The notes below the pieces were generated by a model. That model was not told where the DNA came from. It searched no databases and worked only from the letters and a program-made list of their open reading frames with translations. A stretch of 64,000 bases of DNA from Bugula neritina (lineage: Eukaryota; Animalia; Bryozoa): assembly GCA_964035545.1 (NCBI GenBank), contig OZ037773.1, forward strand, positions 8,151,751-8,215,750, in the 5' to 3' direction. Positions 1 through 64,000 of this stretch are shown here, in pieces. Each line of letters begins with the position of its first letter. Position 1 is the first letter of the stretch. A program made the translations under genes and the position numbers.

Positions 1-31
1 TTCGCAAGAAAATCACTAGAAATAAACTCAG

Positions 32-410
32 AGAAGTGAAAAACACATCTATGATTATCTGCAAAAGTTTTTACTTGTATATATAATAAACTAGCTTCAA
101 TAATTTCAAGATAATATTTAATGGATTTGGACAAAGTTGTGGGGAAACAACTCCTGTAACATTTAAAAGAGTTTTTGTGACTAACCAGGTGAACAGAAAA
201 ATTTAGAGTTTTTATAAAAGAAAAGTGAAAAAAGTATCTATAATTATTAGCAAATTTATTTTGCTTATATAAAATAAATTAGCTTGAATAATTCCAAAAT
301 ATTTAGCCGATTCACAAAAACGTTAAGAGAAAACAACTCCTGATCAATTTTAAAAGTTTGAAGCGCTTTTGTGGCTAACTGGGTGCACAGAACTGTCTAG
401 AGTTTTCACA
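32..410. repeat. Degenerate tandem dimer of a ~190-bp unit
   Basis: AAGTGAAAAA..ATCTAT(G/A)ATTAT..TAGCTT(C/G)AATAATT..AAACAACTCCTG..TTTTGTG(A/G)CTAAC..TAGAGTTTT occurs twice. Confidence 0.7.
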
Positions 411-1654
411 GATTAATTAGGACCCTTCAAACTTTCCATTTCTAAAAAAATTGCGTGGCCACCCCTCGAAGTGTAATGAGTGAAAGATAATTGGAGGTTA
501 CTTCTAGACTATCAGTAAAGAAATAGGCAGTTTAAATTTCAGTCAACATTACAATATGAAACGAAATATCTGCATAGTTTTACTCTCTTACATATTTTCA
601 TTTTATATACCCTGTTTATTGCAGGATTGATATTTGAATAAGTAATATACAATAGAATTTCTTAACAATTGGTGAACTTTCAGACTTGTAAAAAATAAAA
701 ATTCGTTGTGCATGTAATACTTTATTAATTTTAGCTCAAGCTAAGTCAGCTTATCTAAAGTAAACAATCTGTGGAAATACTTTTGGTCTTTACATAACAG
801 TTTAATAATTACCAGCTTTACTTAAGGAACAGTTCAATAGCTAATGATTATTACTAAATAAACGAATACATATAACCACTAACCTCAGGCTACAGGCTAT
901 TTGGGTTCTTAGTAACAGTTGTAGTTGTGCACCAATTGAATTAAAGTTGCATGTAGTGTAAATATTTAATTAGACACAATTATCTAATGCTATGGAATAG
1001 CTTTAGCTAAAACAATGTTTTACAAAGAATAATACTGCCACTAAATCTAATTTTTAATGCATAAAGAATATTTTTATTTTAATGCCTATTTAGCTGTTGC
1101 AATAATAACTATATCTGAGGTCTTGCCAGTTTATAGTCTGTGCTTTGCATTGGTTCCTGCTAATGGGTTAATCTTAGCAGGACCACTGGCTTGAAGTATG
1201 TGTAGAGTATATAATAAAAAAGTAAATTTTGTGTGCTAATGGCAAAAAAAACAACAATACATCTCATTTTAACAATTACACTGCAGCCTAATGTCTATGA
1301 ACTACAATAAAAAGCAGTAAGCAATTATGATCATGATTAAATAATTCGTTAAACATTTAAAACCACTTAAATCACTGTGATGTGTGAGTTATACCCTATT
1401 GTTTTTAAACAGAGACAAAAAATACTAAGGAAAACTGATAAACCTGGAAGTGTTTGGCTAATTAGTAGATAACCACAGAAAGCATTAGCACAGCACGTGT
1501 TACGTGTGACGGAGGAGTTTAATTAATGAATCAGGTTTAAATCTTAATGCAGCTAATGAGTTTAAAAACCTGGCATTGTAAGACACGGGAAGGCTTTAAT
1601 TCTTCATTGTGTGTGTATTTGTGTGAATAATCACACACTTATTCAGAGATGGGC

Positions 1655-1909
<255 letters not shown>

Positions 1910-2739
1910 CAGACAGACAGACAGATGTAGAGATTAGTTGAATAGCAGTGCGTTATGTGTGAAAAGTTACCAGGTGACACTCAGTGAGAGTAATTAAATG
2001 TCACCATCACCACTCCTATTCGCATCTGCATCAACTTATTCTGAGTGCTCTGGAAAACAAGAAATTAAAATGTAAATCAAAAAGTCCTAACTCAAAGCAG
2101 CTACTATTCCTTAATCCTTATGCCTGATGATTTCCCAACAGGTACATATTTCTGGGTCTAACATTTTTCCTTTTAGTTAGCCACAAAAACTCATAAGTTG
2201 ACAATATAATCCGTTTACTTTCATAATCCTATGTGACAGCCAAGATTTTGGCTGGCTAAATAGTCACACAGATTTACTGTAAAGCATTAACTCTTTACTT
2301 CAGTGTAATTTCTCAGTCTCTGGACTGCATAATTTTATTAAAATTAATATCTAGGATAAGATCTTTATGTGAAATCTGCTTACAGAAGCCATAAAACTGG
2401 TATTAGATTATAATATGCATACTTACTCATATAGATAAACTATGTCTAAACTGCTTCAGCTTTGACAATAGAAAGGGAGTTCTATAATTAAACTATTATT
2501 ACATTTACATTGAATATAGAACACCAAGCTTCCAAAGTAAGACATACTAACTCCAGCCTACAATCTTGTATTGAAATTTATAATATAATGTACAAGGAAT
2601 AGAATTTATCATAATTAGATATTATATCATATATTATAATATAATCTTCTGATCTACATACTATATAAACCCAAGTCTACACTCATGGAAAGCATAAGCA
2701 TTGCCCTAAGACTGAAAAAGCTATGCAAGAATTGCTGAA

Positions 2740-2806
2740 TTCAGGTATGCTTGTGTTATGATGAGGCTTTATTCAGGTATGCTTGTGCTATGATGGGGCT
2801 TTATTC
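2740..2806. repeat. ~32-bp direct duplication
   Basis: TTCAGGTATGCTTGTG(T/C)TATGATG(A/G)GGCTTTATT twice. Confidence 0.85.
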
Positions 2807-3484
2807 GTTTTTCTAATTGTATATTATTTTATTTGCGGACATGAAAATGTAATGGGTAGCAGTATCATAAATCTAAATAATCTTTCAAAAGACAAAAAAA
2901 CAATTTCTTTTACACTTTAGTAACTGGCTAAAAAGACTGCTTTAAGTTTATATTAACTTAGCATGAATAAAAAATCACCAGTAATATGCAGCAAGTAGAA
3001 TATAATATGTATTATATAATACAATATTATATTATATAATATTGTAGTATATTAAACGGCATATCATAATATAAAAGTATATAATATAATAATATAGAAT
3101 TTAACATAATATAATACAACAGTAAAATAATTCTCATAAAATAGAACTGCTCATTTAATGCTATAATCATTTATATAATTTATATTATATTATACTTAAT
3201 ATAATATATGATACAGCATATAATATAATACATGATACAGCATAAGGTATAATATAATATTACTAGAAATAATTCTCATGAAGTTTCAAATTTTAATGCA
3301 TACAGAATTGTCACGGAAACCAATTGATCAGGTTTGGAGCAGCTTCGCAGTTGAATTTAAAAACAAGAAGTGGGTAGATAACTTTATATTCCTCATGGAG
3401 CCTTCGACCATTTATACAACTAAGGTAAATATTTACTTTTAAAGTTTAAATAAAAAATAAGATTGATTTGAAAACTGAAGGAAA

Positions 3485-6400
3485 TTACACAGGTGCATTT
3501 AGCTTTCTTTGAGGCTGTGAATCCGGCTTTTTGTTCACCATTATTAGGAAAGCTTCTATGAAGTTGTCTACCCATACTTGCATAGATGCTGAATACAAGT
3601 TCACCTAAAAAGTAGATAACACAACTCCCCATGTACCAGTTCACATGACTCATCACATTATATGCAGTCATATAGTCTTAGTAAATACATGGATACATAC
3701 AGCATCACTCATATATGGGTATGTACTTTACAAGAATCAAACCTGCAAAGCAACCAGTGATCTACTTTTACAAAGCAGTTGCAGCAGTCAATTGTAAACC
3801 AAAGTAAAAAAAAGTCTAATAAACAATCTTTAAAGACATGAAAATGCTCCCTAAATAAATAGGATAAAAAAGTTTTAAGCTATCAGATTTGCCTTTTCAC
3901 AAAAAATTATTCTTTAAGTATCCTACTTTTGCATTCAATCATTCCACTGCACAGCAAGTATAAAATGTACATCTTGTCTATAAAAGCATTTAAAAACATT
4001 AAATTGTTATTTGTGATGTAGTAATCAGCAGTATATTATACTAATATAGTTAGTATGAAATTATACTAATAGTTATAATTAAAATTATTTCATCACAAAT
4101 TGGCCACAATTAACCCCGAAGAGTTATGCTCTCCTCACTGAGCTGTTAAAGCTATCTTCATAGCGTATAGCAGTGAAACAGCTGAGAAAAATTTTACAAA
4201 ATTATTGAAATGCAAATGTGAAAACATGGGAGTTGTGTCATCACATGTCAACCATTCATGGCTCGGTGCCTCGACTAGCTACAGTGCTATTGCGCCATAG
4301 GCCCTGTCATTTTGTTTATATTTTCTCAATTAATTTTTTCCCAACTACGACAAAATAAAAAACAAACAAACAAACAAACATACTTGGCCAGCGTCTGTAG
4401 AGTGTCTGCACTGTTTCGACTCCAGGCAAGAAGGTCTATGCTGTGAGTCGACGATGTCAAAGTTGTACAGCAGCGAGAGGTCAGCGTGTAGCATCATTGG
4501 TCCGTTCTCACTCGTAGAGTTCCACTGAGTGGTCCTGTAAGGAGACAAACAGCGTGCTGATACTATAAATAGAATGTAAACTCGCAGTGTGGAAACAGTG
4601 AGCAGAAATGGTTGATAATGGAGCAGTTGAAATAGTGTGGGTGTGTCGAGGTGGGAAGATTCTGTGTGTAACTCTGTGATGGGAACTACTTAGAGACAGA
4701 AATAGAGCAATTAGTTGATATCTACAGCTCTATACATTAGAATATAGATATACTATACTACACTACATTATATGTAATATAATATACTATAATACATTAT
4801 AATATAATACAGTATCGTATAGTGCAGTATATAGTAGTTGGTACAGTGTATAGTATAGTGTAGTGTAGTACAGTATAGCATATTGCATTATAGTACAAAT
4901 AATATACTATAATATACTATGCTATGCTGTACTACACTATACTATACTACACTATACTATACTGTATTACACTATACTATACTGCACTGCACTGCACTGC
5001 ACTGCACTGCACTGCACTGCACTGCACTGCACTGCACTACACTACACTACACTACACTACACTATACAACATATCTGTATTCTCACCCGTTGGTGGGCAC
5101 AGCTATCCAGTTGGGTGTATCAGCCAAACTCTTGTAGTAGTGGTTGTCCAGTGTTAGGGGCGTGTTATCCCATCTCCCTCTGAAACCAGAGTTTTCCTTC
5201 CTACATGCTCCCAGTGAATGTGCCCCTGCAATAGCAATATCCATATGCTATGCTACTCAACACACTCTAGGAAAAGGCAACTTTTAAAAGCTTCCAACTG
5301 GTGACAAATGATAGCAGATTAGATTTCTAGCTACTATTTATACAAGTGTTGGTTGTCTTCTCCTATTATCTGAGATAGTATAGCAAGAAAGTTAGTAATT
5401 TTAGCAAAGAAATATTCCTATATTATATAATTATGATTCAACAATAAAATAATAAGCAATGAGAGGCAACTCTAGCTTATATAGTAGATTATGAAAATTA
5501 CTATAAACAGTCAAAATTGATGGTAAACACAGTGAACAGTTTTAATATGTGTTTGATTGCAGCTGTCTGGATAAAACCAAATATTATTAAAGTTTAGACC
5601 CATAAAAAACAAAATCTGGTTGTAATATTACAATGATTATCTAAAGCCAGTATTGATATATGGAATTTGTCTTCCTTCTTCATATTCTTTTTATTTAGTC
5701 TACTTTCACTAGGGAACATGACAGGATCCACTAACCTAAGAGAGCAATAGCCAACTTTCTCTCCGGTAATCCAAATTCCCTTATCAGAAAGTCTATGCTG
5801 TCTTTGTCATCACCCTACAACCAATCAGAATAGTCGACACAAATTGATATCTTTGTGTAAATTTCATTGTATATTATTAATATCTAAAATTTAAATAATC
5901 GCTATATCTTATAATAGACAAGATATACCACAATGCTCCTCATTGCTACACCTCATAGTAAATTTGCTCACCTTTGGGAACTTATGTGGATTATGATAGT
6001 TGTCAGGATTTGGACAAGTGCTTCTTCCAGGTTGGAAGGCTATAGAGACCACCCCCATGAGATCCTCTACAAATAATATTAGCCAATACACTATACACTA
6101 TATATTACATGCTATACACTATATACTACATGCTATACACTATATATTACATGCTATACACTATATGTCACATGCTACACAGTATACATTATATATTACA
6201 TGCTATACACTATATACTACATGCTATACACTATATATTACATGCTATACACTATATGTCACATGCTATACACTATATATTACAGGCTACACACAATATA
6301 TTACATGCTATACATTATATATTACATGCTATACACTATGTGTCACATGCTATACAGTATACACTATATATTACATGCTATACACTATATACTACATGCT

Positions 6401-8392
6401 ATACACTATATATTACATGCTATACACTACATATTACATGCTATACACTACATATTACATGCTATACACTATATATTATACGCTATACACTATATATTGC
6501 ATGCTATACATTATATACCACATGCTATACATGATATATCACATGCTACACACTATATATAACTGCATACAATACATGATATATTACAGGCTACACACTA
6601 TATATTACATGCTATACATTATATACCACATGCTATACACTACATATTACATGCTAAACACTATATATTACATGCTATACACTATATATTACATGCTATA
6701 CACTATATGTCACATGCTATACACTACATATTACATGCTATACACTACATATTACATGCTATGCACTATATATTATAGGCTATACACTATATATTACATA
6801 CTATATGCATCAGACACCCTCTAATAAAAAACCTACCAGATTTGTTGATAGCAATCTCCACAGCCACTGTCCCCATCAGCACAAAGAAGTCTGCTAGACT
6901 CAGCTCCTGTCCGACATCTGACTGGGCCCAGAGAGCTCGGATAGTGTTGTAAGATGGTTTCAAGGCTACAGAGTAACAAGTCAAGATGTACTCAGACTAC
7001 ATACATAGCTAGACTATAGAGTAACACTGTGAGTTACAGTGACAGAGTATAACTGTGAGTAATAGTAACAGAGTATAACTGTTTGTTACAGTAACAGAGT
7101 ATAACTGTTTGTTGCAGTAGCAGTCACAGTAATAGAGTAAGAGTGTGTTTAATAGTTTAGACTTTAGCATGACATTACAACATAACAACAGAGTAACTAT
7201 GCCCTACAGCTTACATAAAAAAACCATTATAATTCAAATTAAAAATTATGAAATTATGGTATAAAAAATTAATAAAAAAACTAAGCTGGTGTTTAGAGAT
7301 TAAGTCAGCACTAATGTTCATGTATCTGGAAGACTTGAAACCTGTAGCCTGTGGTACCTTTATTATCTATCTCTCGAAAGTTGAGGCACCCATCACATCC
7401 ACCCACACATGTGTGAAATACCAGTTGCAAAAGGTCCGGCAGCCACTCTCTCTAGAAAATATTTTCCGAAAAATTAAAATTTAGTTTTTTTGTATGACTC
7501 ATAACTTTATAAAACATTGATTATAATAACATACAATATGATATAATGATATTATATGATATAAATTAGTGAGATGCATCTACAAAATCATGTTTTATGA
7601 AGTCAATTCGGGAACAAATATATTATTTCATAAGATTTTTTTGAGCAAATTTATTATTCACCCATACTTCAACAACTTTGTAAAGACTTGGCTAATTGTG
7701 AAAATAATAGATAAAAGTTGCATAGAGATAAAATTACAGAGTCAGTTTTTATATTATATTGCCTATTATAGCATTATCATATTTAACCTATATAAAGGCA
7801 ATAGCAGAACCCAAGATCTACAATATGATAGAATATGTTGAAATCATCTGTAGAAGGGTGTTGTGAAATATTTAGATGTGTTGAATATTACTGTGAAGGC
7901 AGTATTAAGATTTGGAATTATAACTTAATCCTTGTCCACTAATCCCAGTACTCATGCATACCAAATACAAGGGTGGCGTGTCACAACATCAGAGTTAGTT
8001 GCTAGCATACACAGGTATGACACACTGTAACCATGAGTCATAATGTGACCACACACGGTTGACCACACACAAAATGACCACACACAGTATGTACACGTAT
8101 TACATACACAGTACACACAAAGTGACAACACACAGTATGTACACGTATTACATACACAGTACACACAAAGTGACAACACACAGTATGTACACTTAGTACA
8201 TAAACAGTAAACACACAGTATACACCACACACAAAGTGACCACACACAGTATGTATTTGTAGTACACACGGCACACACACAGCACACACACAGCACACAC
8301 ACAGCACACACACACACACACAGCACACACAGCACACACAGTACACACACAGCACACACAGTACACACACAGCACACACACAGCACACACAC

Positions 8393-8445
<53 letters not shown>

Positions 8446-8546
8446 CACACACAGCACACACAGCACACACAGTACACACACAGCACACACACAGCACACA
8501 CACAGTACACACACACACACACACACAGCACACACACAGTACACAC

Positions 8547-8601
<55 letters not shown>

Positions 8602-8618
8602 CACACACACACACACAC

Positions 8619-8655
<37 letters not shown>

Positions 8656-8697
8656 CACACACACACACACACACAGCACACACACACACACACACAC

Positions 8698-8762
<65 letters not shown>

Positions 8763-10461
8763 ACACACTCACACAGTCATTACACACTACAACCATGACT
8801 CATGCTGTGATCACTTACGTAATCAAACATAGTGACCACACACATAGCGATCACACACCGTGACAATGTCTGATACAGTGACCACACACAGCGATGATGA
8901 CTCACATCCTGAATGATGAAGTCATGAGCAAACTTCTTCAGCTCAGCTATCTTTTCAGGAGTGAGGGAGGGGCCCTGACCAACCCCCTCATCTCTACCAG
9001 TATTTCCTGGACGCTGATCCTTGAAACCTGAAGGAAATTGCTGTGAAGTCTGCTGTCTGCCTCTTCCAAAGAAGTTATCGAAGTTAGGCTGCCTTCCTGA
9101 TGGGCTGCCACCTTGAACCTGCGGTCTGAAGCTGCTTGGAGCTCCGTTAGCCGTCTTATCAAACATCCTGCTAAATGCGTCAAAGTTAGAGTCTAGGAAG
9201 TTACTGTTGCTCTCTGGGACAGCGGCAGTCTGTCTCTCCAGACCACTGTCAGCTTCTCTGAATGTGTTCTGAACATCCTTCTCAACGTTGAAAAAATTGC
9301 TGGGAAACTGAAAACTGAGAATAAATGCTGCCATTACTCACATAGCATATAGTAGCAAAACACTATAAACTTGTGTAAGTTTTTATAATAACTAACACAA
9401 AATGTACGGATGTTTTGAAGGTCATGCACTTTGTGGACATTTTAGATGTATAAGTTTAGGAGAAAACAGCTGTGATCTATTGAGTAGCTATTGCTGGTAG
9501 TTGCACAACTAAAAAGTCATCATTTGGTGCATATAGGAAAGCATTAAGCCTAGTGACAATATTATAAAAGCAGAACCTAAATTCAGTAGACAGTATTGAG
9601 AAAGTAGTTCTTGTCTCAATGAGGGTGTAAACTCTGCTTTTCACCAAAGTTTAAATACCATTATGGTTGTACGAACAACCAGAGAGGCTAGGTGGAGTGA
9701 GAGTAAGGCAGTATGTAAAATAAGTAGGTCGTATAGAGAAACAGCTCCAGTAATAAGAGGGAGTTGTCTGACCATTAGATTTGAGTTTAAATGTTAGGCT
9801 TTTATAGGCAATCAAAGCTAAAGGCTTAGTATATTTGTCCAAACATTCTATGTAACTACATGGACATGTCATATTATGTTATATTATAATTTACATGTAG
9901 CTACATGTACATATTGCATTATATTTTATATATAGCTACATAGTATATTATATTATATTATTCAAGGCATAGTAATACTGTTACAACTGTAGTCTAATAT
10001 ATTAACTCATAGTATAACAAGACACTCACTTTTGTGCTCCGATAGCAGAAACTAACACATGCAGCACTACAGCAAATCCTTGTATCTTTGAGATCTAAAA
10101 CAGTAATATCTGAATAAAAAAACTATATCAGGTTATAAAAACATCAATTTTAAGTCTAACATTACATTATTTATTCAAGTAATTGCATGTCATAAATAGC
10201 ATTATGATGCTTAAAATGAAATAGTTTCCTCTACGTTTATGCAGAAGCAGGCAGTCTCCTTTAACTGTATGCATGTAGACTGCTTAGTTTGGCAGTGTGC
10301 AAAGGACACTTCTCCAACTTCAAGATGCTGTATTTCAGTCCTTGTTTTTAAAATGCTAACTCCACAGTTTTAATGCCACCTTAACAAAACTCTTTCCTAA
10401 AGAAGCTATCAACAATCTGCAAGGTTTTTCCGTACAATTTGTAATATAGCCTTACCTCCAT
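3485..10461 (-). CDS. Secreted heme peroxidase, peroxidase-catalase superfamily (ascorbate peroxidase-like), ~428 aa; exons 10456-10461, 10030-10094, 8906-9314, 7358-7451, 6837-6965, 5972-6066, 5736-5814, 5087-5225, 4384-4534, 3485-3604
   Basis: Phase-consistent GT-AG exons. Signal peptide MEISKIQGFAVVLHVLVSAIGAQ; distal helix LLQLVFHTCVGGCDGC..DNKAL; LSLADFFVLMG; FQPGR; proximal ALLGAHSLG..NSGFRGRW..LDNHYYK; MMLHADLSL; C-terminal helix VNLYSASMQVWVDNFIEAFLIM. Confidence 0.92.
4920..5066. repeat. Pentamer microsatellite (ACTAT/ACTGC/ACTAC)n
   Basis: Direct inspection; in a peroxidase intron. Confidence 0.95.
6085..6805. repeat. 21-bp minisatellite (CATGCTATACACTATATATTA)
   Basis: >30 units filling almost the whole of peroxidase intron 5; source of the spurious HAIHYIL ORFs. 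Confidence 0.95.
8045..8880. repeat. ~43-bp tandem units plus an interrupted (CA)n array
   Basis: CACACAGTATGTACACGTATTACATACACAGTACACACAAAGTGACAA-type units followed by a CA/CAG array. Confidence 0.9.
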
Positions 10462-10592
10462 GATTGAGTGTCTAACCCTAGCAGCTGGTAGTAGGTCTGC
10501 CAATATGCTCTAGAATACAGTAGAATGATTTAGAATATATGCGTAGTTAATTATTTTTGTTAGCTTCTGAAGATAATCACAAAACACTCTGG

Positions 10593-10599
10593 CTTTATA
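10593..10599 (-). promoter_or_regulatory. Candidate TATA box (TATAAAG) of the peroxidase gene
   Basis: TATAAAG on the minus strand ~130 bp upstream of the ATG at 10461; motif match only, in AT-rich DNA. Confidence 0.35.
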
Positions 10600-12580
10600 T
10601 GTGTATTTTACACTGCTATGTCGCTATGTATGTAACTATATATCTACAATCAGCCTAACTTATGTGTCTGGCTTAATGGAAGTACCAGAATGTGGGTCTT
10701 TAATGGAACATCAGCATATATACTGCTTTCTGACAGGATTTACCTGACTAATCCAATTTATTATGGGATTAGAGAAGAGAGAGGAGAATAGAGACATTCT
10801 CTTAGAACTTATACAGAGAGAAATTAAAGAGCTATCGAAAGTATAAGTCTTTTCTTCATGGTGTATAAGTCAAGCAATCAGTACATCAACACCTAATATA
10901 TATTTTACCTGGTCAGCATACAATACATATGTGATTTAAATCATATAGAGTTTACTTTATGTTCCAGCTTGTGAGTAGAGAGAAGTTTTCACTTGCAAAG
11001 AGGGAAGTTTATTTCTTGGCATCTGGATTTTTTGAAAAAGTGCCTGCTCCTTCCTAAAAACTCAAATTGCACCACAATTATAAACAAAAATTGAAATTCA
11101 AGCTAAGGCAACATGTAATGTTTTTTGTACTTGATCGAAAGTTTAAGAGTGGGAAAGAGGATTATCTTGTGCACATGGTAATCTGAACAGATATCTATAA
11201 AAGTAGCCTGTGTACTTTCACAAATCCACGTTGCTAGTGATAGTCAGTGCTGGCTTGTATTAGTGTGGACTGATATTTGAGCCAAGTTCAAGGTAAGGCT
11301 AGCGGCTTAGTAGTAATATGGAGAAGTTTATTCTTGTGTATTAGTAAGGTTTGGTGTAAAACTGTTTTACTTGACAATGATAACTATAGAGAAGATTAAT
11401 AGAGTAGAAGTTATGACCATAGATTATCAGTAACATCATGTAATCTCCAGTAATATTTGGGATGTGCGTGCATTACAGAGCGTTAGTGAGGTGACAGTTG
11501 TACAATGACACACTAAAAAATGCCAATTTTACAAATCTGGGCCGGCTTAATGAAAGGTCAAGGCCAAAAGACTAGCCTGTTGGACCACGAGCTAGATTTC
11601 TTATTGCCACGTTTTCTTAGCCTAAGTGTATCAGTGCGCTAACTGTCGGAGGAGTTTGGTAATTAAAGGCAACCCACAAATAGGTTTAATTTTACTCTAA
11701 AGTATAAACAGAGCAAGTGGTAAGTTTGAATACAAATGCTTCTCATGTAAAATTATCTGCTGGCAACTATAAACTTTACCAATCATTTTGATCATCAGTA
11801 TTCAATAACACAGTGAGTGAACTTGAGTAACCGTAATTATATTTTTATGCTTAGACAAAAACAAAAATATAACATTCAAGCAGGCAATAGTGAAAATATA
11901 GCTCACATTTCACCTGGTATACAAATAGAAGCTAGGACTAGGTATTAGTCAACAGGAGTAATATTTGAGATGGAACACTCTACACGTAGGTAGAGAGCTA
12001 CAGAATACCTTAGCACAATACCATAACAAACAGCAAAGAAATCTAAGCACATTTGATTTATTACGTTCTTTAGTGAAACATGTTTGCAACTCTGTACTCC
12101 AAATAATGTTCAAGTAACTTTAATCTGTAGGGATTAGTATAATTGAATCATCATATGATAGCTTATCTCTGTATTGTTTTAACAAAACTTTTCATACAAT
12201 TTATTTGTCTGTTGATTCGAGTATTTAGCAATGTTCAACTCTAAATTATAGAAAAAAAACATATAACTGATGAAAACTAGAGCAGTTACAAGCAATTCTC
12301 TCCAAGTGTCAGCAAGACAGTGACAGTCAGTTGCTGGCAGGTGCTTGAATTTGTCAGACAACCTATACTGGTTGATGGTCAGGTGCTTGCCACGTATTTA
12401 AATATTCACTGTTTGATACAAGAATTGCTATTAAATAAATACTTTATGATCACCAAGCGTCTAACAGGCAACCACTTAGTGGTGTAATGTTATATGTAAA
12501 AAGCTATCTGCAGGTGTCATAAGATATTTGACATGTGTGAGCAAGTGCCCAACAGGTTGTGGCTATGGATATGACAGAGA

Positions 12581-15500
12581 CTAGCTGTCAGCATCAGGAG
12601 GTGACTGTTGGAACTTTGCCAACCTCCGTCTTCTTACTTCCTCCTGGTCGGACAGAGGTGACTTGTGGGTGCTGTCGGAGAGAGATGACGAGCTTGCGGC
12701 AGCTTCTGTAGAATAGAAAAAAGTCAGCAATCATTGAATATTCTGCAAAACATGAATCGCTTAGAAGTAAACACTTTAGCTACAGGAAATAGGTAGGTGA
12801 TTCCGATGACATAAAACTTTACTTCATATCTTAAAGGAAAACTTTGGTCTTAGAATCTACTAGCACACTAAGGCTGTGGTATTCAAGATTACTAAAAATA
12901 GAATGGAGCCATCAGATTTATTTAATTAAATTCCTGAGAATTTTTCCTGCAATGTAAAAAACTCCTCCTATTAGTGTTGTTATTAGGGACACACCTACAT
13001 GCCAGAATGAAAGTGTGTCGAAATGTCTCGGTCCAGCACAAAAAGAGCTGATCACCTTTCTAAAGCCTAGCCGTCGCTATAGCAACTATGCAGACATAAG
13101 AAAACTAGCATGGCGCCATGTAGAAGATAGGAGAGATGCAAGCAGCAATACTGGCAGAGTTAGAACTGTTGATTTATGAGTAGAAAGAGAGCAGTTGGCA
13201 GGTGATTTAGAGATCAAACTTGGCAATGATGGACTTCAAAGATCTCTTCAGATAACATCTTCTAAAGGCAGCTTGAGCCACGGCTAGTCACGTACACTAG
13301 GAAGGGGTGTGTATTCTACGCTCCTCTAAACTTATGTTATGGTATGTATTAAGCTAAATATTTATTTATTCTGTCATGTTGTAAGCTGATTATAGCGTGT
13401 TGCCCATTCCATCATTCACTGTCACCATAACAGATAACAGAGTTATAGAAACTACTAGGCTGTTTATAAACTTTTATTCACTTGTCTCTTAGCTTCAAAA
13501 TACAAATCACTCCAACAGTAGATCATTTACACTGCCTGAACACCCTAAGCACATAACTGTAGACTGTATATAAAAACAACCTCCTTCGGGGGGGAGCATG
13601 CACACTTTGTTATAAAATTGCAGATAAAATTTACCAAAAAATACAAGAAATACATTCAGTGATTTTTAAAATAAAATTATTGATTTTTAAAATAAAATTA
13701 TTGATTTTTGTTATTAATATCACAACATTATGTACAATTATTACAAGTGTTATTGGTACTGTTTTTACAGTTTTAATAATACTTGTTATTATTATTAACG
13801 TTGTGATGGTTATTGATAATTTAATGGCATACAGTTGTACACCTTAACATATCTATCAAGGTGGTAAATAGAGCAAGGTTGCTAGTGAGTCAGGAGGCAT
13901 ATGGGGGGGGGGGGGGGGGCCAGAGAAGTCACATTCTAGTATTTTAAGGCTCGCCTTGTCAAGAGATTAATATAAAAATGTTTTTAAATTTTAATTCATA
14001 GCCTGTGACACCCACTCAATATTTTATAGTGGATTAGCTGTAATCTATAGTTTAAGTACACTTAGCACTGGAGAAGCGAGGAAGGGGCCTACCACTCCCT
14101 CACCCCACCTGAAAGTTTATTAGAAAAGCACTCAACTCAGCCCACGTACAGATCATCTCACCTGGTATAGGATTAGATGTGCTTGAGAAAGGAGTGGTCT
14201 TAGGCCGAGTTCCAAGTAGCTCTGCATCAGATTTAGTAGGGGTGGGCAGTGTAGCACTCGCAATACCAGCTGATAATGTTTCTGCTTCAGCTGCTAAAAT
14301 TTTATACCAATAAATAGAAAAATAAATCATTTCCCATCCTAACTGTTGCTTATCTCAACAAGTAATACAAAACATTAAATCTCACTAAAAGACGTGTACA
14401 GTAGCTAAGAGCATACGTAGTGGGAATTTTGTGATAAAGCTCTATTCTAGTCAGTTTTCTAACCTTTTTATAAACATAAAATCAAAAGTTTTGACATTTT
14501 GAATGGAGAAAATAAACTTATTTCAAGTTCAGTTTTTTTATCTGTCCTAAACAAAGATGGTTAGTTAGTCATGGGCTAAAGCATGTGGAGAAATCAATAG
14601 TGAAGAAACCGAGTGCTTTCAGCTCATGTGAAGAGCATGGCTGCAAGAAGTAGCAACAAACTGAAGCAGTGAACAGAGAACGTCTGAGATACCTGTTTCT
14701 GGTGAATGGGTTGGCGGACTACTAGATGCTGACGGCATATTCTGATTGGTTGCTTTAAAATGCTGCCGAGAAGCTTGCAATGCTGACACAACCTGCAAAT
14801 ACACAAGGGCTAGAGTGAGTCTAATGCAAGCTGAGCAACAACTTACATGCATCTGATTACTCTCAGCTTTCAAACAGAAGACTGACAGCGACTGAGATAC
14901 GGCAGCGACTAAGGCACGCTGACAGAAGCTGCAGGTGGTTAGAGACTTCAGCAACTGGATAAACCAGCAGTCGGGCTTCAAGCTACCAACAAAATAACTT
15001 GTATTTGGGAAAACACCAAAAAAGTACACAGACAAGATTTACTCAGTGAGAAGACACTTCTACAGACTCAACAGAGACGCCCCTAGGCAGCAGTAGTGAT
15101 GACTCACGGTGGTATACTGATGCATCTGCTCCACGGCGCTGTCTAGTAGTGTCTGTATATCCCGTAACCAGAGTATCCGCGCCTCCATAGCCTCTCTTTC
15201 ATCTTTCTCCATTTGCTGCAGCTGTTCGTCAGTCAACTGCTGTATATTAGCTGTTGGCATAGGAGGAGGGGGCATCGCTGTATAAGAGACCACAGGCTAT
15301 AACAACTACAAGCATCTATATTATACACTGCATTATATTACCAGTTGGAGTTGTATGCTCTCTTTAAAAACCTCACAACAGAAGATACCCGATTAGGTAA
15401 ACAAAAAACTCTTAAACTCAGCTTAACAGAATAGAATTGAAGTAGCCATCCAAGCACAGTAACAAAACGCTGTGAGAAGAAATAGGTCAAACTTAACAGA

Positions 15501-18500
15501 TAGTATCGCTAACTCAGCTGGGAATTATGCCATTATGAGTATTATAAAAATGCAGAAAAGTAAAACACATTTCGGGTTATTCCTGAAGATAAGATAAAGT
15601 AATAATGAGAGAGATAAGTATTCAATTATGTTGATATTGTCAGAGCACAGTGAAATAGGTAGACCTGCAAAACTACTTTCAACCTTAAGATTATGTGTAA
15701 TGAAAGGTGAAATACTGGACAAGTGCCATAACTTGAGATAAAGAATTAACATGAATTATAATAACAGTACAGTACAAGGAGAGCTGAGAGAAAAGAGTAC
15801 AGGTTAACAGTGTCTAATCTCATTTCTGGTGAATAAATTACTGCAGGTGCTGAGATACTCCAACTATAAATCAATCAGAATTGTGTCAACCAGATGTAAG
15901 AGATTAGCTAGATTAAGGTGTGACAGGCTTCCTGATGCAAACACCGGGCAAAGTTGTGTACAGTTGAAGAAAATACAGCAGAGATTTCATATAACACGTA
16001 CACAACCTCTGTCCATGATAATTGTCATATAATGAAATGTGAATTTTCCAGTTGGCAAGTTAAATACAGCTAATAGGTTCTATTAATAAAAAAAGTGTTG
16101 AGAAACATTTAGTTTAAACAAGCATGTTTATCATTGCTTCGTACTAAATGTTATGTAGGTGTAGCTACTCACACATAAAAGGCATGAAGGGAAATGGAGG
16201 AACACCGGGTGAGCCAGCTGGACCAGGAGCACCTACTCCACCACCAGCATCTACCATATAAACAAGAGTTATGTTACAGAATACACTAACAGCAACATGT
16301 CATCTGTTGAAAGAAGTAATTTCACCATATGAACTTACGAGGGTAGTTTATATTTGGTGGAAATACTGGAGGGAACCCCGGCATGAGGTTTGGAAGAGGC
16401 GCTGCCTGGGCAGCAGGGGGTACTCCAGGTGGTGTCGTGGGAGCTTGAGCTGCAGGCGGCTGCACTGGAGGAGCAGGAAAATTAGGAAATGCTTGCCCTG
16501 AAATAATATTACAAGAGAACATAATTACTCAGCAGACAATACAACTGGTGAATGTTACATTATATCAATAGATACTATATTATGTTATACAGTCTCTACT
16601 CACAAGGATTAAACTGTTGAAACTGAGCGGCCCCAGGAGGTACTTGATCTGGTGCAGGGGGTGCCGCCGGAGCAGCTCTAGCAGCTGGAGGTGCAGGTGA
16701 TGCTGCAGGCCTGGAGCTTAAAATCTATAACAAAGTTGCTTAGTGGAGTAAACCTGTGTATCCCGTACAGTAGATGAAAGTAATGAACATTTTGGAGTTG
16801 GCTTCTCTTAATCAGCAAAATTTAATCCCTGTGCAAACTGGCTATTGCTCTCTAGTGCTTTAGTCTGAAGTGGGAATTACTAAACTTAAGGTCTGCTGTA
16901 CCCAGTTGCAGCAGAATGTATCAACTCTCACCACAATTTAATAAATACTGGGGAAAATAGCATCACATAAAATAAATATAAAATCTTATAAATATAAAAA
17001 TAAATGTAAAATCAGACAACAAATCACACTACACTTTCGACAACATTCAATACTTCAGCAATACAACAAAACAAATGAGCATCTTTTAACTGCCTAAGTA
17101 TGACAACAAATAAAGTCTAAGGAATGGCTGTCACAGAAGAGTAGGTGCTCAGCTCCAACTGCGTTGAATAGCGTTAGTTTTGGCAGATATTTGCAGCATT
17201 AGAAGTTGTCTGTTCGCAATAAAAGCAATCACTCCAAACTAGCAACTCGAGCAAAGAATTATAAACCCAAGCTAAGCCAAAATTTAGACCTCTGCACCTA
17301 AAAGTCACTGATAAGATACCCTTATCGACTGAAGGTCATTTAGAGGTCTCCTAGAGGTTAATAAGGTCACCTAGAGGTCAAGGTCACCTAGAGGTCACTC
17401 GACTTACCTCCATTCTACAAGTCGGACAGGTCTGCTGTCTCTGGAACCAGGAGCGTAGACAGCTGGCATGAAATATGTGGGAGCAGGGGAGCTTCTTGCA
17501 TCCGCCATTCACGTGCATTGGCTCTCTGCATATAATACAGTCGTCAGCATTCTGCAGATCTTCCTCTGTGGCATCGGGATATCTGCAGAAGAAATGTGTA
17601 CTGTAAGCTACTTCAACAATATTACACTAGCATTACAGTAGCTGGTGTAGAGTAGAGCACACTTATACATACAGCAGATCAACCTGCATGTGTTGAATAG
17701 TACAAGCTTAGGGTATGCCGAGTAGACAAATCAATTGAGCACAAAATAGAGCGGATTTCAGCATTATGTCATTTGGTTAGATGTAAGCAAGTTACTACAG
17801 GCTATCTAACACACAGAGCACAGGCTAGTATAACAAACAGAGTACATGCTAGCTAAAACATACGGAACACAGGGTAGTTAACACACGTGGAACAGAGGCT
17901 AGCTAACACACAAGGAACACGAGCTAGCTATAACACACGGAACACAGGGTAGCCAACATACGGAACAAAGAACAAGTTGACTTACAGTTGATTCATATTT
18001 CTAATAGCTCTGCGAGACATAATCACATCTGTGAGAGACCTCTTGAAACTCCTGGAAACACAGACGAGAAAATACAAACCAGAAACCTATTTTTTCGTTA
18101 TATTCTTCCCATTGGAAAATTTATGACATCAACTCACTTTAAAAATTAGTTGGAGTTTGAAAATCAAATTATAGTCACTAAAATTCTACAACACAGAAAA
18201 TTTGAAAATACATACATGAGCTAGGAGGTAGTGAGATGGTGAAGAGTGCTAGAGTTATCTCCCTTACCTCATTGTCAAGTAGAGTGGTCGGATTGCAAAC
18301 AGCGGGAATGTGTGCACCTTACTCATGATCCCCACAAACACCACATACAGGCCAAACTTCCACCCGCCTGTAACAGAAGCAGTTAATTGGAAATTTTAAA
18401 ATCACAGCATCATGTGTCTAGTAATAACACTATCAGCCCTGAGTGAGGCAATGAGTAGAGCCTGAGTGAGTTACTGTATCTCGGTGACAGTTGATTAGCG

Positions 18501-21500
18501 ACAAAAGTCACAGTTGATCAGTGACACAAATCACAGTCACTGAGTGGCAGTTGATTAGTAACAGGTGATTGAGTCACAAGAAAGTTACTATGACTAGCAG
18601 ACAAATGAGAGGCCCAATACGATTGGCTTGCATCAACCCACACAGCATACAAAGTAGAAACCAATTGCTTATACAAAATATCTGAAATATTATAAGAGCA
18701 GTAGAGTAAGGAGGTTTAATGGACACAAGAATTAGAATTGTCGATTTGAGCTGAATTGTGAGAGCATCTATATTAACTATTCTACTATTGTACTCTTCTC
18801 TGTACTATTGAGTAGTACATCTAATTACAATGAGAAGACAACTACTAGAGTGAGAGACCTACTTGTAATGAGTTCTAGATGTAGAAGATATACAGCTTTG
18901 TTCTCCCAGGGGTTCTCATCGTAGAGATCAATGCAGTGTAGCATATACTTGGTGAACACTGTGAACACGACTGTGATAAGGATGGCATACTGAAAGAGAT
19001 AGAGTAACACACAATGCTATCACGTAGCACTACTAGGGCAGACATATTCAGCTTTCACATATGAAATAAGTCCTTTATCATATTAGAAACAATTTTAATA
19101 TTGAATATATGAACAAGAAAGTACAGAGTTATCCACTCTTCTTACATTATTTGAATGAAAAATGCATTTGTCACATTGTTTTGGATAAACCAGATTTTTA
19201 CATATTAATAGCAATTTCATTAAATGGTTGTTTATAACAAGTCGGTGATTCAATACAATCCCAATACAGGCACAGTACTAACCGGTGAATAAATAGAGGC
19301 AACAACTAACACTAGAAGTTATTGTAGATAGACATTGAGTGTAATTCATGGTAATTATGTTGAATATAATCATATGTTAGAGAAACGTCATTTATATCGT
19401 TGCAAATAGATAAATGCATATGCCAACAGTAAACGTATGCATATGAAGCAGTTTACTGAAACAAGCCTAAATTTTAGCAACAATTTTATCCAAAGGCTAA
19501 CTACCTGAAGAGAGTGGTTACTACAGTTGTGATTAACTGTAATAAACACAACCATCATGGCTATCACTGTAGCACTGTAGATACCATTTGCTGAGAGCAA
19601 GTATAATATTTACCTCAAACCCAAAGACCAGCTGGGCGGATGCACCGTGCAAGAGAGTTGATAAATACGCCTTTTTTATAAAGTAGAAATCCACGAGGGC
19701 CAACAGCGTGAGCAAACCTGGAAGACAAGGTCAAAGGTTAGTTAGGTCGGCTGACACAGCAGAGATGTGATAGGCCAGTTTAACAGCCACACATTATGTA
19801 ACTTAGGCATGTGGAATAAACTTCTGTCATACAAAGTTTAGATGATCTGAGGCAGAGCTGCGTGCAGAATAAAGGAATTTAATAATAAAACGAAAATTAA
19901 AATATTATAATATTAAACAAATTTGAAATCCCACAACTGCAATACATGAGCAGACTAATATCACCTGGCATAGTAATACTACAGTATATCAGTTACTTAC
20001 TATGGTAAGTACCATATTGAACTTACTGGTCACTCTGGTATGAAACAGCCAGCCTAGCAGTGGACTTCTCTCCATCTAAAAGAGTAAATTATGGAAAGTA
20101 GTGGCGATTGCTAAAATGCGCAGAGTTGTTTTCCCATAAACACAGAAACAAAGTGAAGATAACTGACTAAAAGGCACGTTCTTTACTTCTAAATGGGAAA
20201 AACTTATATTAATTTATCACAGATTTGAGCGCATTTTAACCAAATAATTCACTTACACTATCCTTCGACACCTTATTCAGTAGCTACCACACGTGTATGT
20301 ATGTATTTACATTTATCCTTCGACACCTTATTCAGTAGCTACCACATGTGCATGTATGTACTTGCATTTATCCTTTGACACTGTATTCAGTAGTTAATGC
20401 ATGTGTATCTATATACTTACGAAATCTACTCTGTCCTCAGCCAGCCAATGAAAACACTTGAAAAAGAGCAGCATGACAAACATGGCCACAAAGACGGCGT
20501 TGAAGTCATCCTTGAAAACTGTAAAGGCTAGACAGGTTTCCGTGACGGCATACCTGAAACAGGAAGTCTGGAAATGACGTATCCCATTATTCAATATGGC
20601 TGACAAACTGTGATATGTGTTAGTTAGATCTAAACTCTCTAGTTTCTTCAACTCTATTTTACTCCACAATGCAGTAAAATCTGGTGGGCAAGATTCCACC
20701 TCAACATACAAGGCAAATTCATCAGAGAGTTGATGATTGTAATTATTAGATTTTGAACATCAAGGAAAGCTGGTGCCGAGCAGAGCGAACTTTTTAGGGC
20801 TAATCTGGTAGAGATTTCAACAACTGCCAAATAATTCAATGCTATAACCAAATCATTTGCACAATTGTCTGCATATCTTACTATGATCTCTACAGTTTTC
20901 TATATCTTACCATGATCTCTCTACCAGATGTTCAACTTCCGCAGTTCTCAGAGAGCCGAAGAATATTTTTCTAGTCAGCTTAGCCAGCAACACAACAAAC
21001 ACTAACGCCTGGGCTATCAGAACCTGGTAAACAGAAAAAAGTGCAACAATAATGAGAAGATAAATCCTAACTATTTCACGTCAGTCCTAAGTAAAGTCAA
21101 TAGTATGTAGAGCCCTAGGTTACAATCACATGGCTAATTTCAAGAATCGCAGTAAAACTAAACAGCGTAATGATAATCATTTGCGGGTCCTAAGAGAACT
21201 TTCTATTCTAATCCTATGACTAGTCATTTGATCTAGCACATTGACATTCAGCTTCACACACTAAGTCTCACAGTGTGAGTTATACATTTGCAGCTCATTA
21301 CTATTACCATGACTAGGAGTGATACTCATACTATGGCCATCACTATAAAAGTAAATATCACCATCACCATGAAAATAAATAGAAGTTGAATATAACTTAT
21401 AAATATAACTATAAGTGTTCTGATCATAATTAGCCTTCCATCATTAAGATTATACATACTATTAGTATTATCATTATGACTACATCCTTGATCATCATTA

Positions 21501-21850
21501 TGATTATGCAAACATTAAAAATAGATTAAGGAATTTACTTTCAGTTTTAGGTTCAGGTTGAGATTGCTATTAGTATTGGTATTACATGGCATTCACTGAT
21601 TCAGTTTAACTTCACTGTAACCGTTGACTTTGAGTTTGAGTGAGACTGGCTAGTTTTAATGAGTAGCAAGTAAACTAAGTAAAACAGCACTAGTGATGCT
21701 TACCGCTAGACTAGGGTTAGATTTAGTTAGGTAAACTACGGCTGGATAAAACTGCTTCTTTTGGTGAAAGGCATTTCCAATGACAAAAGTCGTCAACACA
21801 AAGCTTAAAACATATGCTCCTCCTTCCCCTATTCTTTGAGCAAGCCGCAT
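12581..21850 (-). CDS. SYVN1: E3 ubiquitin ligase synoviolin/HRD1, ~632 aa; exons 21704-21850, 20911-21023, 20421-20553, 20027-20075, 19614-19717, 18863-18989, 18268-18367, 17986-18051, 17408-17582, 16604-16724, 16339-16497, 16173-16250, 15108-15277, 14693-14792, 14162-14293, 12581-12705
   Basis: KKQFYPAVVYLTKSNPS, IFFGSLRTAEVEHLVERSWYAVTETCLAFTVF, FHWLAEDRVDFMERSP, PWENKAVY; RING-H2 CIICRE..CKKLPCSHIFHASCLRSWFQRQQTCPTCR; Pro-rich region; LTDEQLQQME..REAMEARI; C-terminal p97-binding EEVRRRRLAKF. Confidence 0.97.
17805..17975. repeat. Degenerate ~24-bp minisatellite
   Basis: AACACACGGAACACAGGG(C)TAGCT-like units in a SYVN1 intron. Confidence 0.75.
20259..20410. repeat. ~55-bp tandem repeat, ~3 copies
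   Basis: TATCCTTCGACACCTTATTCAGTAGCTACCAC(A)CGTGTATGTATGTA repeated. Confidence 0.85.
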
Positions 21851-23295
21851 AGTGACGAGCCGGACGAACAAGATAACAAATCACAAATTAGTGAAAAACA
21901 TTCAATTTAAGATTTTACTAATATCATACGAGTAAATATTGATTTTTATATTATTCAGTTCTGTAAACGAAACTCAAACTGAAACTTTCCAACTTGTTCA
22001 TCATAACCGGATGTTGTTAAATCAACGTCTTTCAAGCTTATTGGGCTTTGCAAGCATTTGCTTTTTACTCAGAAAAGACAACTCCTGTTCACTTTTTCGA
22101 AGCGCTAATTTACAGACAATAGCTCTTTCAATTAATTTATTATTATTATTATTAATGCATGAAAAAAATGGTTATATTTATATTATAATATAACAGTAAT
22201 ATATAATATATGGTGTTGTATATGATGATCAAAGTGAGGTTATAGAATTTCATAACAACTAAAGAAAATTAGACACTGAGAAACGTGCAGGCTGCAGGGA
22301 GCTTGTTATAAATGGCTGCTGATACATTATAGCTTTCATTGTTGCATATGCAGTTTATAATTTTGCAATTTTCTCTGAGTTTTATTAAAATATTTAAAAA
22401 AAGATGTAACTCATGAGGTAAACTGACTAACATTTATGTATTATTTATAATAATTTGGCTTTCTTTTGCCAATAAAGTTTACTTATCACTTTTACTACAA
22501 GTAGCATGGCCATTGTAGAGTGTATTGAGAGAGCTGTAGACATATTAAGTATTAACATAAAAATCATTTTAATAAACAGCAAATATTTGCTTTATAAGTA
22601 ATAAGAAGATTCACAAAATGCCCATATGGAATTTATTTCATAAATGAACATGCATATGTATTGAAGAATTCTTTCAAATAAACAGGACTGCTATTTATGA
22701 CTTGTCAATTTATTGAGATCAAAACTTAATTATTTTTGTCTAAACAATAAATAAACAATTAAATATAAAAATAACAACTTGTGTATATATACTATACAGT
22801 AGTTTTACAAATAGCCATGTATTCCACAAATACTACAGAGTATGATTAAAATCGGTGTAAATGGGTTTAAAAGCTTTGACAAAAACAGGTTTCACTCGCA
22901 GCGCACACTGCTGTCAAAAAAAGATTTTCAAAGTTTTTATTGATGTTGTTTCAAGGCATATCAAGTGCAGTGAGTGAGGAGAAATCACATCCCTTCTGTA
23001 TATTGCACAGAATGATGAAAATAAACAACATATTATGTGACCAGCTATGCGACTTATATGGTAACTATGGTAATGGCTATGACATGCAGTGTATAGTACC
23101 CTGTGTAACAACAACCTGCAGTGACATGTCTGCAGATGGCAGTATTTCTGATAAGTTTAAGTTATCTTCTGAGTCATTGCACTTGTGGTATCATTACTAC
23201 AGCATGCATAGAAAATCTAAATATGATTCATGGCCAGTTATAAAAATGTCACAATTAAAAGTTAAATAACTATTTATAAATAGGCCGGACTTCCT

Positions 23296-26200
23296 TCACT
23301 CTGATAAGGTCTTCAACTTGGTTAGTAGTTCATCTATAAACTCCTGTAATAGTTATATCATTGTGATATTGTGTTTACCATACACCATGGCAGATTCAAA
23401 TCAATATTAGCAATATCAGTATTATCTATTACATAATAGTTAATAATTGTTATGCAATTTTCAGTTTCTACATAATATTATGTGATGTCTTTTAGAATAA
23501 TATATAACATGTATATTATATCAGAGTGCAATTTCAAGACAAATCTAAATATTAATGTGAATAATATCAATATTATTTATTGCATAATATTATTCAGCAC
23601 ATGTATATCACTCAATACAAGCTTATTATAACTGTTTTAATTCACCACTTCCATACAATTGATATTCAGCAAAATAGTAACAAGCTCGCCTACAATATAA
23701 AACAAAGTTCAACTTTTATTTTATGAGAAAATAACTCCCAATTATAATCAAGAAGTTAATTTTTTGCAATTATCTAATTTTTGGTGAAAAGGCAATTAGA
23801 ACTTGCATAGCTCAGAATATACTATACATCCTGTAGCCTTTGATTGCCGTCTAACAAATCATGACTACCTATGAAAGGCCTGTGAAGTTCACTAATCTTA
23901 TATATCAACGCAAGTCTCTAAGGCCATCCCCCAACATGTTATTTTAAATATTCTTACCTTTACATGGATCTGAGGCTTTTTACAGTCCACCAAGGAATCC
24001 TAAAACACAAAATAATATAACTAACCACTTGTTACTCCAGCAACCAGGAAAAATCAAATTAATATGAAATGCAGACACTCAACTATGGCACAAGTAACGC
24101 ATCTGGGTTACCCACTAGAACCTGATACATCTCAGCAGTCTCTTAGTAATGTCACAGTATCATTGGTTTCTATAGCTATTATATGTGTTGTGGAGGGGAA
24201 GAATATAGCAACCCTTACATAGTTAGTGAACTAATACTCTACAAGTAGTCTATTATACGTACTAGTTTAATGAATACAGTCAATTTCAAACAATTCCAAA
24301 TACAAAATCATTCTATAATTTAGTGTTTTTAAGTGTTCGTTTTATGTATTAATTTTATATGGGGCCAGTTTACACAACATAAATAATTGTTTTACTATGT
24401 CAATATTACACACTCTCCACAAAGCAATATTATCAATGCCAAACTACCAATGCTTTTTAAACTTTCTCTGCTCTCATAAAGTCCATGTTGCTCAATTAGC
24501 CTAGAAGCTACACTATGAAACATTAAGAGCTTAAATCACTTAACAATCTAATAATTTACTATGCATTATCATTCTCTTAACCAGTATTTTTATGTATATT
24601 ATAACTTTTAACTTTACCATTACAAAAATGTAGTAATAATTATAGTTATATTCATATTTATACAAAAAAGGGGGCTGCAACTGCTCACCTCTAAATATTG
24701 CCGTTTTTCAATGTTGGTTTCTAGGTCTATCACTTCATCTAAGTCTACATCACATGGGTACATCATTCCACTGCTTGTCTAGAACAGAAAGCATATAATT
24801 ACTTCAGTTTGAACTTTTCATGATACTAACAATTATTGACTAAACTACCTTTTAACACAAAACTACACTCACAAGGTTTACTACTATACATCAGCCTTGA
24901 CAAATGATATATACGTGTATATGACAATTTTATCTGAAGAGTGCACAACATCTTGTGTACGAAACTATTAGTAATAAATGTCATTATAATAATCAAATAT
25001 CATTTCATTTCTTCTAATATATATATATAACAGTAATCTATAAATGCACTAGTACAAGTGCTTTGTTTATTACTGCACATTGTACTATATTGCATCATCA
25101 AGATCATTTCCTGATAGTAACTAAGTCCTATATTACAAACTTCACTATAAGATTACGATTGGAATAACAGCTTATCATTGCTACACTTTGCTAATATTAG
25201 GTTTTAGTATGATGTCTCAGGGTGGGATACCATTGAAATGTTTTGTCAACCATACTAAGTCAGGGTGATAACTCCCCCCCCCCACCGCCACAGCACATAC
25301 AATAGCCATGGAACTTATGCTACAGTAGACTTAGACTCAGTTTTTGCAAGTATTATGGGTTACTGCGATGAGCACCGTTAAATTCCCAATGTACAAAACA
25401 AATACTCTGCTAGGCTCTACTATAAATAACTTTTCGAATGACTCATAGGCTCTGCTAAACGCTGTTTCTAGAGATGCTAAATGAGCCTTCAAACTTCATG
25501 AGAGCATACATAGTTGCTAGGTTACGTGTCTCTATTAAACAGTAAATCTGCAGTCTAAATAGCTCGGAGTTTTTAGTTCTGGTTCACAACAGTGAAATAA
25601 AAGGAGTTATGTTTCCTTCAAGGGTACATAACACTCTTCATCATGAGCACAGCCAGAATAAGTCAATAGTATACCTCAATCTTATTTACCAAGATTATGA
25701 GTAGACATTATGCATGAAGCGATGGCTAGTTTTCAGTTCATATAGCACAAGTCCATAAAATTATAGTTCCTGACAGTATACAGACTGGTACTGTTACATA
25801 ACAAATACTGGTAGGAATGATAATGACATTCTCCAGATTAAGATAAACTAAGAATGTAAACTCTCTTGAAGCTTGTGTCATCTTGCCTTCAAGTGGGCTC
25901 ACCCTAATGTAGATAAGGTGGTGGCTTCAGCGTTGAGTAAACATCTACGGAGTGTAGCAACATATCCTATAGCTTCTTAATGTTAGAGGTGATCTTATCT
26001 CATCAGCTTATAGCTAAGAGTATACATTAGCAAGCAGGTGCACACTTACACCTCATATCTACATTTTGCTGCGTGAAAAGGTTGTTGAAGTTTTCAGTTT
26101 TTAAAAAAGAAAATATATGCAAAAAACTTAAATGCTGAAGTATGTAAAAAGAAAAGATAGATTTATACACTCACACATTTTATGCACCTACAAATTCATG

Positions 26201-29200
26201 CACTTCTGTTTATAGACTTACATGAATGCACTTATATAAATTATATGCACTTACATCTATACACTTACAATAGAACATGTACATATGCACACTCAAACCT
26301 CTATAACATGAGCTATATCTCCTAGCTAATTCCCAGCACTAATTGCACTCTATAAGATATATGATTCATAGGATGGATTCACAGCAGGGGAGATAACTGT
26401 CACATTGTATGTAAATTAATATTTCTGTAAACAATTAGTGTCAACAGCAACTTTCTGCTAAAGTATAAAGTTTAGAATATTTATAGTACATAGTACAAAT
26501 TTTCTAGCATACTTTAGTTTACAATATAAATCATAGCACATCTTTAGTATATAATAAAAAGTAGGTATAGCATATTCATATAGTATGTAATATTAAGCAT
26601 AGCTTATGTTTATACTATATATAATATAAAGCATAGCATATTTTTGTATAACATATTCACAGTATAATATATGTATAATATAAAATATTAAGTATAACAA
26701 TATTATAGTACATTATAGTATGCATCAACTACAACACAGCTGTTTTCAGATAATGAAATCAAAAGTCGTGATTTTTCATATAAATTGGAGTAAAGGGTGT
26801 ATATTCTAGGTAGCAACGTATTGAATGGTAAAGAGCTGACAATATTTGCTTAAAGGCAAGTGTTTGCATTAGTAAAACTAGATTACAATAGCATTTATAG
26901 AACCCAGTACAGGATAATTGATTTAATCAACTGATCTTAGTGGCTGCACATGTCAAATGTGTCTTTTGTTTTGCTTAATTTGCTGTCCCTGAATATGTAC
27001 AAGGTGTCTGCTTTATTGGTCTTCCACTTCTGAAATATTGTCACTTTTTTCATGTGTCACAATCAACTGACATGGAGAAACAGCAAACTGCCCATCTAGT
27101 TGTGTAGGGAGGGGGCCTGGTTAGTCCCCAGTAATTTACACAGTCAGCTAGTATCAGTGGTACCCAGATTACAAAAGCCACATGCAACAGAGTAGTATAG
27201 TCACATGTATCTGATATACTGGTATATGCTACACTGGTATATGCTATACTAGTATATAGCTATATACTGGTATATATATGCTAAACTGATATATGCTACA
27301 CTGGAACATGCTATACTAGTATATAGCTATATACTGATATATGCTATACTGGTATATGCTACACTGGTATATGCTATACTAGTATATAGCTATATACTGG
27401 TATACATATGCTAAACTGATATATGCTACACTGGAACATGCTATACTAGTATATACTATACTGGTATATGATATAATGGTATATGCTATACTGATATATG
27501 CTATACAAATACATACTATAATATAATACTATATATACTATAGAGTATAGAGCATAGGCTACTGGTACATGCTTCACTGATATATACGTTATACATACAG
27601 ATACATGTATATTATACTGTACTGGTATATACGTTATACATACAGATACATGTATAATATTATACTATACTGGTATATAAGTTATACTAGTAATATTTAT
27701 ATGATATACAGGTATATGCTGACACAGGTATAATATGCAAGGGCAGGTAAAACAAATAACGACCTTCACTGTAGCACAAAGTGATGACTCAACAATACTT
27801 GCTTTGTTTGCTGTTTATTGCTCTCAGACACTACAGAGCTGCAAGATAATGCTTTTCATCTGCTTCTAGCAGATGGCTTGTTGCATTACCAGTTGCTGTA
27901 TTAGTTTGTAGTAGAAATCAGACTAGTGCACATGCAGTAGCATCAACCAAGCTGCCCCCCTCCCCCTAATGCTAGTCCTAGGGACTAATCTCAGTGAATA
28001 CAAGTCATATCTACCAGTTCATACACATCCTTATGAGTCCTCGTAAGCATAAGCAACGGCTGGTTCTATTTGACTTAAATTTGAGTGAAGTTAAACTCTT
28101 ACCAGGCACAAGTCCTATAATATAATACTGGTCTTACGGACTTGGTATTTCAACAAATTATATAAGTTCCAGCTGTGACAATTTTTCAAGTTGTCCTTGT
28201 GACCATGGGTGACCTAATCATGGGGTCATGGCAAGCTTGTAGGGGAGTTCTTTGACAGGGTGCCACACACCCTTTCCCAGATAACATGTATGTGCATGTG
28301 CAAGCAAGTGCTATAATGTCCCATATTTATTTAGTGCGTCCTAGTTATTCATAGGGGGCTAGTTGAGTATATACTAGCTACATGTAGGATGCTAGTTTTG
28401 TCATTTTCACTTATAATTACCGTTCGCTCGTTGACATTTGTTAGTTACCATTTTGAAGTTAAAACATTATGTTTCAAACAGTTTTAAAAAAGTTTTTAGT
28501 TGCTACTCTACCTAAACTATGGCAAACTACTGAAAAGTGCTTTTTATTTGAAGCAAAATTGCAGAATTTTTATTACTCTTTAGCAAGGATTATCATGTAT
28601 ATGTTATGATATATTGCTGTCTGCTTTACTATGCTAGATAGCATGAAGATGCTAGGTTATTGATCCCATTGTCAAACTTTGAAAAAGTCAATATAAAAAT
28701 GGCAACTACAGCTACCCATAAATTCATGTATATATTATTATGTAGTTTAACTACTAAGTACTTTGATAAACTTGCAATAATAGGGACTTGCTTCAAGGTG
28801 AATAAATTATAGCCCATACTATTTCTTACCCTTTATATGCTTTAAAACATAAACAATGCAGCCTGCCTAATCCATCATGCTGCACAAGATTATATTACAT
28901 TTACACGGTAACTCCTTCCAAGTTTATACCATGCATTTAATATTACTATTAGTCAGGTCTAACGCTCTCTTATATTAAGATATAACCTATATTATATCAT
29001 ATATGTACCAATATATTATCATACATGATATATTATATAGTATTTTTATAATATATTATTGTTATAGATATAGACAAATGTTATACATAATCTTACGTCT
29101 ATGTCATACAACTTGTTTAGCTCTTCGTCCATCCAAAATTCAACTTTCAAGCGTCTTTGTATCAGTTTGATTTCTTTTTGACCATATTTCATTGTCAAAA

Positions 29201-29309
29201 ACTTTTTCCGATCTTCTTGCTGAACAGATTCATCTGTTAGATCATTTTGCACATTGTTATTTTCTTTACTTACAAATTTCACCTGTGCTGACAGAGAAGA
29301 ATCTGCCAT
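23296..29309 (-). CDS. PPP1R14: Protein phosphatase 1 regulatory inhibitor subunit 14 family (CPI-17/PHI-1-like), ~130 aa; exons 29097-29309, 24689-24778, 23958-23999, 23296-23343
   Basis: LTMKYGQKEIKLIQRRLKVEFWMDEELNKLY, DVDLDEVIDLE, LVDCKKP..EFIDELLTKLKTL match the family signature; all phase-0 GT-AG introns. Confidence 0.92.
27215..27720. repeat. ~15-16-bp minisatellite (TATACTGGTATATGC)
   Basis: Direct inspection; PPP1R14 intron 1. Confidence 0.9.
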
Positions 29310-29895
29310 TATGATGCCTGTCACGTTTCAACTGACTTCATGAACAATGAATCAAAATTAATTTTACTCGATAGTCTTTTTAATTTAGAGTTGTCTTTTT
29401 CTAATAAACAAGTTAATTTTGTATAAAGTTAAAACTTTATATGTTTCAAATTGTTTTTTTAATAAAAATAATATTTTTTTAAATTTTATATAACAATGTG
29501 TTATTTTTATTTTTTGTGTTAATACATTACAACAAATCCTAAAGTTTGCTTTTTTACTAATCAATTGAGAACTAGGACTACTATTATTTTGAAGAGAGGT
29601 TAACTTAGCCTGCCGAACTAAAATTCTACAGTTTACAGTGACAACTCCACAATAGCTAGTTAATTTATGCTTTAGTTATAAAAGATTTTCACCTGGATTA
29701 TCTTGATTTTGATGTGTTTCCAGTTACTTAGAGGCTGGCTAAGACTAACGAATTGTAATACTAATAACACTATTATAATAGTTTATACTGTTGAGTAACA
29801 TTAAAAGTAACATTTCTGACTTCGCCATAGCCAGTTCATTTTGATAACGCTTAAAGTTGAAGTTAAACTAAAACTTAAGTCAGTAAAACTCAAAC

Positions 29896-32800
29896 ATGTT
29901 GACCTTTTGCTTTTGGGCTCGGCTCTACAAAGTGAAAGCTCTGTTACTACTTGTTTGTATTGCTTGTGACTTTGCCTATGGCGCCTTGGATTTAAGCAAA
30001 ATCTTTGGAAACAATGTTAACAATGCTGAGGCGTGGAGTCAGTTAATGAATTTGAAGAACTGTCCCAAACCACAGCCATTGAGCAGCACAATCATTATGA
30101 TAAACGAATCGGTAGCAGCTGGTGCTAAATTTATTGCTCATCCCAATGTCACTAGTCGCTATGAATGCGAGTTTGAATGTTGTTATAAAATAAAAGAGGG
30201 CTGCAACATTGCTGTTTATGCTTCAGAACAGGTGAGAACTTAAATTTCTGTATTATTATTTCAGTGATCAATTTCAATTTGAATTTATTATTTTCCGTGA
30301 TCAAATATAACTATTCCTATTAGTATTAGTATTGCTAACTAAAACTTTGTTGAAAAAGAATATTATTAAAGTGACTATCTTATTTTGGTGTAAACTTACA
30401 TAATTTACAAGCTCGAACTTTAGCCTAGTGGCTGGTGTGAATTAGTCATTATGTTGAACTGATTATAAAATATTTTAATTATGTTTTAGTAGTTACTAGG
30501 TGTTGACTTTGAGGTTGTGCCACAGTGAGGAAGTATTTAATAAAAATAATCATAACATTTAGTCAAATCTCTCTGTGAAGTGGTTGTGTTCAATTAAATT
30601 TGTTGAACAGCAATCACAAATAAAAATTTGATTAATGATCCTTAGTAATAACTTTATTGTGTTGTACCTAGGTGCCTAATCTAAATAATCATAAATTGTA
30701 CTAATTAAATAATCAATTTATTATTAATTAAATAATTTATCATTAGGTAAATAATTAATTTAACTAATACTTAAATAACTAATTTATATTAATTAAATAA
30801 TAAACTTATCAATAATGTAAAAATAGCTAGTCATTATGATAGACAGTATTAGTTAAGTTATGAGTATAGTTTTACTAGAATGTTATTGATATATTATCCA
30901 GCTTTAATATCTACAGATCATACACTTGCCTACTTGCATAAGATGTTTGAGTGTCCATCACTTTGCATGACTAGACTATTTTAGACCGAGCACAGTTTCT
31001 TTTTCTTTAGATTCAAGTAATAGCAATACTTAGACTTGATGTGTGTTTTAGAAGCACTGTTACCTCTTCAACTGCGGGCAACCAAGCAAGTGTCGTTTTG
31101 AACAGCGCAGTGGCTACACTGTGAGTCTCATCTCTGATGTAATTGATGACAAGGAAGAGGTCACTGTTGCTGCTACGAAACCTGCCACGACTCCAGCTTC
31201 GACTACAGCCTCTCCTTCTAAGAAATGTATGCATTCAGTTTGATGTATTATAGGCTACATAATACAATGTGGTATAATATGCTGAGATAATAACATATAA
31301 CGTAGTATAATATACAATATACAGTATACTATAGTAAATACAGTATAATATACAGTTTAATATGATTTATTCAGTACATCTACTCGATGGCTGCCGCCCG
31401 GACGTAGACTCCTGCGTCACACCCAACACTCACTGCTCTAACAAAGGTTTCTGTATGTGTAAAGATGGCTTCCATCCTAAGAATGGCGTCTGTCGTAAGT
31501 TGCTTTCCCGTCAGTAACTGTTATATTATTATTGGTCAGCTAATATTGAAAGAAGTAGGCAGTTTCAGCAGGAATCTAACAGATATGATCTCTTTAGGCA
31601 AAGACTGTCTGGAGAGCCTGCAGTTTGAGTGCACAAACGGAGATGCCAAGTACGGCCAGCCCGACTGCATCGCCGTGTACGACGTGTGTGATGGTATCCC
31701 ACAATGCTCTGATGGTTCTGATGAGAAAAATTGTGAAAAGAAAGGTAAGACTTGTTGAAGTCTCCTCATAGCTGTGTGAGTACCTCGTGACATTCTGGTC
31801 AGAGATATTTTAATGGAGTTTCGTTACAAAATGACCTTGAAGTAGGAGTTTGAGGTCATGTGAAGGTCAGCTGTGTAATGTACGTGTCTGTGTGTTTGTA
31901 GATGCTATTGACTGGGCACACGTGGGTAGCCCCAGCGAACTGAAGGCTAAAATAAAAGGTAAAACTGTCGCAAGTCAAACTAACTTCATTCCTAAAGCTG
32001 ATTCTAACCCACTGTATTACGCTAACCCTGATTCCAACCTGTATGACACGCCCACTCTAACCCCGCCCCTTAACCTCCACCCAGCTAACCGACCATCTGG
32101 TTCACTTAGAGACTCCATAAATCCAGCCAATCACCGCCCTGCTTACAGTGGTCAGCATCCGGGTTCCTCCTTTCATATGCCGGGTTACGCGTACCAGCCC
32201 TTAGCCCAGTACCATGCTGGCAGGTATCGCTCTGGAGGCGGGTGGCGGGACTACGTGAGCTCAGGCTACAAACCGCCCACACAGCCTCCAAGATGGCTGC
32301 CAGATAGACATGAATCCCTGTATCAAAAGTCGTCCGACTACGGGAGCTATGATTACGACTCCCCTCTTTATGGTAAACAGTCTTTAGATAGGCCTCAGTC
32401 TATGCTACGGGACAATCAGGATAAAACGAATCAGAGCAAGTCTTTCTTTGAGTTCAGCTCCGGTAACACTCGTGTTGTGTAGTCAGTGTTGTTAAACTTT
32501 GTAGTCACTAGTGTTACACTCTGTAGTCACTAGTGTTACATTCTGTAGTCACTAGTGTTACACTCTGTAGTCACTAGTGTTCCACTCTGTAGTCACTAGT
32601 GTTACGTTCTGTAGTCACTAGTGTTACACTCTGTAGTCACTAGTGTTACGTTCTGTAGTCATATGCTGCTTATAGTTATGTACAGCTAGTATGATACTAT
32701 TACGAACCTCTTCACTTGGTATATCACACTTACTATGTTATGTTTGGTAGCCAATTTTAACTCTGCTCTCTCTAATCTAGTTGAATTATACTGTACCACA

Positions 32801-34123
32801 TATTATGTGCATGTTGAGTTTAGTTCTAAAGATGTAACAGAGTTATCCACTCTTGGGCCGTGTTTATTAATATGAGTTTCACACTTATGTGGAGAAGTTT
32901 GTGAACTGTTTTACTCTTAGTCACTGCTATATTTACATCTACATAAATATCACATCTTGTGTTGCATATGAAGATGTACCATAAGCTAGTAGAAAGTCTG
33001 CTTTTCATAATTATACTACTATAATGTGCTGGATTATTCAATGTTACCAAGTAACACTTACGCTAGTAAATCATGCTGTGCTGCAAGCTGATAGTCGGTT
33101 AAGTTGTCATTCAACTTTCATTCTGAACCAGTTTGAGTTGTTTATGTCACAGTTTGCATCTAATGATGATTAATGATAACACCTTTCACTGGCTATGACC
33201 TTGTTCTCATTCTCTGATCACCCTTCACTTAGCTCTGGTTCTACATAGAAGTCTCGTAAGTTGCGGGCCGTTGCTGTACAGCCCCTGTTGACTGTTGCAG
33301 AGTACATGAAGAGTCACCCAGACGTGAAAGAAGAAGTTCTGTCGTCTCAGACTACCACCTCCAAGTCTCCTCCATACTTTGACATCAAAGCACTTCTGGG
33401 TCAGTCAAACTCTGATGCCCAAGCTGATCTAGAGCAACTGGCGAAAGTCAGCACTGCGAAGAAGTCAGCGCCCACTCCTGCTGACGTAAAGGCTGTCAGT
33501 CACCATGGCAACCCTAGTGATGCTCAGAGTAAGGATTCTGGTGCAGCATCAGCAGCTATAGAGAAGGTATAGTGTGTACCTCTGTGTGTGTAACTGCATG
33601 TGTGTATCTGTATGTAAGTATTCCTGTATGTAAGTTTACCTGTATGTAAGTATTCCTGTATGTAAGTTTACCTGTATGTAAATATTCCTGTATGTAAATA
33701 TATCTGTACGTGTGTGTAACTTTATGTCTGTAACTGTATATGTTATCGCTTGTAACGTATGTCTCTAAGCGCTGTGTGTGAAGTAAGGTATTCCGACAAT
33801 ATTTTGTCACTCTGAATTTAGTATAACTGAGTTACATCATATCAGCAAATGAATCTATTGTTGGGTAACTAAATCCATCAACTTGTGAAGGTAACATCTT
33901 CTGATACGTTACTCAGGTGGTGGTGAAGGGGAGGAAACGCGATGAACACAGTACGAGGAGTGCTGTCATAGCCTTGTCTCTCAGCCTCACTCTGACTGTG
34001 GTGCTAATAGCCTACTTAGCCTGCAGGTACAAGAGCGTGAGCTCACGAGTCGGCAGAGGCAAGGCTAGGCCGTACCGAGGTGCAGCTGAGATCGATTACC
34101 TCATTGATGGCATGTACCTGTAG
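29896..34123 (+). CDS. LRP11: LRP11-like type I membrane protein (signal peptide, MANSC, EB/EGF-like, LDLa, low-complexity stalk, TM), ~603 aa; exons 29896-30231, 31052-31226, 31375-31494, 31598-31744, 31902-32462, 33301-33566, 33917-34123
   Basis: MANSC ([36 protein letters not shown]), LDLa ([23 protein letters not shown]), [23 protein letters not shown], and the LRP11/MANSC1-type C-terminus DYLIDGMYL. Confidence 0.88.
32500..32660. repeat. 22-bp minisatellite (CTGTAGTCACTAGTGTTACACT)
   Basis: ~7 near-identical units. Confidence 0.95.
33605..33710. repeat. ~15-bp minisatellite (CCTGTATGTAAGTATT)
   Basis: Direct inspection. Confidence 0.85.
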
Positions 34124-35305
34124 AGTCTGTCAGCACCTGGATACCCACCACTAACCTTCACTACATTCACCACAATACAACTCACTACCTGTAACAGTAT
34201 CTACTACAGATAATACTACATCTACTACAGACAGCAAAGTATAGTTATGTATCTATCTTCTTAGCACTGCAGCTCTACAAGATATCGCAAGTGGACTGTC
34301 TGGTGTGTTTTATAGTACCTGGCCACGTATCACCTGGTAGTCATGGTAACACAGGGGTACTGCTGTGTGCAGTGGGAATGGCACTTTATTACTTACTAGT
34401 ATTTCTTGTAAAGCCAGCTTTTACTAATTCTTTTTCTCTGCAATTAAATATTCTAGTCTAGTTTGATATTTCTATAAGAATTCACTTCCATGTACTGACA
34501 GTTATAACTCCATACCTTCCACGTACAAATTCCAGGTTCATTCATTCCATAGGCTAGTTCAGGCTCTTTCATAGTAGCTTTATATCAAAGTCATGCTTTT
34601 TACGTAATACTAAAATCTCTAATGTTTTACATTTGTCGTCATTAATTTGCAGAAGTAATGGCTATTTTTATTAAACTCTTGTATATATTATTTAGAATTA
34701 TATTATGTTATGGTGCCTTTGCATGTGCAGTGTAATCTCATTTTATCACTCTATGTATAACTTTTTTTCTTGTAGTTCTCTTTTTAATATTTGCAACTCT
34801 CCAAAATCATTTATTATACCGAAGTTACTGGATACATAATTTGTATTCAGTGGTTAATTCTATTTAGTATCTATGTAGTATATATGTCTATTTGCACTCG
34901 TCACACTATTGATGTCTATTTCTATATATACTAACCAAGCAATCTCATAATAAAGTTTCTAACATTCTACATCACAAGTCATAGTGTTTCCCATGCAGCC
35001 TTTAGAGTTCACAGTGTACCCACAAGTAGTAATGTTTCATTTTTATTTTAGTAAAACTGTATTTACAAGTGGATAAACTTACAGACAACATCACAGCTTA
35101 TAAAGAAATTGACTATATTGAATTGTTAACTAAATTTAAATCTAGTCAACTTTTTACTTGATTGAATTAATTTATGAAAATACAGCTTTATGATGTATTT
35201 CAAACACAAAGAATCTAAAGAATATCATCTCCAAATGAAATCATTCCTTTAATAAACTTCAGGCTATACACCCAACCCTTATTTTAGTGTAACAATGAAA
35301 TGATG

Positions 35306-37444
35306 TTAGCTAGCTAGGTCTTCTTCAACCGCCATAAGAGGTATAAACTCCTTGAAGACAATGTTCCCTTGATCGTCTAATGCCGCAGACATTATTTCTT
35401 CTATTTCCTCATCATTGAAGGGTTCACCTGTTAATGCAGCAAAATTGACTATAAACTATCTTCTTATTCATCAGGACACAACCTTGTAGGTCAATGTTAC
35501 TATTGCTTCTGCTATTGGAGTCTTCAGAATAATATAAAGTATGTTCTTAAAATAGGATTAACAAGGGTTTAAAGTTTAGTATTTGTTGTATTCAGTATGC
35601 AGCTATAAAAACTCTTTTTGCAGTGGACATTTAAATAATGCTCGTGAGTAAATGTTTCTTGTCCCTTAAAAATAATCATGTTTTTATTGTTAAATTTAAT
35701 GGTTTTACTACAACTGTGTCTGCTCATATATTATTAACTTCCATTCAATTATTTACAATACACATGTGTGAGATTTGCTACCCAAATATTGTGTAACACC
35801 TTACCTTCCTTAGTGAGATACTGTTTGAGATCTTCTTGCGTTAGAAACCCTTTACCTTCCTGGTCAAGAGTTTGAAATGCCCGAAGAAGTTTTTCTTCTG
35901 AGTGTGGCCTGTAGTTCTTACTCATTATAGCTAATGTCATTACGGGGAGAAACCTCTCCAACCGAACATAGCCTGAGGCATCCTCTTCCTCCATCTATGT
36001 TCAAATACAACAAAACACGGTCTAGACTCTAGTCTATAATACCAGCTAGCATGTATCACAAAGTTCCCAGAGTTGAACTCAAGCTGTTGGCTTATGATTT
36101 GCAACTAGCAACAGCTCACGCCAACAACCGTATTTCAAATTGTCAGACTAATAGTGTTGCAACAGCACATCTTCTTTATTTTCTATTTTTTATTCTTGAA
36201 AACTTTACTGAGATATTTAGAGACACAGAACTTGATATTTAAACAGAGCTGTTATTCTTACCTCAGCTAAGACGTCTGTCAACTCATTCTCAGTCGGACA
36301 GAGGTCAAGAGATCTCATAATCGTTCCAATTTCTCTCACGTCTACTGTTTTATTTCCTTCATGGTCAAAAATGTCAAAAGCATCTTCTATTCTTTTTTGG
36401 ACTTTTTGGACAGCTGCTTCTACAGAAAATGAAGAGAGTTGATGCAATCTGCAGTTTCTATGACAAATCTTAAAGATCAAGGGTGTCAATTCAGATAACC
36501 CGGAGAATTTTAGCAATAAAAATTCAAAAAAGTTTTTTATTTTAAATAATACTATGTGCAGCCTCAACAGTAACTCTATCTTCATATCTGGAATGTTGAA
36601 TTGGTGCAGTAATGAACTGTTGAAAGTAGAATTTAGTATTTTACGATGCTTCTCGATAACTCTTTAGCCAGTTTTAGGATGGCCACACCAATGGCATAAA
36701 ATTATGATATACTGTATAGTACACGTACTTATTTGTAAATAAATTTGTCACCATGTTCAGTATTTGTAGTGGAGAAGGTGTCACTAGTTCAACAGGTAAT
36801 GCTATTCTAAAGAAAACCCTTAGTATCTTCACTGATAAAAAAATTTATTTAGTATACATTAGTAGAGCAAAATATATTACTAAATATGTTTTGAATAAGT
36901 TTATTATATTTATAAATTTCAACATGAAATATTTCAATTACAGCTTTTAGTTTATCTCTTATGATCATCAAAATGATGAGCTTCATAATTTAGAGTTACG
37001 AAATTCTGCAATTAATGATTAACAGTCAACACTAAAGCAGAGATTAAAATACAAGTATTTTAAAGCTAATCTATTCAAACAATGATAATGAAATAACAAT
37101 TTTATTCCCTAATGACAATTGAATAACTATACCAAGAGACAAGTATGAATGTGAAAATGAAGGTGATTTAGTTTTACTATAATTTTAATTCACATTTTGA
37201 TTATTGAAATTTTATGATTATCAATATGACTTTGAATTTCATCTTTGCCTTTTGTTTAATTTTTACTTGTTTCTCAAGTAAACTTAAGCTGAAAGTAAAT
37301 TTAAATTAGTAATTTAACTCAAATTAAAATTTACATTAATAAAAAGATAAGTAAAACTTAACTAAAAATAACGATAAGATTTAAATTACCTGTTTCTTGG
37401 TTAGCTCCATCAGCGACGCTCTCAGTGGTTTCGGGCTCAGACAT
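35306..37444 (-). CDS. EFCAB2: EF-hand calcium-binding domain protein 2 / dynein regulatory complex subunit 8, ~174 aa; exons 37390-37444, 36262-36419, 35805-35994, 35306-35427
   Basis: IEDAFDIFDHEGNKTVDVREIGTIMRSLDLCPTE, GYVRLERFLPVM, EEKLLRAFQTLD, YLTKEGEPFNDEEIEEIMSAALD. Confidence 0.93.
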
Positions 37445-37568
37445 AACTATATATGATGCGACTCAAAAACTCAGCAAGTTAGAACATAAGTGACAAACGT
37501 GAGAGCACCTAACAAATGGTTGGGTATTAAAATGAAGTTGTTACCATTATGATTAGAGAAATATTGTT

Positions 37569-37670
37569 GTTGCTGTATGATAACGGCCTTGACCTGCTAG
37601 TACTTCGTTGTCAGGGTACTTCTGTAATTCCGCAGATAGATACTTCAACATGGCAGCGCTACTTAGCAAC
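37569..37670. promoter_or_regulatory. Bidirectional promoter between EFCAB2 and the ankyrin gene, with degenerate RFX X-box-like sites
   Basis: GTTGCTGTATGATAAC (37569-37584), GTTGTCAGGGTACT (37607-37620) and GCTACTTAGCAAC (37658-37670), inside the ~400 bp between divergent ATGs. Confidence 0.5.
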
Positions 37671-37839
37671 TAATCCATAACGTGAACAAGGGATAAGGAA
37701 AACTTTTCGTTTTTTTATGTTACTAACCCACATTTTTACTCCTTTTTCATACCTATAACCTTACATTTTTTAAACCTGTAACATGTTGTAGTTTCTTCTT
37801 GCAGTGTGCGTAGCCAACTGTCTATTAAATCTGTTGCTA

Positions 37840-38367
37840 ATGGCTTTTCAGCCACTGAGTCATAGGCTGCTTGATGCAGCAAAATGTGGCGATGTCAGCT
37901 TGGTGTTGAAACTTTTTAAAAATAAAGTAAGTACTGCTTTGACTGATGAGAATGGAAACTCTCCTTTAGGCATTGCTGTCAAGAACAACCACGCATTTGT
38001 TGCTAAATTACTCATAGAATACGGAGCTGATTTGGAGCACCCAAATAATCAGCTTCATCGCCCTCTCCACTTAGCAACTATGAATGATAACTTGGAGATA
38101 CTAGCTTTACTGCTCAGTCGTGGAGCTCACATAAATGTAAAAAATCATGAAGGGTTTCAACCAATACAGCTTGCTCACCCTGATAGAAAAGGTTATCAAA
38201 TGTTGCTTGATGCCCAGAATGGAATATTGCCAGAGGAATTTGCTGTTATAAATGAAGTACCTGTCATTCCAACACATGCAATTCCTATTCCAAAAGTTAA
38301 AGCAGAGAAAGGAAAAAAAGACAAGAAGAAAGGTAGCAAAAAAGGCAAGAAAAAAAAGAAAAAGTAA
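37840..38367 (+). CDS. Small ankyrin-repeat protein (~175 aa) with Lys-rich C-terminal tail; single coding exon
   Basis: LLDAAKCGD, GNSPLGIAVKNNH..LLIEYGAD, RPLHLATMNDNLEILALLLSRGA..N; tail KGKKDKKKGSKKGKKKKKK; acceptor TTCTTCTTGCAG ending at 37804 suggests a 5'UTR intron. Confidence 0.9.
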   Translation: MAFQPLSHRLLDAAKCGDVSLVLKLFKNKVSTALTDENGNSPLGIAVKNNHAFVAKLLIEYGADLEHPNNQLHRPLHLATMNDNLEILALLLSRGAHINVKNHEGFQPIQLAHPDRKGYQMLLDAQNGILPEEFAVINEVPVIPTHAIPIPKVKAEKGKKDKKKGSKKGKKKKKK

Positions 38368-38809
38368 TGTTTGACTCAACATATTTGATGACCCTTGCTA
38401 GTCGCAGTTAGTATAAAATGATATACTCACATGTAATATATTTTAGGTTTCAAGCAGACATTTATGACATTTTTATTTTATACTTTTATGTATGAAAATT
38501 CAATTTTTTTTTTGCTAATCAAGAAACATATTTGTTATGTTTTTCTCTTTCGACCAAATAACACTAAATCGGATAATTGAAGCTTCGTGGTTAATAACAT
38601 CAACTGACAAAGCTAATTATAGGTTAGTTTATTTATTATAATAGCATAATGTACTGTGAATTGTTGAAACTTTTAACAACAATTTATATAAATCTGAAGA
38701 ATTCTCTGATCTATTAAAATAACAACACATTCATTCCACTCACTGGCCAGTAACTATAAGAAAATCTGCGTCTGTAACGCTTGTCATTCTTATACCATCG
38801 TCTTAGCTC

Positions 38810-42043
<3,234 letters not shown>

Positions 42044-43959
42044 CAACTTAACTAGAATATTCTAAGTATATTTCTTGCACTCAATTATTCTGAATTGTTT
42101 TTGACTAAACAGACTGTGATGAACATTGTTCTCATACTTCAAATGTTTTCCGCATAAAATTTATATTTAAATTGTTTTTATTATTATTCAACTAAGTGTT
42201 ATTTTTATGTGGGTTCATGAAATTATTTAAAGAGTAAGAGTTATCAGCTCTATAGATTTCAGGGTTGCATGAAGAGCAAATGGAAAATAGTTATCAGCGC
42301 TGGCAAGAAAAGACAACTCACACTGTTACAGCTAGATAAATTAGCTTCAATGTTGGATTCTGAGCTGCAAACTTTGCCTTGGTTTAAAGTTTTTAGAGTA
42401 GTGTTTAGGTTTGGAGTGGTTACTTTATTTTATAGACGTACAATTTCTCATACTGCTGCACAAACTAATAGAGTTTAGGCTAGTAGCTTCACACATCTCT
42501 GGGAATACAGACAATAGTTTGAATATTATCTAACTTGAGCTTCTAGCAAAAACCGCCATGACTTCTGGAAGGTTGCTTTATTTAACCTCAGAGCATCTGT
42601 AACCTGATGCATGCATCACAACCACCTTAACTGTCTTCTATACAAACTAACTCAACCTACTCACCCGTCTACACATAAATCAAGCAAATAAGCCAATGCT
42701 GAACAATTTAATCCCATTAATAATGTATTTGTACAATGCTAATACATTCTTTCATCAACTCCCCCAGCGTAGCCTACTACCTAGTATTGTCAGCACAATT
42801 ATTTAGTCTTCGTTGTTTTGATTATAATTTATCAGGTAAAAAACAGACATTGTCTAGAGTAGGCATTATCATAAGTTTCCAGGTTATGAGTTGGTGCTGC
42901 AGTTCTAAATAAACATAATAATATTTAATATGAAAACTGATCTATTTTACACTAAAACCCTTTAGAAACCAGCAGTATATAAGCAACTGAGAACTTAGCC
43001 TAAAGTTAAGGTTTCACTGAAGTTCAAAACTAAGGCTACATGTACAATGAGTAGTAGATAAAAAGTGGCAGCTTTCTGCTACACTCTGTAAAATATTTTG
43101 CATAAAGTTGTTTTACAGGGTTAGCAATTTGGAAAAAGAAAACAGAAAACCCGGTACTGTTTCATCAAAATTGTGCTGCCATTACAAACACTGCAAGCAG
43201 AAATATCTACAGTGAAAGATCCTAGCATCATGTTACATTACAAACAGCCATATATTGAAACATTTGAAATTGTCTCCCCAATTAATATAAATAGAAACTA
43301 AATGAATAAACAATACATAAATAGCAAAGAAGTGTACTTCACTTATTACAATGAAAACAATCAACGAAGCCGTAGACTTCATTGTAAGCATTCAATGTAC
43401 TGCATCTTCTGTTGTGCATTTTTGGATGCATCATATCACGCTAGGCTTATAGATATGTGCGAGTATAAAGGCTGTCGTTAACATCCTTTAGCCAGCGTGT
43501 GCTGTGTATACCTACTTTACGACACTTTACAATACACATGTGCAGGAGTGAATCAATACATAAGTTGCCTCTCCAGCATGTGCACAACAACACCAACCTT
43601 TTGAGAGCTCCTAGACAAATATTTAAATTACCAAATGACTAATTAGTAAGTTGAGAACTGAGACATCTGTGTTGAAGGAGCGAAACGCGAGTCAGCGTTC
43701 TTTCTGGCATCACTTACTCACTTGTAGATCGTCAGCCTGTCTGTCTCTTATGGAATATTTTTTTCTTGTGCATTTGTGTCTTTCTCAGGTAGGTGAAATG
43801 CTTGTACTTTTAGTCACTACTCATTTTATATGGTATAAAATATTGTTACAGTAATAGTCATAGTAATTTTGTAGTAACAATTTAACAGAAGTAAATAACT
43901 CTTCATCACTTTAATATTGCTTGTAAAACAAGAGCTTATACTCATTTTAATTTATTAGA

Positions 43960-44310
43960 ATTATTGTGAGTAGCAGTATTAGTGTGAGTAGCAATGTTAG
44001 TGTGAGTAGCAGTATTATTATGAGTAGTAGTATTATTGTGAGTAGCAGTATTATTATGTGTGACAGTATTGGTAAAAAACCAGTATTAGTATGAGTAGCA
44101 ATGTTTGCTATAAGTATCAGTATTAGTATGAGTATCAGTATTAGAGTGAGTAGTATTATCAGTATGAGTATCAATACCAATATTGATGATGAGCAGTATT
44201 GGTAAAGTACCAGTATTAGTATAACTAGAAGTATTAGTATAACTAGAAGTATTAGTATAACTAGAAGTATTAGTATAACTAGCAGTATTAGTATGAGTAA
44301 CAGTATTAGG
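43960..44310. repeat. 18-bp minisatellite (AGTATTAGTATGAGTAGC-like)
   Basis: Direct inspection; source of the spurious LLTLIL / YTNTSS ORFs. Confidence 0.9.
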
Positions 44311-45422
44311 TAACATTACGAGTAATAGCCAGTGTTTGTATTGGCTCTCTCTAATGCTAGCAAAGAAATGAGTGTGAGGAATCATGCGGAATAGTAATTC
44401 CAGCAGACGTAGATGTGAATAATTATACTGCATTATAGTAAGATGGTGAATGTAATGGTAGGAGATATTTGTGGAGATGACCAGAAGAGGGTTCTTTTTG
44501 TGTAATACTTTCAGGCATGCCTACCCCCCCCCCTCTCTCTCTCTCTAACTAATAATATTGTAATATAACTGTTGCTTCTTAGCAGAAGTGATATTATAAG
44601 TCACAAATCTGCCATGACTCAGGGGGAACAACTTCCACAACAAATTTAGAAACGCAGCTAGTACCAGCTTATAGCTCTAGTTACTCACTTGAAATAAACA
44701 ATATGTATGAAACACGTTCCAACGTGCTGATTCACAGGCTATGCTAAGACTAATTATATTTTGCCTAGTCTTTGGTGGCCAAGTTACTTGCAAGTAAATT
44801 ACTGGCTGAACAAATGCAAACAAATACTTCTTGTTATTCCATTGTGAAACTGAAACTAATCATATGTGTAGCAAAAATGCTTACAGGTTTATAGCTTACA
44901 ATAAAACAAACAAAATAACAGTTATTAGTGATTGGTGGACACAAACATGTTTGTTATCATGTCAACTTGTGTACACAGTGTGTTAGTATATATGCCCACA
45001 GTATGCAAAATATATCGTGACCATTTGCCAGGCAGCTAGCTCATCAATATCGTATCCAGTCTTTTCTATGAGCTATATTGATTTAATACAATTAGTTGAG
45101 TCGAAACCAGCAGTCAAGTGTGTGTATTTCTATGAAGCTAATAATAATCTTCAGTATGCATATGTGCAATTACCTTTCATCACTTTCATAGTTCTTACTG
45201 CAAAGTTGGGCAACTCCTGAATGCATGTTTTTCAACTCTACCTTAACTTTACGCTCACTTTACCCTGGCCAGTATACAGTAACAAACTATTTGTAGACTA
45301 AGATCCTGTAATTCATAGCAGTAAAGCTGTCAAACAAATATGTTACAAGAGTATAACATAAATATTTTCTGCATTATGTCTTTTTCTGAAAATGTGGGTC
45401 CGAATCTATACGCTAAAAGACA

Positions 45423-45507
<85 letters not shown>

Positions 45508-45622
45508 ATGCACACACTCATGCACACACTCACTCACTCACACACACGCACACACACTCACACACACACACACACACACACTCATGCACACACTCATGCA
45601 CACACTCACTCACACACACACA

Positions 45623-45653
<31 letters not shown>

Positions 45654-45808
45654 CACACACACCACACACACACACACACACACCACACACACACACACAC
45701 AAACGCACGCACACACACACACACTCACACACACACACACACTCACACACACACACTCACACACACACACACACTCACACACACACACACACTCACACAC
45801 TCACACAC

Positions 45809-45839
<31 letters not shown>

Positions 45840-46317
45840 TGCACACACTCATGCACACACTCACTCACTCACACACACGCACACACACTCACACACACAC
45901 ACACACACTCATGCACACACTCATGCACACACTCACTCACACACACACACTCACACACACACACACACACACCACACACACCACACACACACACACACAC
46001 ACACCACACACACACACACACACAAACGCACGCACACACACACACACTCACACACACACACACACACTCACACACACACACTCACACACACACACACTCA
46101 CACACACACACACACACTCACACACTCACACACTCACACACACACACACCACACACACCACACACACACACACACACACACCACACACACACACACACAC
46201 AAACGCACGCACACACACACACACTCACACACACACACACACACTCACACACTCACACACTCACACACTCACACACTCACACACTCACACACTCACACAC
46301 TCACTCACACACACACT
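45423..46317. repeat. Compound (CA)n array with higher-order block duplication
   Basis: Landmarks CTCATGCACACACTCATG (x4) and AAACGCACGC (x3) recur. Confidence 0.95.
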
Positions 46318-46893
46318 AGTATAGTCAATATATTATCAGTAGCCAGTATATTAGTATCTGAATATGTACATAGTAGTCAGTGTAATATTAGTCAGTTACA
46401 TACACATTGTTAGTACTCTGTAAATAGAAGTTATAGTAGGAAGTAGAATTTATAAAGACCCTGAATCAAGAGGATACATTATGATGTGTGGGTTGGTCAC
46501 ACTAAATATTGAATAATCCTTACAATTAAATTAGCACAAGATATATGCAACTGCCTGGTTAATTGTCTCCCTTGGGACGGTGTGTTATTACTAGCTTTAC
46601 AACATATTCGACGTCCAGCTGATCAACTTCTTCTCAATCAATATATGCACATTTAAAGTCTTCAGTCAGCTTGTAGAGCACTTGCTGTCAACTGTCATTC
46701 AAGTCATACCAAGTCCTTGAAATTAATGTAAAAGGGTTCCATCTATTTAACTGGAAAATCAGCAGTACTTCCTTATGGCTATCGCCCTTACCATTGTTAA
46801 ATACATTGTTTACTAACACATTTATTTATATCTTTAATTAAATCTTTGCTTTCTTCTAATAATAATCCTGTTTTCTAATTGAATTTTTGATAT

Positions 46894-47005
46894 AAAAGAT
46901 TTAAATTAAATATTAAAGATTTAAATTAGATAATAAAGATTTAAATTAGATATTAAAGATTTAAATTAGATATTAAAGATTTAAATTAGATATTAAAGAT
47001 TTAAA
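46894..47005. repeat. 20-bp minisatellite (TAAAGATTTAAATTAGATAT)
   Basis: ~5.5 units. Confidence 0.95.
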
Positions 47006-49006
47006 GATATAAATCGCTTCATGCATTTGTGTACCTCCTTTATAGTAAACTGTGAGTAGTATGCGTGTATAGTATGTATGTAGTATGCTGAGCATTGTTG
47101 CACGCCTAAAGTCACGACAGATCAAAATCCAGATTTGAAATCTCAGGGAGTACAATGATAGAAGAGTAAATGTTTTGGTTTCTTATTCCTCATTTTGATT
47201 ACTTTGTAAGTATCAGTTATATAGTTAGAAATGAACCAATTCCATCAAATGTTTATCATGGTAATAAGTTCTTTTGAATGCTAATTTATTTTATGGATAA
47301 GGCAGCAGTAAAAAAATTGGGTGGTTAGCTGGCAGCGGCATATTTTAGGCAGCACGTTGGAACAAGCATGATTGTAGTACAATTTAGTATGAACTCAATG
47401 TGAACGTACAAGAGCATTCTTTTATCTTATTTTAATGGCTCAAAGCATTGCTTTTATAAATTAACTCAAAGAGTAGACAGTTTCTTATTATGTAGTCATT
47501 ACTGTGAGCTTCTTGAATGCTTTAAAACTACCTAAATTATAATTACAATTACACTATAATATTTTACAAAACTTACTAACAGATCATGGCATGACCTATT
47601 AAAGGTTTATACTTGAGCTACTTGTGCAGTTGCGTAGATAATTAAATTATTATATAGTAAGCGTTTTCATGATTTGAAATTAACTATGAGCCAACCTAGC
47701 ATTATATTTCAACTTATTACTTAGATGTAGAAATATATAAGTGCAATATTATACTTTCATTCACAATTCAATGAATAAATCATAATTATATTCAGTTATG
47801 GTTATCATAACATATTGTTATGTAATATGTGCTGCATATTGTCTCAGCTTTGTTAAATGGTTAGTATACTGTTTCAATTTGTAGCATTTGCCTTCCCCCT
47901 CCTTTTACTGATAACAATTGGTTATTTAATTGAATTGAATAATCATTTCACATAATATTTTTACAAATAATCATTGCAACTTGCAATTAGAAGTTACCTA
48001 CCCAAATAAGATATTTCATTTAACTATAATATAAGTAGTGTTTAAATATTTTCTTTCAAAATTGCAAAACAGTAAAAGTTTATTATACTTTATCCAGTAG
48101 CTGTCACATGATGCTTTCGTCACTCTGCTTGTTGCAAAGCAAAGGTAATTGTACTTGCACCATATGTCAGGTAAAATTACCTCCATAAAGCATGTGTTAT
48201 ACTACACATAGTTCTGCCTCTTTCCCATTTTGCTGTCTACATCTACACTATCACAATAATAATATTACAATCATTGAATTTCATTTAAAATTTTCAAGGA
48301 TAATCTCTGCTTCTTTTAACTAAAATGATCCCACAGAACCCTGCATTAAATTATCAGTATAAATGAAAAATCACGCACACAGTGTTAGGCATGAAAATCA
48401 TGCAAAACAATTCAGGTGTTATTAGGGCTAAGTGAATATAGCATTAACATAGGCATGCCTTGGCCGTATGATGTAATGGAATTACCATAATGCGGTTTGT
48501 TAATAGGAACTATTTATGTATAGTGTAGATGTTCAATGTATTATAATTGTGCAACATGTATCTTGTATAGTAACTAGTGTATTCTATTAAACCTGCATAG
48601 TGTAATACGTAATATAGTAATACTCTAGTCCATACTGCTACTATTACAATAACTCGGCTAAATTTGATTTGTAATTTGAATTTACTAAATAAAAATCAAT
48701 GAATATCCTACATGTTGTACATATTATGCATATAAATAAATATTTTCTAATGATATTTATAAATATTGCATTTCCTTTTACACATGATTGATTTATTTGT
48801 TTTGCTTAGCATTTCAACAAACTAGTAGTATATTGCCAGGAGTGTATGACAGCATAGTTCGTGTTCTGTGTTATAATATTATACTTAGTTGTGCATATGC
48901 TGACACCGAGATGCAGGCAGCAGTCTGTTTTGCTTCCTGGTCAGCACTTGTTGAGAATACAACTACTGTACAAAATATTGTTAAAGTCAGCATATAAATG
49001 CACGTT

Positions 49007-49616
<610 letters not shown>

Positions 49617-52586
49617 CTTAAACTGTAACTGCTCTCTGGGCTCTGACGTGAAGTGAGCTATAAATAGAACAAATGAAAGAGTAGAGCAGAAGGAAAGTGG
49701 CATGTAACGGCAGCATAAACACAATGTCAAATGCCTGGTATGCTGCTGGGGAACAATTGCATGGATTGTGAATATATATGGCATTCATTGATTATATTTA
49801 CATTTTACTGTACGATCAGTCATTATTTGTAAGCTGAAAAGCAAAGCAAATAATAGTAATTAACTGTGTAGTCAACTTTACAATGCATGCAATTCGTATA
49901 AAGTAATTGTATGTGTTTAATAACGTACAGCGGCATGCTCTAGTCTTATAACCTGCTTCATAATATGCTTAGCCACATGTCAAGAACTGAGTATACAGGT
50001 ATGTAGTGTACAGGTACTTAGTATACAGGTATATAGTATACAGGTATATAGTATACAGGTATGTAAGAAGTCAATTTAGGTGCTATAGCTAGTCAGTTCA
50101 CGTACATGTGAGTAGATTATTTGTAAGTATCAGTTGTGTGTGAGTAAGTAAGCAGGCATGTAAGTAGACATGTTGGTAAGTTTATGCAAATGTAAGTAAG
50201 TACATAACATGTAAGTGAGTACATTTTATTAGGTAAGCTAGTGTAAACATGTACCTCAGCAAATTTATTACTGCATGTAAGTTAGTATCTGCACATGTAA
50301 GTAATGGAGTGTCCTCTTTAGAAATGGTGCGTGCATGTAACTAAGTGCAAAGTGAAAGAATAAATGTATCTACATCTTTAATGGTGTAGATACAAATTCT
50401 TGTGAAAATTGCAGGAGCTTATTGTAACATTATTGCATACTGTAGCAGAGCATATATAAGAATTTGATTCTGCTGCCGCTGTTGCTGCTGCTACTGCTGC
50501 TACTGCTGCTGCTGAAGACATACTATTTGCTGGTATAGCAAACGACTATATAAATGAGATATTATGCATAATGTTGCTTACAGGAGTAGAATGTTATAAT
50601 TATTAGGTAGACCTACACACTGGACATGCCTTAATTAAGATATATGTTAAGGTTTGCAGCTGGTAGTAACTTACTCTGTACAAGGTGTTTATTGTCAGTA
50701 GCATACTTCATATATATCTTCTTTAGATAAAAGGTAATTTAATATAAACTACACAGGATTAACCTAATAGACATTTTCGGTATACTGTGCTGCATACATT
50801 TCTGCAATGCTACAGGGATAGCTGCATTAGTTCTTCAAAATATATTCTGTATTTTCTACGGGTGTTGAAAGCCCCTCCTAAAGAAACATGATACTGGTAT
50901 GGTATTCAGGTTATGCTACTCAACGCTGTTCTAATTTGGGGTAGTACAAATCAACTTGAAGACGATGTTCTACTTTATTTTATTTTAGTTATTTTGTTTA
51001 CCCACCTCAATAATTTTATTTTATTTCATTTATGAATTCTGTTTAAGTTTAAAAAAATTTTACAATGTTCATTTTTAAAAAATATTTTCATACAGTTAAA
51101 CCTCATCTTCAACTACAGCTTTTACATTGTGCTAACAAGTTTTCATTCCGCCACCTGTTTCTTGCCTGAACTGCGTGCAGCTAGTGCAAGTAGGTGATGC
51201 TGGTGACCAGTAATCCTTGTGCAAATCAATTAATTAAAAATTTTAAAAATGCTTTCAACTACAAATTTCACAAATGCAAAAATAGAGAAGCGTGTGTTTG
51301 AATAAATTAGCTCTGTAGGACCACAACTTGTTGTTTTCCAATGTAAATACAAATCTACTCCCTTGAGACTTGGGTCTAGATTCACTCCACTCCTTTATAA
51401 ACTCATGCACTCGTTAATTAACAATATCCACAGCCATCAACTCCGTCTTGCATATCAGAATAATCTAGAAGGTTGATTGCATGAAATTAGTATCTACCGC
51501 TCACTCAACACTTCAGACAAACCTGTCAATAACTTCGCTGCCGCTCGCACTAAGACCCTGCCTTTCTTTCCTTATCAGAATAATCACCAGCAGTCTATAT
51601 TGATAATTTACTGATAATATTGTATGTAGACTGAGAATAAGGAAGTGCTGAAATCTTCTGATGAGGGGCAGGTATCTTAGCATCCCGTAAAGTCTAGTAT
51701 AACACAGCACTAACTACACTGTGTTGAGAGGAAGTGGATACATGGAACTATCATATGCAGTATAGCCAGACCGTGTTAGCATATACTCAACAGTTCCCGT
51801 GGATAACTAGTGCTGCAGCGTCAACAACTGGGTGAGTTTTTTGTTTCCTCTTTTTCAGCAACAGTTTAGCAATTGTGAAATTGTAATATTGTTAGTTTAT
51901 ATGAAGCTTCGAAGTTTGAATATGGTCTTTAGCTATATTCTTGGTTCTAAGGCTTGGCAAACCTAGATTTTAGGCTACTGTAATTTTCTTATTGCATTTC
52001 TTTGAAGACACGACAATATTAAAATGCTTACAAACTGGAAAATAAACAGAAAGTGAATTCTTATTTTGAGCTGCAATAAAGTAAATGGCAACTATCATTT
52101 AAAGCATCTATTAACTGAAACTATAATATTATATATTAAAACTTGAAGTGACATTAAAGGTAAGTTTAGAAAAAAAATCTACTTTCTCTGATATGTAAAA
52201 CTGCATAGAATGTATATGTAGAGATAAACTGTATCTGATGTTATGGTGCGGCATGTTATTGTAATCTCCAAGTCGTTAATAGATTGCATTTAGAGGTACT
52301 TTTGTACGTCACTACATATTTCCTCAGCTCCGATAATTCCGTTATTTTATAGTCCCTGCAAGACTCTTTGCCTGTAGTTGAGCAGTTGAACAAATATCCT
52401 AAGGCATGTAACTGTTGATTTTGGGTGTATAATTAGTTCGGGACTAGAAAACTTGTTTTAAAAACGTTTACATGAGCTCTAAATATAGACTATATACAAC
52501 GTATGCTACAGCCATCTGACTGAAAAGCTAAGCTGGTAAAATAATACATCAGAATTATATACTTCAATTGATATCACATCTATGGT

Positions 52587-52690
52587 TGACAAGGTACAGT
52601 GAATTTCCAAAAAATGTATAGTTGTATGACAAGGTACAGTGAATTTCCAAAAAATGTATAGTTGTATGACAAGGTACAGTGAAACTCCAA
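52587..52690. repeat. 40-bp tandem repeat, ~2.5 copies
   Basis: GACAAGGTACAGTGAATTTCCAAAAAATGTATAGTTGTAT. Confidence 0.9.
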
Positions 52691-53791
52691 AATTTTCTGA
52701 CTAACCAAAATTTATGATAACTTCTACAGTTTATTTTACATATTCTATTTCTGAACTATATTCAACTATATCCGAACTGGAGAATTTTTGAACCTAAATC
52801 TTAAACATCGTACAACAGTAAGTTTTTAGCAAATGGTGAAATTTTGCTAAAAGCTTTTTATTCCTGGATCGGGCTATTTGGCCATTATATCTGGTTTGGC
52901 AGAATTTACAAATAAGTTTGTCATTCTTTCCTCCTCAACCACCATCAAATAAGACAGCTCTCAGCTGGTGGTGTGAAAGCTTCTCATCCTCTTTCTACTC
53001 TGCTAGACATTAGCTCTGCTAGACTGTATATGAGCAACCAGCAAATCACTAATCTACCCAAACTTATACGTAGAATGGCCTTTGGCAGCTAATAAAGCTG
53101 ATAGTTTATGATTGCAGGTATTGTGTGTAATAGTTATTAGGTTATGCAGTTGAAGATAGTGCTTAGCGGTTCATTTACATCTTCAGTGCATCCTATCTGA
53201 CTTCTCTATCTTTCTACTTCAAATTTAGAGAGAGTTCATGGTTGGTTCATTGACTTTCTGTAGACAGAATGTTAGAGTATTGTTTTTACCAACAAGAGCT
53301 GAAAAAGTTAATTATTGTCAGGAAATTAATTATCTGTATTTATAATGATATCCTTTATCTACATAATTCGGACTCGAAAGGCATTAACTCTTTGAGATTG
53401 TTGATGAATACTATAAGATTGTTGACAAACAACCAACTTTTTGGGGAGGGTGCAAGTTTCAACAGACTATGTTTTAGTAAAACAAATGACATTGATTTAT
53501 TAAATCTTGACATATTCAAAGAAATATAGGGAAAAGAACATTTGCTAGTAACAGAGTATTGTCACTATAAATGGGGTCTACAAGTCCAAATCAAAATACC
53601 AGCCCCTCACAGCTGGTGTGCAGGAGAGCTGCTTGCTCCAGCTTCTTTCTCAAGGCTGAGCAACCAAAGCTTTTTGTAACTTTGGTTTCCTTTCGGAAAA
53701 GCAGATTGGAGTCATTTATTGCTTCAAGGCTGAGCAAGAATATTTACATTCCATTTTTGAAAAATTTACATTAATTGCAGCTGATGCAAGT

Positions 53792-53955
53792 TTACCAATA
53801 TCTCATGTAACTTACCAATATCTCATGTAACTTACCAACATCTCATGTAATTTACCAATATCTCATGTAACTTACCAATATATCATGTAACTTACCAATA
53901 TCTTATGTAACTTACCAAGATCTCATGTTACTTACCAAGATCTTATGTAACTTAC
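53792..53955. repeat. 20-bp minisatellite (TTACCAATATCTCATGTAAC), ~8 copies
   Basis: Direct inspection. Confidence 0.95.
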
Positions 53956-54127
53956 TTTGCATGAATACCCTCCCTTAGTAGGTAATGTGAATATTACCCT
54001 TCAAATATGACCTATATATTTAACATACTTTAATCTATATGCTACAAGTATATAGCATATAGATTAATGCAGTATATTGAAGAGTAGTTTAATAGAGTGT
54101 ACTACAATGCAATTCATTGCAATTCAT

Positions 54128-54567
54128 TGCAGTGCAGTGCAGTGCAGTGCAGTGCAGTGCAGTGCAGTGCAGTGCAGTGCAGTGCAGTGCAGTGCAGTGC
54201 AGTGCAGTGCAGTGCAGTGCAGTGCAGTGCAGTGCAGTGCAGTGCAGTGCAGTGCAGTGCAGTGCAGTGCAGTGCAGTGCAGTGCAGTGCAGTGCAGTGC
54301 AGTGCAGTGCAGTGCAGTGCAGTGCAGTGCAGTGCAGTGCAGCAGTGCAGTGCAGTGCAGTGCAGTGCAGCAGTGCAGTGCAGTATTAAATTCTATGGCC
54401 TTGTAGCCTTCTAGCTTTCATTATAGCAAACACACACACCACACACACCACACACACCACACACACCACACACACCACACACACCACACACACCACAGAC
54501 TACACACACCACACACCACACACACACACACACCACACACACCACACACCACACACCACACACACAC

Positions 54568-54662
<95 letters not shown>
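54128..54662. repeat. (GCAGT)n array followed by a (CACAC)/(CA)n array
   Basis: Direct inspection. Confidence 0.97.
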
Positions 54663-54665
<3 letters not shown>

Positions 54666-55340
54666 AGAATAAAAGCGCAAAACTGCACTGAGAATGGCAA
54701 TCGTTGCACTCAGCAGTCAATCAATGATTTTGATTGATTTTCTCAATATGAATCGTATAAGATTTAGGGATTAGTTGTGTATGACTAGTGTTTTACCAGT
54801 TGCCACACACATACTTAACTTGTTGACTTTTCTCTTCAGCCCGCACAGTTCTAATCAATATGTATGTTTTAGCTATAACCTGCGTCTTATCTCCATTCAT
54901 CCTGAGTTCATTCTTTCTCTTGAAAATAACTTTATTTTGAGATTAACCTTTTTGCCCTAGCGTGACGTAATGAAAGAGAGTGTGCTAGTTCTGAGAGGAT
55001 ATAGCATAGCACGTGATAGCATAGCTTAAGTTATTCTGGGCATATAAATGTTTTCAAATATTACAAAAAGATTTTGCTAAAAGCATTTTTATGGTTTTGA
55101 CCCATTTCCTTTCATATTCATCAAGTAGTAGAAAGCAATATTTGCAGTTAGGTAATGGCCTTGATGTTTCAATGTAGAGTATAGGACAATATAATATAAT
55201 TTAATGCACTGCAACAGTATATAGGGACATTTTGAGTTCATCATTATCAGTTTTTAATATCAAAGTATGGGTATAACATAACATACTTTAGAGCTTAGAA
55301 TGGCACTATGCGTTAATAAATCGTATTAGTATTACTAGAG

Positions 55341-55343
<3 letters not shown>

Positions 55344-55400
<57 letters not shown>
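55344..55400. repeat. (TA)n microsatellite
   Basis: Direct inspection. Confidence 0.97.
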
Positions 55401-55402
<2 letters not shown>

Positions 55403-57559
55403 TCGCCTATAATAAGAATATATTATTTTTATTAATTAACTGAAGTATATTATGTCCAAAATTTAGGCCAGCAACTGAAGTTCAGCATATCACTGTCTTT
55501 AATCTTCATCTGAAGTTTTACTCTTTTAAATTCTTCATTTGGGCAGTTTGCCTGACTTTGTGAAGGCTGGATTTTATTAAACTTTGAAGTTATTGTTATT
55601 AGCTTACGCATAGCATTTTATTCATATAAAAGATGTGCAGTGGATAAGAAAAACGAACTAAAAAACACCGCAGCTAATAGGATGTACAGATCTAAAACCT
55701 GCTTGGCTGAGGGACAGTGTAGACAGAGTTACCAAATGCATAAGCTTAGATTTTAGTGGGATGCTTGTAAACCATCCCTTCGAGCTCATAAAATCATGAA
55801 TGCGGCACATTCTCTATAAGTAATTATCCTAGGAAACTAACTGTATGAATATAATGATGCTGCATATAGCTGTTAACATCTTATGTAATAATATATAACT
55901 CCGGACATACATGAACTTATTCTACCAGCTTTGATATAGCTACATGCCAGTGTAGCTACTATATTGAGTTGCAATAGTACAGGAGTTATGTTTATAGTAC
56001 ACTCTTCAAATCTACTCGCCCTGTCAGCATCACCCCTTAAGGGTCACTGAACTTGACAACGACCCCTCTCAAGGGTCACTGAACTTGTCAGCACCATTCC
56101 TACGGAAGGAAGTTGGAGGTTTTAACGAGCTTTGTTAGATCGTGCAGCAAAATTGAGATTTAAAAAGTGACAAGCTGTCTCGGGTTCTCTTGCTGTAAGG
56201 AATCCTCGTAGTTTGGAAAGTAGATTGGAGTTGTCTGCTTCTATTCATTGTGGAAGTCTCAACCCTTATCAGCAGAGAAATCTTTTTGGAAATTTCTTTT
56301 TTATTTGTAATAAATTATATCTGAAAACAAAATATTCTGAAATATTGTTGAGCTAGTAAGATAGAAGTAGATAAAGTAGTTTCAGATTCAATTTATGTTT
56401 CTTCTAGGACACGTGTGTACTTAACCGGAGATAATATTTCAAGTTCAATCTCATAAAGAAATGCAAGATCAATAATAATAAAGGAACAATATGGAGCAAT
56501 GTCTGCAAATACCTTTATTATTTGCTCAGTATATTTATTGTATAAATTCTCATTTATTATTTACAGCAATTGTATGTAGTTGTAGACCTATAAATAACTT
56601 ATTTTTTAACTATACTGTATAGAAATTTTATTTAAATAAGTTTTTTGAACATCATATTATTCAACATTGACACCAAAACTAATTACATAACACGTAAAGC
56701 CAATAGTTTGATTAAAAGTTTGCTCTAAGTGGAAGTTTGTCCAAGTGGCTTGATTATTAATTATTTTATTAATATTGGAAGAGGCTTATCTATCATGCAA
56801 TATCAACACATGCAATGCACTATCTATAATCACGTCCCAAATCAATTTATTTTCACTATAGCTTATGTATAAATGAAATTCCTGATGCAAGCTAACAAGA
56901 TGTGCTTTGATTGTCTACAAGATAGAGTAAATAGTTAGCTAATTAGTTATAACGCTTGCATACAATACACATTATAGAGTAAAACTAATATACCCTGTGA
57001 GAGAGCACAACTCTAACCTAGACATTTACTATGACCAGCAGTACAGCTGTAGGCTGTCATAAGCCAGAATTCTATGTGCCATTAGTTTCAATCTTTATCA
57101 CATTATTATTACTGTTACCTCAATAATATTATGTTTCAACTGGACACAATATGTAGCAAATTGAGAGTGAAAGAGATTAGACTAAAAGCTGTGTAACAGT
57201 ATAGTATGCAGTACAAAGACCTAAAGTATATTGTTACGTTTCATTTGGGTAATAATTAGTGATTATAATTGTATATAATGAAGATAATTGTTATGGTTTC
57301 TAATTAAATATGTGCTATTAGTTCACTTTGTAGTTTTTATGGAACGGTTTAACCTCCCCCCCCCCCTCTTTCTCCTGCATAGAGTTTGTCTTCAACTTTA
57401 TTGAACTCATAAGTTCAGAAGCCATATTAGCTGATAATATCCATTAAAGAATACAGTAAAAGCATGTCATTATACTTTTAATTTCTGATACAGTCTTTAA
57501 ATGGTCCTTTTTTCCTGAAAATAATGAGCACCTGATGAATTGCAGTACTACAGTGTAGG

Positions 57560-58075
57560 TACTCTATACTATGTATTATGTACTCTATACTAAGTACTGT
57601 GTACTATAATTATACTGAGTACTGTGTACTATGTACTATGTACTATGTACTATGTACTATGTGCTATATACTATATACTATGTACTATATACCATGTACT
57701 ATGTACTATATACTATGTACTATATACCATGTACTATGTACTATATACTATGTACTGTATACTATATACTAAGTACTAGATACTAGATACTATATACTAT
57801 GTACTCTATACTAAGTACTGTGTACTCTATACTAAGTACTGTGTACTCTATACTAAGTACTGTGTACTATATACTAAGTACTGTGTACTCTATACTACAT
57901 ACTATGTACTATATACTATATACTATGTACTACATAGTAGGTACTATATGTACTATACACTAAGTACTGTGTACTATACAATAAGTACTAGGTACTATAT
58001 ACTAAGTACTATGTACTATATACTATATACTACATACTATGTACTATATGTACTATACACTATGTACTTGGTACT
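57560..58075. repeat. Heptamer-based (TACTATG/TACTATA/TACTAAG) low-complexity array
   Basis: Direct inspection. Confidence 0.9.
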
Positions 58076-59504
58076 GTATAATTTGTCAGACAGTTTACTT
58101 GTTATATACACTATATGCTATATACTACACACTACATTTATAGTATACATACTACAAACTACACACACTATAATACGCTGTATGTATATAAAATACAATA
58201 TTTACGCTGCACCTTCGATACTAAGTATTATACACTATATACTATTTATGTATATACCACATACTGTATAATAATTGCACTATATATAATATATTATACA
58301 GGGCAAATATTGTTATACTATATATTATGTTATATAATGCTGAAACTCATTCTCAAAAGTTATTATAATATAAGATATAGTCTGTAAGTATGGAATGAGT
58401 TTAAAATATGCACATATATAATCCTCGCTAGTGCATATTATTCTTATTAGACAGGTGCTAAAAATATCCTATTCAGCTCAAACACTAGTTCTAGTTATTG
58501 ATATCTGATTAAACAAAAAGGGAGACAAATCTCACACCATCAGCTACTTGTTAGCAAACTTTATATACATTGCACATCAATAGTTGTGCGGCTTTGCTAC
58601 TCCCCCACCTCAGCAGCGCTCTGTAACAACAATCTGAGGCTAACCAAATTGCAGGACTTGGCAAATAATATAATAGCTATAATAAGTAAGGAGTATATAG
58701 AAGAGTGTACACAATGCACTAGAACAAACACGTGTGTGTATGTGTGTGGGTATTAGGTTATATAAGGTACGTAGCGCTCTAGACTTTACACACACTATAT
58801 GTATATAACAAGTATGCGTGGCAGCTATGCATTGCATAGTATAACAATTTGCAGCTAATAATAGCTTTTGCTCTTATCAAGAAAGTTCTTGCTCGTGATT
58901 GGTCTAAAATGTATGCTGCCACATGTACAAGGCAGCGATTGTCAGCCACAACAAAGCATACAGACATATTATTAGCTAGGTTTCTTGGCCTCAAAACCAT
59001 GGAAACAGGTCACTGCAAAGCATCTCCCCCTCCCCCCTTTCTTTCACATCCACCACAGGAAATCCCACTCGGTTCCATTGCTGCTTCATTAGTCACCATA
59101 CTGTCATCAGACAAAGATACCAAAAACTATAGTCCAATTTCTCAGCTGCTACAAGAATTATTACTAAATAGTCTATATAATGTGTACAGTGCATTTGTTT
59201 CAATACAGCAATAGCCAGTGATGTTGGCACATGTCAACAGGTGAGTGTACGTCTGTAACTACAGTGCAGTGGCATACATTAATCAGAGTTGTCCTCTCTG
59301 CTAAAGCTTGATTATATTCATGAGAATCCTATTTCAACATTCTTATGCATTAATGTATATATAATATAATATTGTGTCTTTCATATTCTATAGAATGTAA
59401 TTACTATACGGTATCAGTGATATATACTGTATAGAGTGTAATTAATATACAGTATGATCAGTATTACATACTGTATAAAGAGTAAAACCCACAATACTTA
59501 TGTA

Positions 59505-59506
<2 letters not shown>

Positions 59507-59575
<69 letters not shown>
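59507..59575. repeat. (TA)n microsatellite
   Basis: Direct inspection. Confidence 0.97.
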
Positions 59576-59578
<3 letters not shown>

Positions 59579-60152
59579 TACAGCATAACATGGTATATAG
59601 TGCAGTGTATTGTGTTAGGTTTTACAGAGCCTCTTGTTGGGTTTTAAAGTTGCCTGTCTCAAATAAGCTATTCCAGCTTGAATGCCGCAAAACATCTTTT
59701 GTGAGTGTATTTATAGAACTGAGCTGCTCAGTCTGGTTTGAGGGCAAATTCTTTCCTGGGTGTTATATTATAGTCAGAGGTGTTTTGGTACTACTAGAGA
59801 TAGATCAGAGGGAATGAGAATTTTAGTTTTAGTTATTTCAACACTGGTAGCAGTCGATTCAGGTTTGAGCATGCAATGCTGCCGCTGCTGCTACTGCTGC
59901 TGCTACTTCTGCTACTACTTCTGCTGCTTCTGCTGATATTGCCATAAGAAATGTGAGAAAATAGACTCACTAGAATACTAAGCTGTTAGCACATCTCAGA
60001 GCCTGTGGTAAATTTTGCTGCCCATTAGATTGCTAGTCATTCAAATACCAGACAGCTTTATTAAATCAAGATGTAAAGAAACTACTGTGGATTACTCTTT
60101 ATGTAAAATAGAAATCAGCTGTGGTTATCCACAGAACTATGCTAGATTGGGC

Positions 60153-60256
60153 GTGTGTAGTCTGTAGTGTGTAGTCTGTAGTGTGTAGTCTGTAGTGTGT
60201 AGTGTGTAGTGTGTGCGGTGTGTGTGGTGTGTGTGGTGTGTAGTGTGTAGTGTGTG
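60153..60256. repeat. (GTGTGTA/GTCTGTA)n heptamer array
   Basis: Direct inspection. Confidence 0.9.
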
Positions 60257-60404
60257 CTCGGGTGAAATACAGTACACTACATTACGATACTTTATCTTAC
60301 TGGGTACATTTTGGTATACACATATATCTTACATAATATTACGCGGCATACAGAATAAGAGTGGCATTTATATAGCTGTTCATTTTAATAATCTTAATTG
60401 CTGC

Positions 60405-60488
60405 ATATATTCTAATGCAATGTATATATTCTAATGCAATGTATATAGTCTAATGCAATGTATATATTCTAATGCAATGTATATATTC
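60405..60488. repeat. ~19-bp minisatellite (TATATTCTAATGCAATGTA), 4 copies
   Basis: Direct inspection. Confidence 0.9.
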
Positions 60489-61359
60489 CATATATCTATA
60501 AGGCAGTGTATATAATTATTCTGATGGTAATAAGGTATGGCATATAGTGCCAAATGTGATTATTTCAGCTTTGCATAAACTAAATGGGGAGGAGGGGAAT
60601 GCATTGCACTAGTTACCACGCAGAGAATACGTAAACTCACCTTATAAACAACATCATGCAAGCATTAGAAGGCTGCACGCCAGTTCCACATATATAGTAA
60701 ATATCACGCATGTGTTCAAAGCTTAAGCAAATCTATTCTCTACAGTTACAATAAGCTGAGCTTTACTAAATCATGATTTTATTACCCAATTACAGCGGCC
60801 AACTAGCATGCAGGGGAATGCACTGTTATAATTAGATTAAGGGAGCAGATTGTGAGTGTTGAAATCTAGGAGGAGCGTGGGTGGATTAGTATTGTGCAGT
60901 GATGCGTGCAGCGTAGAGCTAGCAATGTGTAGGAGTGAGAACTATGCCTTGGTGTAACACCATCAGCTCTGTAGTTGGTCTCTTTTCAGCTAGCTTTGCT
61001 AGTCATTAGCTGGATTACACTTTAGATAGAGTTGGCTGCACCATTACATTACTAGACGCTTAGGTTCGTACCTTATTACATAACTTCTGTAGGTATGTTT
61101 TCCTTTTGGTATAAAAGATTTGGGTTTGTGGAATTTTTAGTAGACTAGTAAGTGACTAGTTGCGTGAGTTTATAGATTAAGTTTTCGAACCAAAAGACCC
61201 AAATTTTATGCAATCACCAATTGCCAAAGCTGTGAAAGTTTCACTGGTTAGCATCTAATTTGGTGCAGTGGGTTTCACCATCTGCAGTATTGCACTTAGT
61301 TGTAACATTGTAACTGGACTGCTTTTTTCAAAAATTGACCAGGAAGGTAAGATAAGCTA

Positions 61360-61595
61360 TAGTGTTGCTACCTTATAGACGCTCACAAATGTTTATAGTC
61401 ACCATCCCTCTGAGAACACCTGAGGGAAAGGTTTTTTCTAAAGCGGGCTAAAAACTTAGTCAGATGTGGCACAGGAGTAATTATGACTGGATGTTCTTCC
61501 TAACATCACCAGCGGCTTTTATTGGGATTCGAACCCATGACTTCTTGTTTGCTAAGCCAACATTCTAAAGTCTAACCCCTAGACCATGGCTATAG
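61360..61595 (-). mobile_element. tRNA-derived SINE, degenerate copy
   Basis: Minus-strand A box TGGTCTAGGGG (61576-61586) and B box GGTTCGAATCC (61525-61535), then GGTGATGTTAGGAAGAACATCCAG; no tRNA acceptor stem; 3' boundary approximate. Confidence 0.7.
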
Positions 61596-64000
61596 ACTGT
61601 ATAACACACACTATACTGAGCATAACCACCCATATTACATCTGCTATGCAACTCTTGCAAAGTCTGTATGGGTGCGTATTGCTGCCAAAACTGCTGCTGC
61701 CCAGATGCTCATTATTGGTGAGATGTTAGGCAGCATAAACAAAGCTAAGTGCAACCAGTACTCTCACTTGTACTTAGTCTACACGTATTTGTCTTATGTC
61801 ATGTTTATGCAGGTGGGTTTGCACCACCTGCATAAATAACATATTTATTATGTAAGGATAATTATAGAGGTGGTTGCGTATGGCCACAGTTACACTGGTA
61901 TAATATGCTTAGTATGTACGCATGGTGTAAGATTGCACTGGTATAAAAAAGGCGTATAATGTATTATTGAAGTATTGCAGATCACTTTCAGTTAATCAAC
62001 TTTTTGCAGCCCGTGACGTAGTGCAAGCTCATCATGCCATAGCGGTTTACCTCTCTTTAACCTCTTCACTTGTACTCTATACACAATATATCAACACGCA
62101 AATGTCTAACATATATTTGCATGTTGGTTTATGTGTATTGCATCCACTGTTAGCTCATTAGGTGGCATCTAAGTTCTATATACAATCGCTATACCGTGAG
62201 GCTGTTCACTAGCCATTTCCTAGCCTTTTGTATTGACTAATGTAGTTGCCTAATTCTTTTAGTTTTATCCCCATTATTAGGACTAGAAAATCAAACAAAA
62301 TCTCAGTTCAATTATTTCGAACAATTAGACTTTGAAGGAAGTACAATGGCTGTGTAATAAGGGAGAGCATAGTAGTGTATCAAATGGAATAGCTGTTGTA
62401 GAGTAGGATTTATACAACTGTTAACACATGTAGATATCAAACACTGCACTGTGGGATATGCATACAGGCTAACAAATGCTGATAGTAGTAAAGTTGAGTC
62501 TATCTAGAATGATAAACTTGGTTCATTTAGTCAGCTTGTGTTGAACTCTACTAAACCTTGACCGTCTCCCTACTCTGCCCCTTTTTCTCTTTGAGAAAGC
62601 CTTCTGATTATTTAGCAGTAATTTAATCAGATCAGCTGCCCCTAGCAGCGGTTTCCTGCAGCATTAAACTTTCCTCCAAGTAACCTTCTAGTCAAGGTCA
62701 TGTAAAGGTGGCAGCAGAGTATTATTTTAGGCTGGTGTACTTTCTGAGTCAATCAAGGTTATTGGGTTATAATGAAGTGTCATCAAATTAATTGTCATCT
62801 GCCAGCTCATCAATGTCATCTACGTAGCCTCAGCTTTATGATGAGTGAACATGGAAATAAGGCAAACAACCCACCACCCCACTAACGTCATCAGTATAGC
62901 CCTAGTTTTGTGAGCAGTTAAATACAGATAGAAGGATAATTTCTGCATCTATTTTGGTTCTCTACATGCAGATGTTTTGTGATGTAAGGATTTGAACTTT
63001 GGCTTGGAAGATCCAATTCTTTGGCAGAGTAGGCCAATACTACTTTGTATCACCCAAAAAATGGTGGGATAGTTTCTATGCTAAATCTTACCTGCAACAG
63101 GGTAAGCTAATGCTGTTAAGGGACAACGAACTGATTATTTGAGTGATAAGATGAGTCACATTCTAACTCTCTCTTAGAATGTTCTGGCACCTGATTAATT
63201 TTTCAGTCCGAAGTTTCCTCTTATTCTAAAAAAAATTCGGTTGTAGTTTTAATGCCTATTAGATTTTATAGGAATTAAACTAAGCAATACATAGGTATAG
63301 ACTATAGTTCATCACAGTTCAAAAGTCAAACTCCTTTTTCCCTAAATAATTGAATGCATTGAAATTAACTGGCTCAAAGCAGGTATTTCAGTAAATCCCA
63401 AACACACCAAGTAAAAGCAATCAAACTTTTCCAAGTTCCGATCAGGTGATTGTCTATACCTGGACCTAATGGTGGGACAACTCCTTGTCATCAGTTAATT
63501 GCTGCTATGCTATAGAATATACAAGCATGGGTTTTTGCTTTCTTTGCATAATAAATATCAATTTAATCAAATTAAACTCGCTACAACCTCAACACTAGTG
63601 TTTTTAGAGAAATTATAATTTGCCCTGTTTTACAACAAAACTTCTCACTTTAACTGATTAGCATTCGAGTCAATTTTATACTCAATTCATCTAACTCTTA
63701 TACGAGGGCTGCTTTGCACTACAATCTGCATACTATCAATATAATTATTATACTCCATAATATACAGCATAGAGTACTACTATAACTCTATGCTGTATGT
63801 TAGCTAGTTCCTAGGAGCGTAATTACCTTGTAACCATGGTTACATTGGTTTTATTTCACTAGAATGTGTTTTAGCCCTAGTAGTGAGTAGAAACAGGTAA
63901 AAATGTATTAAAAACTATTTCAAAAGTTGTTGTTTTAAGCACAGTGATGGCCAAGTTGTGAACATTATTTGCTGAGTGAAATGTTATTTCTTTTCAATTC

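Follow-up and report, generated by a model that had tools for sequence, protein, structure and literature searches.

We found that a gene of the bryozoan Bugula neritina encodes a predicted secreted heme peroxidase in which Gln occupies the position of the distal Arg of the heme pocket. In textbooks, the distal His-Arg pair supplies the "push-pull" machinery for the peroxidase-catalase superfamily of heme peroxidases (Pfam PF00141). The gene lies in a 64,000-nucleotide stretch of contig OZ037773.1 (the window; positions 8,151,751 to 8,215,750 of the contig). The Gln noted in the original prediction is not special to this gene: the trait proved common to a whole bryozoan clade of which the window gene is one member. 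With moderate confidence, we favor the reading that the window gene specifies a secreted heme-b peroxidase-fold protein that inherited its Gln and would act outside the cell as a peroxidase, reacting with peroxide more slowly or in a retuned manner.

The gene runs on the minus strand from window position 10461 to 3485 and consists of 10 exons encoding 428 amino acids. The reading frame is open across all 10 exons and every intron is gt..ag, so the uninterrupted 10-exon frame of the original prediction holds. Exon sizes and phases are those of the Watersipora P0018 gene, exon by exon. The features are as follows.

10456 to 10461, minus strand: exon 1, ATGGAG (Met-Glu) with a gtaagg donor after it, parallel to the initial 12-nt exon (MGYQ) in the Watersipora ortholog and placed by homologous architecture.
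10030 to 10094, minus strand: exon 2 (65 nt), putative signal peptide ISKIQGFAVVLHVLVSAIGAQ, starting in phase 0 and ending in phase 2 with a gtgagt donor.
8906 to 9314, minus strand: exon 3 (409 nt), acceptor ctcag|T, low-complexity linker rich in F, Q, S, N, G and R, leading into the peroxidase domain (…KKFAHDFIIQD).
7358 to 7451, minus strand: exon 4 (94 nt, as in the ortholog), the stretch flagged originally, distal heme-pocket helix B and Cys-rich loop.
7425 to 7427, minus strand: Gln169 (CAA), at the distal-Arg position (APX/HRP R38, CcP R48).
7407 to 7418, minus strand: Phe172-His173-Thr174-Cys175, in order the distal Phe, the distal catalytic His, a Thr where the post-His Asp would be, and the first Cys of the loop.
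7362 to 7364, minus strand: Asn190 (DNK), the distal Asn that hydrogen bonds the distal His in the superfamily, an invariant column (N143 in alignment A2, N156 in A4).
6837 to 6965, minus strand: exon 5 (129 nt).
5972 to 6066, minus strand: exon 6 (95 nt), GRSTC motif with conserved Cys252.
5736 to 5814, minus strand: exon 7 (79 nt, as in the ortholog).
5087 to 5225, minus strand: exon 8 (139 nt, as in the ortholog), proximal His295 (5218 to 5220), Asn304 at the position of APX Arg172 (5191 to 5193), and proximal Trp311 (5170 to 5172).
4384 to 4534, minus strand: exon 9 (151 nt), MMLHAD with proximal Asp357 (4480 to 4482), and a PSC…QC Cys pair.
3485 to 3604, minus strand: exon 10 (120 nt), ending in a TAA stop.

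Exons 1 and 2 are predicted from homology of architecture. Exon 2 was the best-scoring candidate in a phase-constrained scan, and with it the full frame closes; its Watersipora counterpart is 62 nt long with identical phases. At the beginning of exon 3, FQFPSNFF matches the FQFPQNQF that directly follows the P0018 signal peptide. An ATG at 9334 was considered as the start codon and rejected, since its surroundings are a pyrimidine-rich acceptor region and, in the ortholog, FQFP follows a signal peptide from two upstream exons; the ORF does not extend beyond this ATG, with an in-frame TGA two codons upstream. The signal-peptide exon at 10094 to 10030 and the architecture shared with the Watersipora ortholog support the claim that the protein is secreted. 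Its 110-residue low-complexity linker lies toward the N terminus, and its only Cys residues are 175, 179, 182, 252, 300, 375, and 381, six of the seven being conserved in the family. Judged by its sequence, this is a real and intact gene that encodes a predicted secreted heme peroxidase-type protein.

The reverse complement of 7358 to 7451 translates as REWLPDLLQLVFHTCVGGCDGCLNFREIDNK, identical to the reading in the original prediction, and the plus-strand frame is interrupted by a stop. Translation, alignment, and contigs from runs X1, X2, and X3 all confirmed CAA, and hence Gln, at the distal-Arg position. HMMER pairs the window's "dllqlvfhtc" with "SLIRLHFHDC" of the banyan peroxidase 4cuo, which sets Gln on the distal Arg. 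Arg fills this column of the family alignment in all (100%) of the 22 Arg-type relatives, the 5 classic APX-like proteins, and the 5 revertants. No alternative, mutually exclusive Arg-encoding copy of the distal exon was found within the window. Among the family alignment columns, no compensating basic residue is conserved specifically in the Gln clade, and the Lys of FPKG varies among paralogs; a nonconserved basic side chain, such as this FPKG-loop Lys, may reach the pocket.

Assembly error, a rare allele, or a neutrally drifting pseudogene could also account for the Gln, an explanation that we consider exceedingly improbable. Run X1, the only run containing most of the stretch, showed 0 differences from window positions 6733 to 7500 and may be the sample behind the assembly itself, which leaves some room for an artifact. 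However, the X2 and X3 contigs, which are 93 to 97% identical in DNA and appear to come from a divergent haplotype or sibling lineage, span 7425 to 7427 with CAA unchanged and all of their listed differences elsewhere, and the codon is likewise covered by a contig of X5, a run from an independent study of 2016 (2 of the 4 differences of this contig are unlisted). The frame open over 10 exons, an 18:4 synonymous excess, and the presence of Gln in orthologs of another genus argue against an artifact as well. No RNA run containing the window gene was found among the public runs, a point on the side of an artifact; the matching runs gave DNA-like contigs that include introns. For relatives of the gene, P0021 and P0171, short intron-free contigs provide transcript-like evidence.

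The remaining pocket residues noted originally, namely, the Thr in place of the post-His Asp and the intact distal His, distal Asn, proximal His, proximal Trp, and proximal Asp, are all in register. Proximal His295 and Trp311 align with APX H163 and W179 (8djr; E = 6.8e-8), His173 aligns with H42, and Asp357 in MMLHAD aligns through the ortholog with MMLPTD of CcP. Across the Gln-type proteins, the distal pair (His and Asn) and the proximal triad (His, Trp, and Asp) never vary (alignments A2 and A4). The PF00141 profile is passed by 7 of 7 Gln-type relatives (best E = 6.8e-27), and the window protein is placed in that family through P0018, with which it shares 53% identity (E = 1e-114). A PF00141 genome search missed the window gene because its exons are too short; single window exons scored 13.8 and 12.6 bits, below the cutoff of 27.

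The fold was assessed on the ortholog as a proxy for the window protein. An AF2 model of P0018 residues 170 to 453 reached a pLDDT of 94.1 (94) and a pTM of 0.92, and Foldseek matched this domain model to 5al9, 3riv, and 1ccp with probability 1.0 and TM scores of 0.70 to 0.78. The modeled fold of the ortholog is the all-alpha class I-III peroxidase fold. ESM Atlas matches were to generic PF00141 clusters only. Where the superfamily has its hallmark distal Arg, or rarely Lys, three residues ahead of Phe/Trp-His, the window protein has Gln169.

The 216-Mb genome holds about 22 paralogs, about 11 of which read Q-x-x-F-H and about 11 R-x-x-F-H. Gln is also found in at least 4 Watersipora subatra genes (P0018, P0020, P0078, and P0151) and in an annotated Bugula neritina protein, P0009; the product of the window gene itself is absent among the few protein matches listed. 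Relatives among these matches come from Watersipora, Bugula, and Lingula, and their clade stands apart from the APX-like proteins with support of 100/99. When the tree was built with the trait residue masked, the bryozoan clade was supported at 96/92, with Arg genes nested within it at 100/98 and 98/94, and exactly 3 changes were required in 200 of 200 bootstrap trees. The tree points to a single Arg-to-Gln change at the base of the bryozoan clade, before Bugula and Watersipora split, with Gln ancestral there, and to one reversion from Gln to Arg in a nested Watersipora tandem subclade. Cheilostome history makes an age of the order of 100 million years likely for this split. The revertants encode Arg by CGA or AGA, the former a single transition away from CAA. 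The Thr that follows the distal His is confined to a subclade, and the basal Gln-type genes retain Asp. The Gln clade comprises at least 17 genes from two bryozoan genera; Gln is its ancestral state, and purifying selection has acted on the clade from a time before the two genera diverged, which bears out the suggestion that the protein could belong to a new subfamily.

Selection was judged from the exonic differences listed between the window gene and its 93 to 97%-identical relatives, 18 of which are synonymous and 4 nonsynonymous (binomial P = 4e-8, with 25% expected). This ratio gives an estimated omega of roughly 0.07, in the range below 1 that the original prediction had proposed to check. 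The Gln-type genes do not have longer branches than their Arg-type relatives.

These values bear on whether the protein still turns over peroxide. The original prediction listed a carrier, sensor, or structural protein among the possible roles, and a noncatalytic heme protein would keep the fold and ligation for heme binding, transport, sensing, or a matrix role after losing turnover. We regard this as distinctly unlikely. The catalytic Arg is indeed gone, as is the post-His Asp in the subclade of the window gene, and long low-complexity N-terminal regions are typical of matrix proteins. Engineered distal-Arg mutants are impaired, and structures of CcP with Arg48 replaced are available (6ccp, 7ccp, and 1dj1). 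However, Gln-type proteins show no variation in the distal His or in the Asn that pairs with it, residues important for catalysis and not for heme binding, and neither the omega value nor the branch lengths fit a loss of turnover. Moreover, the revertant Arg went to fixation and its gene was later duplicated, implying that functional selection still acted on the pocket. Retained catalysis appears likelier than a carrier, sensor, or structural role, since conservation extends to the acid-base His, the Asn that pairs with it, and the Gln as well.

Under the reading that we favor, an extracellular peroxidase with altered peroxide reactivity, heme would be held by His295, with Asp357 and Trp311 behind it. 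His173, oriented by Asn190, would still deprotonate the peroxide, and the neutral amide of Gln169 would replace the guanidinium in hydrogen bonding the distal oxygen. Such an amide would be expected to give weaker O-O heterolysis and ferryl stabilization and lower anion binding. Against this reading, compound I formation drops by about three orders of magnitude when the distal Arg is engineered out of HRP, and the activity of the window protein could accordingly be very low. In APX, Arg172 is the ascorbate-binding residue at the gamma-heme edge. Because this residue is Asn in the window protein, the enzyme is not a true ascorbate peroxidase, and ascorbate would not be used through the canonical site; across the paralogs, the equivalent residue is N, I, V, D, S, A, or E, with Arg in just one. 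The substrates are probably matrix or cuticle components, and the low-complexity N-terminal linker would tether the protein.

The same pocket could instead carry out new chemistry. One version holds that the His/Gln pair is retuned to organic or lipid hydroperoxides, to halide oxidation, or to an oxidase- or peroxygenase-type reaction, with the Gln clade a distinct functional class, and we think this rather unlikely. At least 12 genes have kept Gln while its synonymous codons turned over (CAG in 10, CAA in 2), which suggests that it is required and not simply tolerated; the clade has grown to at least 11 genes; and the canonical ascorbate site is missing. By analogy, a His/Gln pair works in the unrelated cyclooxygenase peroxidase site (PMC6165217). 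In opposition to this, a Watersipora subclade returned to Arg with few other changes, save a 2-residue loop insertion in the revertant subclade, which argues that the two states are functionally close, and Arg gave way to Gln without any other clade-specific change in the pocket. It is a tentative possibility that the Gln-type genes form a functionally distinct, undescribed class whose His/Gln pair uses another reaction or oxidant (organic hydroperoxides, halides, or oxidase-type cross-linking of cuticle or adhesive) and that the Watersipora revertants are a natural switch between chemistries.

Bryozoans matter both as fouling organisms and as the source of bryostatins, and the genes described here point to an unexplored extracellular oxidative system in these animals. 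Matched natural Gln and Arg proteins would let enzymologists measure the real contribution of the Arg. The automatic label "putative ascorbate peroxidase" is probably wrong for Gln-type proteins. Our literature search found nothing on bryozoan enzymes of this type, and none of the papers searched mentions the run or sample identifiers of P0171 and P0021; the "mantle peroxidase" (PMC9484238) was set aside as apparently a different gene, one reported to be absent from bryozoans. Zamocky et al. 2014 (PMC4232752) state that every functional peroxidase of the superfamily has the His-Arg pair, which weighs against the reading favored here; they left sequences without a distal Arg or Lys out of their tree and report no variant with Gln. 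In that major phylogenetic study, the His-Arg pair served as an inclusion criterion; the bryozoan genes form an animal clade that runs without the distal Arg.

Among known systems, the metazoan secreted APX clade (sponge AqAPx, sea-louse CaroAPx1, and Hydra viridis APX; PMC4232752), whose three members were compared by description, resembles the window protein as animal PF00141 proteins with a signal peptide. The window family branches off classic APX alongside animal sequences such as those of Lingula (100/99), and Arg-type animal relatives share the distal loop FH-x-C-V-G-G-C-D-G-C, but the window protein has Gln for the distal Arg. Plant cytosolic APX (class I; 8djr, 1apx, and 1oaf) has the same proximal half (HSLG…SGF-x-G-x-W…LDN-x-YY), with the cation-loop Asp kept. 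In contrast to plant APX, the window protein changes R38 to Gln, W41 to Phe, and R172 to Asn304 and is predicted to be secreted, with 7 Cys and the 110-residue linker. Ascorbate peroxidase proper (EC 1.11.1.11) has Arg172 and Arg38-Trp41-His42 and is intracellular, with neither a signal peptide nor structural disulfides, and the window protein departs from it on each count. The description "APX-like" therefore stands for the proximal half and fails at Arg172 (Asn), at the distal Trp (Phe), and at a distal loop that is Cys rich and class III-like.

CcP and the Leishmania major peroxidase (class I/hybrid A; 1ccp, 3riv, and 5al9) were the best sequence and structure matches of the ortholog domain (E = 3.5e-14) and share the MML-x-x-D motif, but these enzymes keep Arg48 and the distal Trp, are intracellular or mitochondrial, and lack the Cys-rich distal loop. 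Class III plant peroxidases (HRP; 4cuo) are secretory and have a similar distal motif, L-H-F-H-D-C-F-V-N-G-C-D-G-S. The class III calcium loop reads F-H-D-C-F-V-x-G-C-D-x-S; the loop of the window protein, F-H-T-C-V-G-G-C-D-G-C, is similar but shorter by one residue, and it has Thr for the Asp and Cys for the Ser. The proximal side is APX/CcP-like. HRP has disulfides C11-C91, C44-C49, C97-C301, and C177-C209. The four class III disulfides are not possible in the window protein, which has no Cys in the N-terminal helix or at the C terminus.

Engineered distal-Arg variants, the HRP Arg38Leu variant (Rodriguez-Lopez et al. 1996) and CcP 6ccp, 7ccp, and 1dj1, lack the positive charge at the same position. 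Those are laboratory mutants in an Arg-adapted pocket, whereas the bryozoan Gln is natural, ancient, conserved, and duplicated, with a revertant lineage. In the fungal hybrid B peroxidase of Sclerotinia sclerotiorum, the motif is Lys-X-X-Tyr-His (Zamocky 2014, PMC4232752). Lys retains a positive charge and Gln does not, and the fungal variant is a single protein, in contrast to an expanded clade.

The cyclooxygenase peroxidase site has a kinetic preference for organic and lipid hydroperoxides. In prostaglandin H synthase, distal His207 and Gln203 form a working pair over heme b (PMC6165217); its fold and superfamily (peroxidase-cyclooxygenase) are unrelated, and it offers an analogy only for the His/Gln pair in the bryozoan proteins.

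The reverse complement of positions 7358 to 7451, exon 4 of the minus-strand peroxidase gene, reads REWLPDLLQLVFHTCVGGCDGCLNFREIDNK, with ttttctag as the acceptor and gtacca as the donor; the plus-strand frame of the same interval contains a stop. The codon at 7425 to 7427 is CAA, encoding Gln169 in our 428-residue model. HMMER paired "dllqlvfhtc" of exon 4 with "SLIRLHFHDC" of the class III peroxidase 4cuo, so that Gln occupies the distal Arg position, and Phe and His those of the distal Phe/Trp and the distal His, respectively. Every sequence statement of the original prediction was correct. The CAA codon also held in public sequencing runs: X1, possibly the assembly's own sample, showed 0 differences over positions 6733 to 7500, and the X2 and X3 contigs span the codon unchanged. 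We found no alternative Arg-encoding exon within the window.

The window has a eukaryotic composition (35% GC, microsatellites, and short exons). A first eight-exon model, from ATG 9334 to TAA 3485 with gt..ag at all introns, was replaced after comparison with P0018 (XP_067939208.1), the Watersipora subatra ortholog and closest full-length relative of the window gene, showed upstream signal-peptide exons. In P0018 the signal peptide is followed by FQFPQNQF, and the counterpart FQFPSNFF opens the first exon of the eight-exon model. Exact mapping of the P0018 gene to its locus gave 10 exons, with a 12-nt exon 1, a 62-nt signal-peptide exon 2 ending in phase 2, and a long exon 3 of low complexity. 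In size and phase, the seven exons that follow agree with those of the window gene (P0018/window gene, 94/94, 126/129, 98/95, 79/79, 139/139, 148/151, and 90/120 nt). Exons 1 and 2 of the window gene were assigned on conserved architecture, not RNA.

From 10461, minus strand: exon 1, ATGGAG, then a gtaagg donor (upstream scan under phase constraint)
10094-10030, minus strand: exon 2, 65 nt, encoding ISKIQGFAVVLHVLVSAIGAQ, with a gtgagt donor (phase-constrained scan)

The final model (10461 to 3485, minus strand) has 10 exons and an open frame of 428 amino acids, in agreement with the 10-exon, secreted protein originally predicted, exons 1 and 2 being placed by architecture. A (CA)n/(TG)n microsatellite, long and imperfect, lies within intron 3 (8041 to 8799), and a (GA)n/(TC)n run, also long, is located downstream of the gene at 1599 to 1980. 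Contig depth reaches thousands in all four runs at intronic stretches 4155 to 4422 and 6031 to 6700, which marks these as high-copy repeats of this genome. A 122-bp piece of intron 7 (5287 to 5410) is present in the window and missing from the X2, X3, and X5 contigs, indicating an indel difference between lineages; the X1 contig runs across it without such a joint.

The key residues of the model are as follows.

Distal residues: Gln169, Phe172, His173, Thr174, Asn190
Proximal residues: His295, Trp311, Asp357
Site of APX Arg172: Asn304
Cysteines: 175, 179, 182, 252, 300, 375, 381

Individual exons of the window gene are too short to reach the Pfam cutoff. PF00141 was passed by all seven full-length Gln-type relatives (best E value, 6.8e-27), and the window protein is tied to them by its 53% identity to P0018 (E value, 1e-114). 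An AlphaFold2 model of the P0018 domain, an orthologous proxy for the window protein, had a pLDDT of 94.1 and a pTM of 0.92; its best structural matches were Leishmania major peroxidase and cytochrome c peroxidase (TM score, 0.70 to 0.78), and the top PDB sequence matches of P0018 were CcP and APX. The proximal exon aligned with plant ascorbate peroxidase (E value, 6.8e-8), keeping both the proximal His and the proximal Trp in register. Because of these matches, APX/CcP on the proximal side and class III-like in the distal loop, the window protein is a mosaic of a class I-like proximal half, a Cys-rich class III-like distal loop, a signal peptide, and a linker (~110 residues, rich in F/Q/S/N/G/R). 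The description "APX-like" therefore fits the proximal half and fails for the distal loop and the Arg172 site. Arg172 binds ascorbate in APX; since the window protein has Asn at that site and family members vary there, the RefSeq annotation "putative ascorbate peroxidase" lacks support.

A profile search run exhaustively against 1.84 billion representatives returned 1,746 relatives. Among the matches listed, relatives with a named source belong to the bryozoans W. subatra and B. neritina and, more distantly, to the brachiopod Lingula. With the distal and proximal exons as queries, ~20 loci were recovered from the 216-Mb genome. Gln (Q-x-x-F-H) is encoded by 11 genes, the window gene and its paralogs L004 to L013, and R-x-x-F-H-D-C by ~11 others. 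Paralog L005, 156 kb from the window gene, was confirmed to have Gln at the distal Arg site. Full-length relatives with Gln were P0018, P0020, and P0078 from W. subatra, P0009 from B. neritina (KAF6032613.1; ~89 to 97% amino acid identity to L004 over exon cores), and P0021; a later search added P0151 from W. subatra. We read the genome as that of a bugulid cheilostome which is very near the published B. neritina isolate and yet distinct from it. The distal Gln, found in two bryozoan genera among the matches listed, is a clade trait and not a one-off.

At least five Arg-type paralogs lie in tandem at 3.80 to 3.83 Mb (C7:3805805-3825873), and two near-identical ones lie in tandem at 13.78 to 13.79 Mb (C7:13778901-13793454); one of these Arg-type paralogs has Gly after the distal His (RLAFHGC). 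The public proteins P0001 (2731 aa), P0003, P0004 (1501 aa), P0007, and P0013 (599 aa) have two to four tandem matched stretches of peroxidase domain and are either true multidomain peroxidases or fused models of tandem arrays. Near the window gene and on its strand, at least five animal-type heme peroxidase genes (PF03098, peroxidase-cyclooxygenase superfamily; C9:8063658-8137279, minus strand) stand in tandem, and their array ends ~14.5 kb before the window start, so that two unrelated heme peroxidase superfamilies adjoin. Upstream of the peroxidase, at ~14100 to 15300 on the minus strand, are open frames of another gene, e.g., "…TDEQLQQMEKDEREAMEARILWLRDIQTLL…" and a stretch rich in Pro.

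In three further runs, contigs were 93 to 97% identical to the window DNA, introns included; related DNA occurs in 2016 "symbiont metagenome" runs. The exonic differences listed against the three runs comprise at least 18 synonymous and at least 4 nonsynonymous changes (binomial p of 4e-8 against a 25% expectation), and the 18:4 ratio among them gives an approximate omega of 0.07. Gln is encoded by CAA in 2 genes and CAG in 10 and has thus been kept through synonymous turnover. The reads, open frame, synonymous excess, and orthologs together exclude an artifact or pseudogene. Gln-type proteins show no variation at the distal His, the distal Asn, or the proximal His, Trp, and Asp. A noncatalytic heme protein is less likely, because residues needed for catalysis rather than for heme binding are among those held invariant. 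The Arg/Gln position is the only column that cleanly divides the clade from Arg-type relatives, and this comparison revealed no conserved new basic residue in the Gln clade.

In a maximum-likelihood tree with the trait residue (Arg/Gln) masked, all bryozoan Gln genes fell within one clade (22 rows; support, 96/92), with Gln gained at its base, consistent with the suggestion of a new subfamily. The clade contains Bugula-Watersipora ortholog pairs, and the window gene groups with P0018 and P0021 (100/98). Deep inside it are five Arg-carrying Watersipora genes (100/98, 98/94), whose sister is the Gln-type Bugula L005. All 200 of 200 bootstrap trees required exactly three changes: the gain at the clade base, one reversion, and an independent gain in P0171. 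The revertants encode Arg by CGA or AGA; CAA to CGA is one transition. Gln-specific conservation favors a plausible alternative in which the enzyme switched to a different oxidant or reaction; the ease of returning to Arg speaks for little distance between the two states. In the revertants the distal loop is two residues longer by an insertion (CVGSTGCDGC or CVGNTGCDGC); revertant loci L027 and L028 lie at 58.00 to 58.11 Mb of W. subatra OY755162.1, ~0.7 Mb from the window gene's ortholog on the same chromosome (L026, 57.34 Mb). P0171 (locus L025; TQLVFHDCVGGCDGC) comes from a 63%-GC, intron-free Logan contig of SRR13370263, a protist-like transcript. It begins with a signal peptide, carries an insertion behind the proximal His, and has a long tail rich in Pro/Thr/Ser and a hydrophobic C terminus; it resembles a surface-anchored enzyme of a protist.

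Sequences of the relatives from Watersipora and B. neritina were already public, with automatic annotation, and a secreted "metazoan APx" clade of the peroxidase-catalase superfamily has been described (Zamocky et al. 2014, PMC4232752). According to that study, every functional peroxidase of the superfamily has the His-Arg pair, and sequences without a distal Arg or Lys were dropped from its phylogeny. In the literature searched, we met with no natural lineage described as having the distal Arg changed to Gln, and searches on bryozoans gave nothing relevant to these enzymes.

Between them, the window gene and its ortholog have the peroxidase fold, an intact heme-ligand set, a signal peptide, and constraint on Gln. 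Heme b would be bound through His295, and His173, held by Asn190, would still be the acid-base catalyst. Normally the guanidinium of the distal Arg stabilizes both the hydroxide as it leaves and the ferryl oxygen; in this protein a neutral hydrogen bond from Gln169 would replace it. By analogy with HRP Arg38 and CcP Arg48 variants, compound I formation should be slower by orders of magnitude and not abolished. The low-complexity linkers, which differ between paralogs and orthologs, suggest, speculatively, tethering in the extracellular matrix. Compared with known systems, the proximal half resembles that of class I peroxidases, and the Cys-rich distal loop is similar to that of class III peroxidases and one residue shorter. 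A distal His/Gln pair, whose residues are named in PMC6165217, functions in the peroxidase site of cyclooxygenase, a protein unrelated to this one.
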